Origin: a virus
DNA length: 61,488 bases
IMG/VR virus record: IMGVR_UViG_3300031825_000010
Coordinates: 1 to 61,488 of that record
Direction: 5' to 3' (one strand)
Numbering within the stretch: the first letter of the stretch is position 1; every line of letters begins with the position of its first letter. The translations under genes were made by a program, and so were the position numbers. The notes beneath the pieces are model-generated. The model saw only the letters and a program-made list of their open reading frames with translations, was not told the origin of the DNA and searched no databases. Shown one piece after another: positions 1 through 61,488 of this stretch.

Positions 1-127
1 CGAACAACCTAACGCTTTACCCGCACAAGGAAGATGAGTTTTGGCTGTGGGTATCGACTTGGGCGCTTTTTATCACTAAGCCGTCAGACCTTGGATATGA
101 AGACACCGGCTACGATTTGCCGCCGCT
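1..127. repeat. Terminal duplication identical to 61362..61488 (circular-assembly overlap, or terminal redundancy)
   Basis: Read base by base: the first 127 nt equal the last 127 nt. A single ORF reads through the junction in frame. Confidence 0.95.
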
Positions 128-1895
128 GGATGTGCGCTATCACGAAATTCCTGTCGATCACGGAAAGGCCGGATTTGACCGCGATGGACAAGTCCTATTC
201 CTTCGGGAAGCGTCTGTCGGTCTGGCAGATGCCGCTAAAGAAAAACGGGACAGCATCGATGTTCGTGTGGCAAAAGCGAAGGAAATCATCGAATCTGATC
301 CAGATGCGCATTTCATCCTGTGGCACGATTTAGAGGACGAGCGCCACACGATCAAAAAGGCGATGCCGGAAGTCGTGGACATTTACGGGAGCCAGGATTA
401 CGACATTCGTGAACAGCGCGTGATCGACTTCTCGAATGGAAAGATCAAATACTTTGCTACGAAAAAAGAGTTGTCCGGATCCGGATGCAACTTCCAACGT
501 CATTGTCATCGGGCAATCTTTGTCGGCATCGACTATCAATTCAATGACTTCATCCAAGCCATTCACCGGATTTACCGCTTTCTCCAGACGGAGAATGTCA
601 TCATCGACATCATCTATATGGAGAGCGAGAAGGAAATACTGCAGACGCTCCTGCAGAAGTGGAAGCAGCACGAACACATGATTGAGAAGATGATCGAGAT
701 CATCCGGAAGTATGGTCTTTCCGGAACATCGGTTATCGACAAACTGGCCAGAAGCATAGGAGTTGAGCGTGTGAAGATCGAGACGGAATATTACACCGCG
801 GTCAATAACGATTGTGTTCTTGAAACGGCCGAGATGGAATCAGAAAGCGTAGGATTAATTCATACCTCCATCCCATTCGGCAACCATTACGAGTATTCAG
901 CGAGCTACAACGACTTCGGTCACAACGAGGATACAGAAAGGTTCTTCGAGCAGATGGACCACCTCACGCCTGAACTTCTTCGAGTTCTAGTGCCCGGCCG
1001 GGTGGCGGCGATACACGTCAAAGATCGAGTTCTCTTCGGTAACACGACCGGCGACGGCATGCCGACGATTGAAGAGTTTCACGCCGATTGCATAAAACAC
1101 TACAAGAAACACGGCTTCCGGTACTGCGGGATGATTACGGTTGTGACCGATGTCGTCCGCGAGAACAATCAGACCTATCGTCTCGGCTGGGGCGAGGTTT
1201 GCAAAGACGGATCGAAGATGGGTGTCGGTTGTCCGGAATATATTCTCCTATTCCGTAAGCTGCCGAGTGATACAAGCACGGCGTATGCGGACGTCCCGGT
1301 CGTCAAGAACAAGGAAGACTATACCCGAGCTCAATGGCAGTTGGACGCACATGCGTATTGGCGATCGAACGGTGACCGGCTGATGACGAAAGAAGAACTT
1401 GTTTCCCTGCCTGTCAGTAAGCTGCAGGCGGCTTATCGTAAGTTCTCGCGCAATTCAGTTTACAGCTATCAAGAGCATGTCGAACTTGCGAAAAAACTCG
1501 ATAAAGATGGAAAGTTGCCGGCCTCATTTATGGTTGTCGCTCCGGGTAGTTGGACGGATGAGGTATGGGATGATGTTAACCGGATGAAAACGCTGAACAC
1601 ATCACAGAGTCAGAAACGGCAGCAGATGCACGTCTGCCCTCTCCAGATCGACATCGTCGAGCGGATCATCAACCGCTATTCCAATCCTGGGGACGTTGTA
1701 TATGACCCTTTTGGTGGCCTTATGACAGTCCCGGTAACAGCGGTGAAGATGGGCCGAAAAGGTTTGGGATGTGAGTTGAATGTCGATTATTTCCGCGATG
1801 GTGTTGGATATCTGAAAGCAGCCGAAGCGGAAGTCGGAGTGCCGACATTGTTTGATCTTGAAGATTTGGTTGTCGGTACTGGAGGGTTGAAATGA
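1..1895 (+). CDS. SNF2-family helicase / DNA methyltransferase fusion, C-terminal part (continues from 60737..61361 across the junction)
   Basis: The frame is open from the window start (codons at 3, 6, ...). 625+1895 nt = 840 codons in frame. Helicase C-terminal motifs (QRHCHRAIF, QAIHRIYR) are followed by MTase motif IV-like TSIPF and motif I DPFGGLMT, the beta-class order. Confidence 0.85.
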   Translation, partial: NNLTLYPHKEDEFWLWVSTWALFITKPSDLGYEDTGYDLPPLDVRYHEIPVDHGKAGFDRDGQVLFLREASVGLADAAKEKRDSIDVRVAKAKEIIESDPDAHFILWHDLEDERHTIKKAMPEVVDIYGSQDYDIREQRVIDFSNGKIKYFATKKELSGSGCNFQRHCHRAIFVGIDYQFNDFIQAIHRIYRFLQTENVIIDIIYMESEKEILQTLLQKWKQHEHMIEKMIEIIRKYGLSGTSVIDKLARSIGVERVKIETEYYTAVNNDCVLETAEMESESVGLIHTSIPFGNHYEYSASYNDFGHNEDTERFFEQMDHLTPELLRVLVPGRVAAIHVKDRVLFGNTTGDGMPTIEEFHADCIKHYKKHGFRYCGMITVVTDVVRENNQTYRLGWGEVCKDGSKMGVGCPEYILLFRKLPSDTSTAYADVPVVKNKEDYTRAQWQLDAHAYWRSNGDRLMTKEELVSLPVSKLQAAYRKFSRNSVYSYQEHVELAKKLDKDGKLPASFMVVAPGSWTDEVWDDVNRMKTLNTSQSQKRQQMHVCPLQIDIVERIINRYSNPGDVVYDPFGGLMTVPVTAVKMGRKGLGCELNVDYFRDGVGYLKAAEAEVGVPTLFDLEDLVVGTGGLK

Positions 1896-2365
1896 AGCTA
1901 TTCAATTTTGCTTTAGGAATTATTATCGGAGCCGGGTTGATTTTCTTTCAACCTTCCGATGCCGCGCCGGATCCTGAAATCAAGACGGTCGTCCAGACAA
2001 AATACATTACCAAAACCGAATACGTGAAAGTCAACCAGACAGAGCCAATGGAGATGACGGTTACGGCTTACACAGCGGGGCCAGAGTCAACGGGGAAGCG
2101 TCCGGGGGATAAAGGATATGGCATCACTTTCACAGGTACTCAGGCTCGTCCTGGAGTGTGCGCGGTAGACCCCAACTACATTCCACTCGGCTCATCGCTC
2201 TACGTCGAGTCGTATGGTTACTGTCGGGCGGAAGATATCGGAGGGAAGATCAAAAAATGGCACATAGATGTATTTATGGAAAATGTTGACGAAGCCTTTG
2301 AGTTCGGCAGGGAAAAGAGAAAAGTTTGGATACTGAATGACTATGGAAAGGAAGAAGATTCATGA
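1892..2365 (+). CDS. Secreted/membrane-anchored 3D-domain (RlpA-like DPBB) cell-wall protein
   Basis: N-terminal hydrophobic segment FALGIIIGAGLIFF. The C-terminal region reads VTAYTAGPESTGK..GVCAVDPNYIPLGS..DIGGKIKKWHIDVF. ATGA overlap with the upstream gene. Confidence 0.7.
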   Translation: MKLFNFALGIIIGAGLIFFQPSDAAPDPEIKTVVQTKYITKTEYVKVNQTEPMEMTVTAYTAGPESTGKRPGDKGYGITFTGTQARPGVCAVDPNYIPLGSSLYVESYGYCRAEDIGGKIKKWHIDVFMENVDEAFEFGREKRKVWILNDYGKEEDS

Positions 2366-2844
2366 ATAATGCGGATTCGTTGCCTGAAAGATTCCGATTA
2401 AAAATTAATTTCACTGAATCTTGTTGGTTGTGGAAAGCGGGAAAAACAAGCGGCGGATATGGTTACTACAAGTCGAAAGGCAAACAATTTCCTGCTCACC
2501 GTTTTTCGTGGATACATTTTAAAGGTTCTATCCCAGAAGGGTTGTTCGTTTGCCATAAATGTGATGTGCGAACGTGCGTGAATCCGGATCATCTATTTCT
2601 CGGGAATAATCAAGAAAATACAGCAGATAGGCATAACAAAGGAAGAACTGCAAGCCTCGAACGAAATGGGAACTCCAAACTAACAAGTAAAGAAATAGAT
2701 GAAATAAGAAGGTTATATCGACCCGGACACGCCCCTTTCAAAAGTGAGTTTTCAACAAAATCGTTAGCAAAAAGATTTGGTGTAAGCCAAACACATATTT
2801 GTAGAATTGTAAATCAACAAAGTTGGAGGAGTGGTGTAATTTGA
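2362..2844 (+). CDS. HNH homing endonuclease
   Basis: CWLWKAGKTSGGYGYY..AHRFSW..VCHKCDVRTCVNPDHLFLGNNQENTADR, a typical HNH_3 pattern. Confidence 0.85.
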   Translation: MNNADSLPERFRLKINFTESCWLWKAGKTSGGYGYYKSKGKQFPAHRFSWIHFKGSIPEGLFVCHKCDVRTCVNPDHLFLGNNQENTADRHNKGRTASLERNGNSKLTSKEIDEIRRLYRPGHAPFKSEFSTKSLAKRFGVSQTHICRIVNQQSWRSGVI

Positions 2845-3014
2845 AGCGAATTCGCGGAATTAATCCAACACTCAAACAGGCCATGATCATTCAAGACAAC
2901 GGCCATGATTATCGAGACTATCTTGTTAAAAAGGTGTTGAGCGATCGTCTGGAGATCGTTCACCGATTTACCGGGGAAAGTAAAAACGCATTCTTCGAAA
3001 CGGTGAAAGTATGA
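2823..3014 (+). CDS. Hypothetical small protein (start uncertain; TTG 2841 possible)
   Basis: ORF packed between flanking genes with a stop/start overlap. No recognisable motif. Confidence 0.35.
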   Translation: MEEWCNLKRIRGINPTLKQAMIIQDNGHDYRDYLVKKVLSDRLEIVHRFTGESKNAFFETVKV

Positions 3015-3310
3015 GTCGCAGCCAAGCGATTATCGACTTCATCAGCCAGTATATTCAAAAGAATGGTTACTCACCGACAACCAGAGAAATTGCAGCTGCT
3101 GTCGGTTTGAGTTCACCGTCAACGGTAACAGGACACCTTAACCGCCTCAAGAAAAAGGGACTCGTTGATTTTGAACCTTATGAAGTTCGCACGATACGGA
3201 TAGTTGATCATACACATTCGGACGAGCTTCCCGTTGTACTGGAAAAGCAGCATGGCGTTCCAACATCAATAAAGTGGCAGGGAAGGATTTATAGATATGA
3301 TCCGGGGTGA
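3011..3310 (+). CDS. LexA N-terminal winged-helix DNA-binding domain protein (no peptidase domain)
   Basis: GYSPTTREIAAAVGLSSPSTVTGHLNRLKKKGLV matches the LexA_DNA_bind pattern. The protein is only 99 aa. Confidence 0.7.
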   Translation: MSRSQAIIDFISQYIQKNGYSPTTREIAAAVGLSSPSTVTGHLNRLKKKGLVDFEPYEVRTIRIVDHTHSDELPVVLEKQHGVPTSIKWQGRIYRYDPG

Positions 3311-4206
3311 AAAATGTGTCTGACATTAAGTGGATTAAGATAACCACCGACATGTTTGAAGATGAAAAAATAGACTTTATTTCAAGTCTTCCGGAAGCTG
3401 ATTCAATCGTTGTTATCTGGATTCGTCTTCTTACTTTAGCTGGAAAATGCAATGCCGGTGGCTATGTATTTCTTACCGAGAAAATTCCATATACAGATGA
3501 AATGCTTGCTCACAAGTTCAAAAAGCAGCTAAATACAGTGAAACTTGCCTTAGAAACATTCCGAAAATTGGAAATGATCGAGATGGACGAACACGGAATT
3601 TTCCTTTCGAAATGGGAGAAGCATCAGGAGGTAGACAAGCTCGAAAGAATCAAAGAACAAACCCGTGCTCGTGTTGCGGATCACCGAAACAGAAAGAAAC
3701 TTCAACTCATTGGCGGTAACGTTACAGTAACGGACGCGGTAACGGAAAGTAACGCAGTAGAACTAGAATTAGAACTAGATATAGATAAAGAAAAAGATAT
3801 TAAAAACACTATGTCTGATTTTGAGCAGTTTTGGGCTGCATATCCCAGAAAACTACGAAAACAAGACTCAATCAAAATCTGGGACAAAATCTTGAAAGAC
3901 AAAAAGAATCCCGCGAATCCTGTGGACATCATCACTGCGGCAAGTAATTACGCAGCAGAGTGCAGGCGAAAGGGAACGTTACCTGATTATATGATGCATC
4001 CGCCCACCTTTTTGAATAAGGATCGATGGAGAGATTACCTCACGATTGACGAGAGTGGTATATCGCCTGCTCAGAATAGACAAATTCGTCCAAGCGGTAA
4101 GCCGGATATGCCAGTTGTCAAGGACAACGGACCGACAAAAGAAATAACTCCCGAGGAACGTGAAAAGATGCGGGAACTGGCGAGGAAGTTGAAAGATGGT
4201 AAATGA
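3307..4206 (+). CDS. Phage replisome organizer
   Basis: The N-terminus IKWIKITTDMFEDEKIDFISSLPEADSIVVIWIRLLTLAGKCNAGG is the replisome-organizer N-domain pattern. Confidence 0.75.
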   Translation: MKNVSDIKWIKITTDMFEDEKIDFISSLPEADSIVVIWIRLLTLAGKCNAGGYVFLTEKIPYTDEMLAHKFKKQLNTVKLALETFRKLEMIEMDEHGIFLSKWEKHQEVDKLERIKEQTRARVADHRNRKKLQLIGGNVTVTDAVTESNAVELELELDIDKEKDIKNTMSDFEQFWAAYPRKLRKQDSIKIWDKILKDKKNPANPVDIITAASNYAAECRRKGTLPDYMMHPPTFLNKDRWRDYLTIDESGISPAQNRQIRPSGKPDMPVVKDNGPTKEITPEEREKMRELARKLKDGK

Positions 4207-4513
4207 CCTTTCTTACCTGTTGATAGATCCTCGGCCAAATCTTCCGGATACAAACTTATGGGTGAAACTGCTGCGGGCGATCCCTTCGCTTGAAAACCGT
4301 GATACTGCAGAAAAGCTTCACAAGCGCATATGGACTTTGCGGAGCATCGGTGTGTCGCTGAAATACATCGGCGGCGTATGGAGATTCGTTCCGATCTTGG
4401 ATGATACAGGCGGTTACAAGTCGGAGAAGGAGTTTGAAGAGGATAAAAAACTTTTCCTGACTCCGTTTGCTGCTGAAATATCTGATCTTCTCAGGAAGGT
4501 AACAGGACAATGA
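4196..4513 (+). CDS. Hypothetical protein
   Basis: ORF overlapping its neighbours in an operon. Confidence 0.5.
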   Translation: MVNDLSYLLIDPRPNLPDTNLWVKLLRAIPSLENRDTAEKLHKRIWTLRSIGVSLKYIGGVWRFVPILDDTGGYKSEKEFEEDKKLFLTPFAAEISDLLRKVTGQ

Positions 4514-4752
4514 ACAGATATCGATATGCCGAAATGGAGGACATCTATCAAAGCTATGAATGGATTATTCGGGAGCATCTAACCAAACTCGATTTCTTAT
4601 CTAGAAAGATTTTTTCCGACATGGGAGCAGAAGGCATAAAGCATTCAATCGCCGTGGAATACGTTCAGCGAAAAGTAGCTGAATTGGCAGAAGAGATCAT
4701 AAGGGAAGGAGATGCGTCAGATTGCGCTCCACGATCAAAATCAGGGAAGTAG
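4510..4752 (+). CDS. Hypothetical protein
   Basis: ORF with an ATGA overlap to the upstream gene. Confidence 0.45.
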   Translation: MNRYRYAEMEDIYQSYEWIIREHLTKLDFLSRKIFSDMGAEGIKHSIAVEYVQRKVAELAEEIIREGDASDCAPRSKSGK

Positions 4753-4913
4753 AGGCCAGCATAAAAGATTTGGCAAGGATTTATAAGCCGGCAGTTTCTG
4801 AGGTCGATCAGTTCGTTAAACGGTTCGTTCGAAAGTACAACATAACCAAGGGTTATGAGAACGATCTGAAGCAGATTGTGCTGAACGAATTGAAATCTAT
4901 CGGCCAAGCGTAA
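4722..4913 (+). CDS. Hypothetical protein
   Basis: ORF on the same strand, overlapping the end of the previous gene. Confidence 0.4.
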   Translation: MRSTIKIREVEASIKDLARIYKPAVSEVDQFVKRFVRKYNITKGYENDLKQIVLNELKSIGQA

Positions 4914-4979
4914 GGCACAAAATCATAACAAATTTACGGGACATACAGTGTTCCGGCGACAACGTATCATTCTGAAACA

Positions 4980-4991
4980 GAACATATGTTC
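4980..4991. promoter_or_regulatory. Cheo-type SOS box (GAAC-N4-GTTC)
   Basis: aGAACATATGTTCc is a perfect palindrome 29 nt upstream of the dnaN-like start codon. Confidence 0.6.
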
Positions 4992-5019
4992 CAAAAATCG
5001 ACATTCGAGGTGAAAAATC

Positions 5020-6123
5020 ATGAAATTCCAAATTGACAAGCACGTTCTTGTAAAACCTTTGAACCAAGTTTCCAAGGCTCTCCCCGGGAGAACAACCATT
5101 GAAATTCTGAACGGGATTCTGTTTGAAGTAAACGAAAAAGGATTATCTCTGACGGCCGGCGACTCCGCAACATCGATCATGGCGACAATCTCTCCGGATG
5201 ATTTCCAACTGGAGCAGCACGGAGCGATTGTTCTGCCTGGTAAAAAGATCGTCGATATCGTCACAAAAGCGCCGGAAGATATCAGCTTTGAAATCAACGG
5301 ATTGCAAGTTACCGTTCGAAGCGGAAAGTCAAAGTTTGAAATGACGGGACTTGATGCAGAAGAGTATCCGGCCTTTGATTATGGATCTGGAACGGAAATT
5401 ACAGTTCCCGGAGAAACGCTGCGGTCGATGATTAACAAAACCATCTTCGCTACATCGAAGAAAGAAGAAACGCCAATTCTAACCGGAATTAACTTCAAAT
5501 TTGAAGAAGGCAAACTAATTCTCACGGGAACAAACCGGCATCGTCTGGCCAGGAGCGCTGAGAACATTGAAAACGATTCTGTATTCTCGGTTGTAATTAA
5601 AAGCGATAGTTTGGCAGAACTGCTGAAGCTGATTGACGCCAAGGAGGAAGCGAAAATATCCTTCAACGGCCATAAGTTCGTTGTGAAAACGAGCGATTTC
5701 ACATTCGGCTCATCGATTCTGGAAGGTTCATTTCCGGATGTGGACAGGATTATCCCGAATGATTTTAACAGCGTTGTAACGGTGAATACATCAAAGTTAC
5801 TCGGCAGCTTGGAGCGAGTTCTGATCGTCGCCGCCGAAGAAAAGACGAATCAAATTTTGATCACGGTAGGCGAAGAAGTGCAGATTGATTCCAAAACAGG
5901 CAGCGGCTTTAACGCTTCAGAATCGCTGGAGATCAAGGAGAAGAAAGGTCCTGACTTCCGCTTTGCGGTTAACGCCAAGTACGTCCATGAAGCGCTGAAA
6001 ACCGTTGAATCCGAGGAAGTCTCTATCCACTTCATCCAAGATTTAAGCCCAATCATTTTCAAAGGCTCCCAAGAAAATGATGATCTGCAGCTTATCCTTC
6101 CATACAGGACTGGCGTTCAATGA
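5020..6123 (+). CDS. dnaN: DNA polymerase III beta subunit (sliding clamp)
   Basis: MKFQIDKHVLVKPLNQVSKALPGRTTIEILNGILFEV..LSLTAGDS, 367 aa. Typical DnaN N-terminus and length. SD GAGGTGA lies upstream. Confidence 0.9.
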   Translation: MKFQIDKHVLVKPLNQVSKALPGRTTIEILNGILFEVNEKGLSLTAGDSATSIMATISPDDFQLEQHGAIVLPGKKIVDIVTKAPEDISFEINGLQVTVRSGKSKFEMTGLDAEEYPAFDYGSGTEITVPGETLRSMINKTIFATSKKEETPILTGINFKFEEGKLILTGTNRHRLARSAENIENDSVFSVVIKSDSLAELLKLIDAKEEAKISFNGHKFVVKTSDFTFGSSILEGSFPDVDRIIPNDFNSVVTVNTSKLLGSLERVLIVAAEEKTNQILITVGEEVQIDSKTGSGFNASESLEIKEKKGPDFRFAVNAKYVHEALKTVESEEVSIHFIQDLSPIIFKGSQENDDLQLILPYRTGVQ

Positions 6124-6659
6124 GCAAATACGGCGCAAGGAAAGTCATTGTGACGGAAGACGGAACGATCTTTGATATGGAGACCATCAATAAATTCCAT
6201 TTGATTGTCGAAGGGAAAATCTTCGACAGCCGTATGGAGGGATCTTATTACCAAGAACTGCTCTGGATGAAACGGGATGGAGCGATTCGTGAAATTGAAT
6301 GCCAACCAGTTTTCATCCTGCAAGAAAATCCAAAGATCAAATACGTTGCGGATTTTCGGATCACATTCTCAGACGGCACTCAGATCATCGTGGATGTGAA
6401 AGGGTTTGAGACTCCTGCATTTAGGATGAAGGCCAAACTGTTCAAAGCGAAGTATCCCGACATCGAGCTGCGAGTCATTACAAAGTATTGCGGCCAATGG
6501 ATGACGGTCGCTGAGGTCAAGAAGCAGAAATCAGCAAATAAACGAGCATTCAACAAACTTATCAAACAAGCTGAGAAGAAAGGACAGATAACCAATGAGC
6601 GAAAACCAAAACATCGAACATCAACATCCGGAAGAAGATCCAAACCAAAGACGGTTTGA
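6120..6659 (+). CDS. DUF1064-family putative nuclease
   Basis: KYGARKV..DGTIFDSRMEGSYYQEL..YVADFRITFSDGTQIIVDVKGFETPAFRMKAKLFKAKYP. Confidence 0.7.
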   Translation: MSKYGARKVIVTEDGTIFDMETINKFHLIVEGKIFDSRMEGSYYQELLWMKRDGAIREIECQPVFILQENPKIKYVADFRITFSDGTQIIVDVKGFETPAFRMKAKLFKAKYPDIELRVITKYCGQWMTVAEVKKQKSANKRAFNKLIKQAEKKGQITNERKPKHRTSTSGRRSKPKTV

Positions 6660-6714
6660 TATCGACAATGACGTTCTTATCCTTCCGCCATTCCCGGAGA
6701 TTGGAGACTGATCT

Positions 6715-8880
6715 ATGAACGGATTAGCAGAAGTGAAAACTGAAAAGACGGTCGCCGTTCTTTATGGCGGAGCTGGTGGATACAGCAAGGGAATTACTCA
6801 GTCAAAGTCTGAAATGTACGGAAAAGTGTACAACTTCAGAATGCTTTGCAGCATCGATTACGATCCCGTAGCGAATCACAATCATGATCTTTTGCTTGGC
6901 GATAATCTATCGGTGACCATGGACCTTTTTGATAGGGAGCAGTACATAGCATTCCATGGTCAGGAGCCGCCAGCAGATTGGAAGGAAACAACTGGTTGGG
7001 AAATATGGAACGCGTTTGGCCAAGAAGTTCCGGACCTCATTTTTCTAAGCCCACCATGTAAGGGGTTCAGCGGACTGTTGCCTAAGAAGTCGGCGGAATC
7101 GATGAAATACCAGGCGCTCAACAGACTCACGCTGCGCGGGCTTGAGTTGGTGTTAAAAGCATGCATTCGATACGGCGAAGACTTGCCATCATTTATTCAT
7201 TTCGAAAATGTGCCAAGGATCCAAACCAGAGGGAAAGACCTTCTCTCAAAGATTCTTAGGCTGCTTAAACGGTTTGGTTTTGAAACCAACATGCGGGCTG
7301 ATCATAACCTTGGGGAAATTGGCGGACTCGGGCAGAGCCGCCCCCGTTTCCTCATCCTTGCCCGGAATAAACAAAAGATTCCGAACTTTACGTACTTGCC
7401 GCCAAAGAAACGATTACGAACGATCGGGGAAATTATCGGACCGTTACCAATGCCGGGGGACACGGTTAGAGGCGGGAAGATGAACAGGCTGCCAATGCTT
7501 ACTCGAAAATCATGGGAACGTCTGGCCGTCATACCTGCAGGTGGGGATTGGAGAGATTTGAATAAATCCGATTGGCAAAACCTCCGACTTTTTCATGAAC
7601 CAAGAGGTGGCGGAGCGTGGGGAGTGCAGGCTTGGAATGAACCGGGAAAAGCCGTTATCGGCAATGCCAAAATACACGGAAGCAATGCCAGTGCGGCGGT
7701 CAGCGACCCGAGGTTAGGGCTTGACGGAAACGGTATGGCGAACATTTACCGGATGCAAAGATTCGAAGAAACCGCAACGTGTGTCACCGGAGCAGTAGGA
7801 CCAAGTAATGGCGCTCCATGCGTCTCTGACCCACGATTAAAAGAACGTGAAGGCAGGCATCCTGCAGTATACCGTATTGTTCGAGTGGACGAGCCTGCTC
7901 CTTGTGTAACCGGCACACGATTCGGAAGCGGAGCAATTGCCATTGCTGATCCATGCACTCATACGAAATTTAACCATGCATTTAAAGTCAGCGACTGGAA
8001 TGAAACAGGTGGAACAGTGGCCGGGGGAACAGGGCCATCGAGCGGAGCGCACGTCATAGCTGATCCGAGGTTTGACGAAAACAGTTCGATGTACAATGGC
8101 GGGTACAAGGTGACTGAATGGGATGAGGTAGGGGGAACCGTTACGACCGGTGGCAGTCCGAGCAGCGGAGCACATGTGATTGCCGATCCGAGAGTTAAGA
8201 CAGACCTCATGCCCGACAGCTACGGCGTACAGGATTGGGATGATACTGCCAAGACGGTACGGGGAGCATCTCGAATTATGAACTCTCCAGCTTCTATAAG
8301 CGATCCGAGAGTTAACGACCGACCAGGACGGTATACCGATCAATACCGAATGCAGGCGTTTGATGAAACGGCAGCGACCGTAACGGGAGTAACGGACATC
8401 CAAGCCGGGGCGCAGTTAATCGCGGACCCTAGAATGAATTGCTCACCGAGATCCGGAACAATGGGTGTTCAGGATTGGAACGAGCCGTCCGTAACGGTTA
8501 CTGGGAGCATGGACATTCACGCAGGAGAAGCAGCTGTAGCCGATCCGCGCATCCCGGACGAGAATGAACGATGCGTCATGGTCATTATTGCGGAAGATGG
8601 GACCTGGCACAGACCGCTTACAACATACGAACTCAGTCAGCTTCAGGGGTTCCCGACACACTTACCAGATGGCCGTCCGTTCCAGCTTGAGAAATGCAGT
8701 GATTCCAAGGCAAGGGAATACATCGGAAATGCTGTTCCGCCTGCAGCTGCTGAAGCAATGGGGAATGTAATCCTGACTGCAATCGCCATGGCCGAGGCTG
8801 GCATCACTTTTGAATTTGGTCATGAAGAAGTATGGGTTATGCCTCAAGGGGAACAACCTGAAATAACGATTCTACATTAA
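6715..8880 (+). CDS. DNA (cytosine-5) methyltransferase with an expanded, eight-fold repeated variable region
   Basis: Motifs: I LYGGAGG, IV SPPCKGFS, VI ENV, VIII QSRPRF, X GNAVPP. Eight ~40-aa repeats ending in DPR lie between motifs VIII and IX. Confidence 0.9.
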   Translation: MNGLAEVKTEKTVAVLYGGAGGYSKGITQSKSEMYGKVYNFRMLCSIDYDPVANHNHDLLLGDNLSVTMDLFDREQYIAFHGQEPPADWKETTGWEIWNAFGQEVPDLIFLSPPCKGFSGLLPKKSAESMKYQALNRLTLRGLELVLKACIRYGEDLPSFIHFENVPRIQTRGKDLLSKILRLLKRFGFETNMRADHNLGEIGGLGQSRPRFLILARNKQKIPNFTYLPPKKRLRTIGEIIGPLPMPGDTVRGGKMNRLPMLTRKSWERLAVIPAGGDWRDLNKSDWQNLRLFHEPRGGGAWGVQAWNEPGKAVIGNAKIHGSNASAAVSDPRLGLDGNGMANIYRMQRFEETATCVTGAVGPSNGAPCVSDPRLKEREGRHPAVYRIVRVDEPAPCVTGTRFGSGAIAIADPCTHTKFNHAFKVSDWNETGGTVAGGTGPSSGAHVIADPRFDENSSMYNGGYKVTEWDEVGGTVTTGGSPSSGAHVIADPRVKTDLMPDSYGVQDWDDTAKTVRGASRIMNSPASISDPRVNDRPGRYTDQYRMQAFDETAATVTGVTDIQAGAQLIADPRMNCSPRSGTMGVQDWNEPSVTVTGSMDIHAGEAAVADPRIPDENERCVMVIIAEDGTWHRPLTTYELSQLQGFPTHLPDGRPFQLEKCSDSKAREYIGNAVPPAAAEAMGNVILTAIAMAEAGITFEFGHEEVWVMPQGEQPEITILH

Positions 8881-8897
8881 GGAAAGGCGGTACAGAA

Positions 8898-9896
8898 ATG
8901 AGTGATAAAAGCAAGATCGAATGGACAGATGCTACGTGGAACCCGGTCACCGGATGTACGAAGGTGTCGGAAGGCTGCCGGAATTGCTACGCTCTTACTT
9001 TTGCGGAACGGTTTCGCGGGACACCCGGGCATTATTTCGAAAATGGATTCGATATCACGCTTCGGCCTAATAAAATGCTGGAACCACTGAAGTGGCGAAA
9101 AGCGAAGAAAATTTTTGTGAACAGCATGAGTGACTTGTTCCATCCGGAAGTACCGGACGATTTCATTGATCAAGTGTTCGGCGTTATTCTCGCAAATCAT
9201 GTCCTAGACCGGCAAGCCGAACACACATTTCAACTATTAACAAAACGGCCCGAACGCATGCAAGAATATCTCGGAGCCGGACCGGACGTACTGCTCGAAC
9301 GCTGGGGAGAATCACTCGACGGCGTTGTCATCATGGATAATCCGGATGTTTGTTTCTCCGAATATGTGGACCATTTCTTGGACAAAGATGAATTTTTCCC
9401 GCTGCCTAATCTCTGGATTGGCACCAGTGTCGAGAACCAGAAGGCAGCTGTCGAGCGAATACCGCATCTACTTATGACACCGGCGGATGTTCGGTTCCTG
9501 TCATGTGAACCATTACTCGGATCAGTTGATTTTTGGGATGTACCTAGTCCGAGAGACGGCCAACCGTTCGAGGTGCTTCAGCCGCTCGGATCGGATTGGT
9601 CAGGCATCAACTGGGTCATTGCTGGCGGTGAGAGCGGCCATGGAGCTCGTCCGGTTCATCCGGACTGGATTAGGTCTCTACGAGATCAATGTCAGGCTGC
9701 AGGTGTGCCGTTCTTCTTCAAACAATGGGGGGAATGGTGGCCATACCCCGATGAGATCAACAAAATGACGGTCAATCGAAACACAAAAGAAGGTGGGAAG
9801 GTCAAGCGCTTTGAGAATTGGTACTTCGAACGGAACGGCAAGAAAGCGGCTGGACGCATACTTGATGGGCAAACGTGGGACGAGTTGCCCCAATAA
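8898..9896 (+). CDS. Phage Gp37/Gp68-family (DUF5131) protein
   Basis: KIEWTDATWNPVTGCTKVSEGCRNCYA at the N-terminus and IAGGESG..RP near the C-terminus. Confidence 0.8.
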   Translation: MSDKSKIEWTDATWNPVTGCTKVSEGCRNCYALTFAERFRGTPGHYFENGFDITLRPNKMLEPLKWRKAKKIFVNSMSDLFHPEVPDDFIDQVFGVILANHVLDRQAEHTFQLLTKRPERMQEYLGAGPDVLLERWGESLDGVVIMDNPDVCFSEYVDHFLDKDEFFPLPNLWIGTSVENQKAAVERIPHLLMTPADVRFLSCEPLLGSVDFWDVPSPRDGQPFEVLQPLGSDWSGINWVIAGGESGHGARPVHPDWIRSLRDQCQAAGVPFFFKQWGEWWPYPDEINKMTVNRNTKEGGKVKRFENWYFERNGKKAAGRILDGQTWDELPQ

Positions 9897-9939
9897 AAAC
9901 AAAAGGAGCATAGAGGGGAATATTTATCCCTCTTGCTCC
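9895..9939 (-). terminator. Intrinsic terminator of the minus-strand XRE operon (hairpin between convergent genes)
   Basis: 12-bp stem GGAGCA(T)AGAGGG / CCCTCTTGCTCC. The U-tract is present only on the minus strand (plus-strand AAAAACAAAA). Confidence 0.6.
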
Positions 9940-9956
9940 TCAACAATGAACTAAGA

Positions 9957-10157
9957 TCATGATCGAAAATGAATTGAGACAGAATCTACTTTTGCAATTG
10001 TTTCTCCAGTTGCTGCATTCGCAATTGAAACATCATGGCCGACAACGCACTTCGAATCCAAGATATTTGTTATTAGTGACATGGCATGATCGGCTCCAAT
10101 TAATCCGCCAACCCATCTTCTTTGAACATCTTGAATTTCGTCAAATTTAGTTTTCAT
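9957..10157 (-). CDS. Hypothetical small protein co-transcribed with the XRE regulator
   Basis: 66-aa ORF overlapping the XRE gene end by 11 nt and followed by the terminator. Confidence 0.5.
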   Translation of the reverse strand: MKTKFDEIQDVQRRWVGGLIGADHAMSLITNILDSKCVVGHDVSIANAATGETIAKVDSVSIHFRS

Positions 10158-10374
10158 TTACGTCCTCCTCGGGAATATATTCAACAAGTTCATCAATCGA
10201 TTTAACGTTGAGAGCCCTTGCTATTTTTTCGAGATTTTCCGGTGACCACTGTTTAGCTTTGTTATTGACCATATCGCTCACAGTATTCGGTCTAATGCCC
10301 GTTGCAATGTGAAGCTTATACATAGACCATTCCGGTCGTTTCTCAAGTATCTTATCAATCTTTAATCGGATCAC
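10147..10374 (-). CDS. XRE-family helix-turn-helix transcriptional regulator
   Basis: MYKLHIATGIRPNTVSDMVNNKAKQWSPENLEKIARALNVKSIDELV. GTG start with SD GGAGGAGG. Confidence 0.8.
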   Translation of the reverse strand: MIRLKIDKILEKRPEWSMYKLHIATGIRPNTVSDMVNNKAKQWSPENLEKIARALNVKSIDELVEYIPEEDVNEN

Positions 10375-10395
10375 GTTATTACCTCCTCCGTTTCT

Positions 10396-10424
10396 AATGT
10401 AACAAAAAAAGTTTAACGAATCAA
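10396..10424 (-). promoter_or_regulatory. Putative sigma-A promoter of the XRE gene
   Basis: Minus strand reads TTGATT-17 nt-TACATT, upstream of the SD and GTG. Confidence 0.45.
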
Positions 10425-10434
10425 GTTAAAAGTA

Positions 10435-10463
10435 TTGACGCTTAACGAAATTCGTTATATTAT
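10435..10463 (+). promoter_or_regulatory. Putative promoter of the small-ORF/ribozyme operon with an embedded palindromic operator
   Basis: TTGACG-17 nt-TATTAT. The spacer contains the perfect palindrome TAACGAAATTCGTTA (10443-10457). Further TTAACGAA half-sites are nearby. Confidence 0.55.
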
Positions 10464-10502
10464 TAGTACAGACGATAAACGTTAAACGAAATGAGTTATT
10501 AA

Positions 10503-10697
10503 GTGGAGGGAATGACGATGATCTCAAAAGCGCTGCAAGCCGCTGGATATGATTGTGAACCGACGAGAGAGAACCTGATCGAATGCTTCATGGATTACAT
10601 TGCTGCAGGTTACTGGTCGAACTCAGATGATCTGATGGACGATTACAATTGCGGGTTGTTGACGGACAATCAAATCTGCCGGGCATTGATGCAGTAA
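10503..10697 (+). CDS. Hypothetical small protein (start 10503, 10512 or 10518)
   Basis: First ORF after the promoter, with SD GGAGGG. Confidence 0.5.
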   Translation: MEGMTMISKALQAAGYDCEPTRENLIECFMDYIAAGYWSNSDDLMDDYNCGLLTDNQICRALMQ

Positions 10698-10735
10698 TTA
10701 ATAAGCCTATAAGGGCAGGGAGGTATAAGGGGATT

Positions 10736-10957
10736 ATGGTCATAAAAGAAGATGGATATCAGCCCTACTTCCGCGCCTTCATATTACATCAGAGATTGAA
10801 GATAGGGGACGAGGTTACGGGTCATGAATACATCACCTGGAACATGAATAAATGGAGTGAGTGGCGGAAGCTAAATGGCATACCACAGCATTTCCCAGCA
10901 ACACCAGAACATCATCGCGCTTTTGGAAAATGGCTATTTGAGACAATCCCCGCCTGA
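10736..10957 (+). CDS. Hypothetical small protein (73 aa) whose stop codon lies in a hammerhead core
   Basis: ATG 10736 follows SD GGGAGG. The ORF ends ..ETIPA-TGA-TGA inside CUGAUGA. Confidence 0.55.
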   Translation: MVIKEDGYQPYFRAFILHQRLKIGDEVTGHEYITWNMNKWSEWRKLNGIPQHFPATPEHHRAFGKWLFETIPA

Positions 10958-11024
10958 TGATGACCGGAGGGAAACCGGTCGAAACCATCTCGTTGACTTC
11001 AACGAAATGGTCGCGGATATCCGC
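10947..11024 (+). ncRNA. Hammerhead ribozyme motif, type I topology (copy 1)
   Basis: CCGC-CUGAUGA(10954-60)-U-GACCGG/CCGGUC-GAAA(10981-84)-11-bp stem III-GUC|GCGG. Predicted cleavage is after 11012. Confidence 0.85.
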
Positions 11025-11047
11025 AAAAAAACTTGGGAGTGATAACA

Positions 11048-11191
11048 ATGCAAATAACATTCAAAGTTTCAATGGAAACCAAATCCGGGAAAGTGGTTTC
11101 GGGGATCGTGAAAGCAACCAATGAAAAGATGGCCCAGCTTATCGCCTCTAAGAAGTTTAAAGGGAACAAGAACATCACCGTTTCCGCCTGA
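11048..11191 (+). CDS. Hypothetical small protein (47 aa; absent from the ORF track because it is under 60 aa)
   Basis: SD GGGAG, then ATG 11048. MQITFKVSMETKSGKVV..NITVSA-TGA-TGA, with the stop inside the copy 2 core. Confidence 0.5.
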   Translation: MQITFKVSMETKSGKVVSGIVKATNEKMAQLIASKKFKGNKNITVSA

Positions 11192-11258
11192 TGATGGCTG
11201 GATGGACACCAGCCGAAACCATGTCGTTGCTTCTAACGATATGGTCGCGGATATCCGC
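11181..11258 (+). ncRNA. Hammerhead ribozyme motif, type I topology (copy 2)
   Basis: CCGC-CUGAUGA(11188-94)-U-GGCUGG/CCAGCC-GAAA(11215-18)-10-bp stem III-GUC|GCGG. Predicted cleavage is after 11246. Confidence 0.85.
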
Positions 11259-11280
11259 AACAAACAGAGGAGGGAATCAA

Positions 11281-11454
11281 ATGTACAATGTATCTTTCGA
11301 TGGCATTCAAACCAAACTGCAACGCGCATCGGAGAAAGAGGTTAAAAATTTCCTTTCGCTCTTCAACTGCAAACCGAGAGTCGAGGAAAATGTAGGCATC
11401 GTCGGAAAATGGATCAGCAAAGGTGGAAGGTATATTGATGTAACGTCCGCCTGA
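11281..11454 (+). CDS. Hypothetical small protein (57 aa)
   Basis: SD GGAGGG, then ATG 11281. Ends ..IDVTSA-TGA-TGA inside the copy 3 core. The upstream part of track ORF 11191..11454 overlaps ribozyme 2. Confidence 0.55.
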   Translation: MYNVSFDGIQTKLQRASEKEVKNFLSLFNCKPRVEENVGIVGKWISKGGRYIDVTSA

Positions 11455-11513
11455 TGAGTCTGGAGGGACACCGGACGAAAGACCGTCGTGATGACGGACT
11501 CGCGGATATCCGC
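11444..11513 (+). ncRNA. Hammerhead ribozyme motif, type I topology (copy 3, canonical core spacing)
   Basis: CCGC-CUGAUGA(11451-57)-GUCUGG/CCGGAC-GAAA(11477-80)-stem III-CUC|GCGG. Predicted cleavage is after 11501. Confidence 0.8.
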
Positions 11514-11617
11514 TTAACGTTCGCCAAGCACGGTGGACGCTATGATGGCCCGGTGCAATTCGGCCACTTTACATAGATGCTCTATGAAAATCAAATAAGA
11601 TCACGGAGGCAGAGAGA

Positions 11618-11809
11618 ATGAAAGTATGGGTAACTGTCTATGAGTACAAGGGGTATAAAATCGAAGTCCTAAACGGTGCTGGAATCAACGATCCCATGAA
11701 TTACAGAACGAACCCTCCACTTCCCGGACAAGATCATGATTGCAATTGTTTGGCTTGTACTTTCTCAACGATCGGAAATGCAATCGAAGCCATCGACAAA
11801 TTGAATTAA
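11618..11809 (+). CDS. Hypothetical small protein
   Basis: SD GGAGG, then ATG; 63 aa. Confidence 0.5.
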   Translation: MKVWVTVYEYKGYKIEVLNGAGINDPMNYRTNPPLPGQDHDCNCLACTFSTIGNAIEAIDKLN

Positions 11810-11811
11810 GC

Positions 11812-11832
11812 TCAGGAAAATTTTCCTTACCT
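11812..11832. repeat. Conserved palindromic element, copy A (TCAGGAAAATTTTCCTTACCT)
   Basis: Near-identical 21-mers occur at 18796-18816, 30556-30576 and 42003-42023. The core AGGAAAATTTTCCT is a perfect palindrome. Confidence 0.8.
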
Positions 11833-11853
11833 CATATGAAGGGAGAGATAAGA

Positions 11854-12033
11854 ATGATTAACCTCTCAGAATTGGACAAGCAACCAGCAGAAGTACAAGA
11901 GGCTGCCGCGTTTTATGCATCGTTCGGGGTAACGACAACGGCCTACACCAAGGAAGAACGCGAACACTTCTACACGATCCTGGAGAACGCCGGATTGATT
12001 GAGAAGGTCGGTGAGTTCTATGGAACAAACTAA
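11854..12033 (+). CDS. Hypothetical small protein (59 aa)
   Basis: SD GGGAGAG, then ATG 11854, 22 nt after palindrome copy A. Confidence 0.5.
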   Translation: MINLSELDKQPAEVQEAAAFYASFGVTTTAYTKEEREHFYTILENAGLIEKVGEFYGTN

Positions 12034-12199
12034 GGAACCAGATCATTCCCGCTGCCTAGTTTTCCGCCGAAAGCTTAAAAATCCGCACCACCGCCGGAGC
12101 GGAATAGGTCCAAAATGTAAGCAGAAACAACATGCACGCAGAGTTGAAAAAGCAACACAGATCGAATTCAATTTCTAAACGGAAGGGTGGGGCGAAACG

Positions 12200-12883
12200 A
12201 TGTCTCATCAAACATTTTGGAAGCCAGAAAAACAAGTGAAGGAAAAACCGCGTAATAGTCTCCTTAACCGGAAACCGAAGGAGAGAAAGGAAGTTCCAGA
12301 GTGGAAGAGGGGCATTCTTTCGCATCATCTCTCCAATCCATCGAGAGCAGATCGAGCAGAGTTCCCGAGAGATGTAATCGCGGCGGCTATCGAACGGTCG
12401 GGCGGAATCTGCCAGTACTGCAAGAAGGTTCCCTGCACAACGACGCATCACGTCAAGGGTCGCGGCGGGAGGGATGGACGGGGAGTCCTCTCCAATGCCT
12501 ATCGTGTTTGCGGAAAATGTCATATTGAGATCGAAGGGAGCGAAGAAAAGAAACAAGAGATCATCGAATTATATCGGCAATTATACGGCGAGTTCTTCTG
12601 GTTTGATCAGCAAGATTGGGATGAATACGGGCGCAAACAAGCGGCATCACGAACGGCAGAGGAAGAACAAAAACAACGCATGGAACGGATTAACCCTGTG
12701 ATTGATTTGTTGGCAGCGGCGGCTGGAAGAAGATTAAAAGCCGGAGAAATCCGTTTGATTGATGGGATGGACGATAGAGAAGTTGCAATATTCGCAAAAC
12801 TCATGTCCGATGTTGTTTCTGCTGGTTCAGATCCGGTTAAGCCAAAAGGTTCTGAAGCATATGGACATTATTTTGAAGATTAA
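12200..12883 (+). CDS. HNH-nuclease domain protein
   Basis: GGICQYCKKVPCTTTHHVKGRGG..VCGKCHIEIE shows the CxxC..HH..CxxCH arrangement. Confidence 0.7.
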   Translation: MSHQTFWKPEKQVKEKPRNSLLNRKPKERKEVPEWKRGILSHHLSNPSRADRAEFPRDVIAAAIERSGGICQYCKKVPCTTTHHVKGRGGRDGRGVLSNAYRVCGKCHIEIEGSEEKKQEIIELYRQLYGEFFWFDQQDWDEYGRKQAASRTAEEEQKQRMERINPVIDLLAAAAGRRLKAGEIRLIDGMDDREVAIFAKLMSDVVSAGSDPVKPKGSEAYGHYFED

Positions 12884-12899
12884 TGGCGGTGTGGATGAT

Positions 12900-13100
12900 A
12901 TGCCTAGTGGTTGCATACTTGACTGGTGTCCTTACTGTCGCGAGGCGGTATGGGAAGACCAATATTGGAAACTCACTCCGTCCAGACGTCTGGCGCATCA
13001 GGGGTGTCATCAACTGCCTGTGAGAGTACAAGGAGAAGTCATCTCGGACGAGTCGGATGGAACGGTCAGAACAATACGAATATTGGAGGATAGACCATGA
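12900..13100 (+). CDS. Hypothetical Cys-rich small protein
   Basis: MPSGCILDWCPYCREAVW..HQGCH. ATGA overlap with the downstream gene. Confidence 0.4.
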   Translation: MPSGCILDWCPYCREAVWEDQYWKLTPSRRLAHQGCHQLPVRVQGEVISDESDGTVRTIRILEDRP

Positions 13101-13591
13101 AAGCTATAACGATACATCAACCATGGGCGTCACTTATCGCTATTGGGGCAAAACGATTTGAGACGCGAGGGTGGAAGACGAATTATCGCGGGCCGATTGC
13201 GATTCATGCAAGCAATAAAGACCCGCACGATATGATGCAGTCGTTACCTCACAGGTTGCAGGTGTCGATTTACGATTCCTTTTATGATCATTTCAACATA
13301 GCATCTGGAGCGCTAAAACGGATGCCGACAGGAGTAATTGTGGCAACTGCAATTCTCACTGAATGTTATGAGGTGCATATCGACCATACAGGGGATATCA
13401 TGCTGCTGATCGGGGGAATCCCAAAAGTATGGATTGGGCAGGATTCTCCGGAAGCTAACTACGGTCATTACGCAAATGGTCGTTATGCATGGGCGCTGAC
13501 TGACGTTCAACGGCTACCGGAGCCAATGCCGGCCAAAGGGCAGCAAGGACTCTGGAACTGGACAAAGGAAGGTGAATCCAATGAGCATTAA
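13097..13591 (+). CDS. ASCH-domain protein
   Basis: MKAITIHQPWASLIAIGAKRFETRGWKTNYRGPIAIHAS is the classic ASCH N-terminus. Confidence 0.75.
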   Translation: MKAITIHQPWASLIAIGAKRFETRGWKTNYRGPIAIHASNKDPHDMMQSLPHRLQVSIYDSFYDHFNIASGALKRMPTGVIVATAILTECYEVHIDHTGDIMLLIGGIPKVWIGQDSPEANYGHYANGRYAWALTDVQRLPEPMPAKGQQGLWNWTKEGESNEH

Positions 13592-14075
13592 TAAACAAGC
13601 GTTGTTGGAATGGCTGCAAGGAGAAGTTCTGATAACTGTCTTCGGAAACGGTAACTTGAACACAATTAGGCAAACCGTTTTTTCAAACCTCGTCGATGAA
13701 ATTCAATCAGGTCGTTTCGACTCTCCATCCGATGATCTGGTGTGGTCGGCGTTGGAGGTCGTGAAAATCCACATTCAAGCCGGAAGAAACGATTTAGCCA
13801 TGATTGACATTGACGAAGCCATCTCTATCATAACCGAACAAATAGGTGCGCAGCGGGTGATGGAATCGATCGAGAATATTGAAGATGAAATGTGCGATGA
13901 CTTCTCTCCACGCGCACAACGCATTAACGAACAACTGAATAAACTTCGTCAAATTTTCGGCATCAACATACCGGATAATGGTGGATTACCGACAATGGAA
14001 GATGTCCTGATAGATGAACCTATGCCAATTACCTTGCCGGAAGGAAACGAGAACGCTGGAGTAAGCGCTGAATAG
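13572..14075 (+). CDS. Hypothetical protein
   Basis: 167-aa ORF in the operon. Confidence 0.55.
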   Translation: MNPMSINKQALLEWLQGEVLITVFGNGNLNTIRQTVFSNLVDEIQSGRFDSPSDDLVWSALEVVKIHIQAGRNDLAMIDIDEAISIITEQIGAQRVMESIENIEDEMCDDFSPRAQRINEQLNKLRQIFGINIPDNGGLPTMEDVLIDEPMPITLPEGNENAGVSAE

Positions 14076-14104
14076 TAGATCCATTTTGCGAAGGAGCAGA
14101 TTAT

Positions 14105-14410
14105 ATGTCAAATCAAACTGTTGTTGTGAACTACCAGACTCAAAAGCACTACTGCGCCTGCTGCAACCAAAAGTTGCCGGAAGCAGAAACGAGCAAGCCG
14201 AGGGAGTTTGAAATCAGCAAAGAAGACGCGTTGCACTGGGCAAACTGGAAGGATGCCGCAGAGTATCCCGAGGATTTGGAGAGCATGGTTGATGAATTTG
14301 TCTATGAAATCATCAAATTTCATGCAGTAGATTCAAATGTAAAACTTATCATCGAAGAAAGTGAAGTGGAGAAAGTCAGAGAGTTTATTTTGCGAGAAGT
14401 TGTTGCGTAG
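14105..14410 (+). CDS. Hypothetical protein
   Basis: SD GGAGCAG, then ATG; 101 aa. Confidence 0.55.
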   Translation: MSNQTVVVNYQTQKHYCACCNQKLPEAETSKPREFEISKEDALHWANWKDAAEYPEDLESMVDEFVYEIIKFHAVDSNVKLIIEESEVEKVREFILREVVA

Positions 14411-14527
14411 TTCGAACAAAGTATGAACTATGCCGCAGGCCCCCGAATCGACCGAATCATCATAGCGTCAGCGGAGTCCGTACAAGCCCTTTAAATCATC
14501 TCCCCAAGGGAGACAGGAGGATAGACA

Positions 14528-14791
14528 ATGCAGTTCGTGAAACTCGAAACGCGAGATCAATTCATGGATTTGAAAAAGGGAGATTGTGTAATCGTGGAAT
14601 GGAAGCCGGGATCGAAGGAATACAAGCTCGGAACACCGATCACCGCCAACAATATTCACGGAATGCACAACGGAAACGAACTTATCCTGAACAAAAAATC
14701 AAACTCATATTTCAACATCGACATGCTGCTGCGCGGAGAATCAAACGCATCACAAGCCTACTTGATTCAGACAGGAGGAACGATGGAATGA
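14528..14791 (+). CDS. Hypothetical protein
   Basis: SD AGGAGG, then ATG; 87 aa. Confidence 0.5.
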   Translation: MQFVKLETRDQFMDLKKGDCVIVEWKPGSKEYKLGTPITANNIHGMHNGNELILNKKSNSYFNIDMLLRGESNASQAYLIQTGGTME

Positions 14792-15051
14792 GTGATACAC
14801 TCTCCAGCAAAATTGTAATCACTCGCAAGACACATGCCTGTTTCGGATGTGCTCTCGAATATCCAGCAGGAACAAACATGCATGCCGTATCTGTTGCGGA
14901 TAGCGGGAAAGTCGAAACGAATTACTGGTGCGAGACGTGTCAAACGTATTGGGAACGAAACATGAAGCATGGTGACGAAATCGGTTTTGGTGAATTGCGC
15001 ATTGAAGATCGAGAAGGATGGGAAGCGATAAACAAGGAGGTATCCCCATGA
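14788..15051 (+). CDS. Hypothetical zinc-ribbon-like protein
   Basis: ATG 14788 (ATGA overlap). CFGC..WCETC Cys pairs. Confidence 0.5.
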   Translation: MSDTLSSKIVITRKTHACFGCALEYPAGTNMHAVSVADSGKVETNYWCETCQTYWERNMKHGDEIGFGELRIEDREGWEAINKEVSP

Positions 15052-15611
15052 CTAAACCTATAAGCAACACATCCCCTATGTCAGGGATAGCGGAAGAGAT
15101 ACGGAAGGCATTGGATGCGGCACATGAATACACACTTTTCGCAGATACGGAGCCGCACCCGGGAAATGAAAATTTGCAGTATTGGGTTGGAGACCATTAT
15201 GACGGTATCGGAGCTTACGTGTCATATGAAGATGCTTATTTAGCCGCCAACGCTCCTACATGGCTCCGTACTCTGCTAGAAGAGAACGAACGCATTATCA
15301 AAGAGAGGGATAAGTGGGAGGCGAAAGCGAGGATACAATACCGTCTGCATAACGAAATGATTGAAGAAGCAAGAAGTTATCGAGAAGAACTAGAACAGGT
15401 GAAGAAAGAACGGGACGCATGGGAAAACCACACAGCGAAAGCTACCAAGCAAATCGGTTCCCTCCGTTCCCAACTCGCAGAAAAGGATAAGGTACTGGAA
15501 TGGGCTTATAGACTAATCAATCAAAACAGCATAAGCGAAGTGGAAGGCATGACATGGATTAGGGAATACCGTTCCATCCTATCCCGGTACAAGGGGGAAG
15601 AAACGAAATGA
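15048..15611 (+). CDS. Hypothetical coiled-coil protein
   Basis: SD AGGAGG, then ATG 15048. The C-terminal half has heptad-like E/K-rich repeats. Confidence 0.55.
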   Translation: MTKPISNTSPMSGIAEEIRKALDAAHEYTLFADTEPHPGNENLQYWVGDHYDGIGAYVSYEDAYLAANAPTWLRTLLEENERIIKERDKWEAKARIQYRLHNEMIEEARSYREELEQVKKERDAWENHTAKATKQIGSLRSQLAEKDKVLEWAYRLINQNSISEVEGMTWIREYRSILSRYKGEETK

Positions 15612-15821
15612 ACAAAGACAAACTTTTAGGCTTTATACTTGGCTGTGGAATCGCTTGGTTGATAGTCGGAATCGTTACTATCGGAGGTTGGTGGGATGCC
15701 TAATATGCAGTCTATACTGGGAAAGTCCGACATGTCTATCGCGGCGTGGTAAAAAATCCGCAGTAAAAACGAAGATAATCCGAGTTAACATAATAGCAAG
15801 TTAGAAAAGGGGTGATTGTAA

Positions 15822-16541
15822 TTGAGTACGATCATCGAAAATAATCAAGAGATTGACCAGTTTACCGAACGAACTATAGCCGCACAGATTGTCCAGTTAA
15901 GCTTATTCGGGGATATCACGCAAGACGATGTTCGGAAAGTGCTTTGGTTGCTTCGGATGCGTTCAGAACATATGATCGAAGTCGTGACAAGTTATGAATA
16001 TGTCAAGCGGTCAACGTGTGGAGTGGTGTCGGAATACGATTTAGCCGCAGCTCACGGTGGGGCTAAACGAATATCCAGCCACGATCTTACGTCTGACCTT
16101 ACTGCAAACACTGTTGTTTTGAAGAACGGACGAGAACCAATTTATTTATTTTACAAGGCAATAATTAAAGACGTAGACAACGCTATTTCAAGTTTATTGA
16201 AGCCCCATCAGAAAAAGATTGCTGAATTACTGTGGAAAGAAGGCATGAAGGCCAAGAAAGCTGTCGAATATATGAGGCGGATCAAAGAAACCTACCTCAT
16301 CTGGCCCATCTCAGAAACGACATTTTTCGAAAATCGCCGTAAAGCAATTGAAAAAATAACCAAAAATTTGAAACTATATGAGACTCTCGATTGCATTATA
16401 ATTGATTATGGCAGTGGCAGAAGCAAAGACGGGGAATGTAGATTTGTTACTTTCGAAGAATTGGAACTAGCTTTACGAGGGGAAATTAGCGTCCTTCGCC
16501 CAGATCAAGCAGAACGAATTCTCAAGTTATTTCGCGGGTGA
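15822..16541 (+). CDS. Hypothetical protein; possible late-gene transcription regulator (ArpU/RinA/sigma-region-4-like), by position only
   Basis: It is the last sizeable gene before the packaging block. The segment LKPHQKKIAELLWKEGMKAKKAVEYM..ISETTFFENRRKAIEKI looks HTH-like. The function is a guess. Confidence 0.35.
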   Translation: MSTIIENNQEIDQFTERTIAAQIVQLSLFGDITQDDVRKVLWLLRMRSEHMIEVVTSYEYVKRSTCGVVSEYDLAAAHGGAKRISSHDLTSDLTANTVVLKNGREPIYLFYKAIIKDVDNAISSLLKPHQKKIAELLWKEGMKAKKAVEYMRRIKETYLIWPISETTFFENRRKAIEKITKNLKLYETLDCIIIDYGSGRSKDGECRFVTFEELELALRGEISVLRPDQAERILKLFRG

Positions 16542-16577
16542 AAATCCGTAGCGAAATGGAAACGCACGCGCAGTGGT

Positions 16578-16617
16578 ATCCCCTCACAATTGAGTTAAGA
16601 AAACATTGTGAGGGGAT
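16578..16617 (+). promoter_or_regulatory. 13-bp perfect hairpin sequestering the SD of the downstream HNH gene
   Basis: ATCCCCTCACAAT..ATTGTGAGGGGAT. The 3' arm contains GAGGGG 8 nt before ATG 16624. Confidence 0.5.
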
Positions 16618-16623
16618 ATTTGT

Positions 16624-17172
16624 ATGAAAAATGAATATGAGGTACGCGGGGATGTAACAGCCATTTTTATTAAATGCCATGGGAGAATATTTGAAACAAT
16701 AATTGATACGTGCGACTTACCGCTTGTGAAATCATATCCAACCAGATGGTATGGCTATTTACATCGTGATCGAGTGTATGTCGTAGGAAATATAAACAAA
16801 GGGAATGAAAAATCCAGGCAACTTCACCGTTTGCTAGTGGGTGATCCAAAAGGTTTAGTAATAGATCATATCAATCACGATACATTGGATAACAGAAGAA
16901 GTGTAAATCTTCGCGTTGTGACCAATGGAGAAAATTTGCAAAATCTTAAGATTAAGAAAAACAATACAAGTGGACATAGGGGAGTTGATTGCGTAAAAAC
17001 AAAAACAACATGTGTTAGATGGAGAGCGAGGGTTAAAATAAATGGACGTGTAATACAAAAGAATTGTCTTTCAAAAGAAGAAGCTATCGCCTTGACGATT
17101 GAATGGAGATCAAAGTATATGCCATATTCACAAGAGGCTATGCAATTGAAATCCGTAGTAACAACGAAGTAA
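16624..17172 (+). CDS. HNH endonuclease with AP2-like DNA-binding domain (homing endonuclease type)
   Basis: HRLLVG..VIDHINHDTLDNRRSVNLRVVTNGENLQN, then SGHRGV..RWRARVKINGR..EEA. Confidence 0.8.
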   Translation: MKNEYEVRGDVTAIFIKCHGRIFETIIDTCDLPLVKSYPTRWYGYLHRDRVYVVGNINKGNEKSRQLHRLLVGDPKGLVIDHINHDTLDNRRSVNLRVVTNGENLQNLKIKKNNTSGHRGVDCVKTKTTCVRWRARVKINGRVIQKNCLSKEEAIALTIEWRSKYMPYSQEAMQLKSVVTTK

Positions 17173-17483
17173 TAAGGATATATGCTTTAAATGTAACGTG
17201 GTGGCGGAAGAGAGACGACAGTAAGCGAAAGCCGAAATGGATTCACCAGTTCATGGGAGAATGGCCCATGACCACGTTTAACCCTTATCCCTTGTACAAT
17301 GTATTGTGTACAGACTGTATGTTTACAAGGGAGGGAACCATCCGGAGAATGTCCTATGAGGACAATAGTCCGAGGACGAGAAAGGCTCCATTCCGGGGCG
17401 CGGCGGATTGGCGGTAACCGTCATAATATAAATTACCGCTCTTCAATTATCGCGAATTCTAACCTTTTCATACCCCCTCCTTC

Positions 17484-17515
17484 AGTCCGCCATAGTGCGG
17501 GCTATTTTGTTTTTA
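17484..17515 (+). terminator. Intrinsic terminator ending the structured region downstream of the HNH gene
   Basis: AGTCCGC-CATAGT-GCGGGCT followed by ATTTTGTTTTT. Confidence 0.6.
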
Positions 17516-17702
17516 TGACAATTGCTTATCTCTCATTTTCGAATACTCCAGACCACTCCTGAAGTCCCAATCATCTTTCAGCCTGCTTGCCGGAGCGAAG
17601 GCAAGTTCGCGGGACTCCTCCTTTCGTGAGCGTTGACCATAGGCGCTATATGGTCTGGATCTTGGCGGCATGGGCGCAGCCGAAGAAATGCGCCTTCTTA
17701 AT

Positions 17703-17900
17703 TTAACGAACTTTAAATTCACAATTCCTTCGCATAAAGTAGGACCCATTGATCTTTACTGCAATATCATCATACTCCTGGATTGGCCCTCCATAGGAAA
17801 TTAATTGACCTTGCTGATAAACGCATACGTTAAGGTTATTTGCCTGAGCGGAACCGAACTTTTCATCGGTATCGAGGATATAGCCAGGTTTGAACATCAA
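17703..17900 (-). CDS. Hypothetical small protein (minus strand)
   Basis: 65-aa ORF with SD GGGAGGGATG upstream. It is isolated on the minus strand. Confidence 0.4.
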   Translation of the reverse strand: MMFKPGYILDTDEKFGSAQANNLNVCVYQQGQLISYGGPIQEYDDIAVKINGSYFMRRNCEFKVR

Positions 17901-17966
17901 TCATCCCTCCCATTGCAAATATAGCAGAAAAATGGAAGATGCTGTATAGTTGTGGAGGGAGGTGAT

Positions 17967-18236
17967 ATGGTGGATTTCAATAATTTAGATTTCTCAAATC
18001 TATCGTTTGTTGGGTTTGACGAATTATTTAATGATTTGTTTATGCAAAAGTACACCAAGTTCCAATCTGCTAAAGAATTTCAGGACACATCTCCGATGGA
18101 ATTAAGCAGCCCGACTCCAGACGACTTCAAGAACTACGATGTTGACAAATTAGACGAGTTCATTAAGGAAAACACATCGTTCAGTTCATGGATTGAAATG
18201 TTGAAAAAGGCATCAGAAGAGTACAACTCCAAATAA
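17967..18236 (+). CDS. Hypothetical acidic protein
   Basis: SD GGAGGGAGGTGA, then ATG 17967. Followed by a terminator. Confidence 0.5.
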   Translation: MVDFNNLDFSNLSFVGFDELFNDLFMQKYTKFQSAKEFQDTSPMELSSPTPDDFKNYDVDKLDEFIKENTSFSSWIEMLKKASEEYNSK

Positions 18237-18255
18237 GCACCTTCGGGTGCTTTTT
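18236..18255 (+). terminator. Intrinsic terminator
   Basis: AGCACC-TTCG-GGTGCT followed by TTTT. Confidence 0.75.
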
Positions 18256-18262
18256 AACTTGC

Positions 18263-18691
18263 TTGGAGGTGTGGATCGTGAAACATATCTTCCAGCCGCC
18301 GGGATCGAGCCTGTGCGGTCAAACGTGCGTAGCTATGATCGCTGGAGTAAGTCTGGAAGAATCAATCGCAGCGTTCGGAAAGAGAAGCGGAACAAGGACA
18401 AAAGAAGTTGTCGCGGCACTTCGAAAGCTTGGTGTTAATTGCGGCGATCCTCCATTAATGAGACTCCGTGAGCCTTGGCGGCTTACCAACTTACCCGAAA
18501 CCTGTATTGTAAAGATGCACTTTGATGGATCGAAAACGACTCATTGGGCAATATGGCACAACAAGCGGTTCTATGACCCGGACGAGCGAGGTCACCAATC
18601 ACTCTACGAAAACATAGCTTACCCTTCGGGAGTACGAATCACTTCGTATCTCCCTATTTTTATGTCCAAGGAGGTACATGGCCATGAATGA
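18263..18691 (+). CDS. Papain-like (C39-type) cysteine peptidase domain protein
   Basis: QPPGSSLCGQTCVAMIAG (Q..C pattern) and THWAIWHNKRFYDPD (His/Asp). Confidence 0.5.
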   Translation: MEVWIVKHIFQPPGSSLCGQTCVAMIAGVSLEESIAAFGKRSGTRTKEVVAALRKLGVNCGDPPLMRLREPWRLTNLPETCIVKMHFDGSKTTHWAIWHNKRFYDPDERGHQSLYENIAYPSGVRITSYLPIFMSKEVHGHE

Positions 18692-18795
18692 AGATCGAGA
18701 ACAAGCAGCATTTAAGATATTCACCGTTGCTATCGGATTCAGTTTTATCGCATTTGGGATCCTTGGACTCTTGGAATGTACTCAATAAATTAAGG

Positions 18796-18816
18796 TCAGG
18801 AAAATTTTCCTTAGCT
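18796..18816. repeat. Conserved palindromic element, copy B
   Basis: TCAGGAAAATTTTCCTTAGCT, 28 nt upstream of ATG 18845. Confidence 0.8.
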
Positions 18817-18844
18817 AAAAATAGACAGGGGGTGAAGATGAGAC

Positions 18845-19549
18845 ATGGGACGCCAAAGAGATCCGAATAGAGACAAAGCAAAAGAAATCTATATCGCATC
18901 AAAAGGCGAAATCAATCTCATTGACATCGCCGCTCAGCTTGGGGTATCTGATGGAACGGTAAGAGGGTGGAATGCGAAGGACAAGTGGGAGAACCTGATT
19001 TTCGAACAACCAAAAGTGACAATAAAGGAAAAGATGCATGCATTAAAGCAAGTTGCAATGCGTATAGGAATGATTGGACCTTTGAGAGAAATTTGCGATT
19101 CACTTGGGGATAAAGTTGAAATAAATAAGCCGTTAGTATTTCTGACGATTTGCCAGTACCTCAGAGATGATATATCAATATGGCAGAAATACGCTTGTGC
19201 AATGATCCTTGACTATTACATCCCAAAATGGAGAGAAATTGTACCGGAAGTACTCGGCCCAATCATAGATCGTGACTCAAAAGAAGTTAGGAAATGGCGC
19301 AAAAGAGTCCTCGAAAGAGATGGTTTCAAATGTGTTGAGTGCGGGAACAAAGAGAACTTAGAGGCGCATCATATCTTGCCATGGTCAACTTTTCCCGATT
19401 TAAGAACAGACATAAATAATGGGAAAACTTTGTGCAACGAATGCCATGCAGGAGAACATGAGCATGACGGCGTTGAACATCTCATATTGTCACGATCAAA
19501 CAAAACAAACAACACTAACCATAATTTGTCTGTGGGGTGTTGTGGATGA
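18845..19549 (+). CDS. TerS-like HTH / HNH endonuclease fusion (terminase-associated HNH)
   Basis: The N-terminus IDIAAQLGVSDGTVRGWNAKDKWE parallels the TerS N-terminus. The C-terminus reads GFKCVECGNKENLEAHHILPW..LCNECHAGEH. Confidence 0.75.
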   Translation: MGRQRDPNRDKAKEIYIASKGEINLIDIAAQLGVSDGTVRGWNAKDKWENLIFEQPKVTIKEKMHALKQVAMRIGMIGPLREICDSLGDKVEINKPLVFLTICQYLRDDISIWQKYACAMILDYYIPKWREIVPEVLGPIIDRDSKEVRKWRKRVLERDGFKCVECGNKENLEAHHILPWSTFPDLRTDINNGKTLCNECHAGEHEHDGVEHLILSRSNKTNNTNHNLSVGCCG

Positions 19550-20379
19550 AGAGCGGCAGCGAATTGAATAAAAAAGCGATACGTTCCGAATTCGAAAGGA
19601 CTGATATTTCATTAAAGAATCTAGCCGACAAATATTCCATCAACTACCAGACTATCAAGAGTTGGAAGTCACGCGAGAAATGGGATAAGGTTGCAACCGA
19701 ATCAAAAGAAGTTGCAACCAAAGCCGAGAAGTTGCAACCGAAGAAAGGTGCGCCTAGCGGAAATAAGAACGCCGTTGGAAATGAAGGTGGTGCTCCGTTA
19801 GGTAATAAAAATGCTGTCGGACACGGCGCTCCTCTTAGAAATTCAAATGCAGTTTCGCACGGGTTGTTCCGCAACTTTCTGCCAGACGACGATGAAACTC
19901 GGGAGATTTATGATGCAGCCGGAAGCATTAGCCCGATCGATATTTTATGGGAGAATATTCAGCTTAAGTTCACAGCTATCATCAGAGCCCAGAAGATCAT
20001 GTTTGTTAGTGACCATAATGACATGACGAAGGAAATCCGCAAAACGAAGCTTATCGACCAGGAAGGATTCGCAATGGATGAAAAGGAATGGGAAATTCAA
20101 TTCGCGTGGGACAAGCAGGCTACGTTCCTAAATGCTCAATCCAGAGCTATGAGCACTCTAACATCTATGATCGGTAAATATGAAGAGATGTGCCGGTTAG
20201 GATGGGCAGATGAGCAACAAAAACTACGGATTGAGAAGTTGAAGTTGGAGGTCCATAAACTTGCCAATCCTGATGATGGGGATGCAGACGAGGAACTTAT
20301 TCAAGATTGGGTTGGGGCGGTGTTAGGAGATGGCGACGGAGAGAGTGAAGTCGACGGAGACGAAGAAGGAGATACGTAG
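19537..20379 (+). CDS. terS: Terminase small subunit (ATG 19546 is the likely start)
   Basis: HTH YSINYQTIKSWKSREKWD plus repeats GAPSGNKNAVGN / GAPLGNKNAVGHG / GAPLRNSNAVSHG. Sits immediately upstream of terL. Confidence 0.75.
   Translation: MLWMKSGSELNKKAIRSEFERTDISLKNLADKYSINYQTIKSWKSREKWDKVATESKEVATKAEKLQPKKGAPSGNKNAVGNEGGAPLGNKNAVGHGAPLRNSNAVSHGLFRNFLPDDDETREIYDAAGSISPIDILWENIQLKFTAIIRAQKIMFVSDHNDMTKEIRKTKLIDQEGFAMDEKEWEIQFAWDKQATFLNAQSRAMSTLTSMIGKYEEMCRLGWADEQQKLRIEKLKLEVHKLANPDDGDADEELIQDWVGAVLGDGDGESEVDGDEEGDT
19690..19739 (+). repeat. Three phased GTTGCAACC repeats inside terS (candidate pac/TerS-binding site)
   Basis: GTTGCAACC at 19690, 19711 and 19731, spaced 21 and 20 bp. Each contains the palindrome GTTGCAAC. 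Confidence 0.4.
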
Positions 20380-21784
20380 GAGGTTTCTGGCGTTCAAGAA
20401 GCGAATACCGGAATACCGTAATAATCCAGTTCTCTTCTTCAAGGAAATCCTACAGTTTACTCCAGACCAATGGCAGGATGAAGTGGCAACGGATATTGCC
20501 GGTCATCGGCGCGTGTCCGTCCGCTCTGGCCAAGGTGTGGGCAAGACTGCTCTTGAAGCTGCTGTCGCCCTTTGGTTCCTCTGCTGCTTCCCCTTTCCTC
20601 GCGTTGTCTGCACAGCTCCAACGCGCCAACAATTAAACGATGTTCTCTGGGCGGAAATCAGTAAGTGGCAGTCAAAGAGTCCAATACTTAAACGGATCCT
20701 CAAATGGACAAAGACGAAAGTTTATATGCGGAAGTATGAGGAACGATGGTTTGCCACTGCCAGGACGGCAACGAAGCCGGAAAATATGCAGGGATTTCAC
20801 GAAGATCACATGCTATTTATCGTGGACGAAGCGTCTGGTGTTGCTGATCCGATAATGGCGGCAATATTCGGAACACTGTCCGGAGAGTTCAATAAGCTAT
20901 TCATGTGTGGGAACCCAACTAAAACAAGCGGGTTCTTTTTTGATTCGCACAATAAAGATAGGGCAGTTTTTAAGACTCATCAGGTTTCCTGCTTAAATAG
21001 TCCGAGGACAAGCAAAGAGAACATCGAAATGCTGAAACGAAAATACGGAGAAGATAGTGACGTTTATCGAGTTCGAGTTAAAGGTGAGTTTCCTCGCGGC
21101 GAATCCGATGCATTTATATCTCTCGAAATGGCGATGTTCGCTAAGGATGATGTCAAGGTTATTCCGGAGGGAGACATACTTTATATCGGAGCGGATATTG
21201 CCAGATTCGGCGACGATGAAACGGCTATTTATGCACGGCTGAATGGCGTTGTAATCGACTCTCATTTTCACCATAAGGAAGGTTTGATGGTAACGGCAGG
21301 ATGGGTGTTGAACATGGCAGCGCGATGCAAGAAATCTTACCCGAATATCTCACAAGTACAGATCAGAATTGATGATGATGGTTTGGGTGGCGGTGTGACG
21401 GATCGGGTGAATGAAGTGAACAATGAACAAGGGTTGGGTTATGAGGTCATACCGGTTCATAACGGAGGATCGACTGATGATGAACACTACGGGAACAAAG
21501 GATCTGAATTGTGGGGACAGATAAAAGAGCGACTGGATGAGAACATGAGCAATTACATTTTGGGGTTGCCTGGATATTTGCAGATCCCAGATGATGACAA
21601 ACTCATAACGCAGCTCACAACAAGGAAATGGCGAATGGGCAGCAGCGGAAAGATAGTCTTAGAACCAAAAAAGGAAATGAAAAAACGTGGACTGTCATCA
21701 CCAGACCGAGCCGACGCTTTTGTATTGGCGTTTGCGAACATTGAAGCAGAGTCCGGGTTTGTATTTGGTTCTTTATCTTCTTAA
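20330..21784 (+). CDS. terL: Terminase large subunit
   Basis: Walker A VRSGQGVGKT, Walker B LFIVDEAS, and nuclease-domain acidic residues (IGADIARFGDDET). 484 aa. Confidence 0.85.
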   Translation: MATERVKSTETKKEIRRRFLAFKKRIPEYRNNPVLFFKEILQFTPDQWQDEVATDIAGHRRVSVRSGQGVGKTALEAAVALWFLCCFPFPRVVCTAPTRQQLNDVLWAEISKWQSKSPILKRILKWTKTKVYMRKYEERWFATARTATKPENMQGFHEDHMLFIVDEASGVADPIMAAIFGTLSGEFNKLFMCGNPTKTSGFFFDSHNKDRAVFKTHQVSCLNSPRTSKENIEMLKRKYGEDSDVYRVRVKGEFPRGESDAFISLEMAMFAKDDVKVIPEGDILYIGADIARFGDDETAIYARLNGVVIDSHFHHKEGLMVTAGWVLNMAARCKKSYPNISQVQIRIDDDGLGGGVTDRVNEVNNEQGLGYEVIPVHNGGSTDDEHYGNKGSELWGQIKERLDENMSNYILGLPGYLQIPDDDKLITQLTTRKWRMGSSGKIVLEPKKEMKKRGLSSPDRADAFVLAFANIEAESGFVFGSLSS

Positions 21785-21839
21785 AATCCGTAGTAAAAGC
21801 GAACAATTCTGATGTTATTCTATACATGGATAAGAATGA

Positions 21840-21868
21840 GCGCTGACAACTGTCGGCGCTTTTCTTTT
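21840..21868 (+). terminator. Intrinsic terminator between terL and portal
   Basis: GCGCTGAC-AACT-GTCGGCGC followed by TTTTCTTTT. Confidence 0.7.
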
Positions 21869-21902
21869 GGTCGGAATGTCTCTTGGATGGAGGTGAAACC
21901 TT

Positions 21903-23237
21903 TTGGGACTGAGATCATGGGTAATAAACTGGCTTGAAGCTGGCCGTACAAAGAATGAACCGGATCGGCAGACGGATGCTTACCCGTTCCCTTATGGATG
22001 GTTCAGTGGATGGGGAAATAACCAGCCGACAAAGAAGCGAACACCAGCCAACCTTCGATCACTAAGCGAGTCGCCTATACCGCGCCGAGCAATAAACATC
22101 ATTAAAGATGGCATATCAAAGCTTGAATGGTCGGTTACGGCAATCAATGAAAACGAACAAGAACGATATCAGAATCTGTGTGATGTCGTTTCGAACGTTA
22201 TGCGGAAGCCGAATCAATCCGATTCATTCCGGCTATGGATCGAACAGATCGTAGAAGATATGCTTGTCGCCAGCGCAGGGGCAACGGAGATTGCGAAGGC
22301 TGGAGATTCACTCAGGCCGCTGAGATTGTTTCCGGTTGACGCGTTCTCAATCGAATTGTATCCGAACTGGGACGGAAAACGCGACTCGCTTAGGTATGCG
22401 CAGCGCAAGCCACAAGGCGGATATGTACCTTTAACCGATGCCGAATTGATGTATATCCGAATGAATCCGCGAACAAATACGCCATTTGGATTAGCGCCGT
22501 TAGAAACGGTTTGGGAATCGGTAAATAGCTTCATATCGGCACATAAATCAGCAGGGAAACAAGCGGGGAATAGCTTCATTCGGAAGATTCTAAACCTTGG
22601 CAAAAGCGCTGACTCGAAGGCTGTACAAGCCTATCGAGCATATTGGGAAAATGAAGTGCAAGGGCGAGGAATGATGCCGATTATCGGCGGCGAGAATCCG
22701 AGTGTCTTGGACCTCGGGGCAACAGATGATAAAGCACTATTTCTTGAGTGGCAGCGCTTCTTGATCGAGGTAATTGCGGTTGCATTCGGCGTCTCTCCTA
22801 AGAAGCTCGGGCAGACAAAGGATGTGAACCGCAGTACGGCAGACAGCGAGGATGACGATACCAACGCAACAATCCAAGCCATTGCCGATACCATAGCAGA
22901 GCACATCAACAACGAGATCATTGACGGAAGCTTTAACATGGGCGGAGTCATTCAGTTCAAGTTTAAATATGCTGTATCGCTCAAGGATCAAAAACTGAAG
23001 GCAGACATTGACGCTATCTATCTTGACCGGAGAGTAACCACGCCGGACGAAGTAAGAGATAGCCTCAACAAGAAAGCTTTGCCGAACAATCACGGTGAGG
23101 TCATTTTGCTGCCAAATAGCACGAACGTAATCGACATTAATAAGACAGCAGAGGAACAGGAGGTGCAGCAGACAACCGATCCGCCACCGACTGATCCGAA
23201 TCAACCAAATCCAAGTGATCCGAACGCCGCTGAATAG
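21903..23237 (+). CDS. Portal protein
   Basis: 444 aa, directly after terL, with an acidic/Pro-rich C-terminus. Called by position and size. Confidence 0.75.
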   Translation: MGLRSWVINWLEAGRTKNEPDRQTDAYPFPYGWFSGWGNNQPTKKRTPANLRSLSESPIPRRAINIIKDGISKLEWSVTAINENEQERYQNLCDVVSNVMRKPNQSDSFRLWIEQIVEDMLVASAGATEIAKAGDSLRPLRLFPVDAFSIELYPNWDGKRDSLRYAQRKPQGGYVPLTDAELMYIRMNPRTNTPFGLAPLETVWESVNSFISAHKSAGKQAGNSFIRKILNLGKSADSKAVQAYRAYWENEVQGRGMMPIIGGENPSVLDLGATDDKALFLEWQRFLIEVIAVAFGVSPKKLGQTKDVNRSTADSEDDDTNATIQAIADTIAEHINNEIIDGSFNMGGVIQFKFKYAVSLKDQKLKADIDAIYLDRRVTTPDEVRDSLNKKALPNNHGEVILLPNSTNVIDINKTAEEQEVQQTTDPPPTDPNQPNPSDPNAAE

Positions 23238-23266
23238 AAGGCGTTTTTAATTTGTTTTGAAAGAAG

Positions 23267-23491
23267 GTGAAGAGGTTGGAAGAGTTAAGAAAAGAGTTCC
23301 TTATCCAAGCTGGTATAGCTGGGTGGGAAGTTTTGGTTGTCGCTGTGCGTTTACCGAATGGCGCAATTGAAACAATCACCAACTATCAAGAAGTCAAGTG
23401 CAAAATCGATTATTACGTTAACGCATACGACGAAGAATTTAGATTGAAAGCAAATCCTGATGTTCGGATTGTCGGCTATATGCTCGTCTAA
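23267..23491 (+). CDS. Hypothetical protein
   Basis: 74-aa ORF between the portal and ferritin genes. Confidence 0.45.
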   Translation: MKRLEELRKEFLIQAGIAGWEVLVVAVRLPNGAIETITNYQEVKCKIDYYVNAYDEEFRLKANPDVRIVGYMLV

Positions 23492-23509
23492 CGAAAGCGT
23501 GGTGAGAAC

Positions 23510-24001
23510 ATGGGTAAAAACGTAAGCTCAAACCTCTTGCAGTTGCTCAATGAGCAAATATCGCATGAGGGGTACAATGCTCAACTGTACCTGAAGATCG
23601 GGACGTATCTCAGGAACAAAGGCTTAAACAAAATGGCAGCGCACTTTATCGGTCAGGTAGATGAGGAACACAGCCATCAGAAAAAGATTGCCGACTATCT
23701 GACAGATCGGAATGAAGAGGTTCTTGCGCTAACCATTCCAGAAGTGGCTTTGTCGTTTACCGGCATCAAACAGATTGCTTTCCTCTATTTGAAACAAGAG
23801 CAGGATACGACAGCCAAACTGAAGTCTATCGCTCGGGCGGCGTTTGAGGAAAATGATCTGCTGACATTCCGATTCCTCCAAGAGGTGCTTGAGTATCAGC
23901 GGAGCGAAGAGGATGAAGCCTTAACGTTCCAGGACAAGGCTGAACTGGCAAACGATGATTGGCAGACAATACTCTTGTGGGATGCTAACTTTTCGCTTTA
24001 A
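23510..24001 (+). CDS. Ferritin-like di-iron protein (bacterial Ftn type)
   Basis: LNEQISHEGYNAQLYL, VDEEHSHQKKIADY, LKQEQD and FLQEVLEYQRSEEDE match the four-helix ferritin ferroxidase pattern. Confidence 0.8.
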   Translation: MGKNVSSNLLQLLNEQISHEGYNAQLYLKIGTYLRNKGLNKMAAHFIGQVDEEHSHQKKIADYLTDRNEEVLALTIPEVALSFTGIKQIAFLYLKQEQDTTAKLKSIARAAFEENDLLTFRFLQEVLEYQRSEEDEALTFQDKAELANDDWQTILLWDANFSL

Positions 24002-24019
24002 AGGAGGTGAGAACAAAAG

Positions 24020-25039
24020 ATGCTTCTGAAAATGAGTAAGAAGATCGAACCTCGGCAATTCGCGCTGATGGACAGCGGGAACCAAGGGCATCCGAACAAA
24101 ATCCCGTTCAAATGCGGATTGTTCAAATGCGACACGCCTTCAGATGGATCGCCGGAAGGTGCGAACGGAAAGCTTATTCGAATCTCGTCCGAGGTTGCGA
24201 ACAAGTATTTGCAGACGTTTGTTGGTATGGCATTCAATATCAACTATACCGACGGAATGAGTTCGCACGATCAACGCTTCAAAGTGGCTGTCATGGAACG
24301 CTGTTACATGTCGATGGATGGTACGGCCATGGTTGAAGGCTACATCTACGGCAAGGACTTTCCTGACGTAGTAGCGACGATCCGTTATTACAACGGACTC
24401 GCTGCTGAATACGATTGGGAAGAGTACAGGTTCGGGGCAAGTTTGGAAATGGAAGCTGTCGTACAAATCGCAAACGATAACCCGAATGTACTGGATGTTG
24501 TTGAATTCTGTGGAACTGGAGCCGCAATCCTTTTTGCTGAGGATGCGGCTTTTAAAATGACCAGTTTTGCAGCTTCAAATAAGAACAAACAAACGGAGGT
24601 GTCCGAATTGGATGCAAAAGAATTGAAAGAAATGCTCGAAGGATTCAAAAAGGATATTTCGGCGGCAGTCGATGGCGTTAAGACCGAAGTCGGCGCTATC
24701 AAAACAGAAATTGACACGCTGAAAGCAGCGGCAACGAAACCGGAACCGACTCCGGCACCGGAAGAAAACGCCGAATTGAAGGCGGCGAAAGAACGCGCAG
24801 AGAAGCTGGAAAAGGAACTGGCTGATCTGAAGGCTGCTGCAAGTGAGCCGCAACGCAAAACACTTTCGGCATCTCAATTGCTGTCTAAGTACGGCAAAGG
24901 CGGCGCCGGTGAAGATGACGCAAAGGATTATCAAACCTTCTGCGCAACGGTTGACCGGATGAACCTGCAGGCCGGCGAATCACTAAAGCTGAAGCTTGAA
25001 GCGAAAGCTCTGTACCAAACTCAAAGGGATGGTGAATAA
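24020..25039 (+). CDS. Scaffolding protein (coiled-coil C-terminal half); the N-terminal domain has unknown function, possibly protease
   Basis: Sits just upstream of the capsid gene. The C-terminal ~150 aa is Ala/Glu/Lys-rich coiled coil. Confidence 0.5.
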   Translation: MLLKMSKKIEPRQFALMDSGNQGHPNKIPFKCGLFKCDTPSDGSPEGANGKLIRISSEVANKYLQTFVGMAFNINYTDGMSSHDQRFKVAVMERCYMSMDGTAMVEGYIYGKDFPDVVATIRYYNGLAAEYDWEEYRFGASLEMEAVVQIANDNPNVLDVVEFCGTGAAILFAEDAAFKMTSFAASNKNKQTEVSELDAKELKEMLEGFKKDISAAVDGVKTEVGAIKTEIDTLKAAATKPEPTPAPEENAELKAAKERAEKLEKELADLKAAASEPQRKTLSASQLLSKYGKGGAGEDDAKDYQTFCATVDRMNLQAGESLKLKLEAKALYQTQRDGE

Positions 25040-25042
25040 TCA

Positions 25043-26032
25043 ATGGCACAAGTGACCGACACGCAATTTATCGATCTTTCGGCAGCCGCGCAAATCGTTG
25101 CACCTGGTGCAATCATCGTTGAAGAGTACCAAAAGGAAATCACCGACGCGCTGCGCCGTAACTCGGTTCTGGACAGCCGCATCCGGTATGTACCGGCAAC
25201 GGGCGACTTCTCCAGCTACTTCGAGCAAAACACGATCAACGGCGGAGAATTCGTCGATCCGCGCAACCCTTCGGCAACGGCAATCAGCAACATCAGAACG
25301 CCGCATTCGCTGAAAATCAAGGCTATGACGAACCAAATCAATTACGGTCATTACGACCTGCAACTGGCTGCACAGCAAAACAACTGGCCGGAACTGCAAG
25401 CGAAAGACCTTTCTGACATGATCAGCGGCATCACGCTCTCACACGGCAAGGCACTTTGGAGAGGTTCAGACACAAGCTTGTCTGTTCCGACAACGTTGCA
25501 ATATGTTGGGCTTGCAAAGCAAATCACGAACACCTTCTCGGTAGCTTCAGGTTCGTCCATCGTCGCAGCACTTCGTGCGAAAGTTGCGGCTATGTGCGCA
25601 AGCGAACTGTACGAGCTTCGTCCGACCGCGATCTATATCCACCCGATCGGGTTGAACGGCATCGAAGAAGAGGAGCGCTTGGCAACGCACAACCAAACCA
25701 TTGTTCCGGGCCTTCAAAAGACGATGGTCGCCGGCATGGAAGTTCGCGCCATCATGACTGCTGCTGGTCTCTTGCCGCTGATCCCGGAACCGTTCATGAC
25801 TTCTGCTGTCAACGGTACGGACATCACCAAAACCGATTACGGCGTGGCAATCGTTACCGAGCCGATGATCGAGTACCACTATGTCGGTGAAAAAGGCATC
25901 TTCCTGTTCGAAATGGGACTCGTAACCGATCTGCAAAAGAAATACGTCGGCATCAAATACGGCGCACCGGTTGCCAAAGGTCCGTCCTATGCGCATGCAT
26001 ATGGAACGATCACGCTGCCGACTGCAAGCTAA
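25043..26032 (+). CDS. Major capsid protein
   Basis: 329 aa, following the scaffold and followed by a hairpin/terminator. Called by position and size. Confidence 0.7.
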   Translation: MAQVTDTQFIDLSAAAQIVAPGAIIVEEYQKEITDALRRNSVLDSRIRYVPATGDFSSYFEQNTINGGEFVDPRNPSATAISNIRTPHSLKIKAMTNQINYGHYDLQLAAQQNNWPELQAKDLSDMISGITLSHGKALWRGSDTSLSVPTTLQYVGLAKQITNTFSVASGSSIVAALRAKVAAMCASELYELRPTAIYIHPIGLNGIEEEERLATHNQTIVPGLQKTMVAGMEVRAIMTAAGLLPLIPEPFMTSAVNGTDITKTDYGVAIVTEPMIEYHYVGEKGIFLFEMGLVTDLQKKYVGIKYGAPVAKGPSYAHAYGTITLPTAS

Positions 26033-26097
26033 ATAACCTTGATGATATGAGGCGGTCTATATGATCGCCTCTATCGTCTTTTGAGGAGGTTTTCCAA

Positions 26098-26310
26098 TTG
26101 GCGACAAAGAAAGATACGGTCGAAACTAGCGCAAACGTCAGCCTTGTTCTTAAAGGCGTGGACAGCCAGAAAAATGGCATCCATACAATTTACGCTTACG
26201 GCGGCGCGGTGACCTTTAAAGATGGGCATGCCGAAGTCAACGCCGATATCGCAGCAAAGCTGGTTGCTGATGGATACGCGGAAGAAGGTAAACCGGAAGC
26301 CGGTGAGTAA
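26098..26310 (+). CDS. Hypothetical small head protein (possible decoration protein)
   Basis: 70-aa ORF after the capsid gene, with SD GAGGAGG. Confidence 0.45.
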   Translation: MATKKDTVETSANVSLVLKGVDSQKNGIHTIYAYGGAVTFKDGHAEVNADIAAKLVADGYAEEGKPEAGE

Positions 26311-26312
26311 AA

Positions 26313-26900
26313 ATGAGCAAGTATCTGCAGCTTACCGATACCGCTTATGTTCCGTCCGGCGTTACACTGGATGATTCGCTTATCCTGCGTGCATCCGCAA
26401 TCATCGACGGTTACTGCAAGCGGTCGCTAGACGTTACATCGTATACCGAGCGTGTACCTTTGACTGACTACCATAACATGAATAGCTATCAAAGAGGGCA
26501 TTTGTCTTATTACCCGGTAATAGATGTAACGGACTTGAAAGGCAGACCACTGTACAACGTCATAACCGGGAATATCTTCGGGCCGCCTCCGTTTGTGCCT
26601 ATTACCGATCTCTCCATTCTGAACATCGACAAGAACCTCGGAACATTTATCTGCGGGTTCAATATGTTCGGTGTACCTTATACAGAGTTGGAAGTGACGT
26701 ATACAAGCGGATGGGCGACGATACCGGATGCGGTGAAGGTTTCTTGTGGGATGATCGTCGCGCAACTGGCAAGCAATGCGAACTCGAACGTCAAGACGAA
26801 GAAAGACTTTGACTTTTCGATTGAGTATTTCGGGAACAGCATGATCACGCCAGAGATAGCCGGTCTGCTGAGTCCGTATGTTGTCAGATCGTTCAGGTGA
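26313..26900 (+). CDS. Head-tail connector (gp6-like)
   Basis: N-terminus YLQLTDTAYVPSGVTLDDSLILRASAIIDGYC. Called by pattern and position. Confidence 0.55.
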   Translation: MSKYLQLTDTAYVPSGVTLDDSLILRASAIIDGYCKRSLDVTSYTERVPLTDYHNMNSYQRGHLSYYPVIDVTDLKGRPLYNVITGNIFGPPPFVPITDLSILNIDKNLGTFICGFNMFGVPYTELEVTYTSGWATIPDAVKVSCGMIVAQLASNANSNVKTKKDFDFSIEYFGNSMITPEIAGLLSPYVVRSFR

Positions 26901-27191
26901 ATGGTGGTGAAATCAATGAATTTTGGACAAGCGATTGAAGCAATCAAAGAAGGTAAAAAGGTCGCACGCAACGGTTGGAACGGCAAGGGAATGTTCATTT
27001 ACTTAGTTCGTGGGGCTGACATTGAACGGGACAACCTGAGAAACGAAGCGGATAAGCATATCAGCAGAGAATATGGCCTCGTTAAAATCAATTCTCATGT
27101 GGACATGAAAGCCGCAGATGGTTCAATCGTTGTTGGTTGGCTAGCATCCCAAACAGACATGCTTGCGGAGGATTGGGAAGTTGTTGAATGA
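26901..27191 (+). CDS. DUF2829-family protein (Tad2-like)
   Basis: MNFGQAIEAIKEGKKVARNGWNGKGMFIYLV..WLASQTDMLAEDW is the hallmark DUF2829 pattern. Confidence 0.7.
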   Translation: MVVKSMNFGQAIEAIKEGKKVARNGWNGKGMFIYLVRGADIERDNLRNEADKHISREYGLVKINSHVDMKAADGSIVVGWLASQTDMLAEDWEVVE

Positions 27192-27202
27192 GGTGATAAC
27201 AC

Positions 27203-27775
27203 ATGTTCAATGACTTCTCTCACCGACACACTGGCTGCATGGTAGACGGACAAGCGAATAAGGTCATCCTATCACGCGATTCAAGAGCTTCGTCGGTTAT
27301 CGGAAAGGAGTATATGTACAATGGCGTATTTGCTCCTAACTCCCCGGTTCAGAATGGTTCGCTTGTGGAGACGGAGGATTCGTTCTTCGTGCAGACGCTT
27401 CGCTTGACGGTCGAAAAGGATAAATACTGTTCGCTTATCAAGACTAATGCGGCGGTAGATGTTCACAGACTGAGCAGAACGTATGACTCGAATGACAATC
27501 CGATTGGCGTGACGTTCCAAACGGTTCAGGTGAATGCAAAAGCGTTCGCTCAATACGTTACGGCCAGACTCCGGCAGGAAGATCCAGGCTTATTGCCGAC
27601 AACCGTTTATGTGTTGCAACTGCAAGCAAACGTTGATGTCCGCAAGCCACAGGATCCGACACTGATCTCTCCCGACAGAATCGTTATGAATGGCAGACCA
27701 TATCAGGTTGATGCCGTTGACGATGTGAAGTATCCGAATCTCCTGTATGTCCAGTTGTCGGAGGATCTACGATGA
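27203..27775 (+). CDS. Hypothetical head-tail joining protein
   Basis: Called by position in the neck module. Confidence 0.4.
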   Translation: MFNDFSHRHTGCMVDGQANKVILSRDSRASSVIGKEYMYNGVFAPNSPVQNGSLVETEDSFFVQTLRLTVEKDKYCSLIKTNAAVDVHRLSRTYDSNDNPIGVTFQTVQVNAKAFAQYVTARLRQEDPGLLPTTVYVLQLQANVDVRKPQDPTLISPDRIVMNGRPYQVDAVDDVKYPNLLYVQLSEDLR

Positions 27776-28356
27776 TCACCGATGTTATCTCCGGATACGA
27801 TGCCGCCAGAGCAAGCGCCGCATTGGAGCGAAGACTTGAAACGGAGATTCGGGGATTAACCGCGCTTGTGCTGCAAACCGCCAAATCGAACGTCCGCTAT
27901 TATCCCGAAGTTAGGAATCACCTGCATGCGCAGCTCTTTGTAGTCGCAAACAAGATGATCACCGGTGAAATAACGGCGGATTATTGGCAAGCATGGATGG
28001 AGCAGTTCGGTAAAGGTTCATTGATGGCCGGACCGGATCAAAACCCCGGACTCGTAAAGTATTTCAATTCCGATGCGTGGAACCGTCTGCGGTCGCGTAG
28101 CAGTCGCGTTGTGGTAGGTCGAGCGAGAGGGACATACCGGAGCATTGACGGTGTTATACGGCGATCTGGCGGCGGTTACGCTGGCGTTGATCTTGAAGAA
28201 TTGGCTGCAAGGGGCGACATCGACAAGAAGTTCGCTCCTACGCCGCCGACATTCTTCCTCCGGGTAGCTTTGCAGTCGAATAAAGACCGGATCCTGCAGG
28301 GCGTTGCCAGCGTGATCGAAGAGTTTCCGTATCACAAATACTTCGTGAAAGGGTGA
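27772..28356 (+). CDS. Hypothetical neck/tail-completion protein
   Basis: Called by position, with ATGA overlaps on both sides. Confidence 0.4.
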   Translation: MITDVISGYDAARASAALERRLETEIRGLTALVLQTAKSNVRYYPEVRNHLHAQLFVVANKMITGEITADYWQAWMEQFGKGSLMAGPDQNPGLVKYFNSDAWNRLRSRSSRVVVGRARGTYRSIDGVIRRSGGGYAGVDLEELAARGDIDKKFAPTPPTFFLRVALQSNKDRILQGVASVIEEFPYHKYFVKG

Positions 28357-28796
28357 TGCAGATGAGTTTAAAACTGATCGACGCTATTTATAACACACTC
28401 AAGAATGACGTAGAGTTCATGGCGTTGCTTGGTTTAACTCCTACATCACCTCCCGCGAGTATTACAGCCAAATTGGTGCGTGGTGCGGAAGCCGACTCTG
28501 CTATCAACGGAACGACTTGCCCCATGGTGCTGATGTACGTGAAGCCTGGTCGGTATGGAAGGAACTATCTCGTATTTGAGGGCAAGTTCTGCCTTGACTT
28601 CTACGGGAAAAACTCTTTCCAAGCCAAACAAATGGCAGAACTTGCATATAAGCTTTTTCACGATCAGACGATATCGGATGCAACCTTTCATTCATATCGC
28701 TGCTATCTTGCGTATGACGCTGACTTTGCAACCGGTATTTCTGGTGTAAAAGGATATGAGTCTATTTTCGATGTGGATTACTTCCGTGGGAATTGA
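28353..28796 (+). CDS. Putative tail terminator (DUF3168-like)
   Basis: Called by position before the major tail gene. N-terminus LIDAIYNTLKNDVEFMALLG. Confidence 0.45.
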   Translation: MMQMSLKLIDAIYNTLKNDVEFMALLGLTPTSPPASITAKLVRGAEADSAINGTTCPMVLMYVKPGRYGRNYLVFEGKFCLDFYGKNSFQAKQMAELAYKLFHDQTISDATFHSYRCYLAYDADFATGISGVKGYESIFDVDYFRGN

Positions 28797-28807
28797 GGTG
28801 AAGCATA

Positions 28808-28990
28808 GTGACCGATGAATCCAAATCTGACAAATCTTCGTCAGAGAAAGAAAAGCTGGTGAAAGAAAAGATTTCGCTGGCAAAGAAGATTCGCATTTGG
28901 GGAACGTTCGATCCGGTCGAGAATTATGAAACGACCGACGAATACAAACAGATCAAAGAGATCGACAAGCGCTTGGCCGAAATCGGTTAA
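28808..28990 (+). CDS. Hypothetical small protein
   Basis: 60-aa ORF. Confidence 0.4.
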   Translation: MTDESKSDKSSSEKEKLVKEKISLAKKIRIWGTFDPVENYETTDEYKQIKEIDKRLAEIG

Positions 28991-29023
28991 GCGACTTTTT
29001 ATTTTAAGGGAGGTTTTACGTCA

Positions 29024-29806
29024 ATGACACAACTTTCGACGAAACGATGGGTTGTAGACGATATTTCGAATGGCGCTCTGTTTGACCTGACGACTGGCGA
29101 TCCGGTCGGCATTTTCGAGAAACTGCAGCAAATGAACATCCAGATTCCGGCAACGCAAAACCGTGTATATGGCGGCACAAGTAAATACGCCTTCCACTTG
29201 ACGGAGCAAAACGCGGAATCCGCGATCACGATTCAAAACGCTATTCTCGATTTCAATCAACTGGTCGCAGCAACCGGCGCTGACTTGTCCACCGGGTCTG
29301 CTGTAGTTCCGGCTATGGAAAAGGCAACGGTCGATGCAGCGGGTACAGCTACATTGAAGCATGCGGCAATCATCGTGGCTGATTCCGAGAAAGTAGTGGT
29401 AGCTACCAAAGGTCTGACGAATTCCGGTAAAGTACTTGAGCGCGTAACGACTGCTCCGACTGCTGACCAGTATTCCATCGCTGCCGGTGTGATCACGTTT
29501 GGCGATACCAACCTGAAGGGCAAAGATGTGCGGGTGTTCTACGACTACACCGCAACACAGGCGGATGTCGCTTCGGTCAAAACGACGACAAAGAACAAAC
29601 CGTACAAGTTTGTCGCTTATGGCCGTGCATTTGATGACGAATTGAACCAATATTTCGACGTGGCAATCGTCATCTACAAAGCGCAAATGCTTGGCACGTT
29701 TGCAATCGACCAGCAACGCAAAACGGCAACGGCAAACAACCTGGAACTCGCTGTTCTGGATGCTGGCCGTTCCGACGAGAAGGTTATCGAGATTTACGCT
29801 GTGTAA
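29024..29806 (+). CDS. Major tail protein
   Basis: 260 aa with SD GGGAGG. Precedes the chaperone/TMP genes and is followed by a hairpin. Confidence 0.6.
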   Translation: MTQLSTKRWVVDDISNGALFDLTTGDPVGIFEKLQQMNIQIPATQNRVYGGTSKYAFHLTEQNAESAITIQNAILDFNQLVAATGADLSTGSAVVPAMEKATVDAAGTATLKHAAIIVADSEKVVVATKGLTNSGKVLERVTTAPTADQYSIAAGVITFGDTNLKGKDVRVFYDYTATQADVASVKTTTKNKPYKFVAYGRAFDDELNQYFDVAIVIYKAQMLGTFAIDQQRKTATANNLELAVLDAGRSDEKVIEIYAV

Positions 29807-29817
29807 TCAAAATAAAC

Positions 29818-29839
29818 AGAGGGGGCTTCGGCTCCCTCT
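29818..29839 (+). terminator. Hairpin / weak terminator after the major tail gene
   Basis: AGAGGGGGC-TTCG-GCTCCCTCT with a poor U-tract. Confidence 0.5.
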
Positions 29840-29857
29840 TCGAAAGGAAGATGAAGC

Positions 29858-30166
29858 ATGGAAAACAATGAATTGGATCTGATTATGGGAATCGGTCCCG
29901 AAATTCCGTTGTCTGCTGATATCAAAAAGAAGCTGCGCGTCGGAACAATTAAGCAAATCAAAGATGTCGGAGAGCTTTATCGGGATGGGCTTCTGAAGAT
30001 CAAATTTGCTATTCAGCAAAGCGATCCGGAGAAAGTGGAAGAACAAATCGGCAAATGGGTCGAAATCCTCAATTTGATTTTCATTGAAGGATTCACCCGA
30101 GAGGAGTTTGACGACAGCATTCCGGAGCAGATGGAAGCGACTGTCGATCGATTTCTTTTCGCTTAG
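29858..30166 (+). CDS. Tail assembly chaperone (G-like)
   Basis: 102 aa, acidic, between the major tail and tape measure genes. Confidence 0.6.
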   Translation: MENNELDLIMGIGPEIPLSADIKKKLRVGTIKQIKDVGELYRDGLLKIKFAIQQSDPEKVEEQIGKWVEILNLIFIEGFTREEFDDSIPEQMEATVDRFLFA

Positions 30167-30422
30167 TAAAGGACCGGAAAAGAAAAACAAGAACGCAGAC
30201 AGCAAGCCTCTAACAGAGGCTCAAATATATGGCCGTTTGTCGCGTAGAAAGCTTCATAAAGAATGGTATGACCATAATTATTACGAGCTGGACGCGATAT
30301 TCGAGGATATGAACGAAGAAATGAAAGAACAAGTAAGACTGCATGGCGGGGAAGTCGAAGAACCAGAAAAACTAACCCGTCAAGGAATAGCAGATATCAT
30401 GGGGTATTTCAACGGACGTTGA
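30084..30422 (+). CDS. Tail assembly chaperone frameshift extension (T-like); no start codon of its own is expected
   Basis: Overlaps the G ORF by 83 nt in the +1 frame (codon starts 0 mod 3 versus 2 mod 3). Confidence 0.55.
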   Translation: MKDSPERSLTTAFRSRWKRLSIDFFSLSKGPEKKNKNADSKPLTEAQIYGRLSRRKLHKEWYDHNYYELDAIFEDMNEEMKEQVRLHGGEVEEPEKLTRQGIADIMGYFNGR

Positions 30423-30514
30423 AATGCCCCGTTATTTTTGTTTATACCTAAAATCAGGAGTAAATACGCATAAAACTAGATTTACAATAAAGCTAGATAA
30501 ATATCGGAAAACCA

Positions 30515-30541
30515 AGGGACTCGCGGAGTCTCTTTTTATTT
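30515..30541 (+). terminator. Intrinsic terminator inside the chaperone-TMP spacer
   Basis: AGGGACTC-GCG-GAGTCTCT followed by TTTTATTTT. Confidence 0.65.
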
Positions 30542-30555
30542 TACCTAAAATGAGG

Positions 30556-30576
30556 TCAGGAAAATTTTCCTTACCT
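30556..30576. repeat. Conserved palindromic element, copy C
   Basis: TCAGGAAAATTTTCCTTACCT, 19 nt upstream of ATG 30596. Confidence 0.8.
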
Positions 30577-30586
30577 CCAAGATGAG

Positions 30587-33500
30587 GTGAGGATCATGGC
30601 TGATGAATTGAACAAAGACGTAGTTGGCGCAAGGATTAACCTTGATACGTCTAAGATTCTGCCTGCCTTCAAAGTGATCGATGAAGCGGCAAAAAAGAAC
30701 ACTGAAACTTTCAAGGGTCTTAATGCTGAACTGGCTGTTACAGCGAAAAGCTACGGAGAAATGACTAAGGCAGCGGATAAACTGGCATTAACGTCAGATG
30801 AACGTCGCAAAAAAATACTTGCAGAATCCGCCGCATTGGTCGCTCAACGCACAGCTCAGGCTGAATACTACAAGGCTAAGACACAGCAGTTAGACGTTGC
30901 TAATCAGGTTGTCGAATCAAAACTGAAGGCTCAACAAGCCATTCAGAAGAAACGCCAAAACGCTATCGAACAACAAGAGAAAGAACATAAACAAAGAATG
31001 GCAACACTTCAGCAAAAAACAGCGGCAGCTAGCGGACAAGAAAATTTAATTCAAGCTCGCTTGGACAGAGAGTTCATTGAAACAAGACGTTCCAACCAAC
31101 GCATGGAACAAGAAGCAGAAAGACATGCAGTCAAAATGGACAAATTACTAGCCCCTGGATCTACGATGATGCATGGTCATTCAGAGAATACAACTTTATC
31201 TACTGCTTTTAATCGAATGGCTCCATATATGTTAGCAGGAAATTTATATTTCAATGCCATACAAGGTGCAAAAGAAGCAATTACTGTACTGAAAGACTTT
31301 GAATCGACGCTTGTTGGCGTACAGCGCGTGATGGGTGCCAACGTCGACGTAGAACTTGTTAAAGAGTCGATGATTCAGGACGCAAAAGAATACGGATACG
31401 CATTAAAAGATGTAGGTGACGTATACGTCCAAATTGCCCAACAAGGCTTTAATGAGAAGGATACGGCGGCATTAGCAAAGACGGCAATGATGGCCGCAAA
31501 CGTTGAAGAATCTTTTAAGGGCGCGGCACAGGCGCAACAACTTCTCACCGGAGCAATCCTCAACTATAACATGGCGGCAACTGATTCTGAACGCCTGCTC
31601 GACCGCTTGAATCAGGTATCAAACGATTATGCTACGGACTCCAATAAACTGCTTCAGGGCATTAACCGTGTGGGCGCTGCGGCAAATAACGCCGGTGTCG
31701 ATATTAACACGTTGATTGGTTACTTGACAGTATTGAACGAAGCCGGATTCTCTGGATCAGTAGCCGGAAACGCCGTTAAATCGTTTATCTCCTTCTCCAG
31801 CAGAGACATTGCAATCGATAAGCTTGAAAAGTATGTCGGAACGATCAAACAAGCGACCGGAGAAATGATGCCGTTTAAGGAAATCTTGCAGCGTATTTCA
31901 GAAGTTTGGAATAAGGTATCGGATGCCGAACGTCACGAGATCACACAGGCCGTTGCCCGTGGTGATCAGGCCTCACGTTTCATTGCCTTGATGGACAACT
32001 ATCAGAAGGTCATGCAAGTGGCTTCGACTGCTGAGAACTCTTTCGGGTCGGCGCAACGGGAAAATGCTCTTGCGATGACAACTCTTGAAAAACAATCCAT
32101 GCAATTAAAGGCAGCTTGGGATGAGCTTGTTGTATCAATCGGTGATAACGGGCTTCTTGCCGTTTTGAAAGAGATGGTTCACACCGGAACACTGCTAATC
32201 GATGGATTTAACTCTCTCCCAGAACCAATACGAAATACATTGACCGCGACGTTACTTCTTGGCGGGGCTATTTTGACGCTTAATACCGGGATGCGGATGC
32301 TAACAGGTCAATCGCTTATTCAATTGGTCGTAGGACTCACAAACGGCGCAAGGGCAATGATGGGATTGAAGGTTGCAACAGATGCTGCCAACGTCTCACA
32401 AAAGGCGTTCGCAGCAACTCCAATCGGTGCAGTATTAACAGGAATTGCGCTTGCGATTGGCGCAGCAACTGCAGCATGGTCATACTTCAAAGGCGCTTCA
32501 AATGCAGCAAATGAAGCAACTATCCAGAATGAGCGAGATACCTATGCACTGGCTGAGAAATATAAAGAACTGAGGTCGATCGTCGACGATAACACCAAAT
32601 CGGATAAGGAAATTAAGCAAGCGAAAGATGAACTTGCCGTTGTTATCACCAAGATTAGCAGCCTTATGCCGGGATTGATTTCTCAATGGGATGCACACGG
32701 ACAAGCGATCGATGTCAATATTTCAAAGTTAGAAGCATTCAGGCAAGAATATGCTTCGAGCATGCGTATTGTCGCGATGGACGATCTTAAAAAGTCTCAG
32801 GATCGAATTAAAGAATTGGAATCAAAAAAGAAAGAAACACAATTCAAGCAAGATAACTTCGGTAAAAGCGATTTGAGTATCTGGGATATGGCAACAGGTA
32901 AGTCAGTTGATTCTTATCGAACCAAATACGCAAATGATATGTTGAACATCGGAAATGAACTCACAATCGAAGAACAGAAACTCAAGAACGCACAAGAAAC
33001 ACTGGACTTACTGGATGGGAAGAAAAAAGCAGAGTCTTATCAGTACGGAAATAAGAACCACGGCGGTCGTCAACAAACAGAAGAAGAGCTAAATGATGCT
33101 GCCAAACAGCGGAAGCAAGATTTCGATGACGCTATGTCTGCTTTCCGGCATCAAGTAAACATTGAAGCAAAAGGATATGCGGATGCAAAGTCTCAACTTG
33201 CTAAACTCCGCGCTATACGATCAGAGTTCAGCGGTTTGAATGACTCAGATTTGTATGGGATTGACGAGGAGATTTATCGGCTATCAACTGGAAAGAAAAT
33301 CAACGCTAAAGGACTTGGGAGCACCAAGAAAACCGAAGATCCACTTAAAAAATCGTTTGATGATTTCCGTGCTCAGCTTGAACATCTTAAAGCCATCGGG
33401 AAATTGACAACCGAACAAGAGCTCGCCGCTTGGAAGAAGGCTCAGACGGCGTATGGCTCACAGACTGAACTGAGGTGGCAAACAGAAGAGAATATCTACA

Positions 33501-34795
33501 ACCTAGAGAACAAACTTAGAGAAGATAGGATGAAGAAAGAACAAGATTCCTTCACCTTCTCTGAAAACTGGATCAATCACAAGAAGGCCATGGGCGAACT
33601 TTCTGCTAAGGAAGAACTTGCTGCATGGGAACGAGTTCAGAAACGTTATCTCCAAGGTACTGAACAACGCATCAAGGCAGATGAACAGGTTTATGCTGCC
33701 AAACAGAAGCTTGTGCAGGAAGAAGAAAACGGCCTTGACCAGTTAATCTCCAAAGAACGTTCATACTTACAAGATGCTAAACAACAAGCGCTACAGAGGA
33801 TTCAGGATGAACGTGACGCTTATGTTGCTGCCCAGGACGAAAAAATCAAGGCTATCGATCGCTTGTTAGCTGCCGAACAAAGTACAAACGACGACTCAGA
33901 CTATGAGAAGAAGTTAGCAGAGAAACAAGCGCGACAAGCTTTACTACAATCCGCTGTTGGTCCAGAAGGAAAGAAAGAACTTCGAGATGTAACAAAAGAA
34001 ATCGCGGATATGCAACTTGAACATTCTCGGGTTATTCGTAGACGTGACCTTGAAGCTCAGAAACAAGAGCTTGAAGATGAGAAGGCAGAGAAAGAAAAGG
34101 CATGGGAGAAAGAACGCCAAGACACCGAATCCCATTACGACGATCTCCTGAAAATATTTGACGGATTCAAAAACGATGTCGCCGGCCGTGCTGAACTGCT
34201 GAAGAACATCCAAATTCAGAAAGAAGCCGAGAAAAACGCAACTATACTTTCTAATCTGGATACGTTTATCTCGCAGTATAAAGCCAAAATGTCGGCAATA
34301 GCAGCTAACAAGACGCAAGCGGAGTTGGATTTTGAAAAGTATACCGAAAATCAGCGTATCTGGAACGATCCCAGAAGTACATCAGACCAGAAGAAAGCTG
34401 CGAACAAGGAAAACATAGACTTCCGTAACAAATACGGCATTTCTCAAACCAACTATTCCGGAATCCAACATTTCGCTGATGGAGGCGTCGTAAAAGGATC
34501 GAAGGGACAGGCCGTGCCGGTTGTCGCTCATGGCGGGGAAATGTACTTGAATGAACAACAGCAAGGGAACCTATTCCGGTTGCTGAATTTCAAGATGCCA
34601 AGCCTAAGTTTCTCCATGCCTCAATTTGCAATGGCTTCAGGATCTAATCAGAGCATCGTGAACAATCATTATTACACGGTATCAACTGGAAATGTAAATA
34701 TAGCAGATGAAGCTGATGCTAGGACATTCTGGAATGAACGCGACAATGTAGTAAGGAGATTTCAATCAAGAACGGGGGCGAAGCAAAGGTCATGA
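30587..34795 (+). CDS. Tape measure protein (ATG 30596 is the likely start)
   Basis: About 1400 aa with long coiled-coil stretches and central hydrophobic segments (LLLGGAILTLNTG.., IGAVLTGIALAIGAATAAW). Position fits. Confidence 0.9.
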   Translation: MRIMADELNKDVVGARINLDTSKILPAFKVIDEAAKKNTETFKGLNAELAVTAKSYGEMTKAADKLALTSDERRKKILAESAALVAQRTAQAEYYKAKTQQLDVANQVVESKLKAQQAIQKKRQNAIEQQEKEHKQRMATLQQKTAAASGQENLIQARLDREFIETRRSNQRMEQEAERHAVKMDKLLAPGSTMMHGHSENTTLSTAFNRMAPYMLAGNLYFNAIQGAKEAITVLKDFESTLVGVQRVMGANVDVELVKESMIQDAKEYGYALKDVGDVYVQIAQQGFNEKDTAALAKTAMMAANVEESFKGAAQAQQLLTGAILNYNMAATDSERLLDRLNQVSNDYATDSNKLLQGINRVGAAANNAGVDINTLIGYLTVLNEAGFSGSVAGNAVKSFISFSSRDIAIDKLEKYVGTIKQATGEMMPFKEILQRISEVWNKVSDAERHEITQAVARGDQASRFIALMDNYQKVMQVASTAENSFGSAQRENALAMTTLEKQSMQLKAAWDELVVSIGDNGLLAVLKEMVHTGTLLIDGFNSLPEPIRNTLTATLLLGGAILTLNTGMRMLTGQSLIQLVVGLTNGARAMMGLKVATDAANVSQKAFAATPIGAVLTGIALAIGAATAAWSYFKGASNAANEATIQNERDTYALAEKYKELRSIVDDNTKSDKEIKQAKDELAVVITKISSLMPGLISQWDAHGQAIDVNISKLEAFRQEYASSMRIVAMDDLKKSQDRIKELESKKKETQFKQDNFGKSDLSIWDMATGKSVDSYRTKYANDMLNIGNELTIEEQKLKNAQETLDLLDGKKKAESYQYGNKNHGGRQQTEEELNDAAKQRKQDFDDAMSAFRHQVNIEAKGYADAKSQLAKLRAIRSEFSGLNDSDLYGIDEEIYRLSTGKKINAKGLGSTKKTEDPLKKSFDDFRAQLEHLKAIGKLTTEQELAAWKKAQTAYGSQTELRWQTEENIYNLENKLREDRMKKEQDSFTFSENWINHKKAMGELSAKEELAAWERVQKRYLQGTEQRIKADEQVYAAKQKLVQEEENGLDQLISKERSYLQDAKQQALQRIQDERDAYVAAQDEKIKAIDRLLAAEQSTNDDSDYEKKLAEKQARQALLQSAVGPEGKKELRDVTKEIADMQLEHSRVIRRRDLEAQKQELEDEKAEKEKAWEKERQDTESHYDDLLKIFDGFKNDVAGRAELLKNIQIQKEAEKNATILSNLDTFISQYKAKMSAIAANKTQAELDFEKYTENQRIWNDPRSTSDQKKAANKENIDFRNKYGISQTNYSGIQHFADGGVVKGSKGQAVPVVAHGGEMYLNEQQQGNLFRLLNFKMPSLSFSMPQFAMASGSNQSIVNNHYYTVSTGNVNIADEADARTFWNERDNVVRRFQSRTGAKQRS

Positions 34796-35346
34796 TTGAA
34801 GCATGGATAGACGGAGTTTCGTTCTCGTCTCTTGGTATCGGGATCATCAGGAGGGACATACCAATCCTTCCTGATACCAGAGACTATACAGTTCAGATCG
34901 CCGGTCACAATGGGGAACTGGATTTCGGGTCAGAGTATGGAGCCAGAATCGTAACCCATGAATGTGTTTTAATGGCTGACGATCCGACAACAGACTATCA
35001 CGCAAAGGTTAGGCAATTGGCCAGAGTGTTCGATGCAAAACGGGGAGAACGAATTGTCACATATAGTGATCTCCCCGGAAAGCAGTATCGAATGCGGTAT
35101 GCCGGATCTCTCCCGATTGAGAAGATCATTTTTGATGGAAACTTTTCGCTTCCGATGAAAATGTACGATCCATTCCCCGAGAGCTCCACAGAGAGCATCC
35201 TTGAAACAACGTTTACTGATAATCCTCATATAGAAGTAGTCCAATCGGACGGCGATTTAAACGCTAGTCCGATTTTTGTTTTAACGAATACGGGTTCTAC
35301 CACAATCAACGGATTAACAATTCAAAACGAATATCAAATTGAGTAG
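34792..35346 (+). CDS. Distal tail protein (Dit), N-terminal-type, short
   Basis: Immediately after the TMP with an ATGA overlap. Ends at ..PIFVLTNTGSTTINGLTIQNEYQIE. Confidence 0.65.
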   Translation: MIEAWIDGVSFSSLGIGIIRRDIPILPDTRDYTVQIAGHNGELDFGSEYGARIVTHECVLMADDPTTDYHAKVRQLARVFDAKRGERIVTYSDLPGKQYRMRYAGSLPIEKIIFDGNFSLPMKMYDPFPESSTESILETTFTDNPHIEVVQSDGDLNASPIFVLTNTGSTTINGLTIQNEYQIE

Positions 35347-35359
35347 GAGATGACCAAAA

Positions 35360-35755
35360 ATGAACATTAGTAATTTTCTCGCAACTTCGCTGCTTAACCA
35401 AGTTTTCCGTAACATTGCGTACACTCGTCCAGCTACCGTTTACCTTGCGCTCTACACTTCCGATCCAACAGCAGCAGATACAGGTACAGAGGTTACGGGT
35501 GGTTCTTATGCGCGCCAGGCTATCACATTGTCTGCACCGGTAGTAGTCGGAGGAAAAGAAACAATCAAGAACAGCGCTGACATCGTATTCCCGGTCGCAA
35601 CAGCAGATTGGGGAAATGTCACTCACGTAGGAATCAGAGACGCAGATACCGGCGGAAACCTTCTTTATTTCGGATCGTGGGCATCGGCAAGGACTATCCT
35701 TTCCGGTGACCGCCCTCGTGTTCTGCAAGACTCACTCGTTCTCACATTGAGCTAA
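35360..35755 (+). CDS. Hypothetical tail-associated protein
   Basis: 131 aa. VYLALYTSDPTAADTGTEV..GGSYARQ..WGNVTHVGIRDADTGGNLLYFG, a pattern seen next to tail fibre genes. Confidence 0.45.
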   Translation: MNISNFLATSLLNQVFRNIAYTRPATVYLALYTSDPTAADTGTEVTGGSYARQAITLSAPVVVGGKETIKNSADIVFPVATADWGNVTHVGIRDADTGGNLLYFGSWASARTILSGDRPRVLQDSLVLTLS

Positions 35756-35767
35756 GGAGGATAACTC

Positions 35768-37702
35768 ATGACACAGCAAACTATGTATATCGGGCTAGCA
35801 AATAGCCCGGTAACTGAGCTCTCCGCAGCTATCGATAATATTCAAACGACAATCTCACTGGTTGATGCATCCAAACTTCCGGCAGCGCCTAATATCGCAA
35901 CTATCGGAAGCGATGAGACAGCAGAGACTGTGCTGTATACAGGAAAGACAGGAAATGATCTGACCGGTGTTACGCGCGGATTTGAAGGAGTGGCCAAATC
36001 TTGGGGTGTTGGATCGAAGGTCGCAAGGAACTTCACGGCATACGACCATGCCTCGTTCAAAGGAAACATTGAGGATCATGAGACAAGGATTGTTGCGCAT
36101 TTGGCGGAAGCTGTGACAGCAGTCAATGCGGTTGAGGGGCATAACGCTGACCCTTCAGGAGTTACTGATACTATTACTCAACTGACTTCAGCCGCAACTG
36201 CCGCCGCTGGGAAAACTCTATTTATCCAGCCGGGTAGCTACCAGATTGGATCGACGCTGGTGATACCGGACAACACGACGGTTTTCGCATACGGAGCAAG
36301 AATTTTTAACACCACTGCTCATATAACACTATTGTCTCTCGGTAATAACGTGAAGATATATGGACTTGAATTACAAGGTGTGGGGAATGCAAGCGCCGTA
36401 TCAACCGGAATCGGGATTGCGATGAAGGGCGCTGACTCCAGCAGTTACAAGGATACGGCAATCATCGAAGATTGCTATATTCATGATGTTGGGTTCTATG
36501 GGATTCACCTTGAATTTGCCAAAAACGTAATCATTCGATGTCCACGTATTGAGCATATTGGATATGCCGGAATTATGGGTATTTCTGCAACCAATGTGAA
36601 CGTCGATGGGGGCCACATTAAGGACGTTGCACCGGGAACAACACAATGTTATGGTGTCGCATTCACCCGGACATCTTTGACAAACAGTCTCGTAACATAC
36701 CCAAGAAGTAAAGATTGCACCGTATCTAATATGCTTCTTGAAGACATACCGCTCTATGAAGCACTGGATACGCACGGCGGGGAGAACATCGCTTTCATTC
36801 GCAACACGATCCGTAACTGCGGGCGCGGGATTTCTATTACTTCCAGCCATCTTTCAGGAGTCATTGACCACGCCGCTAAGGAATGCAAGGCGATTGGGAA
36901 TACGGTGTATGGTTCTGGTGGTGGATTTGGTATTCAAATCATCGGAGAAAAGACCGCCGAATATAACATGGGTGCAATCATTGAAGGGAATAACCTCTAT
37001 CAAAGCGGCATGCAAACCACGACAACCGGTGCAATTTATGCCTACGATACAATAGGCATGGTCATCAAGGGGAATAATCTCTATCAATGCTATGGCGGCG
37101 GTGCGATCGTCATAAACAATGACAATCAGGGCTTTGTTGCAGAGGGAAATACGATCGTAGACCCACAGGACAGCACACTAACCTACGCAGCAGGAATAGT
37201 TATTCTCGGTAACGATAATGTCGGCACGATCAACGGCAACACTTTTCTGAGAATCAATGATTCGTTAAATACGTATGTATCAGAACGCGGGATATACATT
37301 GCTGGAGCATCCAATAACCTCGTAATGATTGGGGATAATTACAATAATTTCGTCATCGAGCTTTCGGGTATCACGCTATCTAACTCCCTGTTCGGAAAAT
37401 TCGGCGGTACTGGCGTCAACGTATATTGCGGCATTAACAGCCCTGAAGGCGTGGTTACAGCTGGAGTGGGATCACTCTTTATCCGAACAAACGGAAGTGT
37501 GGGCGCGACTCTTTATGTTAAGCAATCCGGGACCGGAAATACAGGATGGACGGCTAGCAACGTTCTGGCTAGTGGTACGACAGCAAATAGACCGACGAGT
37601 GTACCGGTGGGGACGCCGTATTTTGATATGACACTAGGCAAACCGATATGGCTCAAGACCGCTCCGAGCACTTGGGCGGATGCAACAGGTACGACGGTGT
37701 AA
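35768..37702 (+). CDS. Tailspike / tail fibre with right-handed beta-helix (pectate-lyase-like, depolymerase candidate)
   Basis: Repeated beta-helix rungs: NVKIYGLELQGVGN, IIEDCYIHDVGFYGIHL, NVIIRCPRIEHIGYAGI, NVNVDGGHIKDV, NNLYQ x2. Confidence 0.7.
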   Translation: MTQQTMYIGLANSPVTELSAAIDNIQTTISLVDASKLPAAPNIATIGSDETAETVLYTGKTGNDLTGVTRGFEGVAKSWGVGSKVARNFTAYDHASFKGNIEDHETRIVAHLAEAVTAVNAVEGHNADPSGVTDTITQLTSAATAAAGKTLFIQPGSYQIGSTLVIPDNTTVFAYGARIFNTTAHITLLSLGNNVKIYGLELQGVGNASAVSTGIGIAMKGADSSSYKDTAIIEDCYIHDVGFYGIHLEFAKNVIIRCPRIEHIGYAGIMGISATNVNVDGGHIKDVAPGTTQCYGVAFTRTSLTNSLVTYPRSKDCTVSNMLLEDIPLYEALDTHGGENIAFIRNTIRNCGRGISITSSHLSGVIDHAAKECKAIGNTVYGSGGGFGIQIIGEKTAEYNMGAIIEGNNLYQSGMQTTTTGAIYAYDTIGMVIKGNNLYQCYGGGAIVINNDNQGFVAEGNTIVDPQDSTLTYAAGIVILGNDNVGTINGNTFLRINDSLNTYVSERGIYIAGASNNLVMIGDNYNNFVIELSGITLSNSLFGKFGGTGVNVYCGINSPEGVVTAGVGSLFIRTNGSVGATLYVKQSGTGNTGWTASNVLASGTTANRPTSVPVGTPYFDMTLGKPIWLKTAPSTWADATGTTV

Positions 37703-37720
37703 GACGAAAATTACTGTAAA

Positions 37721-37751
37721 AAAAGGGTGCCGATTGGCACCCTTTCGCTTT
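37721..37751 (+). terminator. Intrinsic terminator after the tailspike gene
   Basis: AAAAGGGTGCC-GATT-GGCACCCTTT followed by CGCTTT. Confidence 0.7.
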
Positions 37752-37784
37752 GGATTAATAACATGTAAAATGGAGGGGCAAAAG

Positions 37785-37934
37785 ATGACAGACCAAGAGA
37801 TCGAAAAAGAGATCGAAGTCGCTCGTCGCGAGGATGAAACATTCCCCATCGAGTGGGTAAAAAAGATGAACAATGCCGGTGTTTGGTTCGCGTTCATGAA
37901 GGATGGGATTCGATGGAGCAGGAAACCTTTTTAG
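37785..37934 (+). CDS. Hypothetical small protein (49 aa)
   Basis: SD GGAGGGG, then ATG 37785. Confidence 0.35.
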   Translation: MTDQEIEKEIEVARREDETFPIEWVKKMNNAGVWFAFMKDGIRWSRKPF

Positions 37935-38155
37935 GTGTCCTTGCCACGAAATCCGCCCTCATCAGCTCTGATTCTCATGTTTTCCTTATTGCACGGAGTC
38001 ATTTTACCGCAATGCGGACACTGAACATTGTTTCCGGCCAATGCTGAAGAATCAAATGATTCGAGATCCCCAATGAATATGGGTGATTTAAACCACTTTC
38101 CGCATTTTGGGTTTAGGCACTTTATCTCAACCGTTTTTGTTGGCAAGAGCAACAA
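37931..38155 (-). CDS. Zinc-ribbon small protein (minus-strand moron)
   Basis: CLNPKCGKW...CPHCGKM gives two CxxC pairs. It is the only minus-strand gene in the tail block. Confidence 0.55.
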   Translation of the reverse strand: MLLLPTKTVEIKCLNPKCGKWFKSPIFIGDLESFDSSALAGNNVQCPHCGKMTPCNKENMRIRADEGGFRGKDT

Positions 38156-38215
38156 CCTCCTCTCTACTCAAAATGACAATCATGACCAATTGTTATTTTA
38201 GCAGAGAGGATTTCC

Positions 38216-38246
38216 AAGAGTCTACCAGACGGTAGGCTCTTTAATT
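38216..38246 (+). terminator. Hairpin/terminator
   Basis: AGAGTCTACC-AGAC-GGTAGGCTCT followed by TTAATTT. Confidence 0.5.
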
Positions 38247-38272
38247 TCGCTTGAGGACGATTATACGCAACA

Positions 38273-38303
38273 AAGCTCCGAGCAATCGGGGCTCTTATTT
38301 TTT
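38273..38303 (+). terminator. Intrinsic terminator
   Basis: AGCTCCGA-GCAA-TCGGGGCT followed by CTTATTTTTTT. Confidence 0.65.
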
Positions 38304-38318
38304 TAAGGTGGTGATAAC

Positions 38319-38837
38319 TTGTTTAACCGAAACGCAGCATTAAATCGGATGCCATTCAGCCGACCATTTTCAGTTGATATTATGCTTTCTGCAATTCTTG
38401 AAGGTAAATCTGAGTTAATAGCATCGCTGACGATGGACTTAACAATGAATGCTCAAATGAACGGTGAAGGCGAACTAATTGCCGATCTCATTCGAGAATT
38501 TTTCATGTCAGCAGAGTTCAATGGCATCGCAACGATGGATGTGGAGATGATTCGGGAACGTCTGATTTTCGCCGCGTTAAACGGTCAAGGAAGTCTCCAA
38601 GGAAATTTAAGCAGATTTCATGTTGATTCAATCGCTATCAATAATCCGTTTGCTCCAGGAGACAAAATAGTAATCGATTCCGGAAAACTTCGCGTGATGA
38701 GAAATGGCCAACCAATTGGCTATACCGGAGATTTTTTCGATATTCATCCGGGACAAAATACAATCACATACACTGACTCGGCGACAGGGCGAACCGTTCA
38801 AATCCGGATCACATACCGGGACAAATACCTTTATTAA
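38319..38837 (+). CDS. Tail protein carrying a Dit C-terminal-type region after an N-terminal repeat region
   Basis: Four repeats of the pattern G.G.L.A.L, then PGDKIVIDSGKLRVMRNGQPIGYTGDFFDIHPGQNTITY..IRITYRDKYLY. Confidence 0.55.
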   Translation: MFNRNAALNRMPFSRPFSVDIMLSAILEGKSELIASLTMDLTMNAQMNGEGELIADLIREFFMSAEFNGIATMDVEMIRERLIFAALNGQGSLQGNLSRFHVDSIAINNPFAPGDKIVIDSGKLRVMRNGQPIGYTGDFFDIHPGQNTITYTDSATGRTVQIRITYRDKYLY

Positions 38838-38850
38838 AGGGGGATCCATT

Positions 38851-40905
38851 TTGAAAAGACTTCTTGTATATGATAAGAACTTTAATCAATTAGGCGCATT
38901 GCGTGATGCTGGAGACGTAGAACGTCATCGTCGCCTTAATTCAGATTACAACTTATCTTTTACCGTACCAATGTCTAGCGATGACTACGATATCATTCAG
39001 ATCAAAGGTCACATTAAGGACGAACGCGGACAATATTACGTCATCAATGATCGATCTCGAAAACGTGACGGCGTAAAGCGAATGGTTCAGTTTGATTGCA
39101 TGCACGTGATATTCAAACTGGCCGATTTCAAATTCCCTTATGACTCATACATTGAAGAAGCCTATGGTGTAAACATCGTCACGCTGCTCAACTCGATATC
39201 TACAGCTACTGGCGGTAAATTTACCTTCTCGGTTGACGATACTTTCGATCTGAAGGATATTAAAGACTTCGGGCGGGGGAATTGCCTGCAGGCGCTTAAT
39301 TTCGTTGTCGAGAAATATGGTTGTGAAGTTGAACCTGATAACTTCGTAATCCACCTGAAAAAACAGATCGGAATGGACAGGGGATACCAAGCAAGGATTA
39401 AAAAGAACATCATCAACGTAAATTTTAAAGACAGCTCTCGTGCTCTTGTTACCCGCATGTTTGCTCAGATGAAAGACGGCCTGACTTGGATAGGACAACC
39501 CGCATCGATCCTCACAAGCGAAGAATACGCGCTTCTGAACGCAGTTCCCGGAGCAATTGTCGGCGGCATAATTAAAGTAAACTATTTGATCTCTCCTTAT
39601 GCCGCATACTGGTCCAATACAACGAACACATACTTTGACGGTGAAATCATTGAATCGGATATTGAGGATCCGTTAGAACTCTTGGAAGCCACGAGAAAGG
39701 CGTTGCGGGAGCAGGAAGTGCCATCGATTGACGTTCCTCTTGATGTCGCTGATCTGCATAAGATAGATAACGAGGAACCAGAAATATTCCTCGGAGATAC
39801 AATCCGAATCTTTGACAGCGAAATGCAGATCAATGATATCTCGGCGCGTGTAATTGAGATTACAGAGTATCCGTTCCATCCGGGTAAGCAACCGAATATA
39901 ACACTGGCGAATTACTTCCTTCGAGATTATGAAGACATCATTGCAGACTTGGATAAGTCCAAGCATATTGTTGATCGGATTATTAGCGGTGGAAAGGTAT
40001 TAACATCATACTTTGAAAATTTCGCCGCTCAAGCCGTAAACGATATCAACAACTCAAAAACTGAAGTTATCTATGACCAGCGCGGCATCGTTTTAAGAAG
40101 CAAACTTAACCCGCAGCATATGGTTGTAGAGTCAGCAGAAGGCATTTACATCACGACAGACGGTGGCGCAACTGCTGACGCTGCTATTACTGCCAGTGGC
40201 GTTATTGCAGAGAAGGTTATCGGTAAGTTAGGCAATTTCGTAACAATCGAAGTAGGTACAGGTAATAACGTCTTCAAGATGGATAGCAACGGCATCTATC
40301 TTGGAAATCAGAATTTTTCCAGTGCGCCATTCAGAGTTGATATGTCCGGACACCTGAAAGCAACTGATGTTGATCTTACAGGGATTATTAATGCAACAGG
40401 CGGCGTATTCTCAGGCAATATATTCGCAACAGGAACAATTACTGGTGGTACTTTGATAGGTGCATATATTGCGACTTCATTAAACACATACCCTAGAGTT
40501 GAAATAGACCCAAGCGGGAACCTTATGTCAATTTACTTGAATGCCAATGATTACATGGTAATAAATTCGAATTATAGTGGAACTCCTTGTATGCAATTTT
40601 ATCAGAACGGATCTCTTGCTGGGCTAATCTTTCCATTTTCAGACAACCTTCAGATGAATGCTTTAAAGAGGTTAGTTTTGAAGGGCAACACGGGAATCAG
40701 CATGGATCCTGGTCCAGGGTTCTATGTATCCGTCCCCGATTGGTCGCAGGTATACAGCTCCGGAGATGTTCAAACACTTCAATCCGCTCTTGATTCAAAA
40801 GCTAATGTGTTTAGTGGATTTACCGGAACTATATACGTTGCAACATCAAGTGGTGGACCTGCAACTACAGCGAAAACATTCAATAATGGTATATGTACTT
40901 CTTAA
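38851..40905 (+). CDS. Tail-associated lysin / prophage tail endopeptidase-family protein (Tal)
   Basis: TTG 38851 follows SD AAGGGGGA. LKRLLVYDKNFNQLGAL..YNLSFTVP..GQYYVINDRSRKRDG is typical of the Prophage_tail family. Confidence 0.75.
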   Translation: MKRLLVYDKNFNQLGALRDAGDVERHRRLNSDYNLSFTVPMSSDDYDIIQIKGHIKDERGQYYVINDRSRKRDGVKRMVQFDCMHVIFKLADFKFPYDSYIEEAYGVNIVTLLNSISTATGGKFTFSVDDTFDLKDIKDFGRGNCLQALNFVVEKYGCEVEPDNFVIHLKKQIGMDRGYQARIKKNIINVNFKDSSRALVTRMFAQMKDGLTWIGQPASILTSEEYALLNAVPGAIVGGIIKVNYLISPYAAYWSNTTNTYFDGEIIESDIEDPLELLEATRKALREQEVPSIDVPLDVADLHKIDNEEPEIFLGDTIRIFDSEMQINDISARVIEITEYPFHPGKQPNITLANYFLRDYEDIIADLDKSKHIVDRIISGGKVLTSYFENFAAQAVNDINNSKTEVIYDQRGIVLRSKLNPQHMVVESAEGIYITTDGGATADAAITASGVIAEKVIGKLGNFVTIEVGTGNNVFKMDSNGIYLGNQNFSSAPFRVDMSGHLKATDVDLTGIINATGGVFSGNIFATGTITGGTLIGAYIATSLNTYPRVEIDPSGNLMSIYLNANDYMVINSNYSGTPCMQFYQNGSLAGLIFPFSDNLQMNALKRLVLKGNTGISMDPGPGFYVSVPDWSQVYSSGDVQTLQSALDSKANVFSGFTGTIYVATSSGGPATTAKTFNNGICTS

Positions 40906-40958
40906 ATCTCCCTAAAAGTGCTATACTGTAGGAAAAATTTAGGGAATGAGGGAGATTA

Positions 40959-41462
40959 ATGCGTAAATATGCGATAGGGTTCTTTATTGGTATATTTGTA
41001 GCATCGGCATTTCCTGTATACGGAGCAGTCACATCTTTGGTAGGTCAGAAAGTTCAGACAGAATATCCGGTTGTGGTAAACGGCAAGCAACTTGAAACTA
41101 AAGCAATATCAATAAATGGTGTTTCTTACACGCCCAACAGAGCGTTTTCTGATGCTACAGGAAGTCAAATTTCATTTGAAAACAAGACGGTGGTGATCAC
41201 TACAATGGTTGATCCAGTTACCCAAAAAGAATTAAACCTTACACCTGATGATGTTAAGTTTTTACTTGCTAGAACCAATGAACAAATAGAGGACTTACAA
41301 GCATATATTTTTGCGAATAATTCAGTTATAAACGATCCTCGTAGTAGTGATGAGGCCCAAAAAGAAAAACTAAGACAAACGAATGCAGAATATGAACAAA
41401 AAATTGCAGATTTAAAGGAAAGAATCAAGCAACTTGAAGCACAATTAACTACAACTCCATAA
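40959..41462 (+). CDS. Membrane-anchored protein with Cu-amine-oxidase-N-like stalk domain and coiled coil
   Basis: Signal/TM segment FFIGIFVASAFPVYG, then VVVNGKQLETKAISINGVSYTPNRAF. Confidence 0.55.
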   Translation: MRKYAIGFFIGIFVASAFPVYGAVTSLVGQKVQTEYPVVVNGKQLETKAISINGVSYTPNRAFSDATGSQISFENKTVVITTMVDPVTQKELNLTPDDVKFLLARTNEQIEDLQAYIFANNSVINDPRSSDEAQKEKLRQTNAEYEQKIADLKERIKQLEAQLTTTP

Positions 41463-41484
41463 GTGACTATAAGGGGGTGCCTAT

Positions 41485-41994
41485 TTGTCTTTTGCAGCGA
41501 GCATCACTGGTGTAATTTTAATAGTTTTGAGCGTAGTCTATGCTATCTATGAACAGACAGCAACACCGATGCTATTTTACTCGGTTCCCACAGGTGTTTT
41601 CTTCTTATCTTTAGCAAAAATCATAGATCTGCTTGTCAAAATAGAAGCGAGACTGTCTGGAAATCAACCTGCTTTACAGCAAGGCGAGTATCATTTCACC
41701 TCTACCGATTTTGAGGTCCATGAACAAAACAATGAGACCTATAGGTTAATTAAGGTTGACGGCCGTGATTTTGTTCAGGCGAGAATTTTCAAAAATTATC
41801 TTGATGTTCACGAGAACTCCATCACTTTCAGTTTACCAGGCAAAGAGAAAGTTGAGCTTACTCAGCAGCAGGCAAATAGTCAAGGTGCCAATCTCTTCAT
41901 GTTGGACGGTACGGCATACGTCAAACTTTCTGTTTTAGGAATAAACGCAGCCATAGTTGGCAATACAATTCGTTTAAAATATGTTCAGCAATAA
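41485..41994 (+). CDS. Hypothetical membrane protein
   Basis: Two N-terminal TM segments. TTG start. Confidence 0.5.
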   Translation: MSFAASITGVILIVLSVVYAIYEQTATPMLFYSVPTGVFFLSLAKIIDLLVKIEARLSGNQPALQQGEYHFTSTDFEVHEQNNETYRLIKVDGRDFVQARIFKNYLDVHENSITFSLPGKEKVELTQQQANSQGANLFMLDGTAYVKLSVLGINAAIVGNTIRLKYVQQ

Positions 41995-42002
41995 AAATAA
42001 GG

Positions 42003-42023
42003 TCAGGAAAAGTTTCCTTACCT
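42003..42023. repeat. Conserved palindromic element, copy D (one central mismatch)
   Basis: TCAGGAAAAGTTTCCTTACCT, fused directly to a TTAATCCGTAG motif. Confidence 0.75.
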
Positions 42024-42078
42024 TAATCCGTAGTAATATCGCATTAAACAACTGATAATCTATAACTGTAAAACATTA

Positions 42079-42110
42079 GGCGCTGGCTATTAGCTAGCGT
42101 CTTTTTGTTT
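42079..42110 (+). terminator. Intrinsic terminator
   Basis: GGCGCTGGCT-ATT-AGCTAGCGTC followed by TTTTTGTTTT. Confidence 0.7.
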
Positions 42111-42114
42111 TGCT

Positions 42115-42180
42115 CAGCGGATAGGTAGGCCAACCGAAAAGGAAATGCCACCGTCCTCATTTCCCTTCCGCTGTTTTATT
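42115..42180 (+). terminator. Long compound hairpin with U-tract (second tandem terminator or leader structure)
   Basis: CAGCGGA...TCCGCTG encloses GGAAATG...CATTTCC, followed by TTTTATT. Confidence 0.5.
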
Positions 42181-42224
42181 GAATTTAAGGGCGAAAAATA
42201 AACCAATAAGGTCGGTGTTTAGCG

Positions 42225-42965
42225 ATGGAACAAATGCAAGTTTTTACAAATGAGATTTTTGGGGAATTGCCAATTGTTGTCGTTGACGGAGTAGAGTGGT
42301 TCGGGACAACCGAGGCAGCGACGTCCCTATCTTTTTCAAACCCTTATGATGCAATTAAAAACCACGTTGATGAGGATGACCTAGCGGTCCACGAGGTCAT
42401 AGATTCTCTTGGAAGAAAGCAGAATAAGAAGTTTACAAACGAGTCTGGCTTGTATAGTTTGGTTTTCGGAGCTTCGCGGCAAGGCAACAATAAAGATATA
42501 AAAGACAAGGCTAAAGCGTATAAACGGTGGGTAACAAGCGAGGTTCTTCCTTCGATCCGCAAACACGGTATATACGCAACCGACAATGTCATTGATAAGA
42601 TTTTGAATAATCCCGATTTTGGAATTGAGCTACTTACAAAGCTCAAAGAAGAACGAGCGGCTAGAATTGAAGCCGAAAGAACAAACGCAATCCTGATGCA
42701 CGTCAACAAAACATATACGGCAACTGAGATTGCGAAGGAACTTGGATTCAAGTCGGCAATTGCTCTTAATAACGATCTGGAGCGCCGGAAAGTCCAATTC
42801 AAACAGAATGATACCTGGCTCCTATTCAGCAGATATGCCAATTGTGGTTATGTGGACATCAAACAGGAAGTATTGGACAACGGAAGAGTCATTTATCATC
42901 GCAGATTTACGCAGCTTGGTCGGGAATGGTTGTTAAAATTATATAATGTCGAACAAGCGATTTAA
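42225..42965 (+). CDS. Antirepressor (BRO-N + KilAC/ANT domains)
   Basis: MQVFTNEIFGELPIVVVDGVEWFG..SGLYSLVFGASRQ..AKAYKRWVTSEVLPSIRKHGIY. Confidence 0.85.
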   Translation: MEQMQVFTNEIFGELPIVVVDGVEWFGTTEAATSLSFSNPYDAIKNHVDEDDLAVHEVIDSLGRKQNKKFTNESGLYSLVFGASRQGNNKDIKDKAKAYKRWVTSEVLPSIRKHGIYATDNVIDKILNNPDFGIELLTKLKEERAARIEAERTNAILMHVNKTYTATEIAKELGFKSAIALNNDLERRKVQFKQNDTWLLFSRYANCGYVDIKQEVLDNGRVIYHRRFTQLGREWLLKLYNVEQAI

Positions 42966-43021
42966 CGGACATTCCCTTAAACAGGAGATGTCCTAATTTA
43001 TTTAGAGAGGAATTCGATCAT

Positions 43022-43237
43022 ATGGCAGCAATTAAAAGATTGTTAGAACTCACCGTTAATATTGAAACGCCGGTAGAAGAGATTAAGGAAATCGTAATTG
43101 CAATCTCTATCTGCCACGGTCCGAATCAAATGGCCATCTTGAAAGAGATCGAGTTATGGCTTGGAAAGACAATTGAAGATGCCGAAGCAAAGTCAAAACA
43201 ACCAGAAAAGACAGAAGAAACAGGAGGTTCTTCATAG
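43022..43237 (+). CDS. Hypothetical protein
   Basis: 71-aa ORF. Confidence 0.45.
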   Translation: MAAIKRLLELTVNIETPVEEIKEIVIAISICHGPNQMAILKEIELWLGKTIEDAEAKSKQPEKTEETGGSS

Positions 43238-43252
43238 GCGGGGATTATTATA

Positions 43253-43453
43253 TTGGGGGTGCGCGTCGTGGCGAAGGTTGTTTCATACAACTGGGCAGGA
43301 TCAAAACTCATTAATGATTGGATTGGAGTAACTGCCGAGACGACAGCGTGGCTAGCCTCACACACAACGCTTAACGATGGAAGTACGTATCGAGAACTGG
43401 ACGGCAGTAAGAGGATTTATCAACTATACAACGGAACGTGGTACGAATTGTAG
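43253..43453 (+). CDS. Hypothetical protein upstream of the tail fibre
   Basis: 66-aa ORF. Confidence 0.45.
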   Translation: MGVRVVAKVVSYNWAGSKLINDWIGVTAETTAWLASHTTLNDGSTYRELDGSKRIYQLYNGTWYEL

Positions 43454-43456
43454 GGG

Positions 43457-44884
43457 GTGCTGAGGGTGGACGTACTGGCGTACGCATTGGCTAAAAAATA
43501 TGCAGAAGGCGGGGGTAATACCACTTGGGCGAAGGTTGATAAAAGTGTGAGTAGCATTGCAGATATCACAACACGTAACGCTAGTGATTTAACACAAGAT
43601 ACTAACAATAGATTAGTTGCAGACAGTGAAAAATCCAACTGGAATGCTAAAGAAACGACGACCGGATCGCAAACTAAAGCGACTACAGCGGAAAATAATG
43701 CTAAATCATATGCTGATGGTCTATCTAATTCTGTAAATACGACAATCGGAAATCATACTGCGAGAGCAGACAACCCTCATTCGGTGACAAAGGCACAAGT
43801 TGGACTTGGAAATGTTACAAATGAATCAAAAGAAACCATGTTCAACAACTCAACGCTAACCGGTATGACTAATATAAACGGTGCAATGAATGTCAATGGC
43901 GGGACAATATTTTCCACAAATGCCGGTGTGATATTCGATGGGCTTGTAACCGTCAATAATCTGACATCGTTCACCAATATTACTTCGTTTCAGGAAAGAA
44001 CTGAATTTAATGACACGGCGATATTTAGCGGTGGACTTGCAGTCAACAACGGAAAGCAACTTGCTGTAAGCACATCGTCTTCTGTTTATATCGACAATAC
44101 GAGTAGTTTAACAACTGATGGAACGACAAATTTGCAAGGTGCCACAAATGTAATTGGAACTGCTACGTTTTCAAATTCAGCAAATTTTCAAGGCGATATA
44201 ACTCAATCTGCATTACATACGGCTAAATTTGGATTTGGAAACAATGCTGGCACATTGTACCTCGGTAATAACGGTGGGCAAAATACAGGCGGCGGATATA
44301 TGTTATATATTCCAAGTCCCGGCATGCCTAATCAACTTAATATTACGGGGCCGTCGGCTGGAAATTTGGATATCTTCCGCGTCAATGCTTTGAATTCGCA
44401 GTTTGGCGCGATAACAGCGGGCAATATCTCAGCAAGTGGAAACCTATCAGCAACAGGTACAATATCTTCATCGCAAGGTAAATTGGGCAATGCATCTGGT
44501 CGATGGACACCTTCGGCTGGAACGTTTAACGTACCTATTGGAACAGTAATTAATATCGCTAATGTTCCAACGTCTAATATCCATTATAAAGTACAATCAT
44601 TGATTGCATTCAACTCATTGTCTTTCGCTATTGATGGATTCATGACGAGCGCTTCCCCGAGTAATATCAATAACTGGACATTGCTGAAGCGAGATGCATA
44701 TGCAGGATTGGGCACATCTACACAGATGAGTGATACAAATGTTTTTGGAGTAATGCCTACGCTTGACGATGGGTCGCGTCAGGCTACAGGATACTTCCAG
44801 ATTAATAATGGACAATTACAATTTGTAGTGGTCAGCACGGATTTTGGTGCAGTACAAAACGATTATGTATGGATGACAAACTGA
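43457..44884 (+). CDS. Tail fibre protein
   Basis: SDLTQDTNNRLVADSEKSNWNAKET..HTARADNPHSVTKAQVGLGNVTNESK is the tail-fibre hallmark. The C-terminal region is repetitive and Gly/Asn/Thr-rich. Confidence 0.7.
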   Translation: MLRVDVLAYALAKKYAEGGGNTTWAKVDKSVSSIADITTRNASDLTQDTNNRLVADSEKSNWNAKETTTGSQTKATTAENNAKSYADGLSNSVNTTIGNHTARADNPHSVTKAQVGLGNVTNESKETMFNNSTLTGMTNINGAMNVNGGTIFSTNAGVIFDGLVTVNNLTSFTNITSFQERTEFNDTAIFSGGLAVNNGKQLAVSTSSSVYIDNTSSLTTDGTTNLQGATNVIGTATFSNSANFQGDITQSALHTAKFGFGNNAGTLYLGNNGGQNTGGGYMLYIPSPGMPNQLNITGPSAGNLDIFRVNALNSQFGAITAGNISASGNLSATGTISSSQGKLGNASGRWTPSAGTFNVPIGTVINIANVPTSNIHYKVQSLIAFNSLSFAIDGFMTSASPSNINNWTLLKRDAYAGLGTSTQMSDTNVFGVMPTLDDGSRQATGYFQINNGQLQFVVVSTDFGAVQNDYVWMTN

Positions 44885-44971
44885 TTGGGAGGTGAGGCTG
44901 TTGTTTAATGACGATAATGTGCAATAAGGGCTCCGCATAAGTGGGGCCTATTTTATTGGAGGTGAGGCGGG

Positions 44972-45199
44972 TTGGACGACGTACAAACGGAAATCTTGCA
45001 AAGACTCACGCGGGTTGAAACAAAATTGGACATGCAAATCAACGCGAAGGATATGGCTGCTGAAGCGTTGGACAAGGCAAAATCCGCTCATCACCGGCTA
45101 GACCGTATCGACAAGATTATTTTTTGGGCAGGCACAACCGTTATCGGATCGATAGTCGTAGGCGCAATCGCACTGCTGTATAAAAGCAAAGGAGGCTGA
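44972..45199 (+). CDS. xhlA: XhlA-family lysis-associated membrane protein
   Basis: ILQRLTRVETKLD..AHHRLDRIDKIIFWAGTTVIGSIVVGAIALL. Sits immediately before the holin and endolysin. Confidence 0.75.
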   Translation: MDDVQTEILQRLTRVETKLDMQINAKDMAAEALDKAKSAHHRLDRIDKIIFWAGTTVIGSIVVGAIALLYKSKGG

Positions 45200-45206
45200 A
45201 TGAATC

Positions 45207-45461
45207 GTGGAACAAGATATTCTCACACTGGCGGCCCTTGTGGCCGCTTTTGTTGGTGTCGCAAAGGGTTACGGTGTACCGGCAAAGCACAGCTCAGTTA
45301 TCGCGCTTATTGTGGCCGCCGTGATCGTCCTGGTACCTGCCGAAGTCCGAGACAAGATTATTCTTATCTCAACGATCGGACTGACCGCATCAGGGGCATA
45401 CAGCTACGTCAAAAATCGGGACGGTGGCGGTGGAAAAGATGGCAAAAATGATCAAGCTTGA
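45207..45461 (+). CDS. Holin
   Basis: 84 aa with 2-3 TM segments and a charged C-terminus, between xhlA and the endolysin. Confidence 0.65.
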   Translation: MEQDILTLAALVAAFVGVAKGYGVPAKHSSVIALIVAAVIVLVPAEVRDKIILISTIGLTASGAYSYVKNRDGGGGKDGKNDQA

Positions 45462-45786
45462 TGGAGTCCCGTTCCATCATGCATTCCAGTGTCCCGGTTG
45501 CGGAAGTCTTCACGGTATTAATGATCGCTGGACTTGGAACGGTGACACGGAAAGGCCTACAATTACTCCGTCCATTCTAGTGAGAGGTACGAAGATCACC
45601 GAAAAGGGATGGGCCGAGATCGATGCGTGGCGCGCATCAGGTAACCCAAAGCGCGAAGAGCCTTTTGATTCCACGCCAACTGTTTGCCATAGCTTCGTGA
45701 CGGATGGGCAGATTCAATTTTTGAATGATTGCACTCATGATCTGGCGGGCCAGACCGTTCCGCTGGCTGACGAAAAGGACTGGTGA
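45424..45786 (+). CDS. Small Cys/His-rich protein (DUF6527-like)
   Basis: FQCPGCGSLHG..RPTITPSILV..CHSFVTDGQIQFLNDCTH. Confidence 0.5.
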   Translation: MAVEKMAKMIKLDGVPFHHAFQCPGCGSLHGINDRWTWNGDTERPTITPSILVRGTKITEKGWAEIDAWRASGNPKREEPFDSTPTVCHSFVTDGQIQFLNDCTHDLAGQTVPLADEKDW

Positions 45787-46550
45787 TCAATATGGCAAAG
45801 GGAATTGATTGCGCTACGTCGCTGACATCCAAGACGGCCGCAGCGCTTGCCGCTGCCGGGCATAAGTTTGCTGCCCGGTATTTGGTGCCAGAGCGATATG
45901 GATGGAAGCGCCTGACGCGAGATGAGGCAGAAGTGATCACATCAGCCGGCATGCAGATCATCAGCGTGTTCGAGGCTGGCGCTAATAATCCTCTCGGTGG
46001 TGGGGCGGCGGGGGAAAATGATGGAGCAGCTGCATTTTACGAGGCTCGCTTGATTGGCCAGCCGAACGGCACTGCCATCTACTTTGCAGTTGACTTCGAC
46101 GCGCAGCCGGTGCATTACGAGGTGATCGAGGGGTATTTGCGGCACGCCAGCGCTGAAATATCCGGTTACGCTCTCGGCGTGTACGGCTCGTATGCGGTCG
46201 TCGAAGAGATGGCTCGCCGCATCCCCGGCATCCGGATCTGGCAGACGTACGCTTGGAGCAGGGGCAGGAAGTCTGCCAAGGCAAATATCTGGCAACATAA
46301 AAACGGCGTAAACGTAGCCGACCACCCCGTTGATCTGAACGAATCGTACGGCAACGAAGGCTGGTGGAACACTAAGCCGGTGGAGGTGAAACCGAAGATG
46401 CTCAAAGAGGATGCAGAGAAAGTGGTGGACGTGCTGCAGGAGGCGTGGAGGCTCGACATCCGGAATGCGGATGGCACGCCGCTGAACCGGGACGAGCTGC
46501 ACCGACTGGCCAATGAGGTGCGTAAGGCCGGCGGGTTGCCTGTATCATAA
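45783..46550 (+). CDS. Endolysin (glycoside-hydrolase-like, DUF1906/Rv2525c-type TIM barrel); ATG 45792 is the likely start
   Basis: GIDCATSLTSKTAAALAAAGHKFAARYL..IYFAVDFDA..GVYGSY..WQT. Last gene of the lysis cassette. Confidence 0.65.
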   Translation: MINMAKGIDCATSLTSKTAAALAAAGHKFAARYLVPERYGWKRLTRDEAEVITSAGMQIISVFEAGANNPLGGGAAGENDGAAAFYEARLIGQPNGTAIYFAVDFDAQPVHYEVIEGYLRHASAEISGYALGVYGSYAVVEEMARRIPGIRIWQTYAWSRGRKSAKANIWQHKNGVNVADHPVDLNESYGNEGWWNTKPVEVKPKMLKEDAEKVVDVLQEAWRLDIRNADGTPLNRDELHRLANEVRKAGGLPVS

Positions 46551-46557
46551 TTCATTC

Positions 46558-46589
46558 GCCCGGGGGCTTCGGCTCTCGGGCTTTTTTTG
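46558..46589 (+). terminator. Strong intrinsic terminator ending the late operon
   Basis: GCCCGGGGGC-TTCG-GCTCTCGGGC followed by TTTTTTT. Confidence 0.8.
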
Positions 46590-46677
46590 TTACAGCAAAT
46601 ACCATGTATCGCCAATATGTGACTTTTGTAGTAGAATACTCTCATGTCGTCTGATCCTAAAGAGATTCAGAGAAGGG

Positions 46678-47709
46678 ATGAACGACTTGAGCGCAATTCC
46701 TTATATTAATGAAGGCAAGCAATACTGGCTTATTCGAACCAATGGGGGAAAGTACTACAGATACTACAGAAGTGGCGGGTACATTGCAATCAACTGGGAT
46801 TTGATATCATTCGACGAGATAAATGAACTCTCGGTTGATGATCTTTCACTTCGAGTTAAGCGAGATTATCCAGAGGCACAACGACCAGGTAGAGCTGCAA
46901 ATCAGCTTAAAATATTCACGAATCAAATTAAAGCAGGAGATACCGTCCTGATAACCGGTCCTAGCTCTCATTTAATCAGTATTGGAGAAGTTGAAGATAC
47001 GATCCCGTACACGGCCCAACCTACATTGAATGAGGATGGAGAGATTGTCGGGTGTCCGTATATAAAACGAAAGCGTGTTCGGTGGCTGCATGAAGTTGAA
47101 AAGCTTGATCTCGGTAAGAAACTAATCAAGTTCGTTCAAAGGGCCGAGCATACAATTAGCGAGGCAAATGATTACGCAGACGAAATCGAAGGTTTATATC
47201 ATAGTTTCTTCATAAATGGCGACAGGGCTCAATTGATCCTTGAAGTTGAAAAAGAAGAGGCGATCCCAGCCGCAGCTTTCTTTGAGTTGGGTCACGAAAT
47301 ATTTCAACTCGCTCGTGAATTCAACGAATACTCCAATGGATTTAAAATAGATATCGCAGAACTGGCAACGCAGATTAATATTAACTCCCGCGGTAAATTT
47401 AAATTAGCTGGAATTGCAACGAGCGTCATTGCTATCGCCTTGCTTTTCGAGGGGCTAACAGGTGGCAAATCACATATTAAATTCCCTATCGTAGGTGGCG
47501 GGATTGACTTGGAAGTCGGGAGTATTATCCGAGATATAAGCGATTTTCTTGATCGTCGCGAAGAAAGAAAAGAAAAAAGTCTTATTATGCAAAAGTATAT
47601 AGAACAACTCGAAGTTAAATCTCCCGAGGAGCTAAAAGCATTACTTCAAGCAACCGAAACCGAAAATAAAGACAATGAAAATGAAGGAACCACTTCAGCG
47701 GAAAGGTAA
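46678..47709 (+). CDS. Accessory protein: N-terminal PUA/EVE-like domain (tentative), with a hydrophobic segment in the C-terminal region
   Basis: ATG 46678. YWLIRTNGGKYY..GGYIAINWD..AGDTVLITG..ISIGEVED..VRWLHEV, then LAGIATSVIAIALLFEGL. Confidence 0.5.
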   Translation: MNDLSAIPYINEGKQYWLIRTNGGKYYRYYRSGGYIAINWDLISFDEINELSVDDLSLRVKRDYPEAQRPGRAANQLKIFTNQIKAGDTVLITGPSSHLISIGEVEDTIPYTAQPTLNEDGEIVGCPYIKRKRVRWLHEVEKLDLGKKLIKFVQRAEHTISEANDYADEIEGLYHSFFINGDRAQLILEVEKEEAIPAAAFFELGHEIFQLAREFNEYSNGFKIDIAELATQININSRGKFKLAGIATSVIAIALLFEGLTGGKSHIKFPIVGGGIDLEVGSIIRDISDFLDRREERKEKSLIMQKYIEQLEVKSPEELKALLQATETENKDNENEGTTSAER

Positions 47710-47737
47710 AATATTGTATACTTAATCAAGGAGGTGT

Positions 47738-47947
47738 GTGATGAACGCGATATTGAATGTCATATCCGTCACAAGCGCATTCCTTGTAATATTCGGTCTC
47801 TTGTACCTGATACAACGTTTTACAATAGGCTTCATCCCTTTTTTTAACCGGCGCTTAGTTAAATGGATATCAATCGGGGACGCAACATTCTGTCTGACAT
47901 CAGTATTATATATAGCTTTTTATGTTAGTTTCACAGGACCGTGGTAA
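47738..47947 (+). CDS. Small two-TM membrane protein
   Basis: SD AGGAGGTG, GTG/ATG start. Hydrophobic segments VISVTSAFLVIFGLLYL and FCLTSVLYIAFYVSF. Confidence 0.5.
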   Translation: MMNAILNVISVTSAFLVIFGLLYLIQRFTIGFIPFFNRRLVKWISIGDATFCLTSVLYIAFYVSFTGPW

Positions 47948-47960
47948 TGAAGAACAAAAA

Positions 47961-47996
47961 AGAGCAGGAGCGATCACTCACACTGCTCTTTTTTGT
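47961..47996 (+). terminator. Intrinsic terminator (A-tract upstream, so possibly bidirectional)
   Basis: AGAGCAG..CTGCTCT followed by TTTTTTG. Confidence 0.75.
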
Positions 47997-48065
47997 TCGC
48001 ATTGACGAGAACGTTTGTTCTGTTTTATACTGTGGAAACCAGAACTCACCAGGAGGCGGTTTTCC

Positions 48066-48269
48066 ATGCCGGTCAAAATCGATAAGTATGTTGGACGCAG
48101 CGCGGAGATCATTTACCAGGACAGTAAGGGGCAGTTTACGCAGCGGAAAGTAACCGTTTACTCGGTACGTAACGGAAAAGTCCGTGTGCTGGACTGGAGC
48201 AAGCGATCATTCCGGACATTGATCGCGGATCGCATATATTCCGCGCTTCCAGTAGGTCGTGCAGTATGA
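48066..48269 (+). CDS. Stand-alone WYL-like mini-protein (67 aa)
   Basis: SD AGGAGG, then ATG 48066. AEIIYQDSKGQFTQRKVTVYSV..RSFRTLIADRIYS resembles the WYL-domain pattern. Confidence 0.5.
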   Translation: MPVKIDKYVGRSAEIIYQDSKGQFTQRKVTVYSVRNGKVRVLDWSKRSFRTLIADRIYSALPVGRAV

Positions 48270-48667
48270 ATCACGAAATGCCTGAAACATCCGGAACAAA
48301 TCCACGTGTCCCAACCAAAGAGGAACTGGTGATGATCCGGGACGCGGTTATGCTGCCGATGATGCTGGATATAGCTGACCGCAACCGGCAGCAGATCGAG
48401 CGAAGCTCTCATACGCTAAAGGCGCTGTATTCAAAAGCGGTACTCGTCGTGATGGACGAGATTAGCAGCGATCTGGCCAAGGTAAGAAAGGAACTTCGGC
48501 AGCGCAATATAAAAGTGATCGAGGACGGACAGAGGGATCAGGTAATATACAATCGTTTCATATGTCGTGGATATGAGGAACGTTTCGGGATGGTACGGGA
48601 GGTAGTAAAGGCGGAGATCGGAGTAAGATTTGGTGAGTATATTGGACGGGCTTTTAAAAAGGAATGA
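48266..48667 (+). CDS. Hypothetical protein, translationally coupled to the WYL-like gene
   Basis: ATGA overlap; 133 aa; followed by a terminator. Confidence 0.5.
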   Translation: MNHEMPETSGTNPRVPTKEELVMIRDAVMLPMMLDIADRNRQQIERSSHTLKALYSKAVLVVMDEISSDLAKVRKELRQRNIKVIEDGQRDQVIYNRFICRGYEERFGMVREVVKAEIGVRFGEYIGRAFKKE

Positions 48668-48695
48668 CTCCGGGCTTAGTGCTCGGAGCCTTTTT
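48668..48695 (+). terminator. Intrinsic terminator
   Basis: CTCCGGGC-TTAGT-GCTCGGAG followed by CCTTTTT. Confidence 0.7.
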
Positions 48696-48897
48696 GTCAC
48701 TAACGAGTTACAGTTACGTTAAAAAGAGATCATATGACCAAATACATATGAAATTGACTAGGGATTATTTTTACCTTCTAACAGGTACAGGATTCGACAG
48801 AGTATGACAAAACAACGGGATTATCATGGTACTTACCCATATTGTAATACTATTGGGTCACAATCCTTGCAGAGGGGGCGAGCGGAAAAATCCCACC

Positions 48898-49122
48898 CTA
48901 CCGATTTACCCAATTTAGCACATGGATGTCCTTTACGTCGCAATTAAGTATTATCGATGCATGTATGCCTTGGGCAAGCGTCAAGTTTCGTTCGCGCTTA
49001 TTTACCTTATAGATAAATTGGCGCGTTACACCTAGCCGTTTGGCAAGCTCAGATTGCGAAATACCGGCACGTCTGCACAAATCAGGTAATCGGCTTTCCC
49101 CCAACTGCAAAGAGGGAGCCAC
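48898..49122 (-). CDS. XRE-family HTH regulator
   Basis: LCRRAGISQSELAKRLGVTRQFIYKVNKRERNLTLAQG. Confidence 0.75.
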   Translation of the reverse strand: MAPSLQLGESRLPDLCRRAGISQSELAKRLGVTRQFIYKVNKRERNLTLAQGIHASIILNCDVKDIHVLNWVNR

Positions 49123-49175
49123 CGATTTGTCTCCTTTCGGAGTAGCAAATTTTCTTCATCATTATACATCAAAGG

Positions 49176-49382
49176 ATGCGAGGATGCATGATGGAACATG
49201 AAATCGCAATCGACAAAGATGTGCCAAGGCAGTACCAAGAAATATTTGCAAAGGCAGTCTTAATGGAGAAAAAAATAACGTCAACTGCGAGTGTACAAAT
49301 ATCAATGCCCGCAGGTATGGTGCGCGTGGCTGTTAAATACAACAAACACAATGAAACAATCCCTAATGAAAAACCAACCTGA
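49176..49382 (+). CDS. Hypothetical protein divergent from the XRE gene
   Basis: 68-aa ORF. Confidence 0.4.
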   Translation: MRGCMMEHEIAIDKDVPRQYQEIFAKAVLMEKKITSTASVQISMPAGMVRVAVKYNKHNETIPNEKPT

Positions 49383-49416
49383 AGTTAATTGCCACCTCCG
49401 TTTTTCCGACTTTACC

Positions 49417-49630
49417 TTGTCCGTTTTTTGTCCGGTTCAGTAAAATATAATATGAAGCGAAAAGAAAAGGTGATTGCCGAATTCCACGGAAAACCACAAA
49501 ATGATGGCAGTGTGAAATGTTATGAACGCCTTTATTAATTAAGCTCGAGATGGAAGGCAGCATCGGTTAAGGCTTGTGTAGCAATGGTTATCGGCTTCGA
49601 TATGGGCGTTTGTCCGTTTTTTGTCCGGTT
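49417..49630. promoter_or_regulatory. Candidate attP region bounded by two identical 21-bp direct repeats
   Basis: TTGTCCGTTTTTTGTCCGGTT occurs at 49417-49437 and 49610-49630, each with an internal TTGTCCG doublet. Adjacent to the int stop codon. Confidence 0.45.
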
Positions 49631-49631
49631 T

Positions 49632-50804
49632 TTAGAGACGGACATACCGCTCATATAGAGCCAATGCATCATTTTCAATTTTCTTCGTAACATGAAGATA
49701 CGTGTCCGCTGTGACTTTCACGCTTGCGTGCCCAAGTCGCTCGGACACGTATTTTATATTTGCGCCTGCTTCTAGCAGGTGCACGGCATGAGTATGTCTG
49801 AGAGCGTGCGGAGATAATACTGGGACACCGGCTCGTCTGCATTTCACCTTAAACAAGTCCCGGACGACATTCGTACGCAACCATCGACCGTCATGTTGGT
49901 GGAAAACAAGGTTAGTTGTGGATGGCTTGTAATTATCGTATGCCAACACGACTTCTTTTTGATTAATTCGGTGACTTTTCAGCAATTTAACTGTTGCATC
50001 GTCTAAAGCAATAACCCGGTCACTGTTTTTTGTTTTCGGAGTAGAAACGTATGGTGTAGAATTTAGCGGGTAAACAAGGGTCTTATTGACTGCAAGTGAC
50101 TTCCCCTTTTCGTCGAAATCGTCCCATGTTAACGCGAGCGCTTCGCCGATCCGCATTCCAGTTCGGGCTAATAGCGTAAACAAACAATATGGTTGCTTTG
50201 AGAGCTGGTACTTTGCATTTTTGTGCGGCGTTTTCAAGTGCTCAAGAAATTTATCTAACTGTTCTCTAGTAAAATAACTGACCTTTTCTTTTTTCTCGAC
50301 ATCCTTGGGAATTTTGATTCGTTCTATTGGATTATTCCGGACAATATTGAACTCGTGTACGGCGTCGTTAAGTGCCGAGTTCATGATGCTGTTGATTCGC
50401 CGAACCGTTCCCTCGCTGTAACTCTCGCGTAGTTCATTTATCCATTTCTGATACTCATTTCGTGTTAAGTCCTTCATGCGGTATTTACCCCACCGAGGAA
50501 TGATATTGAGCCTGACGTTTCGTTCTTGAACGGAATATGTTATCGGCTTTACAAATGGCCTCTTATACGTCTCTAGCCACTTACTGAAGTAACTTTCTAA
50601 CAATTCATTTCCGTCTTCAGCGAAGCCATAATAATGAATGTCTCGCTCAGCGGCAGAGGCAGCAATCTGCGCCTCTTTCTTTGTTTTAAACCCTCCTTTA
50701 GTTTTCTCTTTTTGTGTTCCAGATCGACGATCAATATAACTGATACGGTATTCCCACTTCTCTCCTCGCTTTCGATAAAAAGCCAAACCTACTACCCCTT
50801 TCAA
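49632..50804 (-). CDS. int: Tyrosine integrase
   Basis: TGMRIGEALAL.. and HALRHTHAVHLLEAGANIKYVSERLGHASVKVTADTYLHV give the R..HxxR..Y catalytic pattern. Confidence 0.92.
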   Translation of the reverse strand: MKGVVGLAFYRKRGEKWEYRISYIDRRSGTQKEKTKGGFKTKKEAQIAASAAERDIHYYGFAEDGNELLESYFSKWLETYKRPFVKPITYSVQERNVRLNIIPRWGKYRMKDLTRNEYQKWINELRESYSEGTVRRINSIMNSALNDAVHEFNIVRNNPIERIKIPKDVEKKEKVSYFTREQLDKFLEHLKTPHKNAKYQLSKQPYCLFTLLARTGMRIGEALALTWDDFDEKGKSLAVNKTLVYPLNSTPYVSTPKTKNSDRVIALDDATVKLLKSHRINQKEVVLAYDNYKPSTTNLVFHQHDGRWLRTNVVRDLFKVKCRRAGVPVLSPHALRHTHAVHLLEAGANIKYVSERLGHASVKVTADTYLHVTKKIENDALALYERYVRL

Positions 50805-50867
50805 TAAGAGAATATACGTTCTGTCATGAGCGTATAGGAAATAGCCCTCCGGCTATGCACCCCAGGA

Positions 50868-51284
50868 TTAACAGTATTTAGACATCTCTAGCGGAACACC
50901 ATTTCGAAGGCAATAATTTTCGTGCGATTCGTCTTCATACGGCAACTCGCGGCCAAGAATCAGTTTTGTCGCGAATGTGTTTGCTTGTCGCTCAAATTTA
51001 CCTGGATTGAACAAGGTATGCTGCTCGATGAAGTAATATCCCATCATTCCGGAGTGAAGTCGATCGTGGCCCAACTCATGTGCGCAAACAAAACGCTGCC
51101 AATCATGTGATAATGACGAATTTATCGCAATGTACCTTCTTCTTAATGTTCGTAAGTAGTATCCTCGGCAACTGTCTCCGAGATCCAAAAACCAAATGTT
51201 GATGTTAAGACGATCTGCCAGTTGGAATGGGCAGTTCGTCTTGTGTTTTTTAATTAAGTTTTTAACCCGAATATCGATGTTCAT
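50868..51284 (-). CDS. ImmA/IrrE-family metallopeptidase
   Basis: HEXXH motif (CAHELGHDRLH). Sits immediately downstream of the repressor gene. Confidence 0.85.
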   Translation of the reverse strand: MNIDIRVKNLIKKHKTNCPFQLADRLNINIWFLDLGDSCRGYYLRTLRRRYIAINSSLSHDWQRFVCAHELGHDRLHSGMMGYYFIEQHTLFNPGKFERQANTFATKLILGRELPYEDESHENYCLRNGVPLEMSKYC

Positions 51285-51328
51285 GAGTACCCCCGAAATG
51301 GAAACCTCGACTAAACAACTCGTTTAAG

Positions 51329-51958
51329 TTACTTTTTTCTCTTGTTTTGCCGTTTGGCATCCCAAAACATAGCTTCCATAAAACCACGTACTCTGGCTTT
51401 CTCTTCATCGGTCATCGGCACTCCGTCGAACATTATCTCTGACTGTTCCAAGAACTTGCTTAAATCTTTAATGTCCCTAGACTGGGCAAAGCTTGGGTAT
51501 CGATAATGCTCTTTAACTTTATCCAACTCATTTATAATTATTGACTTTTCTCCACTGGTCAACGACTCATCTTCGCGCGTTTCGTTAATTTTTTCATCTA
51601 ACGCTTTTTTAACGCTGTACTCTCTTTCGGCGATTGTGTCATCGACGACTTCCTCGTCCGTCATCTCTACTATATCACCATCCAAATTAAATCTTAGCGG
51701 TCGGCTTGTAGTGACTTTTCCCTCTATATATCCAGCAGCAATCATTAATTTTTCGTACGACTCATTCAGTGCTTCGGCAAGAATTTTTAGGGTTTCAGGA
51801 AAAGGTTTTTGCTGGTTATCTTCAATCCTTGACAAAGTCGCTTGCGACACTCTTCCTTCTGAAGCAATCGCTAAATCTTTCTGCGACTTGAAGCCCTTCG
51901 ACTTCCTTAATCTCCTGAAGTAATCCCCGAAGTTTTCTCCGACCAACATATCGACCAT
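51329..51958 (-). CDS. CI-like XRE-family repressor
   Basis: FGDYFRRLRKSKGFKSQKDLAIASEGRVSQATLSRIEDNQQKP plus a C-terminal domain. Divergent from the cro-like gene. Confidence 0.8.
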   Translation of the reverse strand: MVDMLVGENFGDYFRRLRKSKGFKSQKDLAIASEGRVSQATLSRIEDNQQKPFPETLKILAEALNESYEKLMIAAGYIEGKVTTSRPLRFNLDGDIVEMTDEEVVDDTIAEREYSVKKALDEKINETREDESLTSGEKSIIINELDKVKEHYRYPSFAQSRDIKDLSKFLEQSEIMFDGVPMTDEEKARVRGFMEAMFWDAKRQNKRKK

Positions 51959-52007
51959 TTTAAAAGATGCTCCTTTTCATTGACTATAGACAAATTATAC
52001 CCAAAAA

Positions 52008-52095
52008 ATTGCATGGATGCAATTATATTCGCTCAAGTATTGCAAACGAATATATATGCGTGCTATTTTAGATGTAACCAACGTATATATATGCG
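52008..52095. promoter_or_regulatory. Immunity-region operators and divergent promoters
   Basis: Palindrome ATTGCATGGATGCAAT (52008-52023). Direct repeats ACGAATATATATGCG (52046-52060) and ACGTATATATATGCG (52081-52095). Confidence 0.5.
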
Positions 52096-52121
52096 CCATG
52101 CATGAAAGGAGGGAATCATCA

Positions 52122-52382
52122 ATGCAAAAAAATGAAACGCAGAAAACCGTAATCCGCTTGAACACAAAGGAACTGATGAAGGCGCAGATTGATTTGGAAA
52201 TCAAAACAGACGCAGATTTGGCGGCCAGAATGGGGCTCTCACCGAGCCAAGTATCAAGAGCAAAGCTAAACCCGAAAGATGATCGTTATAGTACTCCGGG
52301 AAATCAATTTATTGCGGGCGTGTTGGCTGTCTTCAAACAACCGTTTGAAAAATTTTTTTACCTTGAAAATGTCGAAAAGTGA
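52122..52382 (+). CDS. Cro-like HTH regulator
   Basis: SD AAGGAGGG, then ATG 52122. DADLAARMGLSPSQVSRAKL. Confidence 0.65.
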   Translation: MQKNETQKTVIRLNTKELMKAQIDLEIKTDADLAARMGLSPSQVSRAKLNPKDDRYSTPGNQFIAGVLAVFKQPFEKFFYLENVEK

Positions 52383-52453
52383 AAAGAATGACGAATAGAC
52401 ATTCGTTTCACCATTCCGTAAAACCCCTACCTAGGGTTCAAGGAGACAACGAT

Positions 52454-52723
52454 ATGTTGAGTGTGAAAGTTGATGAATCTGAGGTGCGAAAGCTCTGTAA
52501 GGAAGCAATCTCCGCTCTTGTTAAAGAGGCAGATGCGGAGTTTGTTTTTTGGGACTCCTCCGAATTAAAGAAACGAACCTGCATGAGCTGGAACTTTTTA
52601 CAGGAAGCTTTCTTCTTCGACCCGAGATTTCCTAAATTTAAAGTCGGCAGTAAGTGGTACTTCCCGGCTCGCGAAACTCGACGCTTTCTAGAACAATGGC
52701 TATCTGAACAACCAAAAAGTTGA
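52454..52723 (+). CDS. DUF771-like small protein (possible excisionase/DNA-binding)
   Basis: SD AGGAG, then ATG 52454. FWDSSELKKRTCMSWNFLQEAFFFDPRFPKFKVGSKWYFPARETRRFLEQW. Confidence 0.5.
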   Translation: MLSVKVDESEVRKLCKEAISALVKEADAEFVFWDSSELKKRTCMSWNFLQEAFFFDPRFPKFKVGSKWYFPARETRRFLEQWLSEQPKS

Positions 52724-52736
52724 AAGGAGTAGAAAA

Positions 52737-53102
52737 ATGACTGAACAAATCATTCCAAACAAAGGCGAACAGGCTGGTAATCTTCCAAGTCGAGTCGCAA
52801 CTGAACTTGAGAAATTAGGCATTCCTAAGAATGTTTCCGGCTATGTCTATCTCAGAAAAGCAATTCTTCTGGCCTATGAAGATTTTAGCTGCGTTCACGC
52901 ATTAATGACTAGGATTTATTCTGCAATTGCAATGGAGTTTGATTCAACGCCGAAAAGAGTTGAGCGCTGCATTCGCCATGCAATTGATCTCGCATACATC
53001 CCGGGCAGTGAGATGACAAGGCAATTCGCTACTAAGCCCACCATTGGTTTGATCGTCGCGGATATAGCTGACCGATTGAGATTGGAAGATGGAATCATTT
53101 GA
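52737..53102 (+). CDS. Stand-alone Spo0A C-terminal DNA-binding domain homolog
   Basis: GIPKNVSGYVYLRKAI..RVERCIRHAIDLAY..LIVADIADRLRLED parallels B. subtilis Spo0A GVPAHIKGYLYLREAI..RVERAIRHAIEVAW..FIAMVADKLRLEH. Confidence 0.85.
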   Translation: MTEQIIPNKGEQAGNLPSRVATELEKLGIPKNVSGYVYLRKAILLAYEDFSCVHALMTRIYSAIAMEFDSTPKRVERCIRHAIDLAYIPGSEMTRQFATKPTIGLIVADIADRLRLEDGII

Positions 53103-53117
53103 GAGGGAGAGGATAGC

Positions 53118-53429
53118 GTGGGGAAATTCAAATCATTTATCAGCAATTTGTTTCGTCGTCGTTCATCTGTTGGACAAGCGGCTAAATCCAACACGAATGA
53201 ACCATCCATCAAAGAATCTCGCGAGGAAGCTTCCAAGGCCGCTCGATTCATTGTAATGCATTCGCTTCGGGCGAAGAAAAAGCGGAAACGCAAACACAAG
53301 AATCAGTTTTCGAAAAACCTTTCATATGTGTCGTCTGTGATCTTGGAGGATTACGGACAAATTCTTTCCCGGAGAGATCGTCGGCTGCTTACAAAGCAAG
53401 GTATTCCGTTCCGGCCAATTTACAACTAA
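53118..53429 (+). CDS. Hypothetical basic protein
   Basis: 103-aa Lys/Arg-rich ORF. Confidence 0.45.
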
Positions 53430-53445
53430 AGAAAGGAGAATCCAA

Positions 53446-54405
53446 TTGAGCACTACGGAAATTTCCTTATCCGATGACTTGGCGCAAATCACAACTGAGA
53501 TTAATACATACAAGCAAATCGCCGGCCAGTCTGTTTTTGAAATAGGAAAGCGACTAAAACATGTCCGAGACAACGATTTAGCACATGGGCAATGGGAAGC
53601 GTGGCTTGGCTCGGTTGACATCGGAAAGACGGCAGCATGGAACATGATTCAAGCTTTTGAGCAGTTTTCAAATGTTCAGACGTCGGAACGTTTGCCTACC
53701 GGGAAGATATTCGAAATGCTTTCACTTCCCCAATCTGTTGACCGTGCTGATTTCGTCGAGAAGCCCCACATTGTTCCATCAACCGGTGAAACGAAAACAG
53801 TTGATGAAATGACCGTTCGCGAGTTACGGGAAGTAAAGGCTGAATTACGGGAAGCCGAAGAGCGAGCGGAAAAGATCGACGCGGAACGGCGGCGACTTGA
53901 AAAGCAGCTCAAAGGTGCGATCCCTGCGGATCAATTGGAAGAAGCTATTTCTTATCGCCTTGAGCAATATCAAGAACAAATGGAGATCGAAAAGCAACGA
54001 GAACTCCGCGAGAAGGACCGGCAAATCCGTGAACTTGAATCGCGAAAGCCGGAAGTAAAAGAGATCATCCCTCAAAAAGTTAAGGATGAAATCGACGAAT
54101 TAAAAGGCTACATTCGCAAAATGCGGGATGAACGGAAAGAGTTGGAGCAAAGGCACAAAGAACTAAGCGACCTTGAATTCAAAGAGAAAAAGATGCAAAT
54201 CGAGGGCAGAGTCAGCATTTACGACATGCAGATCAAGATCAAACAATTTCTCGAAGATGCTGCCCCGACAATTTTTCTGCAAGGCGCTATCGCAACAAAT
54301 CCAATAATGAAACAAGATTTTGAAAAAAGTATTGTCGCCCTCGAAGAATTCTGTACTACGTTACGCGTCGTTCTGAATTCCAAAATCAATATTGTGGAGG
54401 CGTAG
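53446..54405 (+). CDS. DUF3102-like protein with coiled coil
   Basis: [44 protein letters not shown]. Confidence 0.55.
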
Positions 54406-54407
54406 GT

Positions 54408-54863
54408 ATGAAGGAATCAAACGTTATCGAGTTTGTTCAGAAGTCGATCCAGAATTCGGAAGATCAACTTTCCGCGATGAAGGCAATGCTTGAGCAGGTC
54501 GTCGCCGTCAGCAACGAGACCAAGGCGGTAAGAGAAGAGGTTGTAGTTCTCGCGAAAGATGTCCACGACACTCGCAATGAAATCTCTCAATTCGAAAAGG
54601 AATTTCGCGATACGAACCGGCTGTTGCCGAGTGAAGTGGACGATGTATACAAAGCCGTCGTCGATCGATCCATTGAAATTGCCAAGTTTCGGCACAAAGA
54701 AGATGATGAGAAGTTCAAAATCGCTGTCGGAAAATATCGCCGGATGATCTGGAGCAAATTGAAAAAGCGCTTCGGGACCAGCAAGTACATTCATATTAAG
54801 CGCATGGATTATGTGGCGGCCTTGATGTTCATTGAAACGTTTGATCCGGAGGATTACATCTGA
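54408..54863 (+). CDS. ORF6C-domain-like protein
   Basis: The C-terminal pattern KYRRMIWSKLKKRFGTSKYIHIKRMDYVAALMFIETF. Confidence 0.5.
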   Translation: MKESNVIEFVQKSIQNSEDQLSAMKAMLEQVVAVSNETKAVREEVVVLAKDVHDTRNEISQFEKEFRDTNRLLPSEVDDVYKAVVDRSIEIAKFRHKEDDEKFKIAVGKYRRMIWSKLKKRFGTSKYIHIKRMDYVAALMFIETFDPEDYI

Positions 54864-55111
54864 TGGAACTCACACCGGTTGTATCATCCAATATCGCTTC
54901 CGTAGGGTATGACGTGATCCAGAACATTCTGTTCATCCGATTCAAAGGGAAAGAGACGGTATATCCGTATTACGGTGTCCCAGTTGAAACTTACGAGGAA
55001 ATGATGTCCGCGCCGTCAATCGGTAGTTTTTACGCCAAAAACATCAAGGGTAGATTTCCGAACGAACCGCAAGAGGATAACGGAGGGAGTAAAGATGCGG
55101 GAAATGATTGA
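54863..55111 (+). CDS. KTSC-domain protein
   Basis: VSSNIASVGYDVIQNILFIRFKGKETVYPYYGVPVETYEEMMSAPSIGSFY. Confidence 0.75.
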   Translation: MELTPVVSSNIASVGYDVIQNILFIRFKGKETVYPYYGVPVETYEEMMSAPSIGSFYAKNIKGRFPNEPQEDNGGSKDAGND

Positions 55112-55192
55112 TCTCCTTAAATCTGGCGACCTTGAAGATTACGCCGCTGTGTTCCTAGCACTCCCTATGATTGCTGCTTTTCTCCTTATCGT

Positions 55193-55456
55193 ATGGGCGG
55201 TGTTCGGATGATAAAGGCAAAAGGCACGATTGAACTGGACGGAAACGAAATGGAAATGTATTCAATCGCTTGCTGGACTGTTGCTTATCTGATGGTAACG
55301 GAAGGTAAGTTTCTCGAAGCACAAAGATGGCTCGTATTGCGGCAAAAGATGAAGGCGGCAAAACGTGAGTTCCACGAAGAGGCGGGACGCGAACTTTCCG
55401 AAAAGTATCTCGGAAATGAAGAAAAGCCTGCTGGGGAGCAGACTTTTCAGGAATAA
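55193..55456 (+). CDS. Hypothetical protein (ATG 55208 possible)
   Basis: 87-aa ORF. Confidence 0.45.
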   Translation: MGGVRMIKAKGTIELDGNEMEMYSIACWTVAYLMVTEGKFLEAQRWLVLRQKMKAAKREFHEEAGRELSEKYLGNEEKPAGEQTFQE

Positions 55457-55515
55457 GCATATCGTTCTTGACGGTCCGATATGCCCAATTTTAACACGAA
55501 TTGGAGCGAAAGTGA

Positions 55516-56379
55516 ATGGAAATGCAGATGGTTGAATTACTGGACCCGAGCGAATGGATACCGGCAAACGTCCAGCATGGACAATTATTTGCCCGAGCGG
55601 ATCAGGTCGTCGGAACCGTCCGCCTAACGCATACCGAGGGGCATCTTTTTCAGGCGGAAGATGGCGAATGGATCATCGGCGCTGAAGGGTACCGCGCAAT
55701 CAACTTGGTCGCTGGAATCCGGAGCATCGAACAAAAAACCATGATCCTCCCGGATGGCCGGGAAGTCGGAAATCCATATATCGAATACGAAGAAAAAACG
55801 AACTCGCCGCAGAGAATCTGGGCTTACCACGTAACGGTCAGCAAGGGAGCGGACGGCAGACCATATGTCAGCGCCGCCACTGTGATGCATGATATCCGGC
55901 TGCTGTTCGTCATGGAATTGAACCACGCCATTAACTCAAATAGGGACGCTGGTCGCATCTGCACGATTGATCAGTTGTCTGATGAGGAACGGAGATCCGG
56001 ATATTTCGAGGCGTTCCATGGAGAAATGGGTGTCTATGCCAAGACAGATCATGCCGACATTATTCCGATCGTTACGAACTTCATCCGGCGAAAGAATTAC
56101 GGCGAACGTGAAGCAATGACGCTGGCTTGGAAATCTTCTATTAAAAAGCATCCATGCATGCCTCCAGCAAAGATTAAAGTTCAAAACGGCTTGGGTATTG
56201 CTAACGTACTTGTCGCCAATTATCAATTGGACTTGTCCGAGATCAATTTTGATGCTGCTACCCGAGAATTGCGAGAAACAGGAACCATTGAAGGTGCGAA
56301 CGTTGTCAACACGCTTGTGGATACACAGAACGATGAGGAAGTAAGTCTCTTATCTTATGAAGGAGGACCACGATTTTAA
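55516..56379 (+). CDS. Hypothetical protein; possible recombination partner of the downstream ATPase, by position only
   Basis: 287 aa. Its stop overlaps the ATPase start (ATGA). Confidence 0.5.
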   Translation: MEMQMVELLDPSEWIPANVQHGQLFARADQVVGTVRLTHTEGHLFQAEDGEWIIGAEGYRAINLVAGIRSIEQKTMILPDGREVGNPYIEYEEKTNSPQRIWAYHVTVSKGADGRPYVSAATVMHDIRLLFVMELNHAINSNRDAGRICTIDQLSDEERRSGYFEAFHGEMGVYAKTDHADIIPIVTNFIRRKNYGEREAMTLAWKSSIKKHPCMPPAKIKVQNGLGIANVLVANYQLDLSEINFDAATRELRETGTIEGANVVNTLVDTQNDEEVSLLSYEGGPRF

Positions 56380-58514
56380 TGATCAAATCAATTCGCGTAA
56401 AACAAATCAAAGGGAACTCGTTCGATCAACATCTTACCGGCCGCGATATCTTTATTGGACCGAACGGCGCGGGCAAATCAACCAGGTTGCAGGCCGTCCA
56501 ATTAGCAATGCTTGGGTATATTCCCGGCAAGGGAAGGAACATGTCCGATACATTCAAACTCAGCTCCGGTGATGAAATGACGGCTGGATTGAAATTGGAC
56601 AACTTCTCATTCGATCGTTCTATCATCCGGTCGGAAAAGCTTAAAGGTGACGGCAGCAAAGAAGTAAAGTACACAGAATCACTCGCTGTCTCTCCAAACA
56701 AAGGAGAGAAAAATCCCACTCAAATGAATGCGCGGGTAACTTCCGAAATCGGCAACTTCCCGGTAGTGTTCGATTTTCAAGAATTCCTCAACCTGTCCGA
56801 TGCCAAGCGGCGGGAATTCATCTACGGGCTGTCTCCAATTTCTAATGATGAATGGGACAAGCCCAAAGTAACCGCGCATCTTATCCAAAAACTCCTTACA
56901 CCCGGATTAAAGGAAACCAGCCCGGACCTTTATGAAACCACGCAAGAATTAATCAATGAAGCGCTTGCCGAATGGCCTGCCGATTATGACCTATCGGCAG
57001 GGCTTCAATCAATGCTCTCATGGATCACGAGCCGGCAGCAGTTTTGGAACAAGAAACAATCCGATGCAACAGGCGCTGTCCGTGAGTTGGCGGAAATGAA
57101 GAATCAACTTGAAGAAACGGATCGGGACATCGTTGCAAAGAAAGCCGAATTGCAATCAATCCGCAGTCAGTACACCGACATACACGGCCAGATCACTGCT
57201 GGGCGGGAGATCAAACGTCAGTGGGACGAGAAGCAACGCCGGATCTCTTTCCTTCGAGAAGAAATCGAGAAATTGCAAACGATCATCAACGCGGAGACCA
57301 CACGCGATTATGAAGCTGAAATAGCAGCGCTGCAAGCCAAGATCAAGCAAACCGATATCGGCGCTGAGTCCGAAAGTATCCAGATGGAAATCGATGCCCT
57401 TCGAAATCGACGGGCATCGAAGTCGAAGGAATTGAACGATACCAACGGACGACTATCTCTTCTTGAACGCGAGCTTTATACCATGAATACGGTTCTGAAA
57501 AATATTCAGGACAAAGGCGCGGGGGTTTGCGTTCTCCATCATCAAATATCTTGTGATAAGGACTTTTCGAAGTTTACTGGATTTGTCGGTGAGAAAGGAC
57601 CGGCGCTCCAGCAGCAGATCGACGAATTAACGGGCCTCATCGAAGGCTTGGAAAAAGAAATCAAGGATATCGGTAACCAGATGGACACACTTGAAGCTTC
57701 CAAACGGTCACTGCATCAAGCGTTCTTGGATGAAGCCAAGGCGAACGAACGGTTCAGATCGGAAATCGACTCCATCCGCCGGGAAGAGCAATCTGAGTTG
57801 AAATCCAAGCAGGAAGCGCAAAGCAAAGTAAACGTACTCCATGAAGAATTGACGCGGCTAACTGGTGAGAAGCCGCCGTCATTTGCTCCACTCGAAATTT
57901 TGGAGCCGCAGCATGCCGCGTTGGAGAATCAAATCGCAGAGTTGGAGCGCATTGTTGATGAAAAGGAGAAGGCAAAGATCACGCTCTCCAATGCTCAAAC
58001 CGCCATGATATCTGCCAGCAAGGCGCAATACTACCATACAGCCTGCAAGAACCTGTCTGCAGCGCTCGGACCCAAGGGAATCCAAGGAGAGCTGGTCAAG
58101 GGCATTCTTGGTCCGGTCGAACGGTCGATCAACGAAAATCTGCGGTTGATGGGAATCGAGTATCCAGCATTCTTCTCAACACAGTCCGAAACGGGGAAGG
58201 AAGTGTTCCAATTCGGATGGGTGAAGAACGGTTATGAAACAAACTTCGACGTTCTGTCTACCGGAGAGCAGTTGATGTTCCTATCGGCGTTCCTTGTCAC
58301 GCTGCTGGAACGTGCAAACCCGCCTCTGAAGGTTCTGGCCTTAGACAACATCGAGAACTTGGACAATAAGAATTTCCGGGGATTGCTGAACGGTCTGAAC
58401 GGATTGGCACACAAACTGGACAACATCCTTATTGCCGGCGTGGTTGATGAAGTCGACGTTGACGGATGGAAGGTATGGAACCTGTCTCCGAAGGAGGCGG
58501 AACCAGTTGCTTGA
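56379..58514 (+). CDS. SMC/SbcC/Rad50-like AAA ATPase
   Basis: Walker A GPNGAGKST, a long central coiled coil, a C-terminal signature LSTGEQ, and Walker B VLALDNIE. Confidence 0.8.
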   Translation: MIKSIRVKQIKGNSFDQHLTGRDIFIGPNGAGKSTRLQAVQLAMLGYIPGKGRNMSDTFKLSSGDEMTAGLKLDNFSFDRSIIRSEKLKGDGSKEVKYTESLAVSPNKGEKNPTQMNARVTSEIGNFPVVFDFQEFLNLSDAKRREFIYGLSPISNDEWDKPKVTAHLIQKLLTPGLKETSPDLYETTQELINEALAEWPADYDLSAGLQSMLSWITSRQQFWNKKQSDATGAVRELAEMKNQLEETDRDIVAKKAELQSIRSQYTDIHGQITAGREIKRQWDEKQRRISFLREEIEKLQTIINAETTRDYEAEIAALQAKIKQTDIGAESESIQMEIDALRNRRASKSKELNDTNGRLSLLERELYTMNTVLKNIQDKGAGVCVLHHQISCDKDFSKFTGFVGEKGPALQQQIDELTGLIEGLEKEIKDIGNQMDTLEASKRSLHQAFLDEAKANERFRSEIDSIRREEQSELKSKQEAQSKVNVLHEELTRLTGEKPPSFAPLEILEPQHAALENQIAELERIVDEKEKAKITLSNAQTAMISASKAQYYHTACKNLSAALGPKGIQGELVKGILGPVERSINENLRLMGIEYPAFFSTQSETGKEVFQFGWVKNGYETNFDVLSTGEQLMFLSAFLVTLLERANPPLKVLALDNIENLDNKNFRGLLNGLNGLAHKLDNILIAGVVDEVDVDGWKVWNLSPKEAEPVA

Positions 58515-60336
58515 TCTGACAACTGGATTAAATGACGAACAAGCGCAAGCCGTCATTTCCGAATCAAAACGAATTCTTATGCTGGCTGGGGCGGGGACGG
58601 GTAAAACCCGGACCCTTACCCATCGCCTGGCTCATCTGAACCTTAATTGCCGCGTTGGAACATCAAGTATCGTCGCCATCACCTTTACTCGGGCAGCGGC
58701 AAAGGAAATGAAAGATCGCCTCGGCCATCTGATCGGGGAGAAGGAAACGAAGAAATTAACATGCAGTACGTTCCATTCTCTGGCCGTCCGCATCTTGAAA
58801 GAGTGGGGGCAACGGCTGGGGTTGGACAAGCAATTCACGATATACGACCAAGAAGACCGGGAAGAGATCATCAAGTCGATTTTAACCGTTCATGGCTTGT
58901 CCGGTCGAACATCAGTCAGCAAGGTTATTGAGCAGATGGTAAGGGCAAATCCAAGAGAGCCGGAAGCGTCCGTGTTGCGGGAGTACGGCTGGCAGCTTAA
59001 AAGATACAATGCGGTCGATTTGGATCATTTGATTCGCAAGGTCAATGAGTTGTTCGTCCGTCATCCAGACGTTGCGGACTTCTACCGGCGGCAATGGAAA
59101 TATGTTTTTGTCGATGAGTTCCAAGACACAGACAGGGAACAACTGCAATTCATTTCGTTGCTGAATCCGGAAAATCTATTCGTGATCGGAGACGATTTTC
59201 AGGCGATATACGGTTGGCGTGGGGCGAGAGTGGAAAACATCTTGGAGTTTCCGAAAGAGTTCTCCGGAACTGAAACGATCAAACTTGAACAGAATTACCG
59301 ATCGACAATGCCTATTATCGAAGCGGCCAACAGGCTGATCAAGAAAAACGTTAACCAGACGGAAAAGAAACTGATCGCCAATAAAGACGGAAACCCGCTT
59401 GATATGTTCGTTCTGACGGATCCGGAGTCGGAAGCCAACATCATTTCCGGCCTGATCGAACAAAAGGCGCTCGGAGAAAGATTTTCTGACTATGCGGTAC
59501 TTGCCCGGACAAATGCACAGATCGAATTCGTTTATCACAAACTGCGGGCGAAAGGAATCCCTTGCACGATTCTAAGCAGTGCGGACGATCCGTTAAAGAA
59601 GCATGACATCCGGTATCTCCTCTCCCATTTGATCAGCATATTTAACCCGAGGGATGAGAAGAACTTCAAGCGATCGATGAATTTCCCGGAACAACACTTC
59701 ACAGATATGCAGATTAAACGTTTGGAGCAGATCGCTACCGATCAATCTACTTCGTTGATGGAGGCTATGACATATAGCGAGGACTTCTCTTTCCAGCAAT
59801 ATCATTTCAGTACGATCGCGGAGATTGTGCTTCAACAAGAAACCGTACTTAGCTCATTATCACGGCTCATCGAATTACTCGATCTTCGAAATTGGTACAC
59901 CGCACGCAGCCTGCACAACAGGATTCAAGACTTGGAAGAGGTAGAACGGTACATCTCCTACTGGATGGAACGACAGCAAAAGATTGGGGAGGACGTAGAC
60001 GTTCAAACGTTCCTCCGATGGCTGGCCATTCGAGATATCCAAGAAAAGCTGATCGAGGATCGAGACGCTGTAAAACTCATGACGATTCACGGAAGCAAGG
60101 GCTTGGAATTCCCTACCGTCTTCTTGATCGGTATGAATGAAGGGATCTTCCCAAGCAGAAATACGCGGGACATGGAAGAGGAACGACGGCTTGCTTATGT
60201 GGCCGTAACGCGGGCAAAGGACAACCTGATCATCTCTTCTACCCGGACATCATCGAGCTGGGGCAAGACAGAGGAATATGAACCAAGTCGGTTTATTGAG
60301 GAGCTGGGGGCAGTTGTCGAACCAATTAGACATTGA
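58507..60336 (+). CDS. UvrD/PcrA-family DNA helicase
   Basis: TTG 58507 follows SD AAGGAGG. LNDEQAQAV..LAGAGTGKTRTL, VFVDEFQDT, QNYRST, TIHGSKGLEFP and VAVTRAK. Confidence 0.88.
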   Translation: MLDLTTGLNDEQAQAVISESKRILMLAGAGTGKTRTLTHRLAHLNLNCRVGTSSIVAITFTRAAAKEMKDRLGHLIGEKETKKLTCSTFHSLAVRILKEWGQRLGLDKQFTIYDQEDREEIIKSILTVHGLSGRTSVSKVIEQMVRANPREPEASVLREYGWQLKRYNAVDLDHLIRKVNELFVRHPDVADFYRRQWKYVFVDEFQDTDREQLQFISLLNPENLFVIGDDFQAIYGWRGARVENILEFPKEFSGTETIKLEQNYRSTMPIIEAANRLIKKNVNQTEKKLIANKDGNPLDMFVLTDPESEANIISGLIEQKALGERFSDYAVLARTNAQIEFVYHKLRAKGIPCTILSSADDPLKKHDIRYLLSHLISIFNPRDEKNFKRSMNFPEQHFTDMQIKRLEQIATDQSTSLMEAMTYSEDFSFQQYHFSTIAEIVLQQETVLSSLSRLIELLDLRNWYTARSLHNRIQDLEEVERYISYWMERQQKIGEDVDVQTFLRWLAIRDIQEKLIEDRDAVKLMTIHGSKGLEFPTVFLIGMNEGIFPSRNTRDMEEERRLAYVAVTRAKDNLIISSTRTSSSWGKTEEYEPSRFIEELGAVVEPIRH

Positions 60337-60718
60337 CTCCTATATTGCTGAAATCGCTCGTTACAAGGAACTATCCGAAAACCTTTCGGAAGATAATCCG
60401 GCGGCTCTTCTCCAGAAAATCGAACTGCTTACGAAATGCCTTGTCCTGGTTGGTGACTTGTCCTCCGAATGTGACCGTCTATATAAAAGGTGGCACGTTC
60501 ATCGGGACACCGAATACGCCAAGGCTTACATCGCGGCAGACAAGCCAAAGAAGGAAAATGCAGAACTAGCCATCACGAGTGTTCGGCAAATGGAGGCTGA
60601 ATCATATGGTCGGATGCAGAAGTGGCGGAATGAGCTTGTCACAATGACAGAGACTCTTCATGGTTTACGGTTGAAGATGCGGATGAATTTCGCGGACGGA
60701 TCAGCCGGCAGCAGGTAA
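60278..60718 (+). CDS. Hypothetical protein (start uncertain; TTG 60314 possible)
   Basis: ORF overlapping the helicase end. Confidence 0.45.
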   Translation: MNQVGLLRSWGQLSNQLDIDSYIAEIARYKELSENLSEDNPAALLQKIELLTKCLVLVGDLSSECDRLYKRWHVHRDTEYAKAYIAADKPKKENAELAITSVRQMEAESYGRMQKWRNELVTMTETLHGLRLKMRMNFADGSAGSR

Positions 60719-60736
60719 TAGGAAGGAGGACATCTA

Positions 60737-61488
60737 TTGGATTACTTAAAATTTCTCAAATCGAAAATACAAATTGCTTCCGAATCGGGGTTCGTCATTG
60801 CACCTGAGCAAGTCAATCCGATCCTAAAGCCCCACCAACGCGATGCGGTTGTCTGGGCGGTACGTGGCGGAAGGAGAGCGATCTTCGCGGCATTCGGACT
60901 TGGCAAGACGCTCCAACAGCTTGAATTTTGCCGGATCGTCACTGAGTGTATGGGTGGAAAGGCGTTGATCGTCCTGCCACTCGGCGTGAAACAAGAATTC
61001 GTCAGGGATGCAGTTGAACTACTCGGCATTGAATCCCCGGAATACGTTCGCAATATGGAAGAGGTACGGCTTGCTTCCGGAACGATATTGCTTACTAACT
61101 ATGAGCGCGTGCGTGACGGGAATATCGACCCGACGCACTTCACGGCCACATCGCTCGATGAAGCTTCTGTCCTTCGTAGTTTCGGAAGTAAAACGTATCA
61201 GACATTTTTGGACAAGTTCGAAGGCGTTCCCTATAAGCTCGTATGCACCGCAACGCCCAGCCCGAACAAGTATAAAGAACTCATCCATTATGCTGGCTTT
61301 CTTGAAGTGATGGACACCGGACAGGCCCTCACGCGATTCTTCCAGCGCGATTCAACTAAGGCGAACAACCTAACGCTTTACCCGCACAAGGAAGATGAGT
61401 TTTGGCTGTGGGTATCGACTTGGGCGCTTTTTATCACTAAGCCGTCAGACCTTGGATATGAAGACACCGGCTACGATTTGCCGCCGCT
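60737..61488 (+). CDS. SNF2-family helicase / DNA methyltransferase fusion, N-terminal part (runs off the window end and continues at 128..1895)
   Basis: SD GGAAGGAGGA, then TTG 60737. HQRDAV..FGLGKT (motif I), SLDEAS (II) and CTATPSPN (III). No stop before 61488. Missing from the ORF track because it is open-ended. Confidence 0.85.
   Translation, partial: MDYLKFLKSKIQIASESGFVIAPEQVNPILKPHQRDAVVWAVRGGRRAIFAAFGLGKTLQQLEFCRIVTECMGGKALIVLPLGVKQEFVRDAVELLGIESPEYVRNMEEVRLASGTILLTNYERVRDGNIDPTHFTATSLDEASVLRSFGSKTYQTFLDKFEGVPYKLVCTATPSPNKYKELIHYAGFLEVMDTGQALTRFFQRDSTKANNLTLYPHKEDEFWLWVSTWALFITKPSDLGYEDTGYDLPP
61362..61488. repeat. Terminal duplication identical to 1..127
   Basis: Direct comparison of both ends. 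Confidence 0.95.

Follow-up and report, generated by a model that had tools for sequence, protein, structure and literature searches.

Hammerhead ribozymes that are clustered in prophages and flank single genes have been described, and the processing of polycistronic RNA into messages for single genes was proposed as their role (Perreault et al. 2011, PLoS Comput Biol, PMC3088659). Members of such clusters cleave both in vitro and in E. coli (PMC3088659; review PMC6765202). The formation of circular or spliced products was also raised by Perreault et al., who reported that they detected neither (PMC3088659). A 2019 review called the biological role of the phage hammerheads unproven (PMC6765202).

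The stretch of DNA analysed here, termed the window (61,488 nt), carries a replication module, a Cro/C1 HTH gene, small ORFs, terminase, portal and tail genes and an integrase, and it belongs to a temperate siphovirus-like phage of the Paenibacillaceae type. Three complete type-I hammerheads (HH1, HH2 and HH3) were found on its + strand within 556 nt, where they flank ORF B and ORF C (Table 1). With at least two hammerheads on one strand and flanked genes in a phage, the array is of the known prophage-hammerhead kind, and its layout has already been described in phages.

Table 1. Position of the ribozymes, units, genes and accompanying elements in the window. Cut sites are predicted from the sequence; R1 is the covariance model described in the text.
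Feature	Position	Strand	Description
Promoter-like site	10435-10463	+	TTGACG, 17 nt, TATTAT; 10/12 consensus matches
ORF0	10518-10697	+	59 aa; first small gene of the putative operon; also called in the source record
ORF A	10736-10957	+	73 aa; uncertain gene; stop codon is U4-G5-A6 of the HH1 core
HH1, type I	10950-11016	+	stem I CCGC/GCGG; CUGAUGA plus extra U; stem II GACCGG/CCGGUC, loop AGGGAAA; stem III of 12 pairs including one C.A mismatch; predicted cut C11012/G11013; R1 61.1 bits (E 7e-16)
Hairpin GCGG-AUAU-CCGC	11013-11024	+	extreme 5' end of the predicted HH1 3' product
Unit 1	11013-11246	+	234 nt; 5' hairpin, A-rich leader, Shine-Dalgarno, ORF B, HH2 body
ORF B	11048-11191	+	47 aa; Shine-Dalgarno GGGAG at 11035-11039; stop codon within the HH2 core
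HH2, type I	11184-11250	+	predicted cut C11246/G11247; R1 64.5 bits (E 6e-17)
Unit 2	11247-11501	+	255 nt; hairpin 11247-11258, leader, Shine-Dalgarno, ORF C, HH3 body
ORF C	11281-11454	+	57 aa; orphan; Shine-Dalgarno GAGGAGG at 11267-11273; stop codon within the HH3 core
HH3, type I	11447-11505	+	without extra U; predicted cut C11501/G11502; R1 48.9 bits (E 4e-12)
Hairpin GCGG-AUAU-CCGC, copy 3	11502-11513	+	5' end of the predicted HH3 3' product
Post-HH3 module	11514-11597	+	conserved; covarying stem-loops, then CUUUACAUAGAUGCUCUAUGAAAAUCAAAUA
ORF D	11618-11809	+	63 aa; first gene past the array

All three elements follow one layout, namely CCGC, CUGAUGA, an optional U, stem II, GAAA, stem III, UC, the cut site and GCGGAUAUCCGC. 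The core residues of a hammerhead were found in each of them (C3 U4 G5 A6 N7 G8 A9, G12 A13 A14, the A15.1-U16.1 pair and H17), with CUGAUGA, GAAA and UC preceding the cut site in every copy. Of the three helices, II and III end in loops and I is left open, and their pairing has covariation support. Stem II comprises 6 bp in each copy (GACCGG/CCGGUC, GGCUGG/CCAGCC and GUCUGG/CCGGAC) and carries a 7-nt loop of the form A-N-G-G-A-M-A. The earlier note had described three ribozymes with identical stem I strands and diverged stems II and III. The first point agrees with the sequence to the base: stem I and the 12-nt tail are the same at all three cleavage sites, and the window contains GCGGATATCCGC three times, at the hammerhead sites and nowhere else. 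The divergence of stems II and III was likewise confirmed and consists of compensatory changes among the copies. One stem III mismatch apiece was observed in HH1 and HH3, that of HH3 being A.A at 15.3-16.3, and stem I of HH3 can be extended to 6 pairs. An extra U between A9 and G10.1 is present in HH1, in HH2 and in most of the listed class members from viral contigs. Some viroid and satellite hammerheads also have, and tolerate, an additional A or U at this position. The reading of GCGG-loop-CCGC as the closed stem I of a type-II hammerhead was discarded, since no CUGAUGA follows the hairpin.

When a loose hammerhead pattern was run on the window, the three sites and one unrelated match were returned, where 0.26 matches are expected from shuffles. 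The covariance model R1, for which 30 hammerheads from other viral contigs were used and the window was excluded, gave the scores listed in Table 1; the next-best match in the window reached 11.6 bits with both strands searched and the filters off. None of the Rfam hammerhead families (RF00163, RF00008, RF02276, RF03152 and others) matched the window at gathering thresholds, and the sole sub-threshold match was that of HH3 to RAGATH-1-hammerhead (17 bits, 56 being needed). The Rfam models also detected 0 of about 25 hammerheads in nine other phage loci. Because they miss every tested member of the phage class, their silence reflects a coverage gap and says little about the window. Judged by sequence, all three are genuine hammerheads that have stem I in common, and the RNAs of the window would be expected to cleave themselves, as their consensus suggests.

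Viral contigs were scanned with three different stem I sequences, and 93 to more than 120 contigs were obtained in each scan. The relatives with the same hairpin were aligned (alignment A2, 19 distinct sequences). In this alignment 96.4% of the cells were paired and 10 pairs showed compensatory change, a result that none of 500 shuffles reached; in slid controls 26-42% were paired. Stem I is invariant in the hairpin subclass and covaries across the wider class, where CCGC, CCCAC and CCCGU occur. The genomes carrying the same hammerhead subclass all belong to Paenibacillus or Cohnella. Arrays of four to eight ribozymes were seen in three other loci (L036, L048 and L052). For the subclass with the AUAU hairpin, no further array was found in the metagenome and genome scans, which returned single ribozymes only. 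The upstream ORF ends at -10 to -7 from C3 in 84 of 200 distinct hammerheads, and its stop codon is U4-G5-A6 in 29 of the 200. From the cut site, the next start codon with a Shine-Dalgarno sequence ahead of it lies at a median distance of 44 nt. On the evidence of the compared loci, the hammerhead class is a gene-junction module.

As the earlier note had stated, each of the two units bounded by ribozymes holds one Shine-Dalgarno sequence and one small ORF. The codon usage of ORF B and ORF C is coding-like, with codon scores of 15.5 and 15.2 bits, respectively; chunks of 50 codons from this phage score 13 ± 6 in frame and -6 ± 6 out of frame. ORF B is called in the source record too. ORF0, which has no ribozyme after it, scored 10 bits. 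The score of ORF A was weak (6.9 bits), and in its place the source record has a gene at 10875-11042, a call that crosses HH1. No homologue of ORF A was found in the homologue search and the sole database match of ORF C was ORF C itself, so the conservation of the small proteins is unusable as evidence. When six small ORFs were compared by tblastn with all the fetched loci, relatives were obtained for ORF D and ORF E only. The homologue of ORF D (52% identical) lies directly 3' of a single hammerhead in Paenibacillus ginsengihumi (L331).

The stop codons of ORFs A, B and C are U4-G5-A6 of the CUGAUGA core (..xCC GCC UGA UGA), because each hammerhead starts within the last codons of the preceding gene. 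About 35 nt separate the end of a hammerhead from the next start codon, and 116 nt in the case of HH3. The overlap of stop codons with the hammerhead core is a detail that was absent from the earlier note. Both unit lengths are divisible by 3, which had been suspected to be a coincidence. This is probably correct: 46 units of other arrays split 15/11/20 over the residues modulo 3, and multiple-of-3 length as a signal was ruled out on this basis. Stop codons are present in all three frames of each circularised unit, which excludes endless rolling-circle translation, against which the note had also argued.

The 5' arm of the GCGG-AUAU-CCGC hairpin is the 3' strand of stem I, and in the active fold UCC pairs with the GGA of loop II in a pseudoknot. 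In the window this pseudoknot is weak, consisting of three pairs (GGA:UCC), a mismatch and then one A-U (-1.7 to -1.9 kcal/mol), and in close relatives it has five pairs (GGAUA:UAUCC). A complement of at least 4 nt between loop II and the tail was found in 130 of 224 hammerheads, compared with 27 of 224 in a control region. Contact between loop II and the tail is required for fast cleavage (Perreault et al. 2011, PMC3088659). The isolated hairpin has an energy of -5.0 kcal/mol, and in the uncut RNA the two folds, hammerhead and hairpin, lie only 0.6 kcal/mol apart. With longer flanks, RNAfold favoured the hairpin over stem I even in the uncut RNA (P of stem I ≤0.06). A hairpin that dominates before cleavage could therefore slow the cleavage, beyond trapping the product.

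A copy of the stem-I 5' strand, located 3-16 nt past the cleavage-site arm, was detected in 116 of 221 distinct phage hammerheads and, in a control region, in 11 of 221. GCGG arms were followed by CCGC in 67 of 100 cases and GUGGG arms by CCCAC in 23 of 51, strands of the other classes being found at most twice, so that the downstream copy covaries with stem I across the class. These counts give comparative backing to the proposal of the earlier note that after cleavage GCGGAUAUCCGC would fold into a hairpin, capping the new 5' end and working against religation. As read from the compared hammerheads, the hairpin at the new 5' end is part of a class-wide feature covarying with stem I, and it may have roles in product release and RNA stability.

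The promoter-like site points away from the Cro/C1-type HTH gene (10147-10374, - strand), its region is 82% identical to that of the syntenic contig L340, and it is the likely start of the ribozyme-carrying operon. The genes around the ribozymes would then form one operon; no + strand terminator was found in 9800-12400. A blastn search of 10400-12100 against 50,697 phage records gave no match. The syntenic contig has the flanks and the HH3 module in common with the window, and it carries different small ORFs, without HH1, HH2 and ORF D. Its single hammerhead is a conserved copy of HH3, in which the stop codon also lies within the core. The module after HH3 was found 3' of a single hammerhead in 11 related loci as well, and 5 of 6 pairs of its stem show compensatory change. 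Its identification as a pistol-like ribozyme was dropped, as there was no Rfam support. Compared with a sigma-70 promoter, the motif has a conserved -35-like TTTACA and a weak, variable -10.

We consider it probable that the three hammerheads generate linear single-gene mRNAs, each with a hairpin-protected 5'-OH and a hammerhead-folded 3' end. Behind this reading stand the anatomy of the ribozymes and its covariation, their position relative to stop and start codons, and the hairpin whose covariation with stem I extends over the class. One long transcript across the run of small genes is probably driven by a promoter near 10435-10463, and it would carry one hammerhead between ORF A and ORF B, one between ORF B and ORF C and one after ORF C. 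The active fold would consist of a stem I of 4-6 bp (CCGC/GCGG), stems II and III and the GGA(loop II)-UCC pseudoknot. Cleavage would yield linear pieces, of which the upstream one would keep its stop codon, the folded stems II/III and a 2',3'-cyclic phosphate end, and the downstream one would begin with a 5'-OH. Since the cut splits stem I and the pseudoknot across two molecules, GCGG would switch to the CCGC located eight bases downstream. The switch to the GCGG-AUAU-CCGC hairpin would break both contacts with the upstream piece, and should in this way free the product and stop the reverse (ligation) reaction. The paired 5' end should also resist 5'-end-dependent RNases, as is expected from general knowledge of 5'-terminal stem-loops and of RNase J and RNase E. 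The outcome would be single-gene mRNAs of 234 and 255 nt, each stabilised on its own.

The headline idea of the earlier note was a different one, namely that the units become circular small mRNAs. The 5'-OH GCGG of a unit would dock into its own 3' hammerhead and be ligated there, be it by the reverse reaction of the ribozyme or by an RtcB-type ligase of the host, and translatable mRNA circles of 234 and 255 nt would result. The geometry permits such docking, as all the 3' products have the same first 12 nt, and the own 5' end of a unit would rebuild the downstream stem I and pseudoknot exactly. The hypothetical junction would join ..AACGAUAUGGUC to GCGGAUAUCCGCAAAAAAACUUGG in unit 1 and ..GAUGACGGACUC to GCGGAUAUCCGCAACAAACAGAGG in unit 2, and the Shine-Dalgarno site, the ORF and the stop codon would stay intact. 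The ends made by hammerhead cleavage (5'-OH and 2',3'-cyclic phosphate) are substrates of RtcB-type ligases, circle formation is known for metazoan retrozyme RNAs delimited by type-I hammerheads (PMC7229834), and engineered hammerhead-flanked RNAs of 83-103 nt were 6.7-9.5% circular in E. coli (cited in PMC11592204). However, the docking strand is sequestered in the conserved 5' hairpin: for the excised units RNAfold gave a P of 0.99 for the hairpin and of 0.0003-0.005 for docking, so that of the claim that the ends can rebuild a hammerhead the geometry stands and the docking itself is disfavoured. The units have no rod-like, end-joining fold (fold z-scores of -1.75 for unit 1 and -0.66 for unit 2), and their stable structure is confined to the 5' hairpin and the hammerhead stems II and III. 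A circle would also contain a complete active hammerhead and would re-cut itself; that the GCGG-AUAU-CCGC hairpin keeps the rebuilt hammerhead off in circles formed by a fraction of the units is most doubtful. At the 18 other distinct loci with the exact hairpin a single ribozyme was found in every case (18/18), and therefore no bounded unit exists there; the same single-ribozyme arrangement is seen in the syntenic contig. In other phage arrays stem I differs between the two ends in 21 of 46 units, and there is no bias towards multiples of 3. A Pfam scan of 40 window ORFs returned no RNA ligase or RtcB domain, and Perreault et al., who looked for circular or spliced products of comparable arrays, found none (PMC3088659). 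Held against the units of viroids and retrozymes, the array has ligation-compatible ends, stem I and the 12-nt tail being identical at the three sites. On the other hand, it lacks a highly self-complementary rod or branched shape that brings the ends together with the ribozyme off, and different coding-like ORFs are found in place of identical non-coding monomers, the repeated part being only the block of about 95 nt (ribozyme and leader). None of the evidence favours circles, several lines point to linear processing, and we regard the circular mRNAs as highly improbable, with circles at a low level conceivable. If true, circular mRNAs of this small size, translatable and safe from exonucleases, would be a striking product of a DNA phage.

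Cleavage could also be regulated, in which case the downstream CCGC would compete with the upstream CCGC for GCGG and the translation of the upstream gene would set the extent of cutting. A ribosome that terminates on the core UGA would open up the 5' half of the hammerhead; neighbouring genes, once cut apart, would decay independently and so be expressed at different levels. Such tuning is consistent with a stop codon that lies within the core in the three window copies and in L340, and within the core or abutting stem I in most of the class, as well as with two folds nearly equal in energy, of which the hairpin fold dominates with longer flanks. Control of cleavage and differential stability were raised by Perreault et al. 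(2011, PMC3088659) and in the 2019 review (PMC6765202). However, the array is without a ligand-binding or sensor element, the tight spacing of stop codon and ribozyme could just mirror the compactness of phage genomes, and the idea overlaps the production of linear single-gene mRNAs rather than excluding it; as the main explanation it is unlikely. Alternatively, the repeat of about 95 nt that spans hammerhead, hairpin and leader might serve mainly as a recombination boundary at which gene cassettes are swapped, cleavage being secondary or vestigial. The syntenic contig, which keeps the flanks and the HH3 module around other small ORFs and lacks HH1, HH2 and ORF D, would fit this picture, as would the orphan ORF C and the identity of HH1 (84%) and HH2 (80%) to the lone hammerhead of a Paenibacillus qinlingensis prophage (L336). 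Nevertheless, a DNA repeat needs neither an intact core, nor compensatory changes in stems II/III, nor a hairpin arm covarying with stem I, and the copies have diverged exactly where RNA structure tolerates change. A boundary of this kind is the least probable of the explanations considered.

With linear single-gene mRNAs as the preferred reading, the locus can be compared with the known systems. It has in common with the arrays of Perreault et al. that the hammerheads lie on one strand, that genes or short blocks are flanked and that a pseudoknot links loop II to the stem I region (PMC3088659). It differs in belonging to an uncultivated Paenibacillaceae-type phage, in its very short units (234 and 255 nt), in the stop codons inside the catalytic core and in the stem-I-strand hairpin at the 5' ends of the products. 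Stop codons and Shine-Dalgarno sites are nowhere mentioned in the 2011 text, and its passages on 'hairpin' and 'alternative' are without such a hairpin (PMC3088659).

Viroid-like RNAs and retrozymes (PMC7229834, PMC5680766, PMC7761336) are similar in that type-I/III hammerheads define unit-length RNAs, whose 5'-OH and 2',3'-cyclic phosphate ends can be joined by tRNA ligase or RtcB. Their units are non-coding, identical monomers or split repeats, which form rods or branched folds with the ends together and the ribozyme off. The units described here, in contrast, are distinct cassettes of Shine-Dalgarno site and ORF in the operon of a DNA phage; they are not rods and they begin with a 5' hairpin.

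The 5'-terminal stem-loops of the ompA, ermC and aprE leaders stabilise bacterial mRNAs and would block RNase E or RNase J. As in these leaders, the hairpin is placed at the 5' end or within a few nt of it. The ends of the leaders arise by transcription initiation and bear a triphosphate, whereas here a 5'-OH would be made by the putative ribozyme.

The closest synthetic arrangement is RiboJ, in which a hammerhead removes the upstream RNA and a hairpin, of 23 nt in that case, lies between the cut and the Shine-Dalgarno sequence (PMC7536230). In a model of RiboJ a parameter taken from the literature, b = 2 (citing Clifton 2018), means that uncleaved mRNA decays faster than cleaved mRNA (PMC7536230). 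RiboJ is an engineered form of a type-III satellite-RNA ribozyme to which the hairpin was added separately. Here, the 5' arm of the hairpin is a stem-I strand and therefore, unlike in RiboJ, hairpin and active ribozyme are mutually exclusive. The locus offers a compact and clean test case, with three ribozymes, two short single-gene units, stop codons in the core and a hairpin whose formation is expected only once the RNA is cut. The patterns of the class (the covarying hairpin, the abutting or overlapping stop codons and the distance of about 44 nt to the start codon) make the idea of polycistronic processing specific and testable, and the arrangement would be a natural counterpart of the synthetic RiboJ insulator.

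Three plus-strand elements with a complete hammerhead layout were found on reading the sequence of 10500-12100. Each consists of CCGC (the 5' strand of stem I), CUGAUGA, a 6-bp stem II, GAAA, a closed stem III, UC and the cut site, directly followed by GCGGAUAUCCGC. Stem II is capped by a 7-nt loop (AGGGAAA, AUGGACA or AGGGACA across the three). In HH1 and HH2, A9 is followed by an extra U, as in most class members listed, and stem III contains a C.A mismatch in HH1 and an A.A mismatch in HH3, neither of which touches the core. The 12-mer GCGGAUAUCCGC occurs three times in the window, at the hammerhead cut sites only. A loose hammerhead pattern recovered the three sites, the chance expectation being 0.26. 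The units of 234 and 255 nt delimited in the earlier note match the cut sites exactly.

Coordinates of the ribozyme array and of the surrounding phage features
Feature	Position	Strand	Basis
Replication module	0.1-9.9 kb		Pfam
Cro/C1-type HTH gene	10147-10374	-	Pfam
Promoter-like site (TTGACG, 17 nt, TATTAT)	10435-10463	+	consensus-like motif
ORF0	10518-10697		
ORF A	10736-10957		
HH1; HH2; HH3	10950-11016; 11184-11250; 11447-11505	+	
Hammerhead cut sites	C11012/G11013; C11246/G11247; C11501/G11502	+	sequence reading
Unit 1 (ORF B)	11013-11246 (11048-11191)		
Unit 2 (ORF C)	11247-11501 (11281-11454)		
Module 3' of the HH3 hairpin	11514-11597		
ORF D	11618-11809		
Small terminase	18.8 kb		Pfam
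Portal and tail genes			Pfam
Integrase with repressor	49.6-52 kb		Pfam

At Rfam thresholds, HH1-HH3 gave zero matches in the window. A pattern with the window's stem I retrieved hammerheads from upwards of 120 viral contigs, and a covariance model (R1) was built from 30 distinct aligned hammerheads of viral contigs, the window being excluded. With filters off, R1 scored HH2, HH1 and HH3 at 64.5, 61.1 and 48.9 bits (E 6e-17 to 4e-12), and the runner-up anywhere in the 61 kb reached 11.6 bits. Across 19 distinct relatives that carry the hairpin of the window, 96.4% of the cells at modelled pair positions were paired and 10 pairs showed compensatory change; no shuffle was as good, and slid controls were 26-42% paired. 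Rfam 15 at gathering thresholds also recovered none of some 25 clear type-I pseudoknot hammerheads from nine further phage loci (L033, L018, L006, L054, L048, L036, L052, L330 and L340, tested with the window), which score 37-73 bits with the model built in this analysis. Its silence on the window therefore reflects a coverage gap. The three ribozymes, as had been observed earlier, are real by each available sequence-based test. The abundant phage type-I pseudoknot class as such falls outside the curated Rfam models.

There is one good Shine-Dalgarno site and a single ORF in each unit (47 aa in unit 1, 57 aa in unit 2), as had been proposed, and the codon usage of both ORFs is coding-like (about 15 bits each; in-frame reference chunks 13 +/- 6, out-of-frame chunks -6 +/- 6). 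A search of ORF C against 5.8 billion proteins returned only the self-match, and ORF A is doubtful as a gene. At all three hammerheads the ORF 3' end reads ..xCC GCC UGA UGA, the stop being U4-G5-A6 of the core, so that the stop codon is retained on the upstream cleavage product. Two gene calls of the source record, 10875-11042 (55 aa) and 11454-11576 (40 aa), traverse HH1 and HH3, and are probably artefacts of unrecognised ribozymes.

Two further scans, with stem I CCAC/GUGG and CCGU/ACGG, each yielded between 93 and upwards of 120 viral contigs, and a descriptor scan over every locus fetched found about 220 distinct hammerheads. The spacing between phage type-I hammerheads and the stop codon of the preceding gene is fixed. 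Among about 200 distinct hammerheads (loci L001-L327), the upstream ORF stop lay at -10 to -7 from C3, adjoining stem I, in 84/200 and coincided with U4-G5-A6 of the core in 29/200. The median distance from the cut site to the next Shine-Dalgarno-preceded start was 44 nt. Hammerheads of this class are gene-junction modules. Loop II forms a pseudoknot with the tail immediately 3' of stem I (UGGC:GCCA, GGUU:AACC, GGAUA:UAUCC), a complement of at least 4 nt being present in 130/224 hammerheads versus 27/224 in the control region; Perreault et al. 2011 (PMC3088659) showed this contact to be required for fast cleavage. Arrays much larger than the window's were seen in other viral contigs, with eight hammerheads in L036 (5679-10566), six in L048 (695-3341) and four in L052 (685-2372), several of those in L036 and L048 lying about 240-350 nt apart.

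The 5' strand of stem I recurs 3-16 nt downstream in 116/221 hammerheads, compared with 11/221 in the control region, and this copy tracks stem I. A GCGG arm is followed by CCGC in 67/100 hammerheads and a GUGGG arm by CCCAC in 23/51, with strands of other classes in at most 2; an ACGGG arm is followed by CCCG(U). It follows that the 3' product of the class usually opens with a hairpin in which the stem-I strand forms the 5' arm. The remark in the earlier note on the self-complementary hairpin, GCGG-AUAU-CCGC, is supported, and this hairpin is one instance of a class-wide feature. Since hairpin and active fold both use GCGG as well as the CC in the partner strand of the pseudoknot, they are mutually exclusive; they lie 0.6 kcal/mol apart in a minimal segment, the hairpin alone having -5.0 kcal/mol. 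After the backbone cut, stem I and the pseudoknot would bridge two molecules, while the hairpin would lie within one, and a switch to the hairpin should free the product and keep the reaction from running backwards. The stem-I-covarying hairpin and the tight stop-codon link may be new: term searches of Perreault et al. 2011 found neither of them, and other literature was searched as open-access full text.

The proposal that excised units circularise into small mRNAs, the headline of the earlier note, was not supported. Docking is formally possible, as the first 12 nt are the same on all three 3' products, and engineered hammerhead-flanked RNAs circularise to 6.7-9.5% in E. coli, as cited in PMC11592204. 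In the excised units, however, RNAfold gave the 5' hairpin a probability of 0.99, against 0.0003-0.005 for a 5' end paired to CCGC in the 3' ribozyme. Neither unit is folded to an unusual degree (z = -1.75 and -0.66), and stable structure goes no further than the hairpin at the 5' end plus stems II and III. Each circle would contain stop codons in all three frames. All 18 other distinct loci with the exact hairpin (8 genome, 7 metagenome, 3 viral) carry a single hammerhead, and L340, a locus syntenic with the window, has just the HH3 equivalent. Among 46 distinct units (up to 1500 nt) of other phages' arrays, stem I differs between the ends in 21, and lengths modulo 3 split 15/11/20. No RNA ligase domain was detected among 40 ORFs scanned. 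Perreault et al. 2011 considered that cleavage followed by ligation could give spliced or circular RNAs and detected neither. Circles at a low level are possible.

The window corresponds to metagenome contig ERZ27250632:k141_570001, and its Pfam content is that of a temperate phage. In order, the region reads ORF0, ORF A, HH1, ORF B, HH2, ORF C, HH3, a conserved non-coding module, ORF D and ORF E; no plus-strand terminator was found in 9800-12400. All genomes with the exact window-type hairpin hammerhead are Paenibacillus or Cohnella. L340 (metagenome contig FWWL01000590.1, span 7336-9408) is syntenic with window positions 10163-10518, 11447-11597 and 12175-12816, sharing the HTH gene, the promoter-like site, HH3 together with the module behind it, and the 227-aa gene. 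Between these flanks it has unrelated small ORFs, without HH1, HH2 and ORF D, which places HH1, HH2 and their ORFs in a variable cassette region. At its HH3 equivalent an ORF again stops on the core UGA.

In the module behind HH3, a short spacer leads into one or two stem-loops, whose loop is (U/G)GCA, and CUUUACAUAGAUGCUCUAUGAAAAUCAAAUA comes next. The same module lies behind a single hammerhead in 11 related loci (L328, L329, L330, L332, L334, L335, L336, L339, L340, L341 and L344), with compensatory change in 5/6 pairs of its stem. It matched no Rfam family. A -35-like TTTACA is conserved and the -10 is weak; the module could be a phage-specific promoter or RNA element.

The most likely mechanism is self-processing into linear single-gene mRNAs. 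A polycistronic phage transcript would cleave itself into such mRNAs, each bearing a hairpin on the 5'-OH terminus and the folded body of a ribozyme on the 3' terminus. The array belongs to the known prophage hammerhead clusters, of which the arrangement in the window is a further example of the same kind.
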